From assembly GCA_963777505.1 (NCBI GenBank), contig CAVZQN010000001.1, positions 640,001-704,000 of the forward strand: a stretch of DNA of 64,000 bases, read 5' to 3'. Shown one piece after another: positions 1 through 64,000 of the stretch. Both the position numbers and the translations under genes were made by a program. This stretch comes from an uncultured bacterium. GTDB lineage: Bacteria > Acidobacteriota > HRBIN11 > JAKEFK01. Below the pieces are notes generated by a model. That model searched no databases. It had not been told where the DNA came from and saw only the letters and a list, made by a program, of their open reading frames with translations. Numbering within the stretch: the stretch's first letter is position 1; every line of letters starts with the position of its first letter.

Positions 1-1887
1 TTCCTCGAGATTTGCGAAGAACTTAATTACGATCCATCAACGGGACATTTGAGCGATCCACCTTTGCCGCAGGAACCTACGTACACGCAGGCGAGTGAGT
101 TTTATGCGAAGTCTCATCAGAGAATGGTGCGGGCAAAACATTACATTGAAGGCTCAGCACAAATCGAAAGTATCATGCAAGCTGGTAAGGCGCTGTATGC
201 AGCGGGGAATTATCAACAATGTATCGAACAGATGAATATTATTCTTGCTTATTCACCGGGTCACGAACTTTCTGCCGAATACATTCAACAATGCCAACAT
301 CGAATCCGCGAGCAGGAAGAACTTCAAGAACGACGGCGATACATCATTCAGGCTGAACAGGAAATTATGAATTTTTTTCAGGCCGGCGATATCACAAACT
401 GTCACCGCGGCGCTCTAACGTTGTTAGGAATTGATCCTGAAAACGGCATTGCAAACAGTTATCTGAAAAAATGTGAAGAACGTCGTAGCCGCGAAGAACA
501 AGCATCCGAACGAAAACGCGAAATTGAAAGTTATCTCGAAAAAGCTCAAGAACTGTTTGATCAAAAGCATTTTGAAGAATGTGGGGAGATGTTGAACCAG
601 TGCGAAGCTATAGAGCCGCGTAACCCTGCAGTTCGTTCTTTGAGGGCCCGTTACCAAAATGCATTGCGTTCTGCAGAAAAGCGCGAAAAACAACAAAGTG
701 AATTTCTAGACACGATGAACCGTGCAATCAGCCTGCGTACGAAAGGTGAGTTGAACAAAGCACTTAATTTATTTCTGATCGCTCGGAAACTTCATCCCGA
801 TTCCCAGGATGTTGCAAGAGAAATTCAAGCAACTGAACAAGAAATTCGCTCCGGCGAGGAATATCGCGAAAAACTAGCGCGTCCTCGCTCTACATCAATT
901 TGGGTGTATCCCTTAATCCTGATTTTGTTACTCGCAGCCGGTCTTTATTTTTGGCCGAAGTCTAATGTCAGCAAAGATGAAACACAGAAAGTGATTTCAA
1001 CAGCGCGTGAACAAATGCAGAAGGGAGATCTGGAAGGCAGTCTTAAAACTCTTCAAGACTTCACTGCCAAGGAGCCCACGAATGCAGAAGCAAGAAACCT
1101 GCTTCAAGAAGTTAATAATCGGATAGCTCAAAAACAGACGGCCTCTCAAAAAGATCAAGTTGCCAAACTACTCGAAAATGCCCAGCGCGAAGAACAACAA
1201 AAAAACTATCAGAAAGCAATCGGATATTATGAAGACATTCTCAAAATTGATCCGTTGAATGAACAAGCACAAAACGGATTAACAAACGCAAGAGTTGAAC
1301 TTGCAAATACTACGAGCCGTGAAAAGCTTCAAGAGGAAATCGATCGAGCTTATAGTCAAGCGAGGAAAGATTTCGACCAACGCAAATATGCGAAAGCCAA
1401 ATTAGAACTGACTCAGATTCTTGCTCTGGAACCAGGAAATGCAAAAGCAAAAGCGTTGTTAGCTGAAGTGGAAAAGAAGCTTGAAGGGCCGCCAGTAGAG
1501 GTTCCTGATACTTCAGCCAAAATCAATTCTCTTCTGACTTCCGCTAGAAATGAAATTCAGAGGAAAAACTATGATCGAGCCAAAGCCGCATTAGCTGAAC
1601 TTGCCAAGTTAGATCCAAATCATCCTCAATTGGGGCCGCTGCGCAAAACGATCGAACAAGAAACATCGGGCCCTCGATATGGGTCCATTACAATTAATTG
1701 TGAACCGTTTGGAAATGCTTTTCTTGATGGTCAGCCGATTGGCGAGACACCGATTCCCTTGCGAAAGATTCTTGTTGGACAGCATGTGATCAGTGTAAAA
1801 AGGCCCGGGTTTAAAGAGGTATCAAAAACAATTAATGTACAGGAAGATACCGTCCAACATTTGCAGTTTGCTTTAGAAAAGGAATGA
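1..1887 (+). CDS. TPR-repeat membrane-anchored protein with C-terminal PEGA domain (5' truncated by window edge)
   Basis: Frame is open from position 1. Many TPR-like helical repeats, one TM segment (IWVYPLILILLLAAGLYFW) and a C-terminal PEGA-like segment (LDGQPIGETP...GQHVISVKRPGF). Confidence 0.8.
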   Translation, partial: FLEICEELNYDPSTGHLSDPPLPQEPTYTQASEFYAKSHQRMVRAKHYIEGSAQIESIMQAGKALYAAGNYQQCIEQMNIILAYSPGHELSAEYIQQCQHRIREQEELQERRRYIIQAEQEIMNFFQAGDITNCHRGALTLLGIDPENGIANSYLKKCEERRSREEQASERKREIESYLEKAQELFDQKHFEECGEMLNQCEAIEPRNPAVRSLRARYQNALRSAEKREKQQSEFLDTMNRAISLRTKGELNKALNLFLIARKLHPDSQDVAREIQATEQEIRSGEEYREKLARPRSTSIWVYPLILILLLAAGLYFWPKSNVSKDETQKVISTAREQMQKGDLEGSLKTLQDFTAKEPTNAEARNLLQEVNNRIAQKQTASQKDQVAKLLENAQREEQQKNYQKAIGYYEDILKIDPLNEQAQNGLTNARVELANTTSREKLQEEIDRAYSQARKDFDQRKYAKAKLELTQILALEPGNAKAKALLAEVEKKLEGPPVEVPDTSAKINSLLTSARNEIQRKNYDRAKAALAELAKLDPNHPQLGPLRKTIEQETSGPRYGSITINCEPFGNAFLDGQPIGETPIPLRKILVGQHVISVKRPGFKEVSKTINVQEDTVQHLQFALEKE

Positions 1888-1888
1888 A

Positions 1889-2521
1889 TCAATCCACCAG
1901 GTGATTTTGAATCGCATAACGGATGAGTTCTGCATCTGTCTTCATATTCATTTTTTCAAGAATACGCGTGCGGTATGTATTTACCGTACTGACACTTAAA
2001 AATAGCTCACCGGAAATTTCTTTTACGGTTTTGCCGCTGGCGATCAAACATAACACCTGATATTCACGATCAGACAGTGATTCGTGGGGAGGTCGATCCG
2101 ATGCAAGATCCAGCTCAGTCGCTAATTTCTCCGCTAGCGTTGGACTAACATATTTTCGTCCCTGTATTACCTTTCTTAGAGCCAGGATCAGCTCCTGAGC
2201 CGCGCCTTCTTTCGTAACGTAGCCGGCAGCTCCGGCCTTTAACGCGCGCACCGCGAAACGATCTTCAGGATGCATACTCAAAATAAGGACAGGAAGTTGA
2301 GGATAATCTAGCTTGATATCCTTAAGCAGTTCTAATCCACTTTTTCCCGGAAGTGAGATATCGAGTATGACTACATCAACCTCGTGTTTCTTTAAACCTT
2401 CAAATAGCTCACGTCCGTCCCCTGCTTCACACACAACATTCATATCGGGAGCTTCTTTAAGAATTTTTTTAAGACCTTCTCTGATTAGAACATGATCATC
2501 TGCAATGAGTAGTTTTGTCAT
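1889..2521 (-). CDS. NarL/UvrY-family DNA-binding response regulator
   Basis: Receiver domain (LIADDH, LDISLPG) plus LuxR HTH (LSDREYQVL...STVNTYR). Confidence 0.95.
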   Translation of the reverse strand: MTKLLIADDHVLIREGLKKILKEAPDMNVVCEAGDGRELFEGLKKHEVDVVILDISLPGKSGLELLKDIKLDYPQLPVLILSMHPEDRFAVRALKAGAAGYVTKEGAAQELILALRKVIQGRKYVSPTLAEKLATELDLASDRPPHESLSDREYQVLCLIASGKTVKEISGELFLSVSTVNTYRTRILEKMNMKTDAELIRYAIQNHLVD

Positions 2522-2534
2522 ATGTCCCTACATC

Positions 2535-4736
2535 CTATCTCGTATCCGTTTTAATCGGAACTCGCACTTTGACGGATGTCCCGTTTCCGGGTGAGCCACT
2601 TACTTCCACATCTCCCCCCAGAAACAAAGCCCGTTCACGCATACCCAAAAGTCCGAATGAACGACTTTTGGAAAGATCGTCCATCGTTACCCCGCGGCCA
2701 TTATCCTTTACTTCCATGATTAACTCGCCATTGTGTCTCGTTAAGAAAATATCCACCTGACTTGCACCAGAATGACGTGCAACATTTGTTAATGCTTCTT
2801 GCAAAATCCGGAAAATTGCAGTTTCGCTCTCACGGTCAGTGACATCAATAAAATCCATTGTGGGATCCAATTTGCATTCAATACCAGATCGAGACTGGAA
2901 TTCTTGTGCCTGCCATTCGATTGCAGATCTTAATCCGAGATGATCTAAAACTTCAGGTCTAAGCTCAGTAACGATCTTTCGTACTGATTTGATCGTTGCA
3001 TCCACTTTTTTCGTCATTGACTTAATTTCGTCATGCAGTAGACGCCGCGGCAAAACGGCGCTGGATTCAAGCAATTTATGACTTAAGAGTGAGAGATCCA
3101 TTTTTAAGGCTGTTAAAACTTGCCCGAGTTCATCATGAACTTCACGTGCAATTCTTGTCCGCTCTTCTTCACGAATGAATTGAAGGTGAGCTGATAAAGC
3201 GCGCATTTGTTCCCTCGATGCACGCAACTGTTCATCGGCTCTCTTCCGATCTGTTATGTCCTGAGAAGTACCCACCATTTTTTGAGGTTTCCCATCCGAA
3301 CCAACGACTACTTCGCCTCGTCCCTGAAGATAACGAATCTCGCCATCGGGCCAGACAATTCGATATTCGATACTAAAAGGACGTTGTGCGCGTCTTATTT
3401 CTTCGAGCGTTGGGAGGTCTTCCGGATGCACTCTCTCTAATATTTTTTCGCTCGAAATCTGCTCCGCTGGATCGAAGCCAAAAATACGATACATTTCCTG
3501 GGACCAACTTATTGAATTCGAATCAATATCAAATTCCCAACTCCCTATTTGTGCAATTCGCTGAGCAGATTGAAGTTGCATTTCATTTCGCCGCAATTTG
3601 TCTGCAGCCATCTTCTCTTTCGTAATATCGCGCACAATTTTTGAAATCCCAACCACTTCTCCTGCTTTGTTTCTGATAGGCGAAACTGTAAGGGAAACAT
3701 CTATTCGTGTACCATCTCTTCGAAGTCGAACAGTCTCCAAATTTCCTACAGCGCCACCTTCCTTCAAAAGTTCCATATTCAAACTATGTTCCAGTTTTTT
3801 ATCATCAGGCACAATGATACTGATATGAGATCCTAATATTTCAGCTGCGGTATGTCCGAACATGAATTCTGCGGATGGATTCCAACTTAAAATGATTCCA
3901 TCCAAAGATACACTGATGATCGCATCGTCAGAATACTGCACAATACTTGCAAGCTGAGAAGATAGCACTTCTGATTCTTTTCTTTGTATGGCGGTTCCAA
4001 GCATATTCGCAACTGTTTGCAAGAAATTCACTTCATCCTGATTGAATTCTCTCGATTTTTTTGTGTGCGCTCCGAGCACTCCAAATGGTTTATCGTGTCC
4101 CAGAATTACAACATTAACTCCGCTGTCAATTCCTAGATCCAACAAATATGGTGCCGGCTTAAATCTGTTTTCGTTCCTTAAATTCGAATAAAGGAGTGGA
4201 TCTTTTTTTTCTAACGTAAAACCGGCATTTCCACCGCTATCAAGTGAACGAGTTTCTGAAACTTCAACAGGCCAACCGGAAAAAGCGCGAAGGTTAAGTG
4301 ATTTTCGATCTGCCGAAGTTTCAACAATGTCACAAAACTCAACATCCAGAATTTGTGAAATCAAGAAGCAAGATTCTCTCATAAGCCCATCAAGATCTGC
4401 GCCACTCAGCGCACGCTGTCCGAGCTCAGCAATAACGCCATGCTGCAAGACTTGTCTTGCGAGTTGATCATCACTCTTTTGTAATGATGAGGATATCTCG
4501 AAGAGCACCTCATCCGTTTTTTCTAGAGCGGATGAAATTGAGTCGTAGGCATCATCGCGCTTCCTAAGAACAGAATTAACCTTGCTTAGTTCACCTTCGG
4601 CATCTTTTAATGCACTGGATACCTTGTTCAGTTCACTAGCTGTTCTTTCTATCTCAGAGGATGCACGTAGGATTTCCTGCTCTTTCGATTCCAACAGCTT
4701 GCGGCCTGCTATAAGATTCCGCAAAAATCGTAACAT
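2535..4736 (-). CDS. Cytoplasmic GAF-PAS-PAS sensor histidine kinase (HisKA_3 type)
   Basis: EEERTRIAREVHDELGQ H-box, QEALTNVARH, DNGRG and GLLGMRER motifs; GAF and two PAS/PAC domains; no TM segment. Confidence 0.93.
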   Translation of the reverse strand: MLRFLRNLIAGRKLLESKEQEILRASSEIERTASELNKVSSALKDAEGELSKVNSVLRKRDDAYDSISSALEKTDEVLFEISSSLQKSDDQLARQVLQHGVIAELGQRALSGADLDGLMRESCFLISQILDVEFCDIVETSADRKSLNLRAFSGWPVEVSETRSLDSGGNAGFTLEKKDPLLYSNLRNENRFKPAPYLLDLGIDSGVNVVILGHDKPFGVLGAHTKKSREFNQDEVNFLQTVANMLGTAIQRKESEVLSSQLASIVQYSDDAIISVSLDGIILSWNPSAEFMFGHTAAEILGSHISIIVPDDKKLEHSLNMELLKEGGAVGNLETVRLRRDGTRIDVSLTVSPIRNKAGEVVGISKIVRDITKEKMAADKLRRNEMQLQSAQRIAQIGSWEFDIDSNSISWSQEMYRIFGFDPAEQISSEKILERVHPEDLPTLEEIRRAQRPFSIEYRIVWPDGEIRYLQGRGEVVVGSDGKPQKMVGTSQDITDRKRADEQLRASREQMRALSAHLQFIREEERTRIAREVHDELGQVLTALKMDLSLLSHKLLESSAVLPRRLLHDEIKSMTKKVDATIKSVRKIVTELRPEVLDHLGLRSAIEWQAQEFQSRSGIECKLDPTMDFIDVTDRESETAIFRILQEALTNVARHSGASQVDIFLTRHNGELIMEVKDNGRGVTMDDLSKSRSFGLLGMRERALFLGGDVEVSGSPGNGTSVKVRVPIKTDTR

Positions 4737-4745
4737 GCATACAAT

Positions 4746-5603
4746 TTAACCATTGGCACAAAGAACACGCAAAGAGCTACGTTGCGTTTTGAGTTTAGAA
4801 AGCGCACGACATTGAATCTGACGAATTCGTTCTCTCGAAAGTCCAAGACGATGCCCGATTTCCTTCAATGTCCGGGGATGATCGTCGTCCAGTCCATATC
4901 GCAAACGTAAAACGGTTTCTTCGGTATTGTTTAAGTCGCTGAGAGCCATATGAACGCTTTTCCGCGCAGATTCGCGCATGAGATTTTGTTCAACTGTGTC
5001 ATCCGTTCCTTGCGAAAAAACCTCTTCAAGTGCACGTGCTTGTTCTGCACTGGCTGGATGATTTAAAGAAATTGCCTGGCCACCGGCGTCCATAATTTCA
5101 CGCAAATCATCGGCAGGAACACCCAATTCTGCTGCAATCTCCTTGACTGTCGGTCTACGGCTTAGCTGCTCTTCCTGTTTCATCGCAGTTAAACCTGCCC
5201 GATACAGCATATAGTTGACCTTTGCAGGCAAACGTACAGGGTGACCGAGGTTAGAAATGGCTGTCACAAGGGCTTGTCGGATCCACCAAACAGCGTAAGA
5301 AATGAACCGAACATTTTTGGTAGGATCATAACGACGAGCAGCTTCAATTAGTCCCATATTTCCTTCATGAATAAGATCTAAAAATGATACTCCGGCACCT
5401 CGATAGTTCTTTGCAATTTTTACAACAAATCTCAAATTGGCTTCTACTAAACGACGAAAAGCCTCTTCATCGCCCATTTTCTGAATTCTCGCTCCAAGAG
5501 CCTTTTCTTCGTCACCTGTCAGCAATGGAGTCAACGAAATTTCCCTCAAATACACCCCAAGTGTTTCACGTCCTTGTTTTGCTTTAGTTTCTTTAGAATA
5601 CAT
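4746..5603 (-). CDS. Alternative sigma-70 factor (RpoD/RpoS-like, no region 1.1)
   Basis: YLREI region 1.2, ANLRFVV, DLIHEGNMGL, FISYAVWWIRQ, region 4 TLKEIG...SRERIRQI. Confidence 0.92.
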   Translation of the reverse strand: MYSKETKAKQGRETLGVYLREISLTPLLTGDEEKALGARIQKMGDEEAFRRLVEANLRFVVKIAKNYRGAGVSFLDLIHEGNMGLIEAARRYDPTKNVRFISYAVWWIRQALVTAISNLGHPVRLPAKVNYMLYRAGLTAMKQEEQLSRRPTVKEIAAELGVPADDLREIMDAGGQAISLNHPASAEQARALEEVFSQGTDDTVEQNLMRESARKSVHMALSDLNNTEETVLRLRYGLDDDHPRTLKEIGHRLGLSRERIRQIQCRALSKLKTQRSSLRVLCANG

Positions 5604-5793
5604 GTGGCACCTCAGAATCTAGAAGTTTTTGTGTAGGATAGTGTCGATTTCACCGATATCAGAATACGGAATTGGGATACTCGTAGGTATCAGCAGAACA
5701 ATCAATTGTGTGTCGTTAAAATTGCTACGTCCCCTCGTAAAACCATCTAAATATTGCGATTAACAACCGCAACATGTATCTTTATCCTCTGCA

Positions 5794-6990
5794 ATGAAAT
5801 CATTCTGGTTTTTCTTTCTTATTATTGTTGCCCTGCTGCTTTTGATGCAGGTTTACCTCGGCAGAAGCGTTCATTTGTGGTTATTAACGTTACCTATCTC
5901 GACAGTAAAACGCGTCTGGATTGAGCGTATCTTGATTGCCTTGCTAATTTACTTCAACTTGTCAATTCCTCTAAGAATCCTTATCAGAATGTCAACAAAT
6001 ATTGACCTCACATTTTTAAAAAATCTGTTCGTTATTCCGGGAACCACCTGGCTCATCACGATGATGATGATGGTGTTCTTTTTTTTGGCGAAAGATGCAG
6101 CGGGTTGGTTCTTATCGTTATTTAAAAATGAAACTGTAGATTTGAGCCGGCGTGCCTTCTTACAAGCGGCCGGGGCAGTCAGTATCGGCGCACCGCTTGT
6201 AATAACTGGATACGGCGCTCTAAAAACGTCTCGTGATTACGACATCAAAAAAGTCACTATTCCATTTGCGAATCTGCCCAGCGCTTTTGATGGTTTCACA
6301 ATTGCTCAAATCAGCGACATCCATTCGGGTGCTTTTATGGATGAAAAGGAAATGCTGAAAATTCGCGAGCTGATGGATGCACAACATCCACAAATTGCAG
6401 TTATGACCGGTGACCTGGTCGATACACTTGCTAAAGAAATTGAACCGGTAGCACGCGTATTTTCAAAACTGAAAACAGAGTATGGGATCTTCGGTTGCAT
6501 GGGCAATCATGATGTGTTTGATGATTATCGGGTTATTTCTTTCGCAATGAAAGATTCAGGAATTCAAATGCTTGAAAACTCCAATCATGTTTTACGCCTC
6601 AATGGCGATGAACTCAATTTACTGGGAATTAACGATGCAGGAAAACGTCGCAATCTTTCCGATTTGAAAAAGAGTTTGCAAGGAATTGATCCTGATGGAT
6701 TTAAGTTACTGCTTTCGCACAGGCCTGAATTTTTCGATAGCGCGGTTAAGGGTGGAATCGACTTGCAATTATCCGGGCATACACATGGCGGACAGATTGG
6801 TCTGAGTTTATTTGGACTTAACCTCGCCCCAACACAATTGTTTCAGGATTATGTCAAAGGTCTGTATCAAAAAGGAAAATCGAAATTGTATGTAAATCCA
6901 GGAGTGGGGATGGTTTTTGCTCCGGTAAGAATTGGAGTACGTCCTGAGATTACTTTGATTACTCTTCGTTCTTTACCGATTCACGGTTGA
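5794..6990 (+). CDS. Membrane-anchored metallophosphoesterase (YkuE-like)
   Basis: SDIH, GDLVD, GNHD, SHRP and GHTHGGQ motifs; N-terminal TM helices. Confidence 0.92.
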   Translation: MKSFWFFFLIIVALLLLMQVYLGRSVHLWLLTLPISTVKRVWIERILIALLIYFNLSIPLRILIRMSTNIDLTFLKNLFVIPGTTWLITMMMMVFFFLAKDAAGWFLSLFKNETVDLSRRAFLQAAGAVSIGAPLVITGYGALKTSRDYDIKKVTIPFANLPSAFDGFTIAQISDIHSGAFMDEKEMLKIRELMDAQHPQIAVMTGDLVDTLAKEIEPVARVFSKLKTEYGIFGCMGNHDVFDDYRVISFAMKDSGIQMLENSNHVLRLNGDELNLLGINDAGKRRNLSDLKKSLQGIDPDGFKLLLSHRPEFFDSAVKGGIDLQLSGHTHGGQIGLSLFGLNLAPTQLFQDYVKGLYQKGKSKLYVNPGVGMVFAPVRIGVRPEITLITLRSLPIHG

Positions 6991-7492
6991 AATTCCACGC
7001 AGAAAAGAATTCTCGGAATTTAGGATCTTCGCACAATGCTTTATTCAATCCGTAATACATTCTGACAAGATCATCAGTCTTTCGAATTTTTGAATTCAGA
7101 TTTCGTGCGAGTGACTCCCAAAGCTTTTCAGAGATTTCTGTACTGCTGGAAAGTAAAGCTTTAAAGTCAGCCCTGGTTAAGGTAACCACTGAAGTACGTT
7201 CTTCAGCTTCCACTGTTGCAACTGCGGCATGATCGTCGATTAAAGACATCTCACCGAAAAATTCACCGGGACCAAGCTTTGCTACTTCAATTTGTTCCTG
7301 TCCGAAAGAGAGAAAGATTCTGACTCTTCCCGTTACAATGATGAAAACAGAAATCCCAACAATTCCTTCTTCAATGATGTGCGTGCCGGGCTCGAAGCTT
7401 TCTTCCCTGAGTAATCCTTTGATCAGAGTTAGCTGCCGGTCTTCTAAATGCGAAAATAAGGATACGTTTTGTAGAAAGTCATCATCGATCAT
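6959..7492 (-). CDS. Cyclic-nucleotide-binding domain protein
   Basis: GRVRI...LGPGEFFGEMSL...ATVEA cNMP signature; no HTH. Confidence 0.85.
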   Translation of the reverse strand: MIDDDFLQNVSLFSHLEDRQLTLIKGLLREESFEPGTHIIEEGIVGISVFIIVTGRVRIFLSFGQEQIEVAKLGPGEFFGEMSLIDDHAAVATVEAEERTSVVTLTRADFKALLSSSTEISEKLWESLARNLNSKIRKTDDLVRMYYGLNKALCEDPKFREFFSAWNFNRESVKNEE

Positions 7493-7500
7493 GGGCAAGA

Positions 7501-8145
7501 TTATATCCCCTGTCGCGATAGTTCACCAAGAATACCTGATAGCTGTTTGATATTCTCAATAGCATGATGACCGTCGTCTACAGGTTTTCCATCGCCAATA
7601 AGAACTGTGTTCATTCCCATTTCGCGAGCAGGTTTCAAGTTTCTTTCCATATCATCAATTAATAACACTTCATTGGGTTGTAAACTCAAATAGTTGATGG
7701 CGGTGCGATATGGTTCAGGATTTGGTTTCGGGATAAAGCCCATAGCTTCAATGTCAAAGATTCTTTCAAATTGATCACGGACTGCAAGAGCGTCCAAAAC
7801 ACGGTTGGCATGTTTCATATCGCTGTTGGTGAAAATTAATTTTCGCGCACGAACCTGATCAAGCGTCATTCTTAATTCTTCATCCGCTGAAATGAATTCA
7901 TGCACAGGTACATCATGCACATAATCCAAAAAATCTCGAGGATTAACGTTATGATGAAGCATCAATCCACGCAAAGTAGTTCCATATTTAACGAAATAAT
8001 TGTTTCGAAAATCATTTACATCCATTGGAGAAACTTGAAGATTTGCAATAAGCCAATCGTTCATCCTCTGGTCAATTAAATCGAAAATGCCGCAGCTTTC
8101 GGAATAGAGCGTATTATCCAAATCAAATAAAATTGCCTTCAACAT
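7501..8145 (-). CDS. HAD-family pyrimidine 5'-nucleotidase-like hydrolase
   Basis: FDLDNTLY, YGTTLRGL, FTNS, KP and IDD motifs. Confidence 0.88.
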   Translation of the reverse strand: MLKAILFDLDNTLYSESCGIFDLIDQRMNDWLIANLQVSPMDVNDFRNNYFVKYGTTLRGLMLHHNVNPRDFLDYVHDVPVHEFISADEELRMTLDQVRARKLIFTNSDMKHANRVLDALAVRDQFERIFDIEAMGFIPKPNPEPYRTAINYLSLQPNEVLLIDDMERNLKPAREMGMNTVLIGDGKPVDDGHHAIENIKQLSGILGELSRQGI

Positions 8146-8156
8146 TTTTTACCTTT

Positions 8157-8280
8157 TTTGTAGTAAGGTACGCAGTTCGGACGCATGTATGCGGCCGAAC
8201 AGTACCGTGAAAAGCAATGGCGCTGCTTCTCTTGCTTGCGGCACTGCTTCGCTCCGCTCAGCTGCGTGCCTTACTACAAA
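8157..8280. repeat. REP/MITE-like palindromic element, family A copy 1
   Basis: Terminal inverted repeats TTTGTAGTAAGGTACGCAG / CTGCGTGCCTTACTACAAA; homologous copies at 35892 and 49179. Confidence 0.85.
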
Positions 8281-8285
8281 CATCT

Positions 8286-9314
8286 TTATAGCCTGACTGT
8301 TGGATTATCCGTCTCAAGACAGGCTTGAATATTTCTGTATAGTCTTGAAACTAGATCTTTTTGATGGTCTAAAGTTGCATTTGCAATTGTTATCAGTTGA
8401 TTGTTAAAAACGATTAATTCCAAATAATTTGCTAAGTTATTGCAACGCCGTGAAAGACGGATTCCTTGTTCGAGCACATTATCAACAACTTCAAGATCTT
8501 CCATCGCAGGAATCATGTCTCGAACATTTTCGGACAGGTCTGCCAACAGCTTTAAACTATCCTCAACCATCCGCATTGCATCTTCGAGTTTGTTGATCCA
8601 CTCCCTATGATCCTGGCTATAATCAGAATTCTCCCGAATATTTTGTTCAAAATTGTTGGCGTGTATCCGAACCGATTTATAGAATTCATCTAACCGCGAA
8701 TGTACCTGCGAAAGAATCGTCCATTCTTTAAGCGGCTGCAAGCTTATTTCAAGTACTGATGATCCAATTCCGATTTTGTCACCCGGGTTAATTAAAACGC
8801 CATCATCAACATATTTTTCATTCACCCTCACATGAACTCCTGGTTTTGCGAAATCTATTTTCCAGTGACGATCTTTGCGAGTTAGGTTTAGATGACGTCC
8901 CGATACGCTCGGATCATCGATTGGAATATGATTTTCTTGCAAGCTTCGACCAATTTTGAGAAAGGGCTGGCTAATGAGAAGCCTCTGACGAATCACACTG
9001 GCTGGATCTTGAACAATGATTTCGGGTAAAGAGGGCGGCGCATTCACAAAGAAAACGATGGTATAAGCATCGAGCCTGATATAGTCTCCAGTTTTCAATT
9101 CTTTTCTTTGAATTTTTTCACCATTAACGTAAGTGGAGTTTGCGCTTCCAAGATCTTCGGCACACCAAATGCCATTTGCATCAAAAATGCGTAGATGGCT
9201 TTTTGAAACCGTAGGAAAATTTAGTTGAAGATCTGCCTCTGGAGAACGCCCAATGACAACCTCTTTTTCAATTGGGTATTCAACTCGCAGGGTTTTGTTT
9301 ATAAGGATTGCCAT
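8286..9314 (-). CDS. Tandem FHA-domain protein with helical C-terminus
   Basis: Two FHA motifs (IGRS...VSKSH...DLGSANSTYVNG; IGRS...VSGRH). Confidence 0.85.
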   Translation of the reverse strand: MAILINKTLRVEYPIEKEVVIGRSPEADLQLNFPTVSKSHLRIFDANGIWCAEDLGSANSTYVNGEKIQRKELKTGDYIRLDAYTIVFFVNAPPSLPEIIVQDPASVIRQRLLISQPFLKIGRSLQENHIPIDDPSVSGRHLNLTRKDRHWKIDFAKPGVHVRVNEKYVDDGVLINPGDKIGIGSSVLEISLQPLKEWTILSQVHSRLDEFYKSVRIHANNFEQNIRENSDYSQDHREWINKLEDAMRMVEDSLKLLADLSENVRDMIPAMEDLEVVDNVLEQGIRLSRRCNNLANYLELIVFNNQLITIANATLDHQKDLVSRLYRNIQACLETDNPTVRL

Positions 9315-9349
9315 TGGGATCTATTTTAACCATCTTTGTGTCCGTGTAG

Positions 9350-10180
9350 TTAAACAACATCCGCAAATGTCCGTTCCATTCTGCGGAAGTACAAAGCCCC
9401 GGTTACAAGCAGGAACAAAGCAGCACCGGTTGAAACGGCAAGGATTGGCCCCAACGATTCAGGACGTCCCAGCAAGGCCCAACGGAAGCCTTCAACAACG
9501 CCAACCATCGGATTCACTCCGTACAGGGTGCGCCATGGTTCGGGTAACATACTGCTTGGGTACGCCACCGGCGTTGCGAAGAGCCAGAATTGTGTGAGAA
9601 ATGGAACAATGTATCTGACATCACGAAATTCAACATTTAAAGCTGATAACCATAATCCGGCTCCAAGTGCAGTAACAAGTGCAAGAAGAAAGAAAAATGG
9701 AATCACAAGACTTGCAAACCCAGGAACAACACCGTAATAGATCATCATTCCAAGAAGCACTGCAAACGCTATAACAAAATCCAAAGCTCCTGAAAGAACT
9801 GCAGACACAGGAATCACAAGCCGCGGGAAATAAACTTTGGTGATTAAGTGTTGACTGCCTACAAGACTATTTGAAGATTGAGAAAGTGCATTTGCAAAAA
9901 AGGTCCACGGCACTAGACCGGCAAATGCAAACAACGGGTATGGAAGTCCATCTGACGGCACTCCAGCAAGACGGCCGAAGAAAATACTAAATACAACCAT
10001 TGTGAAAAAAGGTTGAATTACTGCCCACGCAGCTCCAAGGACGGTTTGCTTATATCGAACCTTCAGATCGCGCCAGATCAGGAAGTAAAATAATTCTCGA
10101 AACTTCCAAAGTTCGCGGAAATGAATACCAACCCACCCTTTTACCGGTTGGATACGAGTGATGATTAGCGATTCATCCAT
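9350..10180 (-). CDS. wzm: ABC-2 polysaccharide export permease
   Basis: RDLKVRYKQTVLG, LITKVYFPR, FATPVAYP and NPM motifs typical of Wzm/RfbA. Confidence 0.88.
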   Translation of the reverse strand: MDESLIITRIQPVKGWVGIHFRELWKFRELFYFLIWRDLKVRYKQTVLGAAWAVIQPFFTMVVFSIFFGRLAGVPSDGLPYPLFAFAGLVPWTFFANALSQSSNSLVGSQHLITKVYFPRLVIPVSAVLSGALDFVIAFAVLLGMMIYYGVVPGFASLVIPFFFLLALVTALGAGLWLSALNVEFRDVRYIVPFLTQFWLFATPVAYPSSMLPEPWRTLYGVNPMVGVVEGFRWALLGRPESLGPILAVSTGAALFLLVTGALYFRRMERTFADVV

Positions 10181-10219
10181 TCCATCATTCCATCATCCAT
10201 CATCCAATAGTCCATTCTC

Positions 10220-10711
10220 TTATTGAACATCAGTATCAGTGATATCTATTTCGAGTGCAGCAGACTGCTGAATCAAATCCACAGAAAGAACAAGGAGATG
10301 CTTTTTGCGTTTCGAGAGTACGATTCCTTCAACGCCTTTTAGTGGACCTCTTTTGATTCGAACTCGCATTCCTTCTTTAACATAAGGATATGGATCATAC
10401 TGCAACCCACTTTCAACGAGCTGACGCACGGCATCAATTTGATCTTCTGGTATTGCAACCGGTGTCCCTTCATGCGAGACAAATTGCACTACACCCGGGG
10501 TACGCAAAACGGGCAAGCGGTGTTCGGAAGTAGTATGGACAAAGACGTATCCGCCGAACAATGGGAATTGCACCTCTTTTCTGCGATCCTTCCAACGGCT
10601 TATAACCGTTCGCAAGGGCAAAAAGACATCAATACCCTTTTCGTTCAGATAACCAGCGACCTTCTTTTCGTGTCTGGGCTTTGTATAAATCGCGAACCAC
10701 TCAAAAATCAT
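10220..10711 (-). CDS. NusG paralogue transcription antiterminator (UpxY/LoaP-like)
   Basis: WFAIYTKPRHEKKV, WKDRRK...PLFGGYVFV NGN domain; KOW motif GMRVRIKRGPLKGVEG. Confidence 0.88.
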   Translation of the reverse strand: MIFEWFAIYTKPRHEKKVAGYLNEKGIDVFLPLRTVISRWKDRRKEVQFPLFGGYVFVHTTSEHRLPVLRTPGVVQFVSHEGTPVAIPEDQIDAVRQLVESGLQYDPYPYVKEGMRVRIKRGPLKGVEGIVLSKRKKHLLVLSVDLIQQSAALEIDITDTDVQ

Positions 10712-10722
10712 CTCGAAAAATT

Positions 10723-11769
10723 TTAGAAAAGTGAAAGTCGAATCCGCAAATATTGCTTTGGATCCTGCCGAATGTCACGGATTAATAACTGCAGCTCCTT
10801 AACTGTATTATTTGTGTTGTCATACAGTTCTTTATCAGAAAAAAGTTTTCCGACAGTGCCTTCACCTTTTGACATGCGCTCCGTTAATGGCTTGAGATTT
10901 GCCATGACCTGATTCAGATTGTTATAAAGAGCTGGATCGCGTGAAAGTTTGCCGAGTGTACCATCGCCTTTTTCGATTCGCACAATCACGCCTTCAAGTT
11001 TTGCGATTGAGTTCGAAAGTTTTTCCCCCATTTCTTTATCATTCAACAATTTCCCGGCAGTACCCTGACCAGCGCGCAAATTTTCAGTAGCAGCGCGTAG
11101 ATTAACCGCCGTGTCGCTTAAATCTCGATACAATTTGTCGTTATTGATGAGACTGCCGATCGTACCTGAACCCGAATGCGTTTTCCTTAGGATTTCGTTC
11201 AAGTTTTTATAAATATCATCGTCTTTCAAAAACTTGCCCACTGTCCCTTTTCCTTCTTTCATCGCCTGGGTTATGTCTTTAACATTAATAACAGTATCGC
11301 CAAGATTATCGAAAGTATGATTTGCTCTTGCGATCATTTCATCAATATCAAGAGGCGGCGCCCCAGTAACAGTTTCGTATTCTTTTAGAGGACGCCCATC
11401 GCGAGTGCCCTGGCTGATCTCGATGTATTTATCACCTAAAAGACCGAGGCTACTAAGATGCGCAATCGAATCAGTTCGAATTCGTTCTCTGTATTTTTCC
11501 TGAATGCGCAACTCGACACGTACGCCTTTTTCAAGTTCTACAAATTCATATCCATTAACATTGCCGACTGTCACACCTTCCAACATCACTGGTGAATCCT
11601 CACGTAGGCCTCCAATGTTTGGCATATACGTATACAGTGTGTATCGTTTCGCAAAAGGTGATTCAACACCCAGCACCAACACTACAATCCCAACAAGGAC
11701 CGCAAGCGAAATGATGATGAGTGCTCCCACCTTCAGCTCAGACCAGGCAAGAGCTTTCTTTGTCGGCAT
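10723..11769 (-). CDS. mlaD: MlaD/MCE-family lipid transport protein
   Basis: MCE domain (GLREDSPVMLEGVTVGNV, GLLGDKYIEI) and repeated GxGTxGKL helical repeats; start set at MPTKK after a GGAGG RBS. Confidence 0.85.
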   Translation of the reverse strand: MPTKKALAWSELKVGALIIISLAVLVGIVVLVLGVESPFAKRYTLYTYMPNIGGLREDSPVMLEGVTVGNVNGYEFVELEKGVRVELRIQEKYRERIRTDSIAHLSSLGLLGDKYIEISQGTRDGRPLKEYETVTGAPPLDIDEMIARANHTFDNLGDTVINVKDITQAMKEGKGTVGKFLKDDDIYKNLNEILRKTHSGSGTIGSLINNDKLYRDLSDTAVNLRAATENLRAGQGTAGKLLNDKEMGEKLSNSIAKLEGVIVRIEKGDGTLGKLSRDPALYNNLNQVMANLKPLTERMSKGEGTVGKLFSDKELYDNTNNTVKELQLLIRDIRQDPKQYLRIRLSLF

Positions 11770-11823
11770 ATTTCCTCCACTTAATTGCTGAGTGCTGAAC
11801 AATGAGTGCCGAGCACTATCGAA

Positions 11824-12687
11824 TTACGTTGTATCACCGCGAAATTCCACGATATACGGATCAGTAGAATTTCTGAATTCTTCAACAGTTCCTTCAAAAA
11901 TTTTTTCACCTTCGCTGATCATATAAAAAATGGTTTCACTTAAATGACGTCCGGAAGTATCACGAATCATCCGTATATCATTTCCTTCCGCTGATACAGA
12001 ATTATAAGCAAGCTTGTAACCATCTTCGAGCTTGTGTGAAACAAGAATCGACGTAACATTTCGAAGATCTCGAAGTTTAATCATTTGTTTAATAACTGTC
12101 TTTGAAGTAACGGGATCAAGACCGGCTGTCGGCTCATCGTACAACAACAATTTCGGATTGGCGGCCATCGCTCGGGCGATAGCAACACGCCTCTTTTGAC
12201 CTCCACTTAATTCAGCCGGCATCTTATCGATCATTTCTTCAAGCTCCACAAGTGTCAAAAGCTCCAAAATTCTTGCTTCAATGTCTTCCTCAGGCATTGT
12301 TTTCCGTTCGTACAGAACATAACCGATATTTTCGCGTACAGTTAGCGAATCGAACAATGCGCTTTCTTGAAAAACCATTCCCAATTTCTCTCGTACGGGA
12401 AATAATTCATCTTCCGTATATCGACTGATTTCTTCTCCATCAACGAATATTTCTCCACTATCCGGTTTAATCAAGCCTAAAATCAATTTTAGAATCGTGC
12501 TTTTACCGGCGCCACTTTGACCAACAATCATCATAGAAGTGCCTGTTAGCACACGTAGATTGATGTCTTTAAGGATGTGAGAATCACCGACACTGAAATA
12601 GACATTACGAAGTTCGATCATGCAGCTATCTTTGGGAGATATTGCTGGAACAGGAGAGACAATCGCTGTAGTGTCGGCCTCTTTCAT
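11824..12687 (-). CDS. mlaF: MlaF-family ABC ATP-binding protein
   Basis: GQSGAGKST, FQESALFDSL, LSGGQKRR, LLYDEPTAGLDP; TGATG overlap with mlaE. Confidence 0.9.
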   Translation of the reverse strand: MKEADTTAIVSPVPAISPKDSCMIELRNVYFSVGDSHILKDINLRVLTGTSMMIVGQSGAGKSTILKLILGLIKPDSGEIFVDGEEISRYTEDELFPVREKLGMVFQESALFDSLTVRENIGYVLYERKTMPEEDIEARILELLTLVELEEMIDKMPAELSGGQKRRVAIARAMAANPKLLLYDEPTAGLDPVTSKTVIKQMIKLRDLRNVTSILVSHKLEDGYKLAYNSVSAEGNDIRMIRDTSGRHLSETIFYMISEGEKIFEGTVEEFRNSTDPYIVEFRGDTT

Positions 12688-13442
12688 CAAAGCACCGCAA
12701 AAAAGAGTTTTGTCAAAACAAAATCAGATGCAAGCACTATGACAGAACAAACAACGACAGATTGTGTTGTTGATCGGCCCACACCTTGGGTTCCACCTGT
12801 GGTTTGCAGGCCCATGTAGCAGCCCACCATGGCAATAATGTAACCGAATACTATAGGCTTTATCACGCCTCCAATAAGGTCACTTGCGGTAAGCGCATCA
12901 ATTGAAGATTGAAAGTAAAGTCCACCTGGTATTTGCAATACAAGAATACTAATCAGCCATCCGCCTAATAATCCAACGGTATCTGAAAGGATTGTAAGAA
13001 GGGGCACCATTAAAACACCTGCAACTAGCCGCGGCACAACAAGCTTACGAATCGGGTCACTACCCATAGCGCGCATAGCATTAATTTGATCGGTCACCAT
13101 CATCGATCCAAGTTCTGCAGCAATTCCGGACCCGACACGCCCAGATACCATTAGTGCGGTTAACACCGGGCCTAGTTCGCGAATCATTGACAAGCTCACA
13201 ACACGACCCACATAGTTTTTGGCCCCAAATGTTTCAAGGCTGAGCGCTGTCTGTAAAGCAAGAACCATTCCGGTAAAGAGCCCGGTTAGCATTACGATGT
13301 TCAAGGAACCGACACCTATCGAATCCATTTGTAGAATCATTTCTTGTGGAAAACGAGGGCGCGTAAAAAGCGCACTTATTGCACGAGCACAGAGGTGAAA
13401 GAACTCCTGTACTTCGTAGACCCAGACTTTGAGTGTTTCCAT
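12687..13442 (-). CDS. mlaE: MlaE-family ABC permease
   Basis: RELGPVLTALMVSGRVGS, AELGSM, GVGRSTT motifs; start set at METLKVW. Confidence 0.9.
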   Translation of the reverse strand: METLKVWVYEVQEFFHLCARAISALFTRPRFPQEMILQMDSIGVGSLNIVMLTGLFTGMVLALQTALSLETFGAKNYVGRVVSLSMIRELGPVLTALMVSGRVGSGIAAELGSMMVTDQINAMRAMGSDPIRKLVVPRLVAGVLMVPLLTILSDTVGLLGGWLISILVLQIPGGLYFQSSIDALTASDLIGGVIKPIVFGYIIAMVGCYMGLQTTGGTQGVGRSTTQSVVVCSVIVLASDFVLTKLFFAVL

Positions 13443-13486
13443 AAAGGAAAGATTATATCCGTCCCGGCGTGAAAGAGTGCATGAGG

Positions 13487-14116
13487 CTATTTTCTTAAAA
13501 TTACACGAGCCGGTGCTCCGTCCATATCTGATAATTTGAGTGGAAGACACGACATCTCGTAATCTCCTTCTTCAACTTCAGATAAATTTAGCCCTTCTAT
13601 GAGAATCACCTCGTTTCCCAACAAATAGCGATGGACGGGAAATTCTGTGTTGCCGTATTCTTCCACCGACAAATAGTCAAACCCGATCAGTTTAATTCCG
13701 TTCTCAACCAAATATATCGAGGCTTCAAGAGTCAGGTAAATGTATTTCCTTTGAAAATTCTTTTTGCTCCCCCAAAAAAGAGAATTACGGGTCTTGAAAA
13801 GAATTCGAAAATCATCCACACGGACAAGATTAGTCAACTCTGAGACATCTACCTTCGTTTTGTCATGAATTTCTACAACCCGCACACGACCATTCAGAAT
13901 TTCCAAGGGCAGCTCTGAAACAGTCGCTCCATCTTTCAAAAAATGTGACGGCGCATCAACATGCGTACCCGTATGATTGCCAAGCGAAATTTGATGCAAC
14001 TGATATTGATCGTTTTCAAGAGTTTTAAGCTGACGAGATTTGAAACGTGGATCACCGGGAAATGTATGCATCCCCATTCGAACATCCACACTAATATCGT
14101 AAATTCTTGATGACAT
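13487..14116 (-). CDS. Cyclase/kynurenine formamidase-family metal hydrolase
   Basis: HTGTHVDAPSH motif, GFDYLSVE, DGAPARV. Confidence 0.88.
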   Translation of the reverse strand: MSSRIYDISVDVRMGMHTFPGDPRFKSRQLKTLENDQYQLHQISLGNHTGTHVDAPSHFLKDGATVSELPLEILNGRVRVVEIHDKTKVDVSELTNLVRVDDFRILFKTRNSLFWGSKKNFQRKYIYLTLEASIYLVENGIKLIGFDYLSVEEYGNTEFPVHRYLLGNEVILIEGLNLSEVEEGDYEMSCLPLKLSDMDGAPARVILRK

Positions 14117-14133
14117 GGAATTCACTTAGCGAT

Positions 14134-14556
14134 TTATGGAATCAACTCTAGACGGTTGAAAAAGAATGGAATTTCAGTCGAGGCAGTCGCTTCGGCATCT
14201 GAGCCATGGATTACATTTTGCTCAACATTCGATGCTAAATCTTTCCGGATTGTGCCCTCTGCAGCTTTCGCAGGATCCGTTGCACCCATCAAAGTGCGAA
14301 GCCGCTCAATTGCATTCTCCCCTTCCAGCACCAATGGAACTATTGGACCTGAACTCATAAACTGAATCAGACTTTGGTAAAAAGGACGTTCTTTATGAAC
14401 AGCATAAAAAGCACCGGCTTGTTCTGACGAAAGTTGCACAATCTTCATTCCAACAATTCGGAAGCCTGCCGTTTCTAAACGTTTAACGACTTCACCGATC
14501 ACTTTTTGCCGGACTCCGTCCGGTTTCACTATGGCTAATGTTCTTTGCATTTTCAT
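14134..14556 (-). CDS. ndk: Nucleoside diphosphate kinase
   Basis: TLAIVKPDGV, HKERPFY, GTIR, NVIHGSD. Confidence 0.97.
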   Translation of the reverse strand: MKMQRTLAIVKPDGVRQKVIGEVVKRLETAGFRIVGMKIVQLSSEQAGAFYAVHKERPFYQSLIQFMSSGPIVPLVLEGENAIERLRTLMGATDPAKAAEGTIRKDLASNVEQNVIHGSDAEATASTEIPFFFNRLELIP

Positions 14557-14580
14557 ACTCTCAACAGGATCATCTTTCGT

Positions 14581-15480
14581 TTATGTTTTATTGATTACTT
14601 TTTGTATGGTCGAACCTATATCTGCAGGACTAGGAGTCACTGTAACTCCTGCAGCTTCAAGAGCAGCGATTTTTGATGCTGCAGTTCCGGTACCTCCCGA
14701 GACAATCGCACCGGCATGACCCATCCGTTTATCGGCTGGCGCTGTTGTTCCTGCGATGAATGAAACCACCGGCTTTGTTACATTGCTACGAATAAAATCG
14801 GCAGCCTGTTCTTCCGCAGTACCTCCGATTTCGCCAATCATAACAATGGAAGTCGTTTCGGGATCCGATTGAAATAATTTCAACGCATCAATAAACGATG
14901 TGCCATTGATTGGATCACCGCCAATTCCAATGCATGTGGATTGTCCAAGATTCAGCGCACTCAATTGCCCTACTGCTTCATATGTCAGTGTCCCACTCCG
15001 GCTGACAACACCGACATTCCCTTGTTTATGGATGAAACCAGGCATGATTCCAATTTTGCATTTTCCAGGCGAAATGATTCCCGGACAATTTGGTCCAATT
15101 AATCGTGAATTCGATTCGTTCAAATGGCGCTTCACTTGAACCATATCGCGAACTGGAATTCCTTCTGTGATCGCAATAATCAATTCAATACCGGCATCCA
15201 TTGCTTCTAAAATTGCATCCGCTGCAAAAGCCGGCGGAACGAAAATAACGGAAACATTCGCCTGTTCTTTTTGAACGGCTTCACGAACTGTATTAAATAT
15301 TGGGATCGCCTTTTTGCTTGCAGGAACTTCAGTAAATTGGGTTCCACCTTTCCCCGGAGTTACTCCACCAACAATATTTGTTTGCGCATAATCCATGCAG
15401 TGAAATGTATGAAACTTCCCTTCTTTACCCGTAATGCCCTGCACTATGATGCGGGATTTTTCGTCCACTAATACGCTCAT
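14581..15480 (-). CDS. sucD: Succinyl-CoA synthetase alpha subunit
   Basis: [29 protein letters not shown]. Confidence 0.97.
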
Positions 15481-15494
15481 CGTTGCTCCAATTG

Positions 15495-15526
15495 AGAATA
15501 GAGAATAGAAGATAGAGAATAGAAAG
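15495..15526. repeat. Heptamer tandem array (AGAATAG/AAGATAG)x4, left arm of an inverted pair
   Basis: Read directly; complementary to the array at 15976-16003. Confidence 0.85.
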
Positions 15527-15539
15527 AAATGCTTCCATA

Positions 15540-15925
15540 TTATTTAGAGCCTCGGCAAAAGTCTGAGGATTTATCAATCATTCCTCTAAGCATTCCTCCG
15601 ATCTGTTGCCATGACGTATCAAGGTCAGTAAATTGTTTCAGGCTTATGTATTTGCAATCTAGAGCATGATCTAGCCATGCTTGGGTTTCCATTGCTTCTC
15701 CTAGGCTTCATCTACTTTGTTCTTAAATGCCGCGACATAATATCGTCTGGCCCACGCTTCCGCGAGCATTGCATTTACTGCTCTTGATGACCGCCTGATT
15801 TGACTGACTAATGAATATTTTTCTTCCGAAGGAAATGAGCAAGTGACCCTTGATAGATTTCAGAAGAACTTGTGCGAGCACGTTGATAAACGTTAAGATC
15901 TTGAAAACTTTGAATTAAGGCCTAT
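15540..15925 (-). pseudogene. Four-helix-bundle protein (23S rRNA IVS protein/TIGR02436-like), frameshifted
   Basis: Manual translation across frame breaks: IQSFQDLNVYQRA...FPSEEKYSLVSQIRRSSRAVNAMLAEAWARR...GEAMETQAWLDHALDCKYI...IGGMLRGMI. AAGGAGG RBS, disrupted start (ATAG) and two internal frame breaks. Absent from the ORF track. Confidence 0.85.
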
Positions 15926-15975
15926 GATTTTTCCTCCTTAACTCCATCTCGCTATCCACCGCACCAACTCTCCTT

Positions 15976-16003
15976 CTATCCTCTATCTTCTATCCTCTAT
16001 CTT
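15976..16003. repeat. Heptamer tandem array (CTATCCT/CTATCTT)x4, right arm of an inverted pair
   Basis: Read directly. Confidence 0.85.
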
Positions 16004-16019
16004 CTCTGCTACTTATCCT

Positions 16020-17178
16020 CTACTTCGCTAAAGCAACTACTTTCTCTGCTCCATCCTTCATATTCTCCGCGATCATCAATTTAAGATTTGATTTCCGTAA
16101 AATCTCTTTACCTTGCTCAACGTTTGTACCTTCCATTCTCACGACAATGGGAAGCGTCATCTTCAATTCCGCAGCGGATTCAACAACACCTTGAGCAAGA
16201 ACATCGCAACGAAGAATGCCGCCGAAAATATTAATAAAGACAGCTTTTACTTCAGGATCCGATGTAAGAATTCGAAACGCATTTGTAATTTGATCCTTTT
16301 TTGCGCCGCCGCCAACATCTAAAAAGTTTGCAGGCTTTCCACCGGCAAGCTGAATAATGTCCATCGTTGCCATCGCAAGTCCTGCACCATTAACCATACA
16401 GCCGACGGTTCCATCCAATTTGACGTAATTCAAATTGTATTTGGAAGCTTCAACCTCAAAGGGATCCTCTTCACTGATATCTCGCAGTTCCAGAATGTCA
16501 CGATGGCGGAACATTGCATTGTCATCGAAGTTTATTTTCGCATCCAGCGCCAGCACATCACCCTGTTTCGTCAGGAGCAATGGATTGATTTCAGCGAGTG
16601 ATGCATCTTTTTCAATGAAGAGCCGAAATAATTCGGTAACAAAATGAATGCCTTTCTGAATACTTTCCGCAGGCAAACCCAATGAATACGCGATTGATCG
16701 TGCTTGATACGGCAGAAGACGTTCGCCTGCTACATGAATTCTCAAAATCTTTTCAGGCTTTTCTTTGGCAAGTGTTTCAATATCCATTCCACCTTCTGAA
16801 CTTGCCATGATTACAGGCATTGAAGCCTGACGGTCCAAAACAATTCCGAGATAATACTCTTTTGCTATATCCAATCCTTGTTCAACAAGAACTTTGTGAA
16901 CAATCTTACCTTCAGGACCAGTTTGCGGTGTGATCAGGGGTTTCCCTAATAACTCTTTCGCTTTTGCGGCAGCTTCATCCGGACTCTTCGCGATCTTGAT
17001 ACCGCCACCTTTTCCGCGGCCCGCCAGCATGAATTTGCGCTTTTACAACAACGACAGGTGTTCCGAGTTTTTGCGCGGCAGCTTTCGCTTCTTCAGGAGT
17101 TGTTGCAACAATCCCGTTTGGTACGGGAATTCCATAACCTCTGAAAAGTTCCTTTCCCTGATATTCATGAATTTTCAT
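16020..17178 (-). CDS. sucC: Succinyl-CoA synthetase beta subunit (one-base frameshift near 17020, probably a sequencing error)
   Basis: MKIHEYQGK...KAQIHAGG in one frame continues as RGKGGG...[11 protein letters not shown]...ANFLDVGG in another; extra G in GGCGGGCCGC. Confidence 0.93.
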
Positions 17179-17201
17179 GTTTCACCACAAAGGCACAAAG
17201 A

Positions 17202-18149
<948 letters not shown>

Positions 18150-19379
18150 TTAGAGATTTTCGATGATTGCCGTTGCAAATTCCGATGTCTTTAATTCCTT
18201 TGCGCCTTCCATCTGTCTTGCAAGATCATATGTAACTTTCTTTTGTTGAATCGTTTTTGCGAAAGCATGCTCGACCGCATCTGCTGCTTCTTTCCAGTTC
18301 ATGAATTCAAGCATCATAACTGCCGTTAAAAGAAGCGAACCCGGATTTACCATATCTTTGTCAGCATATTTTGGGGCGGTGCCGTGGGTTGCCTCAAATA
18401 AAGCTGCCTTATCGCCGATATTTGCACCTGGTGCAATGCCAAGTCCTCCGACCTGTGCAGCACAAGCATCGGAAAGGTAGTCGCCATTGAGGTTTGTTGT
18501 AGCAATAACTTCATATTCATCTGTGCGCGTGAGGATTTGCTGGAACATAGAATCCGCAATGCGATCCTTGATCACGACTTTTCCGGATGGATCGCCGCTT
18601 GAAAGTTGTTCTTCGCTAATCGTACTATTTGCAAATTCGGTGCGTGCAAGTTCATATCCCCAATCGCGAAAAGCACCTTCTGTATATTTCTGAATATTCC
18701 CCTTGTGAACAAGCGTTACGCTTTTTCGTTTATGTTGAAGTGCATGCTGAATCGCCATCCGAACTAATCGATTGCTTGCAAATTTGGAAATCGGTTTGAC
18801 GCCAACACCTGAATCCGGTCTAATTTCCACACCTAATTCTTCTTTTAAAAACTGAATGACTTTTTTTGCTTGATCGCTTTCCGATTGCCATTCAATTCCC
18901 GCGTAAACGTCTTCTGTATTTTCCCGGAAGATCACAACATTCATTTTTTCAGGATTACGCACAGGCGAAGGAACGCCTTGATAGAATTTAACCGGACGTA
19001 CGCATGCATAGAGATCAAGAACCTGACGCAGAGTGACGTTCAAACTGCGGAAGCCGCCGCCAACTGGCGTTGTAAGCGGTCCTTTAATTACGACTTTATA
19101 GTCCGAAATAGCCTGAATCGTATCTTTGGGCAATAGTTCGCCATACTTTTCCTGGGCTTTTTCACCCGCATAGATTTCGAACCATTCTATTTGACGTTTA
19201 CCGCCATAATTTTTTTCTACAGCGGCATTGACGATTCGCTGCGTAGCTTTTGTAATATCGCGGCCAATTCCATCGCCTTCGATAAATGGAATGATCGGGC
19301 GATCAGGAACTTGAATTTTTCCGTCACTCAGCTGGACCTTACTGCCAGTTTTGGGTTCTTCAAGTTTATCGTAGGACAC
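18150..19379 (-). CDS. icd: NADP-dependent isocitrate dehydrogenase
   Basis: [46 protein letters not shown]; GTG start after an AGGTGG RBS (the longer ORF runs through a repeat). Confidence 0.95.
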
Positions 19380-19404
19380 TCTCCACCTCACATAAAAACT
19401 AATT

Positions 19405-19472
19405 CGTAACGCGTAATCCGTAACGGCAGTACAACGCAGATACGCATTACGTATCACGCATTACGGATTACG
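19405..19472. repeat. Inverted heptamer hairpin (CGTAACG / CATTACG units)
   Basis: Three CGTAAYS units facing five xxTxACG units upstream of icd. Confidence 0.75.
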
Positions 19473-19551
19473 TTCACATGACAAAGCCTTCAATCGACGT
19501 TTCTACTACACAAATCGCGTAAAACGAAAACTGTGGATTGAAATTAGTAGT

Positions 19552-19749
19552 TTAAGCGGATTGCCTGCGGAGTTTGCGGCGCAGCCGTTTCCGGGCAGAA
19601 GCCTGTTTAGCTCTTTTCTTTTCACCAGGCTTTAAATAAAAGGAATGTTTCTTAATTTCCTTGATGATGTCTTCTTGTTGTACTTTGCGCTTAAAACGTT
19701 TTAAAGCGCTTTCCAGCGATTCACCATCCTGGATAATAACTTCAGCCAA
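19552..19749 (-). CDS. rpsU: 30S ribosomal protein S21
   Basis: GESLESALKRFKRKV...FYLKPGEKKR; TTG start after GGAGGTG. Confidence 0.95.
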   Translation of the reverse strand: MAEVIIQDGESLESALKRFKRKVQQEDIIKEIKKHSFYLKPGEKKRAKQASARKRLRRKLRRQSA

Positions 19750-19806
19750 CCAATTCACCTCCTTATTATGAGACGGCAAATTCTATCATAAAGTATCAAT
19801 AAAACG

Positions 19807-19871
19807 GTAGCGGCGGGTCTAAGACCTATCCGCTTTCCAAAGCGATTTTACAATACCTCGCCAGCCCCTAC
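19807..19871. repeat. Degenerate GTAG-type REP doublet
   Basis: GTAGCGGCGGGTCT...GCCCCTAC; related to 26200-26268. Confidence 0.55.
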
Positions 19872-19872
19872 A

Positions 19873-20193
19873 TTATTTCAATGCAAATATATAGCCAGTC
19901 TCGACGGAAACCAGCTCGACAGGAGCATCGATCCTGACGTGATCTCCTTCCTGCGTCTTCAATCGACCCATACAACGGAGTCCTGCATCGAGTTGTATGA
20001 TTGCAAGGAAATACGGAACACTCTTCTGAAACTCCTCCGGCGCAACATGCACGCGAGTGAAACTATAAATCTTTCCTGATCCAGAAGCATTTTCCTGTAA
20101 TGTCTGAACGACTTGCGGACAAGCAGGACACAAATCAACATCGTCCAGATAAATCTTTTTGCATGAAGGACAACGGCGGATAACAATTTCCAT
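19873..20193 (-). CDS. DUF35 Zn-ribbon/OB-fold protein (thiolase partner)
   Basis: CPSC...CPAC, GKIYSFTRVH, PYFLAIIQLD. Confidence 0.88.
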   Translation of the reverse strand: MEIVIRRCPSCKKIYLDDVDLCPACPQVVQTLQENASGSGKIYSFTRVHVAPEEFQKSVPYFLAIIQLDAGLRCMGRLKTQEGDHVRIDAPVELVSVETGYIFALK

Positions 20194-20195
20194 TG

Positions 20196-21362
20196 TTATG
20201 CCCTCCTCTGCAAAATATGAACGACGCAGCTGGCTCCGCTTCCTCCAAGATTATGTGAAAGTGCGATTTGAGCATTTTCAACCTGGCGTGCACCGGCTTG
20301 ACCACGCAGCTGCAAAACCAGTTCTGCAACCTGTGCAATTCCTGTGGCTCCAACCGGATGACCTTTCGACTTGAGTCCGCCACTTGTATTCACTGGAATC
20401 TTTCCACCGATCGCTGTCATTCCTTCATAGCTGAATGGACCGCCCTGACCTTTTTTACAAAAGCCTAAATCTTCAATCGCGATGATTTCAGCAATGGTAA
20501 AGCAATCGTGAACTTCAACTACATCGATGTCTTCGGGTTTTACTTTTGCCATTTCATACGCTCGGCGTCCGGCAGCAATGGTTGCATCAAAGCGCGTAAT
20601 ATCTTCCTTCATATACATACAGAAGGAATCTGATGCCTGTCCGTGACCAATGATATCAACTGGAATTGCAGAGTGTTGTGATGCAAGTTCAGAAGCACAG
20701 ACAACAACTGCGGCGGCTCCATCGGTAATCAAAGAACAATCGAAAAGATTTAAGGGTTCCGCTACGAGCACTTGCGAGTTCATTGCCTTATCCAGGGAAA
20801 TTTCTTTTTGCATATGCGCATCGGGGTTTTTTGCGCCATTCGCATGATTCTTTACAGCGATGCTGGATAAATGTTCGCGTTTCGTTCCAAATTCATGCAT
20901 GTGTCTTTGCGCCATCAAAGCAAACATGGATGGAAATGTTGCTCCAATTCTTGCTTCCGAATGCCAATCTGCAGCCTGTGCAAGATATTCTGTAACCCGT
21001 GGAGTTTCTACAGTATTCATTTTCTCCACACCGCCAACAAGAACGTAATCGTATAAACCTGCGCCAACTGCAATCACGGCTTCGCGCAAAGCAGCTCCGC
21101 TTGAAGCGCACGCTGCCTCCGTTCTTACCATTGGTACATTGGGCAAACCCATCGCGGTTCCAGCATAAGGAGCCACATGATTTTGTTTGTTGAATCCTGT
21201 TGCTGCAAAATTACCAAGATAAAATGCTTGAATGACAGAAGATTCCAGCCTTGCATCTTCTAAAGCTTTCTTGCCTGCTTCTGCCATCAAACTTTTTAAT
21301 GAACGATCGGGAAAAACGCCGAACTTCGTTTTTCCTGATCCGATGATTGATACTCCTCGCAT
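20196..21362 (-). CDS. Thiolase, SCP2/archaeal-type acetyl-CoA acetyltransferase
   Basis: EAACASS, HDCFT, SGGLKSKGHPVGATG, HNLGG. Confidence 0.92.
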   Translation of the reverse strand: MRGVSIIGSGKTKFGVFPDRSLKSLMAEAGKKALEDARLESSVIQAFYLGNFAATGFNKQNHVAPYAGTAMGLPNVPMVRTEAACASSGAALREAVIAVGAGLYDYVLVGGVEKMNTVETPRVTEYLAQAADWHSEARIGATFPSMFALMAQRHMHEFGTKREHLSSIAVKNHANGAKNPDAHMQKEISLDKAMNSQVLVAEPLNLFDCSLITDGAAAVVVCASELASQHSAIPVDIIGHGQASDSFCMYMKEDITRFDATIAAGRRAYEMAKVKPEDIDVVEVHDCFTIAEIIAIEDLGFCKKGQGGPFSYEGMTAIGGKIPVNTSGGLKSKGHPVGATGIAQVAELVLQLRGQAGARQVENAQIALSHNLGGSGASCVVHILQRRA

Positions 21363-21408
21363 TTCTATCACTCCATTAATCCATCAATCCAATAATGCAT
21401 TTAATTTA

Positions 21409-21457
21409 GCGGACGGGAGTCCACGGTCCCCGATGCAGGCAGAGGCCTGCGGTCCCT
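21409..21457. repeat. REP-like doublet, family B copy 1
   Basis: GCGGAC..GTCC..GTCCCCGATGCAGGC..GCCTGCGGTCCCT; copies at 33244 (inverted) and 33681. Confidence 0.8.
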
Positions 21458-21459
21458 TA

Positions 21460-23163
21460 TTATGGTGGGGGTTGATTCAATATTTTCTCAAGTTCCTTTA
21501 ACAATTGTTGTTCATCCATCGCCGGACCGACAGAATTCCCTTCCATAATCGTAGCTAATAAAGATTCCATTGAACCTTCACCGATATCTGCATCACCATG
21601 CTCTTCTTCCATCCAGTGTTTGAAAACTGCTTCGAGTTTTTCTTTATTCTGGGGCTGAATTGACTGAGCTGTCTCTTTAAAATCATAAGGCCCTGCTGTT
21701 TGAAACCAGAACTTGGTGTAATACTTTTTCATCGTTGCAAAGAACGCTTCATCTCCCATCGTTTTACGAATATTGTCGAATGCAAGCGCACCTTTGCCAT
21801 AAACAATCGCAGAATATTCAAGAGGTCCGTTATAAGCAGAAGCGGGAAGCAGCACAGGCTGATCGGATCCGCCAAGCATTCGGTGCATTTGATAATTCAA
21901 TTTCATTTGCATCGCCATCTGTTTTTCCGCAGCTTCACGGCCATAAAAATGTTCGAAATATAAAACTGCTGAATAATTCGCCATCGCTTCATCAATGAAC
22001 GGATATTTTTTTGAATTGCTTCCAACGACAGCATTCCACCATTGATGAGCAACTTCATGTGCAACCACAAACTCGAGGAGCTGATCAAAAACCGGGCTTT
22101 GTGATAACAATTGTTGAATCGTGCTTGAATCAAAAGCCGCTTCATCTTCTTTGTAGAGTATGGAAGATACAGTAACGAGGCCTGGAAACTCTACTCCGCC
22201 GGCACCGCCATACAATGGAGCTTCGACAATATCCAGTTCTGAATATGGATAGGGCCCAAATTCCTGATAAAAATATTCAAAAGCCTTAACAGCAGTATCC
22301 AGAGCTTTTTCTCCGCTGCCGCGATGCTTCGATAAATAATAGGAACGGATTGATGTTTGGCCTCGAATTGCATTTTTTTGTTCGAATTGATCGCTGAGTT
22401 CAACCACAAAATCACGAGTCAATTTCGCTTCGATATGATGCACAAGCTTGCCTTCTTTGCCAGGGACTTTCTTAACAGCTGATCCGGTTGTAACCACTTG
22501 ATATGCCGCCGGTGCGCTAATTCGAACATTGAAAGAAGCTGGATCAAAATAACTGACATCGCCAATTCCTGCATAGGCTTCTTCATCCCAACCTTCTTTA
22601 TCAAATTTTGAAAGAGCTACATACCAGAGTCCAAGATTCAAAATGTCTTTGTTTGAACTAAAAATTCCATAATCAGGCTGCTCTTCTTTAGGATTGAGAA
22701 TATTTGTGAGTTGATCCATTGCTTGGGAAAAAAGGTCTTTCGCTCCTGATTGTTGTGGGATTTCCGCTTGAAAATCAAATTCCACGGTAACAGTCTGTGA
22801 AGTCTGAAGCGCTTCTTTTAAATAAACTCGCAAGGAAGGCCCTTTTTCTTCAATTTTCGCCGCAACGCCATTCGCAGTTACATTCGTTACAGTTAGAAAG
22901 GGGTCCCGTGATTTCGTTAAGGCCGGGTCATTAGGATAAATAAAAAATAGCAGGTAATTTGTGGATTTTTCCTGGCGATTTGTAAATGAAACTTTTTGAT
23001 GGCCGGAGTATTTCAATCCTTTTGGATCAATGTCCACATTAATGTCATAAATGGCGATGGGCAATAAAGTCGCAGCCTGTTTTTGCGCCAATCTCGTGAG
23101 TGAAGCTGAGGCAGACTGGATTACAAATAAACTTATAAAAATTGAGAATACGATCCCTTTCAT
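21460..23163 (-). CDS. Secreted M1-family zinc aminopeptidase
   Basis: Signal peptide; GGVEFPG, AHEVAHQWW...DEAMA, VYGKG. Confidence 0.9.
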   Translation of the reverse strand: MKGIVFSIFISLFVIQSASASLTRLAQKQAATLLPIAIYDINVDIDPKGLKYSGHQKVSFTNRQEKSTNYLLFFIYPNDPALTKSRDPFLTVTNVTANGVAAKIEEKGPSLRVYLKEALQTSQTVTVEFDFQAEIPQQSGAKDLFSQAMDQLTNILNPKEEQPDYGIFSSNKDILNLGLWYVALSKFDKEGWDEEAYAGIGDVSYFDPASFNVRISAPAAYQVVTTGSAVKKVPGKEGKLVHHIEAKLTRDFVVELSDQFEQKNAIRGQTSIRSYYLSKHRGSGEKALDTAVKAFEYFYQEFGPYPYSELDIVEAPLYGGAGGVEFPGLVTVSSILYKEDEAAFDSSTIQQLLSQSPVFDQLLEFVVAHEVAHQWWNAVVGSNSKKYPFIDEAMANYSAVLYFEHFYGREAAEKQMAMQMKLNYQMHRMLGGSDQPVLLPASAYNGPLEYSAIVYGKGALAFDNIRKTMGDEAFFATMKKYYTKFWFQTAGPYDFKETAQSIQPQNKEKLEAVFKHWMEEEHGDADIGEGSMESLLATIMEGNSVGPAMDEQQLLKELEKILNQPPP

Positions 23164-23318
23164 CTTTTTTCTAATACCCAGCCAATGTAGAATATTAAAC
23201 TTCCAATTCCTAATGCCGCCAGTTCGAACTTAATCAAACTATATTGAATGCCGAATAGAAAGCCTGAGGCAACAACAATAAGTCCCACAAGTTCGAGAAA
23301 CTTCCCAGTAGACTTCAT
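23160..23318 (-). CDS. 52-aa two-TM membrane protein (below the ORF-track cutoff)
   Basis: MKSTGKFLELVGLIVVASGFLFGIQYSLIKFELAALGIGSLIFYIGWVLEKR*; ATGA overlaps with both neighbouring genes. Confidence 0.8.
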   Translation of the reverse strand: MKSTGKFLELVGLIVVASGFLFGIQYSLIKFELAALGIGSLIFYIGWVLEKR

Positions 23319-23974
23319 TCTTGGTCATGAGCACAGGCGCCAATCCATTCCTCGCCTGATTCCGAAACTTCCTTTTTCCAGATCGGCACTCTGTGTTTTA
23401 ACTCATCGATGCAATATTTGCAGGCTTCCAGAGCTTCGCGACGATGCTCAGCCGAAACTGCGACAATCACCGCAAGATCACCAACATCAAGCTTGCCAAT
23501 CCGATGCTCAATTGCCACTTTTTTCAGCGGCCATCGGGAAAACATTTCTTCCACAATTTGATGAAGCTTCTTTTCAGCCATTGGAACATGACATTCATAG
23601 TGAAGATGACGAATCAATTTCCCTTCATTATGACGTCTTACTCGGCCAATGAATGTTGCGATTCCACCTGCTTCATCTTCCGAAACCGATTCGATCGCAC
23701 GTTCGACAGAAAGTGGGGTCTCATATATATATTTCGGCGCGCCTCCACTCACCGGAGGAAACAAAAGGAGTTGATCGCCATCTTTCAGCTGTGCCTCAGC
23801 AGAAACATATTCATCTCCTATTGCGAATAGCGGAGGAATAGGAGAAAGTTTCGGAAATTTTTCGCTGACAACTTTCCAGGCATCGTGGCAGGTCATGGAT
23901 TCACGAAAAGGCAGAGAAAGTTCACGCATTCCTGCATATTCTGCGAAAGCTGCAAAAAACTTGATAGTGATCAT
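23315..23974 (-). CDS. MoaD-MoaE fused molybdopterin synthase
   Basis: ThiS/MoaD domain ending PPVSGG fused to MoaE (HRIGKL, SAEHRREA, PIWKKE). Confidence 0.92.
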   Translation of the reverse strand: MITIKFFAAFAEYAGMRELSLPFRESMTCHDAWKVVSEKFPKLSPIPPLFAIGDEYVSAEAQLKDGDQLLLFPPVSGGAPKYIYETPLSVERAIESVSEDEAGGIATFIGRVRRHNEGKLIRHLHYECHVPMAEKKLHQIVEEMFSRWPLKKVAIEHRIGKLDVGDLAVIVAVSAEHRREALEACKYCIDELKHRVPIWKKEVSESGEEWIGACAHDQE

Positions 23975-23985
23975 GAAGGCAAATA

Positions 23986-25116
23986 CTAAACTTTTTCGCG
24001 CGGATCAAACAACTTCATATATTCATCAATCGCAAAACGGTCTGTCATACCAGCTATGTAATCGCAAATGACACGCTCTTTGCTATCCTGCTTCATCCGG
24101 TTACGAATATGAAGAGGCATCAGATCAGGATCTTCTTGATAAGCCTTAAAGAGCGCCTCCAGAATTCTGCGCGCCTTATGCTTCATTCGATTCACACGAA
24201 AGTGATTGTAGAGATTCTTATAAAGATGCACTTTTAATTCACGATGTTTATCGCCGATTTGATCGCTAAATGAAACAAGCATTCGTGGCGCTTTTCGAAT
24301 ATCCTCGAGCGTCTGAATTCCTTCTTTTTGGATTGTTCGTTTTATGTTTTCGATGAGATCAGTGACTTCCAAATTGATCAAATTGATAATCGTTGCATTG
24401 ATCAACAATTTCAGTGGCGCTGCAGGATGTTTTGATTTTGCCTCACGGAATAAATCTCCAAAAATCGGAATCTTCTCTACAAGTTCGTCAAGATTCAGCA
24501 GTCGAGACTCCAAACCATCATCTAAATCGTGATTGTTGTATGCAATTTCATCGCACAGATCCACAATTTGAGCCTCAAGCGGCGGTAAATCATCAAGAGC
24601 AAATCTTTTCAATGTGTCAGGTTGATTTTTCATCCCTTTATACACAGTGCTGTGTTTGACGATTCCTTCGCGCGACTCAAATGTCAGATTCAATCCTGTA
24701 AATTCAATGTATTTTTCTTCTAGCTGCTCCACGATTCGAAGCGTTTGCAGATTATGTTCAAATCCTCCGTAGGCTTTCATCAGTTCATCCAGAACATCTT
24801 GTCCGGAATGTCCAAAGGGAGGATGTCCCATATCGTGAGATAGCGCCAGAGCTTCAGCAAGATCGGAGTTCAGACCAAGATCGCGTGCGACCGTTCGAGT
24901 AATTTGGGCGACTTCCATGCTGTGAGTCAGGCGCGTTCGATAATGATCGCCTTCATGATTCACAAAAACTTGAGTCTTGTATTCCAATCGTCTGAATGCA
25001 CGAGAATGAATAATACGATCGCGATCTCTTTGAAACGGAGAACGATAGGGATGCTCAGGCTCTGGATAAACTCGACCCCGCGTTTGATCATCCCGAATTG
25101 CATATTGAGCAAGCAT
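23986..25116 (-). CDS. dgt: Deoxyguanosinetriphosphate triphosphohydrolase
   Basis: FQRDRDRI, RTRLTHSMEV, HDMGHPPFGH, DYIAGMTDRFA. Confidence 0.93.
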   Translation of the reverse strand: MLAQYAIRDDQTRGRVYPEPEHPYRSPFQRDRDRIIHSRAFRRLEYKTQVFVNHEGDHYRTRLTHSMEVAQITRTVARDLGLNSDLAEALALSHDMGHPPFGHSGQDVLDELMKAYGGFEHNLQTLRIVEQLEEKYIEFTGLNLTFESREGIVKHSTVYKGMKNQPDTLKRFALDDLPPLEAQIVDLCDEIAYNNHDLDDGLESRLLNLDELVEKIPIFGDLFREAKSKHPAAPLKLLINATIINLINLEVTDLIENIKRTIQKEGIQTLEDIRKAPRMLVSFSDQIGDKHRELKVHLYKNLYNHFRVNRMKHKARRILEALFKAYQEDPDLMPLHIRNRMKQDSKERVICDYIAGMTDRFAIDEYMKLFDPREKV

Positions 25117-25153
25117 AGATTCAATTTAACCGCAAAGCGTCGAATAAACAAAA

Positions 25154-26185
25154 TTACTCAGGGAGAACAACAATTTTTCCAAAGACGTTCCGGTCCTCCA
25201 TTTTTTCCTGCGCTTTACGTGTTTCTGAAAGCGGAAAGACTGAATCAATCACAGGACGAAGTTTGCCTTCACTGACAAATCGCAGCACTTCTTGCAAATC
25301 GCGTTTACCACCCATATAACTTCCAAGGATCGAAAGTTGCCGGCTATAAACGTAACGCAAGTCCATCTTCGCATTTGGACCCGAAGTTGCACCACACGTT
25401 ACAAGCCGGCCAAATCGGCTCAAGCTGAGAATATTCTTTTCCCAGTTTTCCTGACCTGTATGTTCAAATACCACATCCACCCCGCGCTTATTTGTGATCC
25501 TGCGGATCTCTTCCAGAAAATCTTTTTCTTTATAGTTAATTAAGATGTCTGCTCCAAGTTCCTTCGCTTTGTCTAGCTTTTCGTTTGTACTGGCAGTTGC
25601 TATCACGCGAGCGCCGATCAATTTTGCGATCTGAATGGCAGCAATTCCGACTCCGCTTCCGGCGGCCTGCACCAGGACATCTTCACCAACTCGAAGGCGC
25701 GCTCGATCAACTAGCATATGCCAGGCTGTTTGGAAAACGAGTGGAATGGATGCTGCCTGTTCATAAGAAAGCCCTGAGGGCATAGAGTACAAAGTATTTA
25801 CGGGTACTGAAACTTGCTCCGCCAGAGTTCCATAACGATGCACTCCTAACATGCCAAAAGAAAGGCAAAGACTATCCTGATTCTGCAAACAATATTCACA
25901 ACGTCCACAGGAAAAAGATGGGGTAATCATAACCGCATCGCCAGGTTTGAACTGAGTAACTCCGGTTCCAACACGCAATACATCTCCTGCGCCTTCACAG
26001 CCTGAAATATGAGGCAGCGGAGTTGGACGTCCCGGAATTCCTTTGCGAAGCCACAAATCAAGATGATTCAGCGCGGCAGCACGAACTTTGACTACAACTT
26101 CAAGGTCGCGAACTTCCGGCTCAGGTACAGATTCATAACGTAAGACTTCCGGCCCGCCATGCTCGTAAAAGATGATTGCTTTCAT
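25154..26185 (-). CDS. Zinc-binding MDR dehydrogenase/quinone oxidoreductase
   Basis: NHLDLW, structural Zn motif CGRCEYC...C, AAGSGVG; start at MKAIIF after GGAGG. Confidence 0.9.
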   Translation of the reverse strand: MKAIIFYEHGGPEVLRYESVPEPEVRDLEVVVKVRAAALNHLDLWLRKGIPGRPTPLPHISGCEGAGDVLRVGTGVTQFKPGDAVMITPSFSCGRCEYCLQNQDSLCLSFGMLGVHRYGTLAEQVSVPVNTLYSMPSGLSYEQAASIPLVFQTAWHMLVDRARLRVGEDVLVQAAGSGVGIAAIQIAKLIGARVIATASTNEKLDKAKELGADILINYKEKDFLEEIRRITNKRGVDVVFEHTGQENWEKNILSLSRFGRLVTCGATSGPNAKMDLRYVYSRQLSILGSYMGGKRDLQEVLRFVSEGKLRPVIDSVFPLSETRKAQEKMEDRNVFGKIVVLPE

Positions 26186-26199
26186 ATTTCCTCCGCTTA

Positions 26200-26268
26200 G
26201 TAGGGGCGGCTCTATGACCGCCCGCGACTCAATCTCAACAACTCGGGCGGTCAAAGACCCGCCCCTAC
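26200..26268. repeat. GTAG-type REP inverted doublet
   Basis: GTAGGGGCGGCTCTATGACCGCCCG ... CGGGCGGTCAAAGACCCGCCCCTAC. Confidence 0.8.
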
Positions 26269-26307
26269 TAAGCTGTCGCCCGAAATGTCATAATATATGG
26301 AAAAGTT

Positions 26308-28056
26308 ATGCAACGCTTAGTGACATTCCTGGTATTTCTAATTTTTGTTTCCGTATGCGTGGCACGTCCCGGCACAGAGCTGCTTCAACAGGGCATGAAA
26401 GATTACCAGCAAGGGAACTATGAAGCCGCAATTTCAAAATTGAAGAGTGCTACAGAACAACTGGATTCGGCTGAAGATAAGGCGTCCGCACATCTTGCTC
26501 TTGGCATCATTTACCAGCTTCTAAACGATGAAGAACAGGCTCGCGTTCAATTTGCAAAAGCAATCATTGTTAATCCAAATCTGAAATTAGATCGCGATTT
26601 TTATTCCGCAAAAACGATTGAATTGTTTGATCAAGCAAGATACGAAGGACTGGATCGAGTCAAAAAGGGAAAGAGTCTTTATTTGGAAGGAAAATATGAA
26701 CCGGCGATTGAGCAAATTAACACCGGTATCAATCTTCTACTAACAACGAGCCCTAAAATAGAACGTCATATCATCATTGATGGCTATCTTACTTCCGCAA
26801 AAATTTTTCAACTTATGGCGAAAAATAATCTCGCTGTATCCGAGTTTCAAAAAGCTTTACAGGTAAATCCAGAGCTCACCCTGGATCCTGAATTGTACTC
26901 GCAATCCACCATTGATTTGTTTCAACAGGCCAAGTCGGAAGGCGATCGTACAGTCTCAAAAGCGCGTGAGCTTCTTGCACAAAATAACTATTCAGATGCC
27001 ATCGAACTCATTGAACAAAATGACAACAAATATTATTCGAAATCAACTCGCAAAGAGGCAAACTACTTGCTTGCGGAGGCGTATTACTCCAGCAAACAAA
27101 CAGGCCGCGCCGAAACACTCGCAGCAGCAGTATTAAGAATGGATCCCGCCTTTTCTCCAGCATCGAATGTGAGCAACACGACCTTCAAAAATTTCTTCGA
27201 GGATCAACGGCGTAAAACAAATGGTGAAAAGAACAGAGTTCTAATCATTCGTGGTGCTGACAACCCTGTTCACACTTTGGCAATTGAAGGATTCAAGCAA
27301 GAAGTTTCGACCACTGAAACAAAAGAAACTGATGCTTCAAAAGCTGCTGAGGCAATTAAGAGTTTTAAACCGAAAGTCATTTTTGCAACCGGAGCAAATT
27401 CTCTTCAAGCTGTTCGCAAAACGGAAAAACAAGTTCCTGTAATTTTCGCTAACGTTTTAAAAACGGAAGCTGGAAATCTGATCAATAGCAACGTTGGGGG
27501 AATTTTTTGGGAAGTGCCAACCGAAGCCCAACTTTCGTTTCTTTATGGAGTTTTACCGAAAGGGAAACGGATCGGTGTTGTTTACAATCCGGATGTATCG
27601 GAAGCGAATTTGAACGAAGCTAAAGCTATCGCTCCGAAATATGGGTTTGAAATTATTGGACGAACAGCGAAAAGTTCGGGTCAGATGGAAGAAATACTTT
27701 CAGAATGGGAAGGAATCGATATCTTATGGGTTATTCCTGATAAATCCCTTGTGAATTCACCGGATGTATTCCGCAGAGTATTGGTAATCACAACGCAAAG
27801 AAGACTACCGGTCTTTGCTTATCATGAAGCCTTTGTAAAAGAAGGCGCACTTCTATCGGTCAGCAGTGACTTTGGTTTAATGGGAAAACAAGCAGGTGAA
27901 CTTGTTCAAAACCTGCTTGATCAAAAAACAGGAACAAACCTTCCGACACTTTCCCCGACCCTTTCGAAGCTTGCAATTAATTTGAAAACGGCGAAACGTT
28001 TGGGCATCGAAATTGATCCTAATGTTCTGATGAGCGCTGCCGTCGTATATAAGTAA
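26308..28056 (+). CDS. Exported TPR-repeat protein with C-terminal ABC-type substrate-binding domain
   Basis: Signal peptide, three TPR modules, then KRIGVVYNP...FVKEGAL...MGKQAG...INLKTAKRLGI. Confidence 0.85.
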   Translation: MQRLVTFLVFLIFVSVCVARPGTELLQQGMKDYQQGNYEAAISKLKSATEQLDSAEDKASAHLALGIIYQLLNDEEQARVQFAKAIIVNPNLKLDRDFYSAKTIELFDQARYEGLDRVKKGKSLYLEGKYEPAIEQINTGINLLLTTSPKIERHIIIDGYLTSAKIFQLMAKNNLAVSEFQKALQVNPELTLDPELYSQSTIDLFQQAKSEGDRTVSKARELLAQNNYSDAIELIEQNDNKYYSKSTRKEANYLLAEAYYSSKQTGRAETLAAAVLRMDPAFSPASNVSNTTFKNFFEDQRRKTNGEKNRVLIIRGADNPVHTLAIEGFKQEVSTTETKETDASKAAEAIKSFKPKVIFATGANSLQAVRKTEKQVPVIFANVLKTEAGNLINSNVGGIFWEVPTEAQLSFLYGVLPKGKRIGVVYNPDVSEANLNEAKAIAPKYGFEIIGRTAKSSGQMEEILSEWEGIDILWVIPDKSLVNSPDVFRRVLVITTQRRLPVFAYHEAFVKEGALLSVSSDFGLMGKQAGELVQNLLDQKTGTNLPTLSPTLSKLAINLKTAKRLGIEIDPNVLMSAAVVYK

Positions 28057-28109
28057 ACTTTTACCGCAAAGACGCAGAGTGCTAAAATGCTGGCAGGAAA
28101 AGGAGGGTT

Positions 28110-30083
28110 ATGAGAGTAGTCGCAATCCTCGGATTCGTGATTCTAATTGTTGGAAGTGCCACCGCTCAAGAATCGCAAGAAGTAACGCTTGAAGACATTT
28201 TTAATCTTGTTGCTGAAGGGAAAGTCATCACTGCAACCAGAACCGAACGCCTTCTAAAAACAGCACCACAAGCAGTTACAGTTATTACACGCAGTCAAAT
28301 CAGAGACCTCGGAGCTTCAACCATTGGTGAAGCCTTGCGCTTCGTTCCTGGAATGAACGCTCGAATAACCCCAATGGGAGGAGTTTTAGGAATTCGATCA
28401 CTCGGACCCTCTCCTTTTACTGAACGTGTTCTTTTCCTTATTGATGGCACGCCGTACAACAGTCCTGATAAGGGCGGCTATCCTGGTCATCCTGCATATG
28501 AAGATTTTTTCCCGATTGAACACGTCAAGCGCATTGAAGTGATTAAAGGTCCAGGTTCGGCGTTATACGGACAGAATGCATATTTCGGGATCGTTAATAT
28601 CATTACGGAAGATTTCAAAGATGATGGTACGCGTTCGGCCGTTATTCAAGCAGGAAGCCGGGATAATGCACGCTTCGCGATGAGTTACGGTGACACCGTA
28701 GGTGATTGGAATTATTCAATCACAGGCAAATACAAAACTCAAAGTGGACCAATGAGTTTTCTTGAAGAAACTGAAATCAAAAACGGTGACGTTTTTCTAA
28801 AAACGAACTATAAGGGTTTTGCACTCTCTTATTTATTTCACAAAGATGAAAGCAGTGAATTCACAATGGATTCCACACGCAACATCAGAACTACCGGCAC
28901 ACATCAGACATTGAACTTTATTGATGCATCGTATTCAAAGAAATTTTCGGAAGATTGGAACTGGCGCGTCAAAGGCTTTTTTAATCGCCGCGATGGGAAT
29001 ACCTGCGAAAGTTGTCACAATCCCTTGTCAGTAGGACATCCGGCGAATCTGGTTCAAAACGAGGATGAACTCAATCAGCGTCTGTTTTTCAATACGCAAT
29101 TGGATTGGATCGTTGCAAGTCATCGCGTCATTTTCGGTGTAGACGCTCAATCTGATAAAACAGAAAAAGATATCGCCAGGCTTGCGAATGCGGATGAAAC
29201 TGTCAACAATGTTGCCGGTTATGCCCAGGGCGAATTTAGTTTTGCGGATGGAAAAACAATTATTACTGCTGGAGTACGGCTGGATCAAAATGAAGTTACA
29301 GATACTTCAATTAGTCCAAGTATTTCAGGAGTTTTTCTTCCAACAACCAATCTTGTTTTAAGAACTTCCTATGGCCGCGCTTTTCGGCAGCCAACATGGA
29401 ATGATCTATTTATCGATATGAAGTTTCTTGCCGGCTTTCCAGATATAAGACTTACGGGAAATCCTGATCTGGAAACTGAAAAGATTGATACGTTCGAAGC
29501 TGGAATGGAATACTTTTTTAATCCTGAATTTTCCGCAAAAGCAGATTTTTTCTATAGTGACGTTCAAGACTTTATTGAAGTAAATGCAGGCTTGCCAACA
29601 GGGTCTACAATAAACCGCCAGAGCGACATTCAGCTAACAGGTGTCGAATTAGAAGCTCGCTACAGACCCAGTTCCAAATTTTCCGCGATTTTTGGCTACG
29701 CGCTGCAATCTACCGATTTGAATTCCAGTCTTCCGGGTCCAGATTCCGCAGGAGCCTATGCGCCTGAACATAAACTAACCGGGATTATCAATCTCACTCC
29801 TGTGGATTTACTCAGTTTTAATTTTGGAATCAACTATTGGGGTGAATTTGATTCCAGACGGTTTACTTCCGGGACAGTTAATTTCGGAGAAGAAGTTGGC
29901 GAACCATTTACCTACGCTAATTTTCAAACAATATTACACATCCCTGTGCAAGGTCAGAGATTGAATTTAGGCTTTCTGATTAAAAATGTTTTTGATGAAG
30001 AAGTTCAATTGACTCCGGCTGTCGGTGTTGATGATTCACTTTATGGAAGGGAATTCTACGGCTCACTCTCGTACGATTTTTAG
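28110..30083 (+). CDS. TonB-dependent receptor containing a CxxCH motif
   Basis: Plug domain (APQAVTVIT, RIEVIKGPGSALYG), NPDLETE, C-terminal YDF; CESCH at 29004-29018. Confidence 0.92.
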   Translation: MRVVAILGFVILIVGSATAQESQEVTLEDIFNLVAEGKVITATRTERLLKTAPQAVTVITRSQIRDLGASTIGEALRFVPGMNARITPMGGVLGIRSLGPSPFTERVLFLIDGTPYNSPDKGGYPGHPAYEDFFPIEHVKRIEVIKGPGSALYGQNAYFGIVNIITEDFKDDGTRSAVIQAGSRDNARFAMSYGDTVGDWNYSITGKYKTQSGPMSFLEETEIKNGDVFLKTNYKGFALSYLFHKDESSEFTMDSTRNIRTTGTHQTLNFIDASYSKKFSEDWNWRVKGFFNRRDGNTCESCHNPLSVGHPANLVQNEDELNQRLFFNTQLDWIVASHRVIFGVDAQSDKTEKDIARLANADETVNNVAGYAQGEFSFADGKTIITAGVRLDQNEVTDTSISPSISGVFLPTTNLVLRTSYGRAFRQPTWNDLFIDMKFLAGFPDIRLTGNPDLETEKIDTFEAGMEYFFNPEFSAKADFFYSDVQDFIEVNAGLPTGSTINRQSDIQLTGVELEARYRPSSKFSAIFGYALQSTDLNSSLPGPDSAGAYAPEHKLTGIINLTPVDLLSFNFGINYWGEFDSRRFTSGTVNFGEEVGEPFTYANFQTILHIPVQGQRLNLGFLIKNVFDEEVQLTPAVGVDDSLYGREFYGSLSYDF

Positions 30084-30973
30084 TTTATAGTTTGCCGCTT
30101 CAGTAATTCCAAAAGGCGTCGCGCTTTGTCAGAAGTGATGCTGCCTGATCGCGCAGCAAGCTCAACTGCTTCTTGACCTAAAACTCTGTAAGAATCCAAA
30201 ACCCCTGAAGGCAATTCTTCCAAAGTCTTCACATGTGTTTCAATTGTTTTTTCATCACCGCGTGAAATCGGTCCGGTTAACGCACTAGCAGTTCCAAACT
30301 CTTCAATGTTTTGCAGGGCACTTACCATCAAAGGAAGAAACGCTTGATACGAATCTTCAGGGGATTCTCCGATTTCTTCCATAATGGTGACTGCAAGATG
30401 AGCAAGAACGACCAGGTAATTTGCGGCAAAAACACTCGCAGCATGATAAAGCGGCTTACGAGCTGTTGGAATTAAAAGCAATTTGCCTTGCAGCTTGTCT
30501 ATAAGCTTGACCGCCCAACTCATCGCACGATCATTTCCTTCAATTGCATAATAAATGCCGGGCAATGTTTCGAGGGCTTTTTCCGGATTTGCGAAAACTT
30601 GAAGCGGATGAATCGATGCGATATCTGCACCTTTTTTGTGGAGAGGTTCGAGAATCGTTGATGCAATCGAACCGCTCGTATGAAAATAATAATGCCCAGC
30701 TAACGAACCTGGCACATCTGTATCGAGCGTTTGAACAACTTCTGAAAGCGCATCATCATTCGTTGTGATGAAATGGACTGTTCCCGAAGTTGCAGCTTCA
30801 ACAATGTCCGTCCCGGGCTCACCATCACCAATAAATTCTACTGCCGTTTCGGCATTCTTCAGATTCCGACACACTACCATACCAATTGGATAACCAGCGA
30901 TTCTACAGGCTTTCGCAAGCGTCCTCGCAACGCGTCCGCATCCTATCCATGAAATCTTTTCGAGCGATGTCAT
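30080..30973 (-). CDS. Rossmann-like plus DUF2520 oxidoreductase (PanG-like)
   Basis: GCGRVA, HTSGS, SIHPLQ, YHAA, LTGPISRGD. Confidence 0.85.
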   Translation of the reverse strand: MTSLEKISWIGCGRVARTLAKACRIAGYPIGMVVCRNLKNAETAVEFIGDGEPGTDIVEAATSGTVHFITTNDDALSEVVQTLDTDVPGSLAGHYYFHTSGSIASTILEPLHKKGADIASIHPLQVFANPEKALETLPGIYYAIEGNDRAMSWAVKLIDKLQGKLLLIPTARKPLYHAASVFAANYLVVLAHLAVTIMEEIGESPEDSYQAFLPLMVSALQNIEEFGTASALTGPISRGDEKTIETHVKTLEELPSGVLDSYRVLGQEAVELAARSGSITSDKARRLLELLKRQTIN

Positions 30974-31026
30974 ACCACTATTATGCTATTAAATCTTTAG
31001 TTTGTCGTTCCTTTGCGTCTCTGCGG

Positions 31027-31095
31027 TTAATTTTTTACCCCCAATTGGTTCAGCATAAGGGCATAATCGAATGCATCATCCTTCAGGGAATTATG
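31027..31095 (-). pseudogene. Relic copy of the ptrB 3' end
   Basis: Translates as HNSLKDDAFDYALMLNQLGVKN*, versus YDSLKEDAFDYAFMLAELGVTN* at the end of ptrB. Confidence 0.8.
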
Positions 31096-31140
31096 CTAAA
31101 CATCCTTCATTTTCCATGCTTATGATGATTAAATAATTCG

Positions 31141-33243
31141 ATGAATTTATCAGCGGGAACTCAAATCGGGAATTATGAAATTCTTGGTTTGCTTGGCACC
31201 GGTGGAATGGGACAAGTCTTTCGCGCGCGCGATATTCAGCTCGGACGACTGGCTGCGATCAAATTTTTAACAGATGTGGGAGTTGGAAGCGAAGGAGGTT
31301 TACGCCGGTTCATCACTGAAGCAAAAGCTGCTTCGGCCTTGAATCATCCGAATATCCTGACTGTTTATGGAATCGGTGAACATGAAGGCAATCCATTCAT
31401 TGCAATGGAATTTGTAGATGGCTCAACTCTTCGTTCCATGATTAAGGGGGCACCTCTACCGTTAAAGCGCGCGCTTGAAATCACAAGGCAAACTCTAGCC
31501 GGACTTTCCAAGGCTCATTCGATCGGAATCATTCATCGCGACTTGAAGCCTGAAAACATCATGGTAACTCATGATGGATTGGTTAAGATTCTGGATTTTG
31601 GCCTTGCGAAACTTTTGAAAAGTGATGCACCCGATCAAACTTCGGGACCGCTTGAAACGATTGGACAGTCCGATACAAAAACTGGAATGATCCTTGGTAC
31701 TGCCGCATATATGAGTCCCGAACAAGCTCGCGGTCAAAGTGCCGATCTGCGTTCCGATATTTTTTCGCTGGGAATCGTCTTGTACGAAATGATTACGGGC
31801 ATCAATCCGTTCCGCCGCGAAACTACAGTCGATACGATTAGCGCAATTTTGCGCGATGCTCCCACGCCGGTCGGTTTACCTTCAAAAACACTCCCCCCAG
31901 GATTGAATGCGATTTTGGAAAAAGCGCTTGAAAAGAAATCCGAAAATCGATTTTCCTCCACTCGTGAAATGGAAACTGCGCTTCTGCAATTGCGAACTCA
32001 GTTAAGCTCTCTGGAAGATTCTGAAACAGCGGCATACTCGACTGTTTCTCCACCAACATTACCTTCACAAGCACCACCTGCGGAACTAAAACAACGATCG
32101 CAAACGATGCGATGGGCCCTGATGGGATTAATATCGGCCGTTTTACTCGGAGGTGCTTTCTTCATTATGAAGAAACCTGAAAAGCATCTCATGGCAGGAT
32201 CACCTGTCATTGCCGTCATGTCTTTTGAAAATCAAACGGCCGATCCAGAACTAAAACAAGCTGATATAGGTAGAATTTTATCCGATGCTTTCGTTCAAGT
32301 GCTTTACGATTGCAAAGGTGTGCAGGTGATTTCACCCTGGCGTGTGAACGGCGCAGCGATGGAACTTGGAAGATCCTATTCTGATACTTCCCGTGATACG
32401 GCTCTTATTAAAAAATTAAGCGAAAATTTAAAAGCCAATGTAATTCTTTCCGGTTCACTTTCGCAGGTCGGACAAACTTTTGTGCTGAATGCGACTCTGA
32501 CCGATCTCGTCAGCGGAAAATTATTAGGAAACTTTAGATCCGATTGCAACGGAAAAACCGAAATCTTAAGCAAACTGACAACCGATGTTTCGAATGAACT
32601 CAAAGCGAGTCTTGTCGAAGCGGGAGTGACAATGTCAGGAGGCCGTGAATCAAAAGATATGGCCACTGGCTCGCTGGAAGCCTATGCGCACATGTTGAGA
32701 GCGAAGGATTTTAACAATGAAGGTAAATGGAATGAAGGCGTAAAGGAACTGGAAAAAGCTCTTGAAATTGATCCCAATATGGCGCTTGCATGGGCGGAAC
32801 TGGCGTGTGCATATTCATTTGCTGGAGATGATGCTCGTTCAAAAGCAGCCCAAATAAAAGCTTTTGAATTGAAACCACGACTGACAAGAAAAGAACAAGA
32901 ATGGCTTGAAGGAATTTCAGTATGGCTTTCAGGAAGCGGCCCAGAATTCAGACAGTCAATGCAACAATATATGAAAGATTATCCCGATGAACGCGATGCT
33001 CACTTTTATATTGGATTGTCCTGGCAATGGCTCGATCATGATTGTCAGAAAGCGCTCGAATCATATGAGATAAGCTTCCGGTTGACTCCAAACTACTATC
33101 CGGTTACAAAAGCGATCGTAGATTGTCATTTGGAAATGAATCAGAAACAAGAAGCGATCAACAGTTTAAATCGATATTTGAAACTTGTTCGCTCCGGATA
33201 CGGACATCAACAAGCCAAAGATCGCTTAACGAAAATCCACTAG
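31141..33243 (+). CDS. Membrane Ser/Thr protein kinase with periplasmic TolB-N-like and TPR domains
   Basis: GTGGMG, HRDLKPEN, DFG, YMSPEQ; TM segment; TPRs. Confidence 0.93.
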   Translation: MNLSAGTQIGNYEILGLLGTGGMGQVFRARDIQLGRLAAIKFLTDVGVGSEGGLRRFITEAKAASALNHPNILTVYGIGEHEGNPFIAMEFVDGSTLRSMIKGAPLPLKRALEITRQTLAGLSKAHSIGIIHRDLKPENIMVTHDGLVKILDFGLAKLLKSDAPDQTSGPLETIGQSDTKTGMILGTAAYMSPEQARGQSADLRSDIFSLGIVLYEMITGINPFRRETTVDTISAILRDAPTPVGLPSKTLPPGLNAILEKALEKKSENRFSSTREMETALLQLRTQLSSLEDSETAAYSTVSPPTLPSQAPPAELKQRSQTMRWALMGLISAVLLGGAFFIMKKPEKHLMAGSPVIAVMSFENQTADPELKQADIGRILSDAFVQVLYDCKGVQVISPWRVNGAAMELGRSYSDTSRDTALIKKLSENLKANVILSGSLSQVGQTFVLNATLTDLVSGKLLGNFRSDCNGKTEILSKLTTDVSNELKASLVEAGVTMSGGRESKDMATGSLEAYAHMLRAKDFNNEGKWNEGVKELEKALEIDPNMALAWAELACAYSFAGDDARSKAAQIKAFELKPRLTRKEQEWLEGISVWLSGSGPEFRQSMQQYMKDYPDERDAHFYIGLSWQWLDHDCQKALESYEISFRLTPNYYPVTKAIVDCHLEMNQKQEAINSLNRYLKLVRSGYGHQQAKDRLTKIH

Positions 33244-33294
33244 GGGAGCGCGGACGTCTCGTCCGCATCAGGGACCGCAGGCGTCTCGCCTGCA
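33244..33294. repeat. REP-like doublet, family B copy 2
   Basis: GGGAGCGCGGACGTCTCGTCCGC..GGGACCGCAGGCGTCTCGCCTGCA. Confidence 0.8.
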
Positions 33295-33299
33295 TTTTT

Positions 33300-33400
33300 A
33301 TTGAAAATTGTACAATTGCAAATTGTACGATTTTATATTTTCAGCTCCCGGTATGTTCGGAATTATTAAATTTACAATTTGCAATCGAACAATCTGCAAT
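33300..33400. repeat. Inverted heptamer hairpin (ATTGYAA / TKCAAT units)
   Basis: ATTGAAAATTGTACAATTGCAAATTGTA ... TACAATTTGCAATCGAACAATCTGCAAT. Confidence 0.65.
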
Positions 33401-33680
33401 ACTTCGGTTAAGGGAGCGTGACCTCTTACCGGCAGGAAAATGTCGTGCGAATTATGGATTTCTTACTTGCGTTATGTATGCGTATATTTTTTCGCTGACT
33501 CAGTCGACTGCTAGAGAAGCCTCCTCGGTTGTGTAAAACGTTCGCCACAACCTGCAAAGAACAATATCAAAAGAACTAATGGCCGAAATTTCGATTTAAT
33601 GTTGTGTCCTTTTACTGTGCCGTCCGAACGATTTCTTGCGCTGGTTCATTTCGAAATTCTGTTACTTGTACGCAAAAATT

Positions 33681-33731
33681 GCGGACTGGAAGTCCGCGAT
33701 CCCCGATGCAGGCTGGAAGCCTGCGGTCCCT
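33681..33731. repeat. REP-like doublet, family B copy 3
   Basis: GCGGACTGGAAGTCCGCGATCCCCGATGCAGGCTGGAAGCCTGCGGTCCCT. Confidence 0.8.
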
Positions 33732-33762
33732 TATGCAGCTCCGCTTCTTTGTGTCTTTGTGG

Positions 33763-35865
33763 TTAATTCGTTACACCCAGTTCGGCCAGCATAAACGCAT
33801 AATCGAATGCATCTTCCTTCAACGAATCATATCTACCGGATTGTCCGCCATGCCCGCCTGCTTCGATTGCAGATTTTAGCAAGATGACATTTTGATCCGT
33901 TTTTAGTGCACGTAACTTCGCAACATACTTCGCACCTTCCCAATAAGGCACCTGGCTGTCATAAAACGAAGTCCGTACAAGCATGGCAGGATATTTTTGC
34001 GCCTTAACGTTTGTATATGGACAATACGATTTCATGTAAACATATTCATCTTTCTTATTTGGATTCCCCCACTCAAGATATTCCGGAACTACAAGTGGGA
34101 TTGTTGGATCAAGCATCGTATTAATAACATCCACATACGGGACATAATTCAAAACAACTCGAAACAAGTCGGGTCTCTGATTCATTACTGCGCCCATCAA
34201 TAACCCGCCTGCACTTCCGCCTGTTGCAGCTAAATGATCCGGTGATGTGTACTTTTCAGCGATGAGATGCTCTGCAACAGAGATGAAGTCATTGAAAGTG
34301 TTCTTTTTATTCATCATCTTCCCTTGCTCGTACCATTCCTTGCCAAGATCTCCACCGCCGCGAATGTGCGCGTAGGCGCAAATCATTCCTCGATCCAACA
34401 AAAGTAATCGGTTGCTATCGAAATACGCGGACATCGAAGAACCATAAGCTCCATAACCATCTAATAAAAGTGGGGCCGAACCATCTCTTTTCACACCTTT
34501 GCGATAGACAAGTGAAACAGGAATCTTTACACCATCTTTTGCAGGCGCATGTGTGCGTTCCGAAACATAATTGGCAGAATCAAAACCACCAGGAACTTCC
34601 TTCTGTTTCAATAAAGTTTTCTTACGTGTATCCATGTCGTAATCAAAAATCGAACTGGGAGTCACAAGTGATTGATAACTGAACCTGACAATGTTTGTAT
34701 CGAAAACATTGTTTGCTGACATATACGCAGAATAGATGGGTTCCGGCATTTCGATTTTGTGGGAGTCACCGGTTCGAAGATCAATGACACGCAGACTAGG
34801 AATGGCATCCTGGCGATACGAAATCACACAGTGATTTGAAAAAAAGTTCGCACCCTCTAATAGGACCGATTTCTCATGCGGAACAAAATCTTTCCAGTTC
34901 TGCATTGATGGATCATTCATCGGAACGGAAACAATTCGATTATTTTTCGCATCTTTGTTCGTAAGAATGTAAAACTTACCCTTGTAGTAATCGGGGTAGT
35001 ATTCATGATCGGTTTCGCGCGGCAAAATCATGACCGGTGTTTCAGAAGGTTTTGAACTGTGGAGATATTTGAATTCAGTTGTATTCGAACTCGCCGATCC
35101 TACAAAAATAATTTCTTCCTCTTTCGTGGCATACGCAAATAAACGAAACGTTTCATCCTTTTCTTCTTCGATCAGTTCATGCTTATCAGTTCCAAGCTCG
35201 TGTCTGTATAAACGAAAAGGACGTTTCGCGGGGTCCGTCGTTGTATAAAACAAAGTTTTGTTATCCAATGCCCAAACAACGGAACTAACCCGTTCAATCT
35301 TTTCAGGAAATAAGGTTCGAGTACGCAAATCCATAATCTGAAGTGTGTAATCACGGTATCCCAAAGAATCCGTTGAATATGCCATTAAATTCCCGTCCGG
35401 GCTGATTTCAATTGCTCCAAGAGACATAAACTTTAAACCTTCGGCAAGCTTATTTACATCGAGAAGTATCTCTTCAGGCGCTTCCAAACTACCCTTTTTT
35501 CTGCATTGAATGGCATATTGCTTCCCCTCTTCGGTACGGGTGTAATAAAAATAATCCCTGTAACGAAAAGGAACTGTGAGATCTGTTTCCTTCATGTGGC
35601 TCAACATTTCTTTATAAAGTTTTTCCTGAAGGCCGCTTGTGGGTTTCATAAATGCATCGGCATACGCATTTTCTGCAGCAAGATATGCTTTAACATCCGG
35701 ATTATCTCTCTCCCTGAGCCAAAAATAATTATCCTGTCTCGGATCATCATGAATTGTCATTTCTTTTGGAATTTTTTTTGCCATTGGAGGTTCAAGCGAT
35801 TCCTTCGCAGCTAACGTGAACCAAAAGGCAGCAATGATGATGACAGTGAAAGCAGTTTTCTTCAT
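33763..35865 (-). CDS. ptrB: Oligopeptidase B (S9A), with signal peptide
   Basis: DNYFWLR, GYGAYG, RGGGDLG, GGSAGG, EWGNP, DSQVPYWE, GH. Confidence 0.92.
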   Translation of the reverse strand: MKKTAFTVIIIAAFWFTLAAKESLEPPMAKKIPKEMTIHDDPRQDNYFWLRERDNPDVKAYLAAENAYADAFMKPTSGLQEKLYKEMLSHMKETDLTVPFRYRDYFYYTRTEEGKQYAIQCRKKGSLEAPEEILLDVNKLAEGLKFMSLGAIEISPDGNLMAYSTDSLGYRDYTLQIMDLRTRTLFPEKIERVSSVVWALDNKTLFYTTTDPAKRPFRLYRHELGTDKHELIEEEKDETFRLFAYATKEEEIIFVGSASSNTTEFKYLHSSKPSETPVMILPRETDHEYYPDYYKGKFYILTNKDAKNNRIVSVPMNDPSMQNWKDFVPHEKSVLLEGANFFSNHCVISYRQDAIPSLRVIDLRTGDSHKIEMPEPIYSAYMSANNVFDTNIVRFSYQSLVTPSSIFDYDMDTRKKTLLKQKEVPGGFDSANYVSERTHAPAKDGVKIPVSLVYRKGVKRDGSAPLLLDGYGAYGSSMSAYFDSNRLLLLDRGMICAYAHIRGGGDLGKEWYEQGKMMNKKNTFNDFISVAEHLIAEKYTSPDHLAATGGSAGGLLMGAVMNQRPDLFRVVLNYVPYVDVINTMLDPTIPLVVPEYLEWGNPNKKDEYVYMKSYCPYTNVKAQKYPAMLVRTSFYDSQVPYWEGAKYVAKLRALKTDQNVILLKSAIEAGGHGGQSGRYDSLKEDAFDYAFMLAELGVTN

Positions 35866-35891
35866 TTTTTATTGCCCTCCAGGAGTTGTGT

Positions 35892-35984
35892 TTTGTAGTA
35901 AGGCACGCAGGCTCATGAGACAGTGCCGTTCTGGCTTTTTACGGCACTGCCTTGCATTCGCACGGCTGCGTGCGTTACTACAAA
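35892..35984. repeat. REP/MITE-like palindromic element, family A copy 2
   Basis: TTTGTAGTAAGGCACGCAG ... CTGCGTGCGTTACTACAAA with inner CAGTGCCGT/ACGGCACTG stem. Confidence 0.85.
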
Positions 35985-36016
35985 CATAAGTTAGACGAGA
36001 TCATGACATCTTTGGT

Positions 36017-38110
36017 TTAACCTACCTGGATTAAACCAAAGCGATTGTTCCAGTATTTTTGGAAAAAGTCGTTAAGTACAGCAGGTTTATCTCGAAATGC
36101 ATCCATATAGCTGAAAGCTTCCTTCCTCGCAACTTCTAGAATTTTTTGATCCAGAATCAGATCAGCAACTCGAAATTTCGCCATGCCCGATTGTCTGGTC
36201 CCAGTTAATTCACCGGGTCCACGGATCTGTAAGTCGGTTTCTGCAATGCGAAAACCGTCAGTCGTACTGATCATAGCCTGAATCCTTTGTTTAGCCTCCT
36301 GCGTTAACTTCGATACATTTGGAATTAAAAGATAAGAAAAAGATTGTTCTGAACCGCGTCCGACACGGCCTCTGAGTTGATGAAGCTGTGAAAGCCCAAA
36401 TCGTTCAGCATGTTCAATGACCATTATGCTTGCATTCGGCACATCGATACCGACTTCTATAACAGTAGTGGCAACCAGGATCTGAATCTTTCGTTCTAGA
36501 AAATTGCGCATGAGAATTTCACGTTCAGCCGATGGGATCCCTCCATGAATTAATCCAAGAGATAAATCCGGATAGGCTTTATGAAGTTGAGCGTAAAGTT
36601 GTTCAGCCGCCGAAAGCTGTAACTTTTCCGATTCTTCAATCAGCGGACATAACACATAAGCTTGTTTGCCGGCTTTTACATCCGCAGCAATTCTGCTGTA
36701 AAGCTCTGCTTTCTTTTTGATCTCAACACTTTTCGTGATGATTGGTTTCCGTCCTGGTGGCATTTCATCCAGAACAGAAGTTTCAAGGTCGCCATAAACT
36801 GTGAGCGCAAGAGATCGAGGAATCGGCGTTGCGGTCATAATCAGGCAGTCAGGCTGCTGTCCTTTCTGAAGCAGTCTTTCACGTTGTAACACACCAAAAC
36901 GGTGTTGTTCATCAATGATGACAAGCCCAAGACGATTAAACAAAACAGGATCCTGAATTAAAGCGTGTGTACCGATTACGAGATGGCATGCTCCACTGGC
37001 TACTTCTTCAAGAACTCCCGCACGTTCTTTGCGCTTTTGACCGCCGCGAAGTACACGTACTATATATGTAGTATTACTAAGGATTTGGCAGATTTTACTA
37101 AAATGCTGCTCCGCGAGAAGCTCTGTTGGAGCCATGATTGCAACCTGTAACCCATTTTCGATAGCCACCATTGCGGCCATTAACGCTACAATCGTTTTTC
37201 CGCTGCCAACATCTCCCTGCAAAAGCCTGTACATGACGACCTCGGCTTTCATGTCTTCTACAATTTCCCGGATCACTTTCTTTTGAGCTCCCGTAAGACG
37301 AAAAGGCAGCGCTTCTTTTATCTTGCGCCGGATCCGATCATCGATATCGATCCGGTGATCTTTCTTCGGCCTTGCTTTTCGCCGATATGCGAGACCAAGC
37401 TCCAAAAGATAGAACTCTTCGAAGATCAATCTACGATGTCCTTGCGAACGGCGAGCATCCAACTCATCGATCGTGATATCGGCTCCTGGAAAATGAAGCT
37501 GATTGAATGCAGTTTTGCGATCGACAAGACGATAGTGTTCACGAATTTTTTGTGACAATGGTTCACCGAATGCTCCAGGAGGAAGCGCTTCAAGACAGAA
37601 ACGGATAATATAGCGAAGCATTTTCGGAGTAATTGTTCCAATTCTTTCGTAAACAGGACGCAGTTGAAGATATTCCGAAACTTCTTTTTCTTTCAGAAAT
37701 TCGTACTGAGGGTCTTTGATTGCTGGACCGGATGAAATCGCCTCCATTTGAGCAATTCCATGCACAATCACTCTTTTCCCTTTTTCAAACTGGTCCTTTA
37801 GATAAGGTTGATTGAAGAAGCGCAACAAAGCAGAACCGGTTGTATCGCGGACCGTAACATCGAGAATTCGAAAACGCTGGCGGGATGTGATGTGTAAGTT
37901 TACGCGAGAGACTGTTCCTGCAATCGTAATAGGCTGACCATTCTTTGCCTCGGATACTGTATTGAGATGCCGCCAATCTTCATAACGGAACGGCAAATAC
38001 CACAATAGCTCCTCGATTGTTCGTATCCCATGATCGCGCAAAACCTTTCCCCGTTTTTCGTTGATCAGCGGAGCGCTTTCGATGCTTGAAGATAGCTGTA
38101 ATGCTTTCAT
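36017..38110 (-). CDS. recG: ATP-dependent DNA helicase RecG
   Basis: QGDVGSGKT, DEQHRFG, TATPIPR, QLRGRVGR, RGPGE. Confidence 0.97.
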   Translation of the reverse strand: MKALQLSSSIESAPLINEKRGKVLRDHGIRTIEELLWYLPFRYEDWRHLNTVSEAKNGQPITIAGTVSRVNLHITSRQRFRILDVTVRDTTGSALLRFFNQPYLKDQFEKGKRVIVHGIAQMEAISSGPAIKDPQYEFLKEKEVSEYLQLRPVYERIGTITPKMLRYIIRFCLEALPPGAFGEPLSQKIREHYRLVDRKTAFNQLHFPGADITIDELDARRSQGHRRLIFEEFYLLELGLAYRRKARPKKDHRIDIDDRIRRKIKEALPFRLTGAQKKVIREIVEDMKAEVVMYRLLQGDVGSGKTIVALMAAMVAIENGLQVAIMAPTELLAEQHFSKICQILSNTTYIVRVLRGGQKRKERAGVLEEVASGACHLVIGTHALIQDPVLFNRLGLVIIDEQHRFGVLQRERLLQKGQQPDCLIMTATPIPRSLALTVYGDLETSVLDEMPPGRKPIITKSVEIKKKAELYSRIAADVKAGKQAYVLCPLIEESEKLQLSAAEQLYAQLHKAYPDLSLGLIHGGIPSAEREILMRNFLERKIQILVATTVIEVGIDVPNASIMVIEHAERFGLSQLHQLRGRVGRGSEQSFSYLLIPNVSKLTQEAKQRIQAMISTTDGFRIAETDLQIRGPGELTGTRQSGMAKFRVADLILDQKILEVARKEAFSYMDAFRDKPAVLNDFFQKYWNNRFGLIQVG

Positions 38111-38147
38111 TCTCTTTATTGTAACTCTGCGTCTCTGTGGTTCAGAG

Positions 38148-40184
38148 CTAGTGGATGGGAAGTGAAGTTTTTTTCAATGAATATTTACGTATCTTCTTTT
38201 GGAGTCCCTGCCTGGTTAAACCTAACTTTCGAGCCGTATAAGAAACATTCCAACCATTTTCTTCAAGGCTTTGCCTGATAATGTAGGATTCTACCGAAGA
38301 AATTTTGTCATGCAGCGATCCGCTTTGAACAGGGACGGAGACGGGCATATTTACGCCCGTTAACGATTTAGGAAGATGCAAAGGCTGAATGATTTTGTCT
38401 GCTGTTAAGATCACAACGCGTTCAACAATATTCTCAAGTTCGCGCACATTGCCTGGCCAATCATAATCTTGAAGAACGCTGATTGCTTCCGGAGATATAC
38501 GCTTTCCAGGCAGCTCGTTTGAAATACAAAATTTTTCGACAAAATAATTTACCAGTACGGGAACGTCTTCCTTTCTTTCACGCAAAGGAGGAATATAGAA
38601 CGGCACGACATTGAGCCTGTAATATAAATCCTTTCTGAACTTTTTTTCGGCCACAAGACGTTCCATATCCTGATTTGTTGCGCAAATAATTCTGACATTT
38701 ACCTTTCGATTCGGTTTATCTTCGCCAATCTTTTGAATTTCTCCATATTGAACTGCGCGCAAAAGAAGCGTTTGAAGTTTGATACTCATATCGGCAACTT
38801 CATCGAGAAAAAGCGTCCCTTGATGTGCCAGTTCAAATTTTCCCATTTGATCTCGAATGGCGCCTGTAAATGAGCCTTTGACATGTCCGAAAAGTTCATT
38901 TGCAAGAATCTCTTCGGCCATTCCACCGCAGTTTACAGTGATGAAAGGCATGTCGCATCGTTTGCTATTGAAATGAATTGCGTGAGCGATCAATTCCTTC
39001 CCAACGCCGCTTTCCCCAAGAAGCATTACCGTTACATTGGATTGGGCTACCTTTTCAACGAACTGATCGACTTCTTGCATGATTTTACTTTTTCCAATGA
39101 TCGTAATTTCTCCGCCTTTCAGTTTGATATATTCACCAAGCTGTGCCCGGCGCAGCAAAAACACCATTTCATCAATCAGTTTTTGCAAGGATTGAACATG
39201 ATCAATTGTGAAATGATTCAATCGTGTAGATTCCAAAAGTAGTACACCGATCCCACGGCCTTGAAAAATAATCGGGATCCCAAGATTCGATTGAATATTA
39301 CGGAATAATGTTACGTAATGGCGGTCTTTGGAGACATCACCGCAAATGTAAGGCGCCCTTGTGCGAAGGACTTCAAAAGAGATTCCGGAGCGTTGTCCCG
39401 CTGAATACTGTAATCGCGATGGAGGATTCTGAAAAAAATCACCTTTGCTTGCTAGCTGCTTGATAATGAGATCTCCAGTTGATTCCTCAAGTAAAAGGAT
39501 GGTGCCATGGGCGGTTCCGGTTAATTCAAAAGCAAGTTGGAGAATATTTTTCAACAGTTGATCGAGTTGATTACTTTGAAGGGAATTCATGGAAAGAATC
39601 TTTGATGTCAGTTCATCGCGGAGTTGGTTCTCTTTTTCTAACGCTTCAAATCGTTGCATTGTTTTGATCAAGCGTGCAGTTTGAGAACAAAATGCAAGAA
39701 GAAATGCCGCATCATCTTTGTTGAAGGCTTTTGCCTTATCAGATTCAATAACCAATATTCCGGTAACAGTCGTGGGAACTTTCGGTTCACCTGGTTCAGA
39801 ACCCTTAACCGACACTGCAGTTTGCAATAGGGTTAAAGGGATATAGATTCCTGAGCGCGCACCGCGATAAAAAGGCAAATGGAAAGAAGAATCCGAATAG
39901 TCCGTCACAATTTCATGATGACCTTCAAACGCAATTTCCTTGAATACAGGCTCCATTAAGGCAAGGAGAGTCGTTTTTCGGAGAAGATCGCGTTCGGTTT
40001 TTGCGCGTATATCCAGACATTCTTTTTCGTAGTCAATGAGCGCAAGCAGTCCGAAAGGAGCGTCTACTGCTTGCAAGCAAAATTCAAGAACACGATTCAG
40101 AAGTTCATTCAGGCTGGACATCGAATGAAGTTCAAGAATCAGAGGATAAATCTGCGCAATTCGATCGTCTTTGGTGACGGCCAT
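38148..40184 (-). CDS. Sigma-54-dependent transcriptional activator with two GAF domains
   Basis: GESGVGKE, ELFGHVKGSFTGA, LFLDEV, WPGNVRELEN, Fis-type HTH. Confidence 0.93.
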   Translation of the reverse strand: MAVTKDDRIAQIYPLILELHSMSSLNELLNRVLEFCLQAVDAPFGLLALIDYEKECLDIRAKTERDLLRKTTLLALMEPVFKEIAFEGHHEIVTDYSDSSFHLPFYRGARSGIYIPLTLLQTAVSVKGSEPGEPKVPTTVTGILVIESDKAKAFNKDDAAFLLAFCSQTARLIKTMQRFEALEKENQLRDELTSKILSMNSLQSNQLDQLLKNILQLAFELTGTAHGTILLLEESTGDLIIKQLASKGDFFQNPPSRLQYSAGQRSGISFEVLRTRAPYICGDVSKDRHYVTLFRNIQSNLGIPIIFQGRGIGVLLLESTRLNHFTIDHVQSLQKLIDEMVFLLRRAQLGEYIKLKGGEITIIGKSKIMQEVDQFVEKVAQSNVTVMLLGESGVGKELIAHAIHFNSKRCDMPFITVNCGGMAEEILANELFGHVKGSFTGAIRDQMGKFELAHQGTLFLDEVADMSIKLQTLLLRAVQYGEIQKIGEDKPNRKVNVRIICATNQDMERLVAEKKFRKDLYYRLNVVPFYIPPLRERKEDVPVLVNYFVEKFCISNELPGKRISPEAISVLQDYDWPGNVRELENIVERVVILTADKIIQPLHLPKSLTGVNMPVSVPVQSGSLHDKISSVESYIIRQSLEENGWNVSYTARKLGLTRQGLQKKIRKYSLKKTSLPIH

Positions 40185-40245
40185 GGGTGAAGCCCCATAT
40201 TAACATAGTCTTTGAGTCTTTGCGGTTCGTATTAAGATATGAGTT

Positions 40246-41433
40246 ATGGATTCACGAACCTTACTTAAGAAACTGGAAAAAACACTCGAAAAGATCGAGG
40301 AATCGCCCAACATCGCAACCATGCTTCATACAATCGTTGAGTCGATTGTTCAAGCTTTTCCCGAATTAGGAATTAAAGGCGGCCGCATTTACGAACAAAC
40401 AAACAGTCATTATCAATTAGTTTCGCAAGCAGGCGATTCACATGTTCCTCCGGATTATTCAATCTCGATGGACTATTACGCCATTCAAAAGCTCCGGAGT
40501 GAAGGCCAGGTATTTATGTGCCCGACGGATGAAGGATACGATCCAAAAATTGAAGGACCACTTGGGATGGAATGTTTTGCTGCGATCAGTTTGGGTGAAC
40601 ATGATGAGTGGTTCATTTCATTCTCACTGATTGAGCCGATCGATGAACAAAATGTTCATTACATGCTGACAAGTATTTATTTTGTTGCCAATCTGAAAAT
40701 CCGCACCAAAAGGCTTGAAACGTACATTGCGGAAGCGCGAAAAATTCAAATGAGCTTGCTTCCAACTGAGTTTCCACAATTCTATGATTTCGATATTTAC
40801 GGCAGAAGTATGCCTGCGGCAATTGTTGGTGGCGACATCTTTGATTCGATTCCGATCTCTGAAACAATTCTTGGTCTTGCAATTGCCGATGCAAGCGGTC
40901 ATGGACTTCCGGCTGCGCTTCAAGTCCGCGATGTGTTTATAGGATTAAGAATGGGACTTGAAAAGGATCTAAAGATTGTTCGGACGGTACAAAAGTTGAA
41001 TTCTGTTCTTTCAGCTGCTGGCAAAAGCCATGAATTTGTCACACTTTTCTATGCCGAACTTGAAGATAATGGCAACTTTTTTTATGTAAATGCCGGCCAT
41101 CCCCCTCCAATTTTTTTTGGCAACACTACAGTTCACGAACTCACACGTGGCGGACTCATTCTTGGACCTTACCCGAGTGCGAAATATGAACGCGGATTCG
41201 TCTTCTTTGAAAAAGGGAACACTCTTGTCATGTATACAGATGGTGTAACAGAAGCCACAAATACTGTCGGAGAAGAATTCGGAACAGAAAAATTGACTGA
41301 TCTCATTCAGAAAAATCGGGATGCCACTAGCAAAGAACTTGTCGATATTATCTTTCAAGAAATTGACAAATTCACAAATTCCTATACGCCTGCCGATGAT
41401 CGAACGCTTTTTGTAGTGCGCAAAACTCGTTAA
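40246..41433 (+). CDS. PP2C/SpoIIE (RsbU-like) protein phosphatase
   Basis: VGGD, IADASGHG, NAGHP, YTDGVTE, DDRT. Confidence 0.92.
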   Translation: MDSRTLLKKLEKTLEKIEESPNIATMLHTIVESIVQAFPELGIKGGRIYEQTNSHYQLVSQAGDSHVPPDYSISMDYYAIQKLRSEGQVFMCPTDEGYDPKIEGPLGMECFAAISLGEHDEWFISFSLIEPIDEQNVHYMLTSIYFVANLKIRTKRLETYIAEARKIQMSLLPTEFPQFYDFDIYGRSMPAAIVGGDIFDSIPISETILGLAIADASGHGLPAALQVRDVFIGLRMGLEKDLKIVRTVQKLNSVLSAAGKSHEFVTLFYAELEDNGNFFYVNAGHPPPIFFGNTTVHELTRGGLILGPYPSAKYERGFVFFEKGNTLVMYTDGVTEATNTVGEEFGTEKLTDLIQKNRDATSKELVDIIFQEIDKFTNSYTPADDRTLFVVRKTR

Positions 41434-41785
41434 CTCAATCGCACCACAAAGTCGCAAGAGCACTTGCAATTTTTCATCGTCGAAACAAACTTTTAATCTA
41501 GCTGAAAACGAGCCATGATCCACGATTTGCACGCTGTTCACGAGAAATTCACAGAACCTGTGGAAAACTGTGAAATTGCAGGATGATGAAAGATACTAAC
41601 TGTAACGCGGGCAAGGACTTATGCGTGATGCTCAAAAATGATGCGTTCAGATTTCGAGGTACTCCACAATTGATGGTGGGCGGCAATTGAATTAAACACA
41701 AGATAACCGTATCATAGAGGACAATGGGGTAGGAGAATTGCACTCACAGCTTAAACTTTCAAACCGAACGATCAAGGGCGGGAAC

Positions 41786-42172
41786 ATGCGACATAAAAAT
41801 GATTCCACCAAACGGTTTTTAGAAGAACTTTCCACTGTGAATGAGTCCGTGCCAATTATCGTTGAGGGCTCCCGCGATGTTCAAACGCTGAGAGCGTTAG
41901 GAATTCGCGGCCGCATCGTAACAGTTCATTCAGGCAGAAGCATTCAGCAGTTTTGCGATGAATATTCGGAAGAATATGGCGAAGCTGTCATATTGACAGA
42001 TTGGGATTCGCGAGGAAACCAAATCTTTTCAATGCTGACACGTTTTCTTGAAGCTGATTGGGAACGTTACAATCATTTTCGGGAACGATTAATGCATCTT
42101 GCTGGAAGCTCCTTTCGTGAAGTTGAAAGGATGCTTGTTTGGGAGCATCTTGCGCTTTCGAATCCAGCATGA
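41786..42172 (+). CDS. Stand-alone TOPRIM-domain protein
   Basis: IIVEGSRD and ILTDWDSRG motifs. Confidence 0.82.
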   Translation: MRHKNDSTKRFLEELSTVNESVPIIVEGSRDVQTLRALGIRGRIVTVHSGRSIQQFCDEYSEEYGEAVILTDWDSRGNQIFSMLTRFLEADWERYNHFRERLMHLAGSSFREVERMLVWEHLALSNPA

Positions 42173-42687
42173 GCATTCTGACTCATGATGAGATTTTAAA
42201 GGAAATAAAGTCAGGCGCGATCAGAATCGAGCCATACCATCCGGAATGCGTAGGCCCGGCTAGTGTAGATCTTCATCTGGGAAAGGAATTTCGTGTATTC
42301 CGCAAAGTTCATGATGTCGTTCGCGTAACTCCTGATTCAAATTACGAAGAAATCACCGAACGGATATTGGTCGATGATCATCTTCTTTTAATGCCTCAGG
42401 AAACTGTTCTGGGAATTACCGAAGAAAAGATTACGTTGTCATCAAACTTATGTGGATGGCTCGAAGGACGTAGCCGTTTTTCAAGACTTGGTTTGCTTGT
42501 GCATATTTCCGCAAGTTTCATGCAGCCTGGAATTGCAAACAAACAAGTGCTGGAAATCAGTAATCAATCACCGATGCCACTTGCGTTATATCCAGGCATA
42601 GCAATCTGCCAATTTATTTTTCAACGAACGATTGGTGAAGCAACGTATCAAGGTAAATTTAAAAATCAAAAGGAAGGAAACTTCTAG
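42169..42687 (+). CDS. dcd: dCTP deaminase
   Basis: PASVDLHL, EGRSRFSRLGL, LEI, CQFIF; ATGA overlap with the toprim gene. Confidence 0.9.
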   Translation: MSILTHDEILKEIKSGAIRIEPYHPECVGPASVDLHLGKEFRVFRKVHDVVRVTPDSNYEEITERILVDDHLLLMPQETVLGITEEKITLSSNLCGWLEGRSRFSRLGLLVHISASFMQPGIANKQVLEISNQSPMPLALYPGIAICQFIFQRTIGEATYQGKFKNQKEGNF

Positions 42688-42705
42688 GTCTCGGCGCCTC
42701 TGCGG

Positions 42706-43590
42706 TTAATCTGTTCGCCAGTTATCAGGCAAATCTAAAACGATCGCTTCAGGCGATTGTTCAGCAAGATTATCGAACGTTAAAACAACCCGTTTCCCCG
42801 CCTCATACCAACCTAATCCTTCCCAATTCATGGTCTTTAGATGATCAGGGATTTTGCTTTTCAGATCGAATGGTTCGCCGAATCGTTTTCCTGCCTGATC
42901 AAAACGCTGAAGCCAAAGATAACGATATTCGCGTACTGGTAGCCCATTTTGTGAAGACAACAATACAATGAATCCCCATTCAATGGTGTCATCTTCTTTC
43001 GGAAGACGGCTCCAAACAAGATCCGGCGCGCGAAATCGTTGCGCTTCCGGTTCAGACCCAGAAAATTCGAAAACTTGCAGTTCCAAAATCTTCAAATCCT
43101 TCGTTTTGAAGGTTAGATTTTTTTCATTGGATTGAATGTTACTAAGAATGACCAGAGGTTTGAATGCTATTTTTCTAACTGACTCTTTCAGTTGATATGG
43201 AATTTTTTCCGCTTCAGGATATCCACCTTCCCAAACGAGTGCTACATTGGATGAACCGTCATCGTTTTTGCGAACAGTTACGCCTTCTAAACCGATCCCA
43301 CCGAATTCAGTAAACGATTCCGGGTATTGAGCCACCATTCCTGTTTCACTGATGAGTGAAAACAAAGTTTCAGAAAGAACGACCACCCGGCCGTCTGCGA
43401 GAACATTGATCCCTTCCAGGTCGAGTGCGACTGCAGTTTCACCGAGGACTCTCTTTTCCAGCTTTTCAGGAAGCAATGCAATTCGAAACTCATTTTCATC
43501 ATTGAGCGGGAAGCGGAAATAGGAACCAGGCACTTTGTCCGCAGCAATGAGCAGACGTATTTCCGTCGCGAACGATTCCTGAAGCTCCAA
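42706..43590 (-). CDS. Hypothetical protein, possibly beta-propeller; 5' end uncertain
   Basis: Long ORF with repeated LEG/WEG motifs; no convincing start. Confidence 0.55.
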   Translation of the reverse strand: MELQESFATEIRLLIAADKVPGSYFRFPLNDENEFRIALLPEKLEKRVLGETAVALDLEGINVLADGRVVVLSETLFSLISETGMVAQYPESFTEFGGIGLEGVTVRKNDDGSSNVALVWEGGYPEAEKIPYQLKESVRKIAFKPLVILSNIQSNEKNLTFKTKDLKILELQVFEFSGSEPEAQRFRAPDLVWSRLPKEDDTIEWGFIVLLSSQNGLPVREYRYLWLQRFDQAGKRFGEPFDLKSKIPDHLKTMNWEGLGWYEAGKRVVLTFDNLAEQSPEAIVLDLPDNWRTD

Positions 43591-43693
43591 CTAAAATTGG
43601 ATCGAGAGCGGCGTGAGAAAAGCGCAGAGTCAAACAAACTAGAAGTAGAGAAAGTAGAAGCCGTTTCATTTAAGAACTAACGCGTGGTGATAT

Positions 43694-45340
43694 TTAATCG
43701 AGCATCGGAATCTTTATGTTTTTTTCAGTTGCGACAGACTTCGCTTCATCATAACCTGCATCAACATGGCGAATGACACCCATTCCTGGATCGCATGTCA
43801 AAACGCGCGAAAGGCGTCGCGATGCCGCATCTGACCCATCAGCAACAATGACCATCCCTGCATGCAATGATTGTCCGATTCCAACACCGCCGCCATGATG
43901 ATACGAAACCCATGTAGCTCCTGAAACTGCATTCAGTAAGGCGTTTAAAATTGGCCAATCGGCAATTGCATCACTTCCATCTTTCATCCCTTCCGTTTCA
44001 CGCCGCGGCGATGCAACAGAACCACAATCTAAATGATCCCTCCCGATAACAATCGGAGCACTGACTTCTCCTTTTTTTACAAGATGATTGATTCTCTCGC
44101 CAAATTCTGCACGCTCACCATAGCCAAGCCAGCAAATCCGCGCAGGCAATCCTTGAAACTGAACCCGTTCGTTAGCAAGTTTGATCCAACGAGCGAGTGA
44201 TTCATTCTTTGGAAACGTTTCAAGAATCGCACGGTCGGTGCGATGAATATCTGAAGGTTCACCCGATAATGCAACCCAACGGAATGGTCCTTTGCCTTCA
44301 CAAAAAAGTGGACGAATATAAGCATGAACAAAACCAGGAAAATCGAATGCCTGTTTTTCTCCGTTTTGAAATGCCATTCCACGAATGTTATTGCCATAAT
44401 CGAATACAACTGAGCCACGCTTTTGCAATTCCAGCATGGCTCGCACTTGTTCTGTCATTGCTTCCATCGAACGGCGAATGTATTCCTTCGGATTTTTTTG
44501 TTTTAGCACCGCAGGATCTTCATCAGGCAAATTATTTGGAACATAGCCATTGAGCGGATCATGAGCGGACGTTTGATCGGTGACTATATCCGGAATAACA
44601 TCGCGACGAACAAGTTCCGGAAATATATCTGCGGCATTGGCCTGTAGACCGACCGAAATCGCTTTGCCTTGTTTTCGTGATTCATCGATCAGTGAGAGCG
44701 CTTCATCCAACGTACCTGTAACAACATCTAGATAGCGTGTCTGCAAGCGGCGTTGAATGCGATTTCCATCAACTTCTATGCAAAGGATTGTTCCTTCATT
44801 CATTGTTACAGCCAGGGGCTGAGCACCACCCATACCCCCTAAGCCAGCAGTTAGAACAAAACGGCCTCGCAGCGTTCCACCAAAATGGCGGCGCGCAATT
44901 TCCGCAAAAGTCTCATATGTCCCCTGCAAAATGCCCTGAGTACCAATGTAAATCCAACTTCCGGCTGTCATCTGCCCATACATGATTAAGCCCATCGCTT
45001 CCAACCGCCAGAATTCTTCCCATGTTGCCCACGCAGGTACAAGGTTGGAATTAGCAATCAAAACGCGCGGAGCATCTTCATGTGTACGAAAGATTCCCAC
45101 CGGTTTTCCAGACTGGACTAACAAAGTTTCATCTGAATCGAGGTCCCGAAGACTTCGCACAATCGCTTCGAAACAATCCCAGTTGCGCGCCGCTTTGCCA
45201 GATCCCCCGTATACGATCAATTCTTCCGGCTTTTCGGCGATATCAGGATCCAGATTATTCATTAACATTCGCAATGCGGCTTCTTGAAGCCAACCTTTAC
45301 AGCTAATTGTCGATCCTCGGGGCGCTCTCACTGTTCTCAT
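43694..45340 (-). CDS. hutU: Urocanate hydratase
   Basis: [33 protein letters not shown]; start at MRTVRAPRG. Confidence 0.96.
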
Positions 45341-45404
45341 GAAGGCTATTTTAGTACACAAAAGTAAATTGTTAACTCTGTGTCTTTGTGGTGAAATTGA
45401 ATCC

Positions 45405-46934
45405 ATGAAAGTTGTTATTGATGGAAATCATTTATCTATCCCAGACATTGCAGCGGTTGCCCGCGATGATGCGGAAGTATCCATTGCTCCCGAAGCAATG
45501 GATCGCATGATTCAATCGCGTAAAGTCATTGATCAAATTTTAGAAACGAATCAAGCCGTGTATGGAGTGAATACTGGATTCGGCAAACTTGCTGATGTTC
45601 GAATTCCAGCGCATCAGGTCAATGAACTTCAACTGAATTTGATCCGCAGTCATGCTGCCGGAGTCGGCAATCCATTTTCTGTTGTTGTTACGCGCGCTAT
45701 TATGCTTTTGCGCGCGAATGTTTTAGCAAAAGGAAATTCAGGAATTCGTCCGAAGGTTGTTCAGCTTCTAACAGACATGCTGAACAAACGAATACATCCC
45801 GTGATTCCGGAGAAAGGTTCAGTAGGAGCGAGCGGAGATCTTGCACCGCTGGCACATCTGGCGCTTGTTCTTATCGGCGAAGGGAATGCTTTTAGCGGTT
45901 CATCGATTCTTCCAGGCAAACAAGCTCTTTCAGAAAGAGGATTAAATCCGGTTGTGTTGCAGGCGAAGGAAGGTCTGGCCTTAATCAACGGAACACAAGC
46001 GATGACTGGAGTTGGTGCTTTGTGCTGGCTTGATTTATTCAGGATAGCGCGAATCGCAGATGCTGCAGGCGCATTATCTGTTGATGTCATGCGCGGGACT
46101 GATGATGCATTTGACGAACGGATCGTTAATGTACGTCCGCATGCCGGCGCTATTACTGTTGCTCGAAATTTAAGAGATTTGATGCGCGGCAGCAGGATTC
46201 GCGAATCGCATCGACAATCCGCACACAAAGTGCAGGATCATTACTCGCTACGTTGTATGCCGCAAGTTCATGGAGTCGTGCGCGATACTCTGCAAACAAT
46301 AGAACGATGGATCCAAATTGAAATCAATGCAGCGACCGATAATCCACTGGTTTTTCCGGAGGATCATGCTTTGATCAGCGGAGGGAATTTTCACGGCGCT
46401 CCAATGTCAATCGGCTTCGATTTTCTCAGCATTGCGGCCACACAACTTGCAAGCATTTCAGAACGCCGCACTGCCCTTCTGGTTGATCCTTCTCAAAGTG
46501 ATTTACCTGCTTTCCTGATGCAAGAAGCCGGTTTGAATTCAGGGTTTATGATGGCACAGGTTACGGCTGCAGCCCTTGTCTCCGAAAATAAAATTCTGGC
46601 ACATCCCGCAAGCGCTGATACGATTCCAACTTCTGCTAACAAAGAAGACCACGTTAGCATGGGAGTTACGTCTGCACTGAAGTTGCAACAAATTATTCAA
46701 AACACCGCATACGTTGTTGCCATTGAATTACTTTGTGCCGCACAAGCTGCTGATTTGCTCGCGCCGCTAAAAACTTCTGAATCCCTGCAGATTTTACATC
46801 AACGGATTCGCTCTTATGTTCCCAAAATGGAAAAAGACCGCGTCCTATCAGAAGATATTGCATCGATTGTCCGCATCATGGAAACCAATTCGTTCTTGCG
46901 CGACATCGAAACCGAACTCGGACACCCACTCTGA
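45405..46934 (+). CDS. hutH: Histidine ammonia-lyase
   Basis: [22 protein letters not shown] (MIO), DNPL, GGNFH, EDHVSM; start at MKVVIDG. Confidence 0.95.
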
Positions 46935-46980
46935 GTCTTTGCGGTAAAAATTGAATCAGGTTTGATACAATAACAACGCT

Positions 46981-48232
46981 ATGCCGAATTTAGCTATTGT
47001 TGGAGCTCAATGGGGCGATGAAGGGAAAGGGAAAATTGTAGACCTTGTGTCACTGCATTTTGATTACGTAGCCCGTTACCAAGGCGGCCACAATGCAGGT
47101 CACACAGTAATGATTCAAGGAAAGAGTTACGTTCTGCAGTTGATTCCCTCAGGCATGTTTCGCGGCGGGAAGCATGGAGTGATTGGAAATGGAGTCGTCA
47201 TTGAGCCATCTGCTTTAATGGCAGAAATCCGCCGGATGGAAGAAGCAGGTTTTACGTTTGAAAATCATCTTCATATTTCTGACCGGGCGCATGTGATCCT
47301 TCCTCATCATCGATGGCGTGAGCAGGAATCCGAAAAACAACTGGCAATTGGCACCACAATGCGAGGTATCGGTCCTGCATACGAAGATAAAGTCGCACGC
47401 CGCGGTTACAGAGTCGCTGATTTGGTCCGCGATGACTTTGAAGAAAAGATGAAGGAATTATATGAAGGAAAACCTCAAGCTGCTGAATTTTTGCAGCAAG
47501 TTCGGACCTATCAAAAGGAATTTTCAAAATACATTTGTCATTGTTCTTCACTTTTGGCAGAGGCGATCCGTGAAGGCAAAAAAATTCTTTTTGAAGGAGC
47601 ACAAGGAACAATGCTGGATGTAGATCATGGAACTTATCCGTTTGTTACATCAAGCAGTTGTGCTGCCGGCGGCATCGGAACAGGTCTTGGAATCGGTCCA
47701 GGAGCTGTCCACAAAGTTCTAGGCATCTCAAAAGCATACGTAACACGCGTTGGTGGAGGTCCTCTAACAACTGAATTGAACAATGAAATTGGTGAACTGA
47801 TCCGAACAAGAGGAAACGAATTTGGAGCCGTTACAGGGCGTCCACGAAGATGTGGATGGCTTGATCTGGTCGCATTAAAATACGCAGTTCAAATCAACGG
47901 ACTCGATGCGCTTTGTATCACCAAACTGGATATTTTGGATGCGTTGGATGAAATTCAATTGTGTGTTGCCTATCGTGGCCCATCAAATGAACAGATTCAG
48001 GAATATCCAGCATCTCTTGAGCTCCTTTCACAATGCGTTCCAGAATACAAAACCTTCGAAGGTTGGAAATCAAATACATTTGCAGTTCGAAAGTTAGATG
48101 ATATCTCTCCCAAGGCCCGCCGATATTTGGAATTTATCGAAGAATATTTACAAGTCCCGATTGCGCTTGTTGTCGACATCACCGGAAAGGGACGACACGG
48201 TGTTTTATCCAGCGTTTGATGCCTTGATATAA
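46981..48232 (+). CDS. purA: Adenylosuccinate synthetase (one-base frameshift near 48170)
   Basis: QWGDEGKG, GIGPAY, EGAQG, TGRPRRCGW; the conserved end STSPER..T lies in a shifted frame that stops at 48232. Confidence 0.93.
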
Positions 48233-48276
48233 CGCAGAGGAGCAGAGGTGCAGGGGAGCGGAGGAGCAAATACGTT

Positions 48277-48681
48277 GTGAATGAGAAGTGGTATGGAAAT
48301 GGATTGAAGTTTGAGTGCACGCAGTGCGGCCATTGCTGTACCGGTGCACCTGGTTACGTATGGGTCAGTTTGCCTGAAATTTATCGAATTGCCGAATTTT
48401 TACAAATGGATGATTACGAATTCAACAAGAAATACGTAAGGAAAGTTCATCAAAAGTTCAGCCTAATCGAAAAGCCAAATGGTGATTGTGTTTTTTACGA
48501 TAAAGGTTGCACAATCTATCCAGTGCGTCCAACACAATGTCGTACTTTTCCGTTTTGGCCTGAAATTGTCAAAAGCTCCACTTCCTGGAAAGTTGCGGCT
48601 GCAGAATGTCCCGGGATGAATGAAGGAACGCTCCATTCAGCCGAAGAAATCGATACTGCAGTTGCGCAGAACAAAAGTTAG
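48277..48681 (+). CDS. YkgJ-family cysteine-cluster (CxxCxxCC) protein
   Basis: CTQCGHCC, CVFY..GCTIYPVRPTQCRTFPFW. Confidence 0.88.
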   Translation: MNEKWYGNGLKFECTQCGHCCTGAPGYVWVSLPEIYRIAEFLQMDDYEFNKKYVRKVHQKFSLIEKPNGDCVFYDKGCTIYPVRPTQCRTFPFWPEIVKSSTSWKVAAAECPGMNEGTLHSAEEIDTAVAQNKS

Positions 48682-48701
48682 ACTTCGTGACCTTCGCGGA
48701 C

Positions 48702-49153
48702 TTACTCATAATTTCCAAACAGTCTTAAACGGATCGACCGTACAGACCCCATTCCTGTTAACTTCCGCGTGGCTTCAAAATACCCATCATTGGAATCGCC
48801 AATAATAAACAGTCCGCTTGGGCCAAGCTGTTCATCGACAACGACTGACTTCAAGATGGCGCCTCCTGCATCAAGAAATTGTATTTCAATCCGTTCGAGC
48901 AAAAGCGCAAATGCAATCAAATCCGGCGGCTGATGGCGGAAGACTTCAATCCGCAATTGCGTTTCCTGTTTGTTGGTCGGTTGAATGTGAAAGCGAACCT
49001 GGGCTGCACCATTTCCCAAGTTTGGATCATGAAACAATAATTCAGTGCCTGCGGAAACTCCTAGTTGAAAACTGTATTCTTCAAGGAGCGGTAATCTGTT
49101 TGAGCAAGTACAATCGATGCAAAGAAAGATGAAAATACTAACAGTCGCTTCAT
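48702..49153 (-). CDS. Hypothetical exported protein (frameshift near the 5' end)
   Basis: AGGAGG RBS and signal peptide MKRLLVFSSFFASIVLAQ at 49153; continues in the frame of ORF 48702-49037. Confidence 0.55.
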
Positions 49154-49178
49154 AAAATCCTCCTGACCTAAATATAAG

Positions 49179-49300
49179 TTTGTAGTAAGGTAGCAGTTCG
49201 ATCGCATTTATGCGATCGACCAGTCCCGTTTATGATTGATCAAACAATTCGAACTTACGGCACTGCCTCGCATTCGCTCGGCTGCGTGCCTATCTACAGA
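49179..49300. repeat. REP/MITE-like palindromic element, family A copy 3
   Basis: TTTGTAGTAAGGTAGCAG ... ACGGCACTGCCTCGCATTCGCTCGGCTGCGTGCCTATCTACAGA. Confidence 0.8.
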
Positions 49301-49323
49301 CCGTGTGTTAATATATTTACCTT

Positions 49324-49890
49324 ATGGATAAAGTCACCGCACAGATTGAAGCACGGCATCGGGTAGATTCGCTTCTATTTCATATTTTTGGAGCTTTACT
49401 TTTTGCATTGCTAACAGTTCTGGCTGCTCAGATCCGTATCCCGCTTCCATTTACACCCGTTCCAATGACGCTTCAAACGTTTATCGTCCCACTTGCTGGC
49501 GGCTTTCTTGGATTGCGATGGGGCATTGCGTCGATGTTGTTGTATTTTGTATTCGGGTTCCTGGATACAAATGCATTTGCTGCCGCAAGTAGAGGGGCGC
49601 CATTTCTGCTGGCTCCAACGGCTGGATACCTTGTAGGTTTTGTTGTGGCTGCTGCCATGATGGGGTGGGCGCGCGATCAAAAATTCAGCAACAGCGCATT
49701 GTTTGCTGCGTTGGTCGCTGCAAATTTGATGATCTTCTTTTGCGGAATGATTGGCCTCATGATTAATCTTTCAATGACACTTCCAGAAGCATGGCTTAAG
49801 GGAGTTGTTCCGTTTCTTGCGGGCGGAGCCTTGAAGCTTGCCGCTGCGTATCTGGTACTTGTTTCCTACCGTTCACTACGCAAAGACTAA
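49324..49890 (+). CDS. bioY: Biotin transporter BioY
   Basis: PVPMTLQT, PTAGYLVGF, GVVPFL; multi-TM. Confidence 0.9.
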   Translation: MDKVTAQIEARHRVDSLLFHIFGALLFALLTVLAAQIRIPLPFTPVPMTLQTFIVPLAGGFLGLRWGIASMLLYFVFGFLDTNAFAAASRGAPFLLAPTAGYLVGFVVAAAMMGWARDQKFSNSALFAALVAANLMIFFCGMIGLMINLSMTLPEAWLKGVVPFLAGGALKLAAAYLVLVSYRSLRKD

Positions 49891-49989
49891 GCTCTTTTCA
49901 GACACAAAGACGCAAAGACACAACGTGGCCAAACCACAACCAAAAAAACTTACCACGGAGTCACGGAGAGCACAGAGCTAACTCCGTGT

Positions 49990-50146
49990 GATTGGATCGT
50001 TGCCGATTTTCTTGAAACGCTGAGAATAGAGTCCCAAAACAAACCTCTTCATATAAAGAGATGAATTTCAAATTCTGTCAGATTTGTTTTGGGACTCTAT
50101 TCTCAGCCTCGTTCGCTACGCGAACGAAATCGGCAACGACCCAATC
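49990..50146. mobile_element. MITE-like 157-bp hairpin element
   Basis: 20-bp terminal IR with one mismatch, plus a perfect 25-bp internal IR (50019-50043 / 50083-50107); interrupts a nonamer repeat arm. Confidence 0.7.
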
Positions 50147-50279
50147 CTTCGTGACTTCGTGGTTATTTCTTTTCAATTAACAGGAATTTGAGCTTTAGTA
50201 CTATAAAGACAAAACGGACACTAATTTTTATTGAATTAATATTTGTGAACTTTGTGCCCTTGTGTCTTCGTGTTGAAAG

Positions 50280-51533
50280 CTACTGTTCTTTCAGCACAAA
50301 TAAACCGCGTTCTATATCGCTGATCAAAATATTTCCACTGGGCAGAAATGGAAACACACCCCAGGCGCCATTAAAACTCACTGCTCCATGCCCCGGATGC
50401 ATCCGTTGAGGTCCGCTGTCTTCTTTATCGTCTTCAGGATGAGTATCGAAAAAGGCAGTTTCTCGAATTTTAGTAGGATTGGTTACATCCATCACAACAA
50501 GACCACGAGTGTAATGGGAAAGATAAAGCTTATTTCCTACAACGTAGCCGTTATGTTCAATCGATTTTTTTCTGCCATGAAAGGTTCCAGCAACCTTCAG
50601 GTTTCTAAAATCTTGAATGTTGATTGTAAGAATCCGTGTGTTCCCTCCAGAATCGACTTCGTCGAATTCATCAAAATTGAACAGCCAGTTTTTGTTGGAC
50701 GAAATCCAGCTTGAGTGGGCATACCCTATTCGCGGATATGCAAACCGGTCCAGAACAACTGGATTACTCTTGTCTGTAAAATCGATTGTCCGCAAATCGC
50801 CCCCTGTTGATGCAAAAACAATTTCACAAGGATCATGGCCAGTTGCACATTGTCTCGCGCGAACGCCTGTAAATGTTTCGGCATAAATGTCATGGACATA
50901 CGTTTCGTTATATCTTCCAATAATTTTCGGATTCTTCGGGTTCTTTAAACTGTAAGCTAAAAGTCCTGCTTGATTGCTTCCTTGAACATAAAGGATCGGG
51001 GTTAGCCCTTCGATTCGTTTTCCACTGACAAAATCCACATTCGCGATAAACAACGTATGAGAAGTGGAAATTTCACGATCGGTAAATGCAAGTGATACTC
51101 GCCGCGGAAGCTCGGAAAGATCAATAACCTGCAGACCGCCATTAAATGCCTCTGTAGAAACGTATACATAGCCGTCCCACTTCTTCGTTTTGTCATTAAA
51201 AACGGAATAGACTTTTAATTCGCGCCAGTCAGAATCTTTTGCAGGAACAATCCCTACAACTCGCGGCTTAATTGGATTTGTAACATCAACAACACCTGTA
51301 CCGTTCGAAAGACCAATGATTGCATATTCATGTCCATCATCGGGATCGACATAACCCCAAAGATTACTCGCAGCTCTTGGAAGGGAACGAAATCCATCCA
51401 GGGTGACATTGGCCTGCTGCGTTACGCTTCTACAAGCATAGACACCACTTTTGCCGCTGGCGCACGGAAGTGCACCGGCATTGAGATCATGAATCCACAA
51501 CCCGAAAATTATAAGGAGTAAAATGATTCTCAT
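50280..51533 (-). CDS. Choice-of-anchor B / LVIVD-repeat secreted protein
   Basis: Signal peptide; NLWGY, WRELK, YAHSSW, DEFDE, HN, HYTRG, GAWGVFPFLPSG. Confidence 0.82.
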   Translation of the reverse strand: MRIILLLIIFGLWIHDLNAGALPCASGKSGVYACRSVTQQANVTLDGFRSLPRAASNLWGYVDPDDGHEYAIIGLSNGTGVVDVTNPIKPRVVGIVPAKDSDWRELKVYSVFNDKTKKWDGYVYVSTEAFNGGLQVIDLSELPRRVSLAFTDREISTSHTLFIANVDFVSGKRIEGLTPILYVQGSNQAGLLAYSLKNPKNPKIIGRYNETYVHDIYAETFTGVRARQCATGHDPCEIVFASTGGDLRTIDFTDKSNPVVLDRFAYPRIGYAHSSWISSNKNWLFNFDEFDEVDSGGNTRILTINIQDFRNLKVAGTFHGRKKSIEHNGYVVGNKLYLSHYTRGLVVMDVTNPTKIRETAFFDTHPEDDKEDSGPQRMHPGHGAVSFNGAWGVFPFLPSGNILISDIERGLFVLKEQ

Positions 51534-51577
51534 ATCGAACTCCGCCTTACCAATATGTGACCTTTTGTAGACTTTCA

Positions 51578-54508
51578 TTACATCTTATCAGGATCCAGCT
51601 TCAAAAAGTTTTCCATGACCCATATTTCGCTGCTATCCGTTACAGTCCAGATTGCAATCCGCTTCCCATCTGGATGGATCCTCATGTCATAAATATATTC
51701 ACTGGATATTCCAAGGTCTTTAGGATTGCCACCGTTTTTTGAAATACTCCAAAGCCGGTGCGGACTATCAATCAAATCCCTGCGGCCTGTTGAAAATATT
51801 AAAGATTCACCATCAGGCCTCCAGGCTAAAGCCGAAATCCACTCCGGCATTTTTAGTGTGTAGATAGACTGGGTGTCTTTACCGTTTGCAGGAACAATTC
51901 GTATCGAGCTGATTCCTTTATTGATATCAGTACTCATCACTGCTAACCAGCGGCTGTCGTATGAAAGGTCGAAATCGGCCGCATCATCATAAATTTTCTT
52001 TTCTTTTCCCGTTGAAATTTCTTTTTCAATAATTGATCCATCTTTATTCATGAGATAGAAAATGGAATTGCCATCTGAAGATGCATGATATTGGCGTACC
52101 GAATTTGTTGGACGATCTGCTATAACTCGAGATGATTTACCTGTATTGACGTTAATCGTATAAAGGCCGGGACCTTCATTTTCACTGCTACCTCGAAATA
52201 GAACGGATTGCCCATCTGGAGAGAATCTGGTTCGTCCTCCTGCTGAAAGAACTTCCGGAAGAACCTGTCGAACTTCACGTGACTGCAACGACACAATTTT
52301 CAAAGCAACCTGCTGCTGCTGAAACGAAGTCCAACGCGATGACAATGGATGGGACAATGATTGAAAGATCAGGAAATTTCCATCTCTTGAGAAGTCTGGA
52401 GCTCTGCTGAATCCAACATCACCTTCGGCAATTCTGGTAGGTGCTGAACCGTTGTCTAATGTCGCAGTAAACACATCCATTCCGGACATTAGATGCGCAT
52501 AGTAAAGTGATCCATCTTTCGTAATTTTCATCGGTAAAATCTGACCAATATCTTTTCGAATTAATTCCGGAGTTTCCGCCGCTTTACCATTCATAATGCG
52601 CAAACTCCATGCATCATTTGTAGCTGAACGATCGCTTGCAAAGAGAATCCTGTTTCCATCCGGTGCCCATCCGAGCAAATAATCATTCGCGGGATGCGTA
52701 GTGATCCGTGTTTCGGAGCCATCCCTTAGTGAAACTAAAAACAGATCGTGATTCGGAGAACTCTTGTCTTGATGTAAGTCGTAAGCAAGATAACGGCTAT
52801 CAGGCGAAAAACTGATTTTCCGAATTCCCGTTGAATGAACTTCCTTCAGGCTTCTCAGTGATCCATCTTTAACCGATACTACACCGATGACAGCAGTTCC
52901 ATCCTTGCGTAAAAGGTGAGCAGCGATCTGTTGGCCATCTGAAGACCAATCCCGTGGAGTAATCCAAAATTCCTTGGAACGAAATAAAGTGCGTATTGTC
53001 CCTCCGGATGTGCTGACACTTCGCAATTCGGAACCAATACCAGATGATGGCCCGATGGAGTATGCGACTTGTTTTGAATCCGGAGAGAGAAGAGTAATCA
53101 CGGGATGAGGAATAAAATCAAAAGGATGAAACCAGACGTTCGATTTCGTTAGCAAACGTTTTTTCTTCGTAACAAGATCGATGGCCATTACGTTGGCTTT
53201 TTCCCAATCAATGTCGATCAAAACTTTGCCATCCGTTGATACGGCACCTGGAGGAGTCCCCGTTGCTCCGGTCCAGATTCTTTTTGCGATCACTTCCGAA
53301 CTTGATTTATTTGGTGATTGTCTTGTTTGCCAAAAATATGCAATTAGAAAAATGCCGATAAGAAGAACAGAAAGACCAAGAATCATGCGGCTGCGATGAC
53401 GTGAGGGGATTAGCGGCATCGTTGTGACTAAAGATTTTTTTGTGATCGCATCCATCACTTCGGTTGCGTTTTGAAATCGATGCTTTGGATTTCTTTCTAA
53501 ACAGCGAAGGATGATCCGTTCCCACTTCCTGCTCAGATCAGGAGCGATTAACTTTGGCGAAGGAGCATCTTCACTGATTCTTTTAGCGGCAACTGTCAGA
53601 GGTGATTCTCCCTCCAGTGGGAGACGTCCGGTCATCATTTCGTACAGGACAAGCCCAAGCGCATAAACGTCGGTTGCAGGTGTTATCTGTTCCTTTTTCA
53701 ATTGCTCGGGGGCCATGTATTGAGGTGTCCCTAAAACCTGACCTGTCTGCGTGACATCGAGCGATCCGCTTGCTGCAAGTCCGATTGCAAGACCGAAATC
53801 GGTGAGCACCGCACGGATGCCGTTTCCATTTGGGACTAAAAGGATATTGCTCGTCTTTAAGTCCCGGTGAACAATACCAAGGCGATGCATTTCTGCAAGG
53901 GCTTCCAGAATTTGTAATACTATATTTGTAGTACTATTTTCTGTATCTGGGCCTTTCTGTTTGATTTTCTGGTGCAGGGTTTCGCCCGGCAAGAGTTCCA
54001 TCGTCAGAAAAAGCTGATCGTCGTGCTGGAACAAATCAAAAATCCGGCATGCATTCGGATGTGTGACTTTACGAGCCAGATTTATTTCGCGGTGAAATCG
54101 CTCCCGAGCCGCTGAGTCGGCGATTAGATCCGATCGCATCGTCTTCAATGCTACGGTGGATTCAAGTTCTTGATCGTATGCCTCATAAACGGTTCCCATC
54201 CCGCCTCTTCCAAGTTCGCGGATGATTCGGAAACGTCCCGCCAGTAACGTGTCGGGTTCGAATTCAAGACCTGAGGAGGTATCAATTGCTTTCAGCAAGC
54301 CAAGTTCTTGATTGACCATTCCTTCAAACGCATGACCATTATTCATTGCAGCAGACAAAAGTTCTTCGACTTCGCTTCGTAATTCTTTATCAACTGATTC
54401 GAGAAAGTTTTCGCGTTCGGCAGGATTCAATTCAGACGCTTGATGAAAAATGCTCCACAGTTTTTCCCAAGCTTGTGGCGATTTTAGACTTCCCCCTGTG
54501 GAATCCAT
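51578..54508 (-). CDS. Ser/Thr protein kinase with TM segment and PD40/WD40-like beta-propeller
   Basis: N-terminal WEKLWSIFHQA...ER segment, GRGGMG, HRDLK, DFG, YMAPEQ, many SPDG/WSSDG repeats. Confidence 0.93.
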   Translation of the reverse strand: MDSTGGSLKSPQAWEKLWSIFHQASELNPAERENFLESVDKELRSEVEELLSAAMNNGHAFEGMVNQELGLLKAIDTSSGLEFEPDTLLAGRFRIIRELGRGGMGTVYEAYDQELESTVALKTMRSDLIADSAARERFHREINLARKVTHPNACRIFDLFQHDDQLFLTMELLPGETLHQKIKQKGPDTENSTTNIVLQILEALAEMHRLGIVHRDLKTSNILLVPNGNGIRAVLTDFGLAIGLAASGSLDVTQTGQVLGTPQYMAPEQLKKEQITPATDVYALGLVLYEMMTGRLPLEGESPLTVAAKRISEDAPSPKLIAPDLSRKWERIILRCLERNPKHRFQNATEVMDAITKKSLVTTMPLIPSRHRSRMILGLSVLLIGIFLIAYFWQTRQSPNKSSSEVIAKRIWTGATGTPPGAVSTDGKVLIDIDWEKANVMAIDLVTKKKRLLTKSNVWFHPFDFIPHPVITLLSPDSKQVAYSIGPSSGIGSELRSVSTSGGTIRTLFRSKEFWITPRDWSSDGQQIAAHLLRKDGTAVIGVVSVKDGSLRSLKEVHSTGIRKISFSPDSRYLAYDLHQDKSSPNHDLFLVSLRDGSETRITTHPANDYLLGWAPDGNRILFASDRSATNDAWSLRIMNGKAAETPELIRKDIGQILPMKITKDGSLYYAHLMSGMDVFTATLDNGSAPTRIAEGDVGFSRAPDFSRDGNFLIFQSLSHPLSSRWTSFQQQQVALKIVSLQSREVRQVLPEVLSAGGRTRFSPDGQSVLFRGSSENEGPGLYTINVNTGKSSRVIADRPTNSVRQYHASSDGNSIFYLMNKDGSIIEKEISTGKEKKIYDDAADFDLSYDSRWLAVMSTDINKGISSIRIVPANGKDTQSIYTLKMPEWISALAWRPDGESLIFSTGRRDLIDSPHRLWSISKNGGNPKDLGISSEYIYDMRIHPDGKRIAIWTVTDSSEIWVMENFLKLDPDKM

Positions 54509-54547
54509 CTTCTAGATCATAGAACAAAGTAGGTAGTAGGGGCGACT

Positions 54548-55667
54548 TCATTCCGAACGTGGACTGGTCAGCCCGCTTTGCGGCAAGCCGCGGCGTGTGA
54601 CAAGATACACTGCGAAGCTGCCAAGCCAGTGCCCCCCTTCGTAATGTTCACCCGTTACAGCCTTCAGGCCTGATTTACGATGAATCGCAGCCGCGGATTT
54701 CAAACTCGCAACGCGCAGTATCTTCCGGGGGAAGGCCTGACGCAATTCCTTCCAACATCCAGGCGCGACTGAGATTGAGACCATCCAGATGTGCAAGTTT
54801 TCCATCTGTGGGATCGGTCACAACTCCCGGAACAAGCCAGCCGCCACTGCCATCCATCGGAATGGCCGGAAGGAAAGCCTTCAGCCACGCGGCAAATTCA
54901 ACCGGTGAGAGAATTCTGCGCAGAAGATCAGCTTCTGCAATGCAAGGAGAAAGAAAATCCTGCCCCGAAGGTTCATAGGAAATCGGACAGTTGCGATCGT
55001 TTTTATAGAGTGCAATGATTCGTGAAATCAGCAGCTCCTTCATTTCAGAATCGGCAGCAATTCGCGACCAATCAAGAATGAGCCCGAAAGCGAATGCTGT
55101 TTGCGGATGTTCCCCCTCACGAATAGGGTACGAAAGTTTCGGAAGCCAGTTTTTCAATCGCAGTGCCGCTGCTGATTCCAAAGGTTTCAGAGTCTCGGAC
55201 CATTGTCGCGCTTGAGGATCATTCCATTCCCGCAATTCAGCAGCAAGTTGAAGCAACCACGCGAGCCCGTAAGGACGCTCGAAAGTTTCTCTGCCTTTTC
55301 TCTGAAGGTATTCGACCTCCACCGCAATATTTTCCGGCGTCAAACTCTTTGCCAGTTCCGCGCGACTTCGCTCGGTGAAATTTCCATCCGGAAACATTCG
55401 CATTAGCCGGACGAGCAGCCAGTGACCATGCACCGCCGAGTGCCAATCGTAACAACCGTAGAATGCAGGGGTCAATTCGCGCGGCGGTTTGGCATCCGCA
55501 TCGCTGTCGAGTGTGTGCGCAATTTTGTTTGGATACTCTTTGTGAATGCAGGTCAGCGCAAGTCCCGCAAACCGCTCCGCCGCTGCCTGATCAAATTCCG
55601 ACACCGCATCTTCAGCAAACAACTTGCTGGCCAACAAAATGATCAATGCACACAGATGCTTTTTCAT
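54548..55667 (-). CDS. DUF2891-family exported protein (frameshift near 54715)
   Basis: PAFYGCYDWHSAVHGHW, FERPYG, HLDGLNLSRAW; the conserved tail HYEGGHWLGSFA is in the frame of ORF 54548-54805. Confidence 0.82.
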
Positions 55668-55775
55668 TTCTGGATTTTATCATCTCATTGACTGCGCCAC
55701 GATTTATAACACGCCTCATCATCATGCCAGGCAACGCCAAAAAAAATTCACCAAGTCCAAAATGAGAGCGCGCGG

Positions 55776-55967
55776 TCAGTTGCGACGTGCCGTCCGGCGC
55801 GCGACGCCTGCCACACTAACAGGCGAGCGTGGACGCCCCACTTCGGCATTGACGACTGAAACAAGACCGTCGTTGCCGCGAACCGAGAGCAGTTCTGCCA
55901 ACTCAAGACCACCTACCACGATGAGGGCAAGCAGCAATAGGACCTGAATTTTCTTTGATATTCTCAT
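55776..55967 (-). CDS. Small exported protein with VGRPxSPVSVAGVARRT motif, probably truncated
   Basis: ATGA overlap with the DUF2092 gene; signal-like N-terminus. Confidence 0.6.
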   Translation of the reverse strand: MRISKKIQVLLLLALIVVGGLELAELLSVRGNDGLVSVVNAEVGRPRSPVSVAGVARRTARRN

Positions 55968-56815
55968 TTCTCACCTTCCATGATGAAGTTGCTCGGAAGC
56001 TCACCAGCGTCCTTTATCTTCTTCAGTTCGTCATGAGTGATCTTCCGGGCATTAGCAGGCGCCGTAAAGCGGAAATCCGTTGACGGGACGTCATCGCCGG
56101 TCTTCCAGTTCCGGATTTGAATACTATACTGCGGGCTGCTGGCCACGGCCTTGGTCGTAACAACGTACCGGCACGGATACGGACGATCTCCCTGCGCGAT
56201 CCAGATCTGCCAGTCCACTTCGCGGCTTCGAAATGCGAGGTAATCGCACTCGGTGCCACCGATTACGCCACTGCCCAGATCCTTGACGTCGACAACGTCC
56301 GCCATCAGTTCGTCATAGGCTTTCGTAACAAACAAGTCGGCCGCCGGCAAAGGACGGTCGTACTTGTTCTGCAGCTCATCGATCATGTGATCAATCGAAC
56401 CGGGCGTTTCGACCTGCGCGAAAACGTTCCTGTTCCGGCCGAGCACGGTTAGCATCTTTCCATCGAAGACCATCTCGATATCAACGAACCCGCCGGACCG
56501 CGTAAAGCGGGCCTTGTCTGGGCGCGCCATCGCCACCGTCCCAGAGGCCGCCAGCGCAAGTTTCTGCTGGTCCTTCGTAACAACCTCCAGGATCGAGTCG
56601 TATTCGAATGAAATCGTCTTCTGCCCCGCGACGTAGTCCGCCATTGCCTTCAACAGACTTTTCGCCTGGGCTTCGTCCGCGTACAAACACGGTGACATCG
56701 CCATCCACGTCAACAGCGCAAGCGCCGATGCCACCGCGAACGTGATCTTCGGTTGACTCTTCATTTCAACCTTTCGAGACATTTTTTTCATAACCAGTCT
56801 CCTTATACTTTGCAT
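55964..56815 (-). CDS. DUF2092 periplasmic (LolA-like) protein
   Basis: RPDK, FDGK, PLPAADL, VDWQIWI..G..PYP motifs; GC-richer than the backbone. Confidence 0.85.
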   Translation of the reverse strand: MQSIRRLVMKKMSRKVEMKSQPKITFAVASALALLTWMAMSPCLYADEAQAKSLLKAMADYVAGQKTISFEYDSILEVVTKDQQKLALAASGTVAMARPDKARFTRSGGFVDIEMVFDGKMLTVLGRNRNVFAQVETPGSIDHMIDELQNKYDRPLPAADLFVTKAYDELMADVVDVKDLGSGVIGGTECDYLAFRSREVDWQIWIAQGDRPYPCRYVVTTKAVASSPQYSIQIRNWKTGDDVPSTDFRFTAPANARKITHDELKKIKDAGELPSNFIMEGEK

Positions 56816-56938
56816 TCGTTGGTCCCTTTCACGATTGTATTTTACTAGAAAGTGGTCGACGTTCCATAAGCAGCAATGGAAGAATTAGTAACGTCTGTAT
56901 CTAAAATCATTTTTGCTGTGCCAAATTTTCACATGATT

Positions 56939-57250
56939 TTATTTCATTCCATTAATTAGCCCGTATATTGATGGGATAATCTTGCCAGCGGCCAGATCCT
57001 GAGGTTCAAGGCAGATTTCGTGGAAGAACTCATCAAAGGAAATCCAGAAACTACACTGCTCAATCTGAACGATTAGAAGCCTTGTGTCAGGACCATCGAT
57101 TGCTCGTATTATTTGTGCTCCCAGTCTAGCCGCCCAAGCTTGGGAACAGTCAGAAAAATCCTCGTAGGAACATTTGCCGATAGCGATGGAGTGTTGACCT
57201 GATGCCATCGATTCAAGGCGTGGATAACCCGGTTGGATTATTTTTGACAT
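56939..57250 (-). CDS. Cassette-encoded hypothetical protein (DUF3630-like)
   Basis: 103-aa ORF starting 13 nt after an attC core; family call is tentative. Confidence 0.6.
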   Translation of the reverse strand: MSKIIQPGYPRLESMASGQHSIAIGKCSYEDFSDCSQAWAARLGAQIIRAIDGPDTRLLIVQIEQCSFWISFDEFFHEICLEPQDLAAGKIIPSIYGLINGMK

Positions 57251-57263
57251 TTTTCTTCAGGCC

Positions 57264-57443
57264 GCCGAACGCCGGAATTCAGCGGCAACGCCGAAGCGAG
57301 AGCTAGCAGCTTGCTTGCTTTTTCCCAGCGTCCACCATTCTAACGCATTAGAGCTTTTTCTTCCACACGTGATACTTTGCCGATCCCAAGCGGCATGCGC
57401 GAGCAGGGCCGCCAGGTGTTGTCGCTGGAGAGACTTGTTTGGC
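57264..57443 (-). other. Long attC site (~180 bp)
   Basis: Minus strand GCCAAAC..CAGCGACAACACC ... GGCGTTGCCGCTG..GTTCGGC. Confidence 0.8.
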
Positions 57444-57450
57444 TGGCCTG

Positions 57451-57771
57451 TTATCGAAGGCGAAACAATTTTCTTTTACCCTGATCATCAAATTTTTCAA
57501 TAACAACATTTTCTGCAGATTCTATGCAAACGGTTTGCATACGACCAGGTTTCTCGACCTCAAATGGACACACTGTAAAGTCTGCATAAATATGGGTTCT
57601 AAAGTTTAGATATTTGTAGAGACGATTGGGAACTATTGGATCTTCACCATATGCAGCGCCAAGAATTCTTTTCGTAGGGACAGGCCAAATTCGAAAAGTG
57701 GGCGTGCCGTTGTAAGGAGACATCCTGCCATGGACTTGAAAGCAGGAAGAGACAACTTCTCTGTTGTTGAT
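57451..57771 (-). pseudogene. 5'-truncated cassette gene (hypothetical protein)
   Basis: CFQVHGRMSPYNGTPTFRIW...TVCPFE..KPGRMQTVCIESA; the predicted ORF start lies inside the upstream attC, which lacks its R' core. Confidence 0.6.
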
Positions 57772-57948
57772 GCGGGACTCAGCGGCACCGCCGAATCCGA
57801 TGCAAGAGCATGCCCTTACTTTTGTTGCCCGGTACAAAACTATTCTAACGGATTAGAGTTTTCCCTGCCACAAAGTAATTTAACTGAATGCAAGCCGCAT
57901 GCGCGAGCAGAGGCGCCGGTGTTACCCGCTGCAGCGATTTTGTTCGGC
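57772..57948 (-). other. Long attC site, R' core deleted
   Basis: Minus strand GCCGAAC..CTGCAGCGG..ACACC ... GGCGGTGCCGCTGAG; interior homologous to attC 57264-57443. Confidence 0.72.
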
Positions 57949-57952
57949 CGCG

Positions 57953-58303
57953 CTAAATTCGAACCTCGCGTTGGGATGCCCCGACGGAACCCCTTCTAAT
58001 GATCACTTTTGCATTTCTACATAGTGGGTATTCGCGCAAGACGGGTTCGATTGCGGCAAACAATAATTCAGCATCCGGGCCGTACAAATAAACGAGCGTT
58101 TCACCAGGTCCACTCTCATTGCCGTCATATTCGCCTAAACCATCACGAACTACCGATTGTAGTTTTTCTTCAAGAGTCATGAGATCGCAAGTGGCGTAGA
58201 TCTCATCAGGAAGATTCATACCATCAAGATGGATGATAACCGCCTGCTCGTTTTTTAAAAGAGCCTTCGCTTTTTTCCCAAATAGTTGATCGAAAATACC
58301 CAT
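57953..58303 (-). CDS. Cassette-encoded hypothetical protein
   Basis: 116-aa ORF filling the space between two attC sites; AGGA RBS. Confidence 0.75.
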   Translation of the reverse strand: MGIFDQLFGKKAKALLKNEQAVIIHLDGMNLPDEIYATCDLMTLEEKLQSVVRDGLGEYDGNESGPGETLVYLYGPDAELLFAAIEPVLREYPLCRNAKVIIRRGSVGASQREVRI

Positions 58304-58316
58304 ATATTCCTGTGCG

Positions 58317-58374
58317 GCCCAACGCTCCGATTCAGCGGCGGCGCAGCGCCGTCCGCTGCAACCGGTTGTTAGGC
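58317..58374 (-). other. Canonical short attC site (58 bp)
   Basis: Minus strand GCCTAACAACCGGTTGCAGCGGACGGCGCTGCGCCGCCGCTGAATCGGAGCGTTGGGC; the upstream gene stops in the R'' TAA. Confidence 0.92.
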
Positions 58375-59670
58375 GGCGCTGGCATTGACAGATCGACTCC
58401 TACGCTTGCGTCGAATCGACCAGGCGATTGTTGGCACAGCCAGGACGATCACGAGGCTGCCGAGACCGATCAGGCGAAGCATCCCCGGGATCGCCATCGT
58501 GAACGCGAGGAAGTCCACGTTGCCCGTTTCCCAGAAGACCCACTCGCCGGCCAGCCGCGTAGCGAGGAGGGGCTTACCGGTCTCGAGAATCACGATGCCG
58601 TTGCCGGTGGCCGGGTTGAGACGTGCGGCGGTATTTATCGCAGGCTCGTTGTTGCCGTCATGACCGACGACGAAGCCACCTTTGTTGTTGCTGGCGTACA
58701 GGATGGTTCCAAGGCCCCAGATGTCTTCCGAAAACTTGGATGCGTGCGGCCGCCACATCTCGTTGATGATTGCTGGCGCAAGCACGCCGCGCCCAATCGG
58801 CTCGCCGTTCTTTCCCGGTAGGTGGGCCTGAACGAAACGCGTGAGGTCGGACACCGACGTGTACAGCGACGTAGCCGCAACCGCCGAAAAACGATAGTGA
58901 GTCGACGGTTTGGAGTCGACGTCGTAGAACGTCGCGAGTGTCGATCCCTCTGCAGGTGTCCAACTGTATGACGAGCGAACCATACCCAAGGGTCGGAAGA
59001 TGACGCGCTGCATGAAGCCCTCGAACGATTCGCCGCTCACTTCTTCGATCAGGAGCTGAAGGATTGCATAGCCACCTCCCGAGTACCGCCACTCGGACCC
59101 GGGCTCGTATCCGACCTCTATAGTGCCGCTGGCCCCGGGAGACACATCCGCGGGTCGCTTGAGGGATTCTTCCAGTGACTGCACGGCCGCGTTGGGCGCG
59201 AAGCCGGCGTAGCCAAGTCCGTCGGTGAGCCCGGCGGTGTGACTCAGCAGCCGCCGCACCGTCACCTTGTTGTTGTCGAACTTGCTTTCGGGGAGCGCCC
59301 ACCGGGTCAGGTAGGTGCTAACGGGTGCGTCCAGGTCGAGCTTTCCCTCTTGGACGAGCGCCATAACACCCCAAGCGGTGATCCACTTGCTGAGAGAAGC
59401 GGTTTGGAACACGGTATTCACGTCCACCGCTTCGCCGACGGAGACGGCATGGACGCCGTGGACAGAGCCATCGTCGATTACGGCGAACACAGCGTTGCCT
59501 GTGTTGCTGGAATCGACGAGCTTGGCAGCGGCGTCCATGAACCCGGCGGTGTCACCGCGAGGAGCGAGTGTCTGCTTCCACCAGCCTTCCGAGGTCCCAA
59601 CGAACACGACGACGGCCCACAGAACGAGGAGCGCGAGAGTTGCTAAACCGACGCGAAACACAGCTTTCAT
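58369..59670 (-). CDS. Cassette-encoded serine hydrolase (beta-lactamase/AmpC-like family), membrane-anchored
   Basis: SLSK (SxxK), LLSHTAG, WRYSGGGY, HDG; GC-rich. Confidence 0.88.
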   Translation of the reverse strand: MKAVFRVGLATLALLVLWAVVVFVGTSEGWWKQTLAPRGDTAGFMDAAAKLVDSSNTGNAVFAVIDDGSVHGVHAVSVGEAVDVNTVFQTASLSKWITAWGVMALVQEGKLDLDAPVSTYLTRWALPESKFDNNKVTVRRLLSHTAGLTDGLGYAGFAPNAAVQSLEESLKRPADVSPGASGTIEVGYEPGSEWRYSGGGYAILQLLIEEVSGESFEGFMQRVIFRPLGMVRSSYSWTPAEGSTLATFYDVDSKPSTHYRFSAVAATSLYTSVSDLTRFVQAHLPGKNGEPIGRGVLAPAIINEMWRPHASKFSEDIWGLGTILYASNNKGGFVVGHDGNNEPAINTAARLNPATGNGIVILETGKPLLATRLAGEWVFWETGNVDFLAFTMAIPGMLRLIGLGSLVIVLAVPTIAWSIRRKRRSRSVNASAA

Positions 59671-59764
59671 TTGATCCTCTCACTCGTTTCGATACGCTGA
59701 TCTTGTTCTTGCGACGCGTCGTCTTTCTAGCCAGCCGCAGCCGCCACAGTGAGAGTCGTACGCC

Positions 59765-59845
59765 GCCTAACGCTTGAACTCAGCGGCGCGAATCCGCGGA
59801 TGAGCGAAGCGAAGACGCGGTGAGCGTCCGCTGCAGTGAATTGTT
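59765..59845 (-). other. attC site, distal part (R'' box displaced to 61077-61083 by the IS insertion)
   Basis: Minus strand AACAATTCACTGCAGCGGACG...CGCCGCTGAGTTCAAGCGTTAGGC. Confidence 0.85.
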
Positions 59846-61076
59846 CTATGAAAGGAAGTCAAGTCGAAAGATAGTTCCCTTCATTGTGGGCTTTCCTAGA
59901 ATAGCACCCACTGCGGTTGTATTTTACTGAAAAAGTCGGCAATGCTCCAAATGAGTCCTTTGTTAAGGGAAGTTTTTTTAGCAGACGTTGATTTTGCAAT
60001 CACTTTATTTTGTGCTGAAAATTTTTTCTTACTGATTTAGCCGAAAATGATTTTTGGTAACCAAAGTTCTATTTGTGGCTCAAAGGCCAACGGCCATTAT
60101 CCGTTTATCCGAAGGGGCATACCGTTAGGCAGGTGCCTGGCTGGTTGTATAGCCGGCTGACAACTCACTTTGATGCTCACCTTCGATTGGCAGCAATGAA
60201 AAATTCAGCAACGCCTGAATTCAGCAATGAATCGTGGCTCGCCTGTTTTCCATCGCTAATTGAACGAAATCATTTTTGCTGTACTAAATGTTTCACCTCG
60301 CTTCCAAAGAATAAGAGTGATTGATGCAAGTTTTCTTGCAATCGAAAGGATTGCCATTTCGGCCCGAATCCCTTTGGCAATCTTTCGCCGGTACAATGTT
60401 TTCATCGGATCTTTTCGGATTGCTTCCACTGCCGCACTCTTAAAAACCATTTTTAGAATGCGATTGTAATCGCGCGTAAGACCGCGAGTGGCATGCTTGT
60501 GCTGTTTTCGAATGACCGGCCACCGATGATGTCATGATCAGAACTGGAATGAATGACAACCGATAATCCACTGTAACTGCAAAGCTGACGGTCGGTTCGA
60601 AAACGGTGCGGAGTACCAATGACAGCTATCATAAACGCTGCGCGAATTGGACCAAAACCGGGAATCCCACGCAAAATCCTTTGTATTGGATAACGCCTGG
60701 CTTCCTTTAGAAATACTTTCTTGATTTCTTTGCGTTGTTCTTTGAGTAAATCTAACTGAGTGTAGTAAAGAACAGCTCGCATCCTACTTTCATCAATTGG
60801 AAATTTCGAAAGCCACTCTTGCCGATTTCGTTTGTAATAAACATCTCGACCCACACAGCAAATCGACCAACCTCGGTAAAGCGCCTTGATCCGATTCATC
60901 ACTCGAATTGAATCACTGACTGTGGCTAAATAACCATGAGCCAAGTCCCTCAGTTTGCGAGTGTTTCGATCCCCTTGATAGATTTTGTTTAGTTCGCCAA
61001 GCCGTAACCAATTTGCTATTAGTTGTAGTTTCATCAACCACAGACTAACACTCAGGGGTGCCCTTTCTATATATCC
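59846..61076 (-). mobile_element. IS110-family (IS1111-like) insertion sequence inserted in an attC
   Basis: AAC core on both flanks; sub-terminal IR-like TAT(A)GAAAGG; TTGACT near the right end; ~410-bp non-coding region downstream of the transposase. Confidence 0.82.
60256..61037 (-). pseudogene. IS110 transposase remnant (N-terminal DEDD domain missing, frameshifted)
   Basis: IPGFGPIRAA, RFRTDRQLCSYSGL...SS, then ARKLA in a second frame; only ~260 codons. Confidence 0.85.
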
Positions 61077-61106
61077 GTTAGCCGGCCTGACGGGACAACG
61101 GTCGTT

Positions 61107-62378
61107 TTAACGACGGGAGGCTCCCGCCGCGCGGGCCGGATCCGGGTTCAGCCGATCGAGACCCACTCGCCCATTGCTGATCACGAGCAGTGGGTCTTGC
61201 ACGGTGGTAATGTCCTCGAGCGGGTTCTTTTCGATAGCGATGAGGTCTGCCTCGTACCCGGCTTCAACCAACCCGATCGACTTTTCCAACTGCAGCATTT
61301 CAGCAGCACGGATCGTCACCGCCTGAATGGACTCGAGCGGTGTAAAACCCAATTCGACAAAATACGTCATCTCTTGCCCGATGCGGATAAGACTGTTTGG
61401 CTCGTAATTTGTGTCCGTGGCAGCGACTATTCTTGTCCCGATCCTGTGCGCGCGCTGTAGCATGTCGCGTGTCCGCGGTAGCATATGCTGTCCTCGGATG
61501 CGGAGTGCCGCCGAGTCGAAGGCGCCGCCGGCATCGCGCACGTCGATTATCACTCCGTAGGTGGCAACCAGATATACACCCTGCACCTTCATGAGCTCTA
61601 GTGTGGCGTCTGACAGGTACGTGCCGTGCTCGATACTGCGCGCGCCCGCCCTGATCGCCGCTACTGCGCCTTCATCTCCGTGTGCGTGGGCCTGAACCGG
61701 CACGTTCTTGGTGGCGGCTTCCTGGACGATTGCGCGAATTTCGTCCTCGGTGTAGACCTGTTTACGGGGATCGGTGTCGGCTGTGGCAGCGCGCTCCGTG
61801 GCATGAACCTTGATCCAGTCGACGCCGTGCGAGAGATTCATCCGGACCGCCCGTCGTATGCGGTCGATTGTCGTGACGCCGGCCATCAAATCCCAGTACT
61901 GGGGATCGGATAAGAAAGCTTCGTTCGCGAGCTGTGGACGCACATGGTAGCCGGCGGCGAGGACGTCTGGACCGGCTAATGCGCCCGTCTTCACGAGCTC
62001 GCGGAAGCCGACGTCGGTGTAATTAGACACGCCACCACTACGCGCCGTAGTCACGCCCGATTCGAGTGCGCGCCGGAACGCCTCCAGGTTCGCTGCGTGC
62101 ATGTGCGCGTCGATGAGCCCGGGCAATACATACTTCCCTTTTAGATCGACCCTCTTTGTATCGGCTGGTGGCGGATTCGAGCCGATCGATTCGATCTTTC
62201 CGTTGCGCAGGACGATCGTCGCGCTTGCGGTAATGCGACCGCTGCGAACGTCGACGATGCTCGCATTCATCAACGCGAGAGGGTCATCTGAGTTTGTCGT
62301 TAGTACCTGTGCCGTCGCGCCAACAGAAAGGCAGATAGCGGCAACGAGGCAGAGAGCAGTCACTATGAGTGGTCGCAT
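61107..62378 (-). CDS. Cassette-encoded amidohydrolase (prolidase-like) with signal peptide
   Basis: PGLIDAHMH, WIK, AHAHG, SIEHG, ATD, GYEADL; GGAGG RBS; GC-rich. Confidence 0.9.
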   Translation of the reverse strand: MRPLIVTALCLVAAICLSVGATAQVLTTNSDDPLALMNASIVDVRSGRITASATIVLRNGKIESIGSNPPPADTKRVDLKGKYVLPGLIDAHMHAANLEAFRRALESGVTTARSGGVSNYTDVGFRELVKTGALAGPDVLAAGYHVRPQLANEAFLSDPQYWDLMAGVTTIDRIRRAVRMNLSHGVDWIKVHATERAATADTDPRKQVYTEDEIRAIVQEAATKNVPVQAHAHGDEGAVAAIRAGARSIEHGTYLSDATLELMKVQGVYLVATYGVIIDVRDAGGAFDSAALRIRGQHMLPRTRDMLQRAHRIGTRIVAATDTNYEPNSLIRIGQEMTYFVELGFTPLESIQAVTIRAAEMLQLEKSIGLVEAGYEADLIAIEKNPLEDITTVQDPLLVISNGRVGLDRLNPDPARAAGASRR

Positions 62379-62422
62379 GAAAATACCTCCTCCGGACAGA
62401 ACCCTAGCGTCGTTGGGCGTCC

Positions 62423-62498
62423 GGCTAACTACGCATTATACGGCAACATGGCGTATAACACGCCTTTGGAGCGTATTAGACGCCAAATTGGCGTCTAA
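62423..62498 (-). other. attI-like recombination site with two 24-bp palindromic direct repeats
   Basis: Minus strand CGTATAAT-GCGTA-GTTAGCC simple-site geometry; repeats at 62435-62458 and 62475-62498. Confidence 0.6.
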
Positions 62499-62541
62499 TT
62501 CCATTATGGACGGAAGAGGAGACAACACCAAGAACCGTTCA

Positions 62542-63114
62542 CTATTTTGCAGTTTGGCTAATTTCGCGCGACAACCATGCGCGCGCGGCAGCCCAATGAC
62601 GATCCACATTTCGTGGAGAGATTGACATTGCTAGCGCCGTTTCTTTTACAGTCAAGCCTGCAAAGCATCGCAATTTCACAACATCAGCCATTTGCATATC
62701 TTGTTCTTGAAGTTTCGTTAAAGCACGGTCAAATGAAAGAAGAAGATCAGGATTCGATTGCACTGCGGCCATATCATCAGTCAATGTGATTCTTCTTTGA
62801 TTCCCCGCGCGTTTCAGACTGGCTCTCCGGCGCGCGTTATCAACAAGAATTTGACGCATAGCTTCGGCTGCAACTGCAAAAAAATGTCTACGATTTTCCC
62901 AGCGCGGTTGTTCAGATTGAAGCAGCCGCAGATAAACTTCATGAACCAACGCTGTCGCTTGAAGTGTTTGCCCTGGTTGTTTGGCCATCTGAGCCCGGGC
63001 CATTTTACGGAGTTGTTCGTAAACTAACGGAAATAATTCCTGAACAGCTTCCTTATCCCCCAAGCTGATGGATTCGAGGATTTGAGTAATCTGGTTACTC
63101 GATGGTTCCGTCAT
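62542..63114 (-). CDS. ECF sigma factor, TIGR02999-type (kinase-associated)
   Basis: LFPLVYEQLR, TLQATALVHEVYLRL, HFFAVAAEAMRQILVD, ARAWL. Confidence 0.92.
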   Translation of the reverse strand: MTEPSSNQITQILESISLGDKEAVQELFPLVYEQLRKMARAQMAKQPGQTLQATALVHEVYLRLLQSEQPRWENRRHFFAVAAEAMRQILVDNARRRASLKRAGNQRRITLTDDMAAVQSNPDLLLSFDRALTKLQEQDMQMADVVKLRCFAGLTVKETALAMSISPRNVDRHWAAARAWLSREISQTAK

Positions 63115-63153
63115 TCTGAAAAATCTAATCCGCGTTCATCTTATCATGCGATC

Positions 63154-63237
63154 ATTAACCACGGAGTCACGGAGGGCACGGAGATAAGATACATAATTTT
63201 TTATAAGCTCCGTGTGCTCCGTGACTCCGTGGTTAAT
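63154..63237. repeat. Complete nonamer-repeat hairpin (CACGGAG-type units)
   Basis: ATTAACCACGGAGTCACGGAGGGCACGGAG ... CTCCGTGTGCTCCGTGACTCCGTGGTTAAT. Confidence 0.85.
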
Positions 63238-63240
63238 CCG

Positions 63241-64000
63241 TTATTGCACGACGGCAACACGTTGCAATTGTTTGGAGAATTCGCGGAGTTCTTTTTGGTA
63301 GGCTTTCATCTCTTCGGGATCAAGCAATCCGTTAGCAAAATATGTGTCAGCAAGATAATGCACTTTGCCGGCATCTTCTTTTAATTCCAACGTATAAGTG
63401 ATGTAGTTACCGGTTTGTGATTTCTTAAATGGCGCCGTAATCAGTTTATGCCCTCCAAGATCAACCGAAGATTCAGCAACAATCCGTTCGGGATCTCCAA
63501 GCGAATAATATTGATCAGGCTGAGGATCGTACGCGAGACCATCAAGCGGTGAATAATTTAATGCGTTAAGCAGCAACATCTGATATGCATTGGCACGGTA
63601 TACCGGAACGCTGTAGCCAATCGATAGCGTGCGATCGCTTTCCACTTTGGTTTCCATTTTCCGAACAGGTAAACCGCTGCGGATTACGGTGTTATAAACA
63701 TAGTGTTTCACCATATTTTTCATCAAAGCATTTTTCATGACTTCTACAAGCTGAGTTGTTTGACCTGAAGTTTCCATTCGGCCCTGGAATTTCACTTCCT
63801 GTTCATTGAATGACCCTGAAAGCGAAAGTTTCGTAACATTTGAATTCAGAAAATCACGCGGAATTTCGATGAGCTTGTTTGGACCTACAACAAGAGCTTG
63901 CTTGCCTTGAATGACTGCCGGTACTTCACCAAGTCTGAAATTCTTGACAGTGCTATCGACCCAGGTTCCGTTTCGAACCCCCGGAAGATAGGCAATGCAG
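63241..64000 (-). CDS. C-terminal part of a transglutaminase-like (DUF3857-type) protein, truncated by window edge
   Basis: Frame is open to the window end; CIAYLP...WVDST motif near 63950-63999. Confidence 0.6.
   Translation of the reverse strand, partial: CIAYLPGVRNGTWVDSTVKNFRLGEVPAVIQGKQALVVGPNKLIEIPRDFLNSNVTKLSLSGSFNEQEVKFQGRMETSGQTTQLVEVMKNALMKNMVKHYVYNTVIRSGLPVRKMETKVESDRTLSIGYSVPVYRANAYQMLLLNALNYSPLDGLAYDPQPDQYYSLGDPERIVAESSVDLGGHKLITAPFKKSQTGNYITYTLELKEDAGKVHYLADTYFANGLLDPEEMKAYQKELREFSKQLQRVAVVQ

What the first reader, a model, noticed from the sequence alone, without database searches (positions are those of the whole stretch)
59846..60255. Candidate bridge/seek RNA in the IS non-coding end with attC-matching and donor-matching segments
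Seen: within ~95 nt of the ~410-bp downstream non-coding region (minus strand) are GCCGGCTA (60150-60157; equals the target flank), GCCTAAC (60124-60130; attC R'' consensus with core), AACGGATA (60098-60105; core plus IS left end) and ATAGAAC (60066-60072; IS right end plus core). Established: IS110/IS1111 recombinases are guided by a non-coding RNA whose loops pair with target and donor DNA, encoded downstream of the transposase in IS1111. Inference: these are guide segments of an RNA programmed against integron attC sites. The matches are short, I could not assign the reverse-complement guides, and the local transposase is defective, so any activity would be in trans.
Basis: partly seen in the sequence, partly recalled or inferred. 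Interest (0 to 1): 0.75.

Follow-up and report, generated by a model that had tools for sequence, protein, structure and literature searches.

The report
Bridge RNA gene in decayed IS
The non-coding tail of a broken insertion sequence sitting in an integron recombination site still carries the gene for its guide ("bridge" or "seek") RNA, a known kind of RNA that tells the element's recombinase where to insert.

Summary
The stretch is a bridge/seek RNA gene of an IS1111-type element (61076-59846, minus strand) inserted after the AAC of an attC R'' box. A covariance model built only from 22 distant relatives finds one hit in the 64-kb window, 60187-60054(-), E=3e-16. The fold shows compensatory changes. 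Across 12 lineages the loop strands match each element's own flanks (0 of 100000 permutations).

Two reader segments are guides: GCCTAAC is part of the left target guide (60132-60124) and ATAGAAC is the left donor guide (60072-60066). The other two are not guides. GCCGGCTA is a hairpin stem arm, and AACGGATA is the same-sense arm of a local hairpin. The missing reverse-complement guide is AGUGAGUUGU (60169-60160). The right donor guide is only tentative.

The recombinase gene is broken and the genome holds no intact one, so this RNA gene is an orphan. RNA guidance of attC-targeting IS1111 elements is published (PMC11187229). This is a new member of a known kind, from a distant clade.

The parts
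59846..61076 (-). IS1111-type insertion sequence, decayed copy. Left end GGATATATAG... at 61076, right end ...TTTCATAG at 59846.
   Evidence: It aligns end to end with the intact relative in L010 (2634-4180), apart from a 310-bp internal deletion. The flanks diverge exactly at these ends.
61077..61083 (-). Left part of the interrupted attC: R'' box GGCTAAC, whose last bases AAC (61079-61077) are repeated at 59845-59843.
   Evidence: Read directly. The cassette genes are on the minus strand.
59765..59845 (-). Right part of the interrupted attC: AAC, then AATTCACTGCAGCGGACG..., ending in the R' box GTTAGGC (59771-59765).
   Evidence: The neighbouring uninterrupted attC at 58312-58382 folds as an imperfect hairpin.
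60256..61037 (-). Remains of the DEDD recombinase gene. About the first 97 codons are lost in a 310-bp deletion, and there is a frameshift near 60507-60516.
   Evidence: PF02371 at E=2.8e-11; PF01548 only residual, E=0.01, below the cut-off; residues 97-268 and 266-351 of the intact relative match in two different frames; 310-column gap.
60054..60187 (-). Bridge/seek RNA gene (extent of the covariance-model match).
   Evidence: the model was built from 22 relatives with no sequence of this lineage. It gives one hit in the window: 66.8 bits, E=3.1e-16, model positions 1-134 of 134; 94% identical to L010 here (125 of 133), against 70-80% in the rest of the element apart from the left end.
60180..60185 (-). 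P1 5' arm CGAAGG. It pairs with CCUUCG at 60115-60110 and closes the target-loop arm.
   Evidence: helix 1 is 99% paired, and 4 of its 12 pairs show changes on both sides.
60160..60169 (-). Right target guide (RTG) AGUGAGUUGU, complementary to the top strand of core plus right flank, ACAATTCACT.
   Evidence: 9 Watson-Crick pairs plus 1 G-T. The homologous position gives 10 of 10 in L094-L096 and 9+1 in L010; own flanks are matched better than other lineages' flanks.
60135..60157 (-). Hairpin inside the target loop: GCCGGCU / loop / AGCC-A-GGC.
   Evidence: the stem is identical in L010 while the loop differs. It is a hairpin position in all relatives.
60122..60132 (-). Left target guide (LTG) CUGCCUAAC (60132-60124), same sense as left flank plus core, followed by GG (60123-60122), which equals the first two bases of the left end.
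   Evidence: 7 of 9 identical to this copy's flank and 7 of 9 in L010. The L094-type guide GCGCCGAAC matches the L095 flank 9 of 9..
60110..60121 (-). UAUGCC plus the P1 3' arm CCUUCG.
60090..60102 (-). 5' strand of the donor loop. The candidate right donor guide (RDG) is ...AAUGGCCGU, of which CCGU (60093-60090) is complementary to core AC plus left end GG.
   Evidence: 6 Watson-Crick plus 1 G-T of 10 here, 7 of 10 in L010, 9 of 10 in L094/L095; one covarying position is complementary in 62 of 62 relatives; no own-versus-cross signal. Tentative.
60076..60089 (-). P3 hairpin UGGC / CUUUGA / GCCA.
   Evidence: Relatives have AGGC...GCCU. In the window the outer pair is U-A, read by hand, because the MAFFT columns are shifted by one there.
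60066..60072 (-). Left donor guide (LDG) AUAGAAC, same sense as right end plus core.
   Evidence: 7 of 7; it equals right end plus core in 59 of 63 readable rows and changes with it (ATAGATC, ATAGGAC, ATAGGAT).
60053..60065 (-). P4 hairpin UUUGG-UUA-CCAAA. Its GGUU (60062-60059) could instead pair with AAAC (60106-60103), the counterpart of the relatives' P2 stem.
   Evidence: Which of the two pairings holds in this lineage is not resolved.
60028..60052 (-). Conserved tail after the modelled RNA.
   Evidence: the conserved block continues to about 60028 in L010 and partly in L007. Its role is unknown.
59857..59862 (-). TTGACT, a -35-like hexamer 10 nt inside the right end. After circle formation it would face TATATA of the left end across a 17-nt spacer.
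   Evidence: Read; TTGACA is conserved in relatives. A junction promoter is described for this family in PMC11187229 (discussion). Inference, not tested. No promoter-like site was found inside the integrated copy.

Best explanation
Window 60187-60054 (minus strand) is the bridge RNA (seekRNA) gene of an IS1111-type insertion sequence that inserted after the AAC of the R'' box of an integron attC site.

The RNA has two arms. In the target arm, stem P1 closes an internal loop. [quoted passage not shown] Shown here: family membership, the conserved fold, and guide-to-flank and guide-to-end correspondence across relatives.

Inferred from published work on IS621, ISEc11 and ISKpn4: the RNA is made, binds the DEDD recombinase, and brings the circular element and the target together.

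In this genome the recombinase gene is broken and no intact copy exists. This RNA gene is therefore most likely a recently orphaned relic that is intact in sequence but idle.
For: (1) Leave-out test. A covariance model built from 22 relatives that share 43-49% recombinase identity with this element, with no sequence of this lineage, gives a single hit in the 64-kb window. The hit is 60187-60054(-), 66.8 bits, E=3.1e-16, and covers the full model. The same model hits the homologous place in L010 and L094-L096.

(2) Fold. On 24 sequences, 96.9% of cells are paired, against 33-56% when partners are slid. 8 of 23 pairs show changes on both sides, against 1.2 in shuffles (0 of 500 shuffles reach the observed value).

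(3) Target guides. In 12 lineages with different flanks, each RNA's loop strands match its own flanks best. Diagonal sums are 99 for RTG and 77 for LTG, against permutation means of 59.5 and 46.0 (0 of 100000 permutations reach them). Across 16 lineages the own and cross means are 8.38 vs 4.86 and 6.25 vs 3.62.

(4) Within this lineage the RTG changes with the attC spacer. The window has AGUGAGUUGU against ACAATTCACT (9+1), L010 has AGUGACUUGU against ACAAGTCATT (9+1), and L094-L096 have AACGACUUGU against ACAAGTCGTT (10 of 10). LTG GCGCCGAAC equals the L095 flank 9 of 9.

(5) The LDG equals right end plus core in 59 of 63 rows and covaries with it.

(6) The RNA block is 94% identical to L010 (125 of 133). 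The recombinase gene is 79-80% identical and the other non-coding parts 70-78%.

(7) Context. Recombinase domains are present, there is a long non-coding end downstream of the gene, sub-terminal inverted repeats can be read, and the element sits in an attC with the recombinase gene in cassette orientation.

(8) Literature. IS1111 elements carry the RNA in the right end (PMC11208160, passages read). ISKpn4, ISPst6 and ISPa25 target attC with a seekRNA, with the top-strand match 5' of the bottom-strand match (PMC11187229, passages and two sections read).
Against: There are no expression data.

No intact recombinase exists in the 95.9%-complete genome. Only two decayed copies carry IS110-family domains.

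This copy's own site matches its LTG at only 7 of 9 positions, and its RTG needs one G-T pair. An RTG-like run of 10 or more arises in 67 of 5000 shuffles of the RNA alone.

The right donor guide is weak here (6+1 of 10). A contiguous-run test across lineages shows no own-versus-cross signal (3.19 vs 3.06).

The stem that closes the donor loop in relatives (AACC:GGUU) is 3 of 4 here, and a local hairpin competes with it.

Sites matching the guide-coded target are not enriched genome-wide: 7 against 9 for a reversed pattern at up to 3 mismatches, and 234 against 493 for a reversed genome at score 13 or more.

Rfam 15 has no model that recognises the stretch.
Confidence: 0.85

Rival explanations
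1. The conserved block acts as DNA, not RNA. It would be a recombinase- or host-factor-binding site, or a single-stranded DNA structure formed during transposition, and the word matches would reflect DNA-DNA recognition of target and ends.
For: Nothing here shows a transcript (one search listed no RNA holder; no promoter-like site lies inside the integrated copy). Compensatory changes would also fit a folded single DNA strand. attC sites themselves act as folded single strands (established knowledge).
Against: For relatives in the same family the RNA has been purified with the recombinase and shown to be essential and reprogrammable (PMC11187229 abstract and discussion; PMC11208160). G-U pairs are tolerated in the helices: UG is the commonest pair at 2 positions and GU at 1, and GC/GU alternate in P3. 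That is typical of RNA.
Confidence: 0.07
2. The RNA gene is not idle. It is transcribed by read-through from the cassette array and can still guide a recombinase supplied in trans by an incoming relative, or it has been taken over by the host.
For: The element lies in the same orientation as the cassette genes. The RNA block carries no obvious disabling change relative to the intact relative (8 substitutions and 4 gap columns in 133 aligned positions). Near-identical right ends occur next to other attC flanks in soil contigs (run X1 record 1).
Against: No recombinase partner is present in this genome. The 94% identity reflects constraint while both lineages were active and says nothing about selection since the decay. 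There are no expression data.
Confidence: 0.06
3. The word matches are chance matches in a non-coding spacer.
For: Each word is short. One of them (GCCGGCTA) is indeed best explained as a coincidence helped by a GC-rich palindrome. 1092 of 5000 shuffles give at least one 7-nt match.
Against: 0 of 5000 shuffles give four matches. The leave-out model hit has E=3e-16. There is covariation with flanks.
Confidence: 0.02

Closest known systems
seekRNAs of the attC-targeting IS1111 elements ISKpn4, ISPst6 and ISPa25 (Siddiquee et al. 2024, PMC11187229)
   Same: The element is IS1111-type and the RNA is encoded downstream of the recombinase gene. The segment complementary to the top strand lies 5' of the segment complementary to the bottom strand. 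The target is one end of an integron attC. The size fits: the target arm is 76 nt here (60185-60110), against short seekRNAs of 70-100 nt, and the whole RNA is about 134-160 nt, against long forms of 145-170 nt.
   Different: The recombinase is at most 27% identical to any IS110-family gene in 72,556 plasmid records, and there is no nucleotide match there. The relatives are from soil Acidobacteriota assemblies.
IS621 bridge RNA (Durrant et al. 2024, PMC11208160; Hiraizumi et al. 2024, PMC11208158)
   Same: There are two loops, one for the target and one for the element's own ends. [quoted passage not shown]
   Different: The RNA lies in the right end, not the left. The order of the two strands within each loop is reversed. 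The core is AC (within AAC), not CT. The sub-terminal inverted repeats are long. The two bases after the LTG match the left end in some lineages, which is not the published position of the handshake guides.
Natural retargeting, ISEc11 versus ISXne4 (PMC11187229, passage seen)
   Same: Related elements keep the scaffold and swap the target-reading words. Here, relatives with the same scaffold read attC (window lineage, L077) or other sites such as CCATTACAC|TCATTGAC.
   Different: This is a different clade with different targets, and nothing has been tested experimentally.

Membership tests
IS1111 group of the IS110 family | DEDD (RuvC-like) plus Tnp-domain recombinase | tested here: met
   The intact relative L010 has PF01548 (E=1.4e-13) and PF02371 (E=2.5e-10). 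The window copy keeps PF02371 (E=2.8e-11) and only the tail of PF01548 (E=0.01, below cut-off).
IS1111 group of the IS110 family | The long non-coding end lies downstream of the recombinase gene; the left end is short | tested here: met
   410 nt lie downstream (60255-59846). In L010, 76 nt lie upstream of the start codon.
IS1111 group of the IS110 family | Sub-terminal inverted repeats | tested here: met
   Read by eye. The left end has TATAGAAAGG and the reverse complement of the right end has TAT-GAAAGG (9 matches, 1 gap). Relatives have TATAAAAAGG at both ends. The repeat tool did not list it among its 25 longest pairs.
Bridge RNA / seekRNA | Conserved secondary structure with two guide-bearing loops | tested here: met
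   In this lineage the stem closing the donor loop is weakened (3 of 4 pairs).
Bridge RNA / seekRNA | [quoted passage not shown] | tested here: met
Bridge RNA / seekRNA | The donor-loop strands pair with the element's right end (bottom strand) and left end (top strand) | tested here: inconclusive
   The LDG criterion is met (59 of 63 rows). For the RDG, one covarying position is complementary in 62 of 62 rows and L094 gives 9 of 10. However, the run-length test shows no own-versus-cross signal, and the register differs between lineages.
Bridge RNA / seekRNA | The RNA is made, binds the recombinase and is needed for movement | not testable with these tools
   No RNA run holds the stretch.
IS1111-attC group (Tetu and Holmes 2008; Post and Hall 2009) | Insertion at a fixed point and orientation in attC sites | tested here: met
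   The window, L010 and L094/L095 all sit directly after the ...AAC of an R''-like box, followed by AA....TGCAGC(G/C)GAC. Orientation relative to the cassettes was checked for the window only. The defining papers were not readable here; the criterion is taken from PMC11187229.
IS1111-attC group (Tetu and Holmes 2008; Post and Hall 2009) | The recombinase belongs to the clade of ISPa21, ISKpn4 and ISPst6 | not tested
   No reference sequence was on hand. At most 27% identity to plasmid-borne IS110-family genes makes close kinship unlikely.

The most novel reading that the evidence does not exclude
A soil-borne clade of IS1111 elements centred on Acidobacteriota, far from the proteobacterial IS1111-attC group, came to target integron attC sites on its own by rewriting the two strands of one RNA loop. 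Its right target guide reads the variable spacer next to the R'' box rather than a conserved box. Variants of the element are therefore tuned to individual attC subfamilies: three guide variants match three spacer variants, and further guide-position variants occur in soil contigs.
Probability: 0.4. Interest if true: 0.45.

Novelty: new member of a known kind. Interest (0 to 1): 0.38.

Why it matters
It adds a well-resolved natural example to the RNA-guided recombinases. One scaffold is shared by at least a dozen lineages whose target words differ, and the flanks needed to read the code are known. Such sets show which positions of an IS1111-type bridge RNA can be reprogrammed, which matters for engineering. 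This one also shows how these elements invade integron cassette arrays. The window itself contributes only a dead copy: it marks a past invasion and leaves an interrupted attC between an amidohydrolase cassette and a beta-lactamase-family cassette.

Tried and rejected
Rfam 15 at E up to 10 over 59500-61400 gave only two chance-level matches elsewhere in the element.

blastn (word 11) of the whole element against plasmids found nothing. tblastn with the intact relative found 1033 records, all at 27% identity or less (at E<=1e-20 found none). I opened one Klebsiella hit hoping for ISKpn4. It was not in an integron, and I dropped that line.

Tetu and Holmes 2008 is not held. The seekRNA sequences of ISKpn4, ISPst6 and ISPa25 are in supplements I could not see. 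They may show whether the RNAs are alike.

The single-sequence fold proposed a long-range stem, 60185-60177 with 60049-60041. I rejected it because it competes with P1, which has compensatory changes.

Target census: no enrichment of guide-coded sites in the genome. The reversed-genome control gave more hits than the genome did, so it may be a poor control. A simple attC motif search was too unspecific to use.

RDG: the longest-run measure showed no signal. The L016 row of the LDG matrix in that call is an extraction artefact.

Extended pairing: RNA 60169-60150 is complementary to the top strand across the whole site, left flank included, at 17 of 20 positions counting 2 G-T pairs. The same reading gives only 6 of 10 beyond the core in L010 and is out of register in L094/L095, so I treat it as coincidence in GC-rich sequence.

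The model's second hit in the genome (C6:399623-399724, 29.9 bits) lies inside an ORF on the other strand and covers only part of the model. It is probably chance.

No RNA holder was listed for the stretch. The tree of 18 recombinases puts the window lineage on a long branch, so it does not settle whether attC targeting arose once or twice.

Full report
WHAT IS THERE.
On the minus strand, a low-GC element runs from 61076 (GGATATATAG...) to 59846 (...TTTCATAG). AAC stands on both sides, at 61079-61077 and 59845-59843. It sits between two high-GC minus-strand cassettes. One is an amidohydrolase (61107-62378; PF01979, E=2.5e-40). The other is a beta-lactamase-family serine hydrolase (58369-59670; PF00144, E=1.5e-52).

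The flanks are the two parts of one attC. GGCTAAC lies to the left. To the right come AATTCACTGCAGCGGACG... and then GTTAGGC at 59771-59765. The next attC, at 58312-58382, is uninterrupted and folds as an imperfect hairpin. The element is therefore inserted directly after the AAC of the R'' box, with its recombinase gene in cassette orientation.

THE RECOMBINASE GENE IS BROKEN.
The two open frames (61037-60453 and 60450-60256) carry PF02371 (E=2.8e-11) and only the tail of PF01548 (E=0.01, below cut-off). A same-genus genome holds an intact copy (L010 = L005). That element spans 2634-4180 and encodes a 351-aa protein with both domains.

Aligned to it, the window copy lacks 310 bp that cover the start and about 97 codons. 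It also changes frame near 60507-60516. The genome is 95.9% complete. It holds only one other fragment, on contig C11 (92% identical, without ends or non-coding tail), and no intact IS110-family gene.

All four words are at the stated places. Against the two junction sequences, the 92-nt stretch shares four same-sense matches of 7 nt or more. None of 5000 dinucleotide shuffles reaches four; 1092 reach one.

RELATIVES AND A COMMON RNA.
A protein-guided scan of one genome per species returned 79 loci. One has 86% recombinase identity (L010). The others have 43-49% and come mostly from Acidobacteriota assemblies.

In 69 of 80 sequences (the window plus 79 loci), the tail downstream of the gene carries the same scaffold. 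The other 11 lack a motif or end too early. The 69 sequences comprise 40 distinct RNAs.

RNAalifold on 24 of them gives this layout:
- P1 closes an arm that holds an internal loop with an inner hairpin.
- P2 and P3 enclose a second internal loop.

Counting pairs on that structure:
- 96.9% of 551 cells are paired, against 33-56% when partners are slid.
- 8 of 23 pairs have changes on both sides, against a shuffle mean of 1.2 (0 of 500 shuffles reach 8).

For an independent test I built a covariance model from 22 relatives only, leaving out this lineage. It finds exactly one place in the 64-kb window: 60187-60054(-), 66.8 bits, E=3.1e-16, full length. It also finds the homologous places in L010 and in three metagenome contigs.

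Between the window and L010, identity by region is as follows:
- the RNA block: 94% (125 of 133);
- the recombinase gene: 79-80%;
- the other non-coding parts: 70-78%;
- the 38-nt left end: 100%.

READING THE LOOPS.
Definitions follow Durrant et al. (passages read). Left guides pair with the bottom strand, so they read like the top strand. Right guides pair with the top strand. The core is included in both.

I located the ends and flanks of 64 elements. I then compared each RNA's loop strands with its own and with other lineages' flanks.

- Target loop, 5' strand (RTG): mean longest pairing run is 8.38 with own flank and 4.86 with others.
- Target loop, 3' strand (LTG): 6.25 with own flank and 3.62 with others (16 lineages).
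- For 12 lineages with distinct targets, no permutation of 100000 reaches the observed sums.

Examples: L077 UUAUCUUGUU pairs with AACAAGATAA; L082 and L049 differ by one guide base, and their flanks differ by the matching base.

In this window:
- The RTG is AGUGAGUUGU (60169-60160), paired with ACAATTCACT (9 Watson-Crick pairs plus 1 G-T).
- The LTG is CUGCCUAAC (60132-60124), compared with CCGGCTAAC (7 of 9 identical).

In the intact L010, the RTG differs by one base and so does the spacer (9+1). A third variant came from the single metagenome scan (L094-L096). Its RTG is AACGACUUGU against ACAAGTCGTT (10 of 10). Its LTG, GCGCCGAAC, equals the L095 flank 9 of 9.

Soil contigs laid on the element show further changes at the guide positions 60164 and 60167. 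They also show near-identical right ends next to other attC flanks.

DONOR LOOP.
AUAGAAC (60072-60066) equals right end plus core. In relatives the same position equals right end plus core in 59 of 63 readable rows and changes with it: ATAGATC, ATAGGAC, ATAGGAT. Of the 64 rows, one was not extracted. The four misses are L012, whose right end looks decayed, and three copies with AGC at the junction.

The right donor guide is less clear. By position it is the 5' strand of the loop, 60102-60090, ending in CCGU, which is complementary to AC+GG. Pairing to core plus left end is 6+1 of 10 here, 7 of 10 in L010 and 9 of 10 in L094/L095.

In relatives, one position (seven bases 5' of P3) is complementary to left-end base 4 in 62 of 62 rows: 54 U:A and 8 A:T. 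On the tree this requires at least two changes. However, a run-length test shows no own-versus-cross signal (3.19 vs 3.06), and the register needs a one-base bulge in relatives. I call it tentative.

VERDICT ON THE FOUR SEGMENTS.
- GCCTAAC and ATAGAAC are guide words.
- GCCGGCTA is the 5' arm of the inner hairpin of the target loop (GCCGGCU / AGCC-A-GGC). The arm is unchanged in L010, whose flank differs. The word is part of a self-complementary octamer, which makes matches in either sense easy.
- AACGGATA overlaps the counterpart of P2 and the start of the donor loop. It is same-sense, whereas the model needs the complement at that position. It pairs locally with CCGU. In this lineage the left end is itself nearly palindromic (GGATATAT), so both senses match. 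Relatives show no such word there.

HOW IT WOULD WORK (inferred from the literature).
The element excises as a circle. The right end-AAC-left end junction is read by the donor loop, and an attC by the target loop. The recombinase then exchanges strands at the AC core.

A -35-like TTGACT (59862-59857) would face TATATA of the left end across 17 nt in the circle. This is the kind of junction promoter discussed in PMC11187229. No promoter-like site lies inside the integrated copy, so here only read-through from the cassettes could make the RNA.

WHAT IT IS NOT.
Sites fitting the guide-coded target are not enriched in the genome. The single best site (score 16 of 17) is nevertheless an empty attC-like site on contig C4, 1.8 kb from a 45-bp relic of the same left end. 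There is no evidence that the RNA is expressed or used today.

COMPARISON WITH KNOWN SYSTEMS AND NOVELTY.
The following are all published (PMC11208160; PMC11187229):
- RNA guidance in IS110/IS1111 elements;
- the location of the RNA in the right end for IS1111;
- the reversed order of the strand matches;
- seekRNAs of the attC-targeting ISKpn4, ISPst6 and ISPa25.

What is new is the lineage. Its recombinase is at most 27% identical to plasmid-borne family members. Its RNA is not recognised by Rfam 15. Its scaffold is shared with elements that read quite different sites, so attC targeting here looks like natural reprogramming. I file it as a new member of a known kind.

My reading agrees. I add that the genome does have an integron integrase on contig C11, beside the other fragment of this element.

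Noticed in passing
L002 (own genome C11:223302-227046); integrase at C11:219574-220350: A second, more decayed fragment of the same element lies in a cassette array next to an integron integrase. The fragment is 92% identical over the gene, frameshifted, and has no ends or RNA tail. The integrase scores 376 bits on TIGR02249, above the cut-off. Its N-terminal piece matches separately with one stop inside, so the integrase may itself be broken.
   Followed up: partly
L003 (own genome C4:1775553-1775591) and C4:1777385-1777401: A 45-bp relic of the element's left end stands alone after ...GGTAAC. 1.8 kb away lies the genome's best match to the guide-coded target (CCGCCTAAC|AACTCGCT), an apparently empty attC-like site.
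   Followed up: partly
window 60150-60169 (minus strand): The RTG plus the following hairpin arm is complementary to the top strand of the whole insertion site, left flank included, at 17 of 20 positions counting 2 G-T pairs. The other copies of the lineage do not reproduce this in register. It is probably coincidence, but it would amount to cognate pairing beyond the core, which locks IS621 (PMC11208158).
   Followed up: partly
window 60122-60123, and the same position in relatives: The two bases after the LTG equal the first two bases of the left end in this lineage (GG) and in the largest clade (GC). Other clades match one of the two bases (CC or GU) and L077 matches neither (UA). This could be a bottom-strand counterpart of the handshake guides, or just part of a stem.
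   Followed up: no
L020, L061, L043: Relatives with a full-length recombinase frame (checked for L020 and L061) whose downstream RNA lacks the whole target-loop arm. The sequence runs straight from upstream sequence into UAUGCC..., so only the donor arm is present.
   Followed up: no
L039, L041, L042, L051, L053, L056-L058, L063 (one complete Acidobacteriaceae genome and its plasmid): Nine copies of one relative sit at sites of the form ...AATGCAC|(A)ACTCATTGA..., matching its guides. This is a ready-made natural data set for target rules.
   Followed up: partly
L017 and L037: Nearly identical elements occur in assemblies labelled Bryobacterales and Pseudolabrys, which are different phyla. This points to either recent transfer or a binning error.
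   Followed up: no
L006 and L007 (G006, contig C19, 23 kb apart): Two fragments of one element of this lineage are separated by 23 kb. One ends just before the RTG and the other begins inside P1, next to an attC (GCCTAAC|ATCCAGATGCAGCGGACC). This suggests a rearrangement through the RNA gene.
   Followed up: no
L099 (own genome C6:399623-399724): A weak second hit of the RNA model (29.9 bits) lies inside an ORF on the opposite strand. It is probably chance.
   Followed up: partly
window 62542-63114: An ECF sigma factor gene (PF07638, E=9e-55) lies directly beyond the head of the cassette array, where an integrase would be expected.
   Followed up: no
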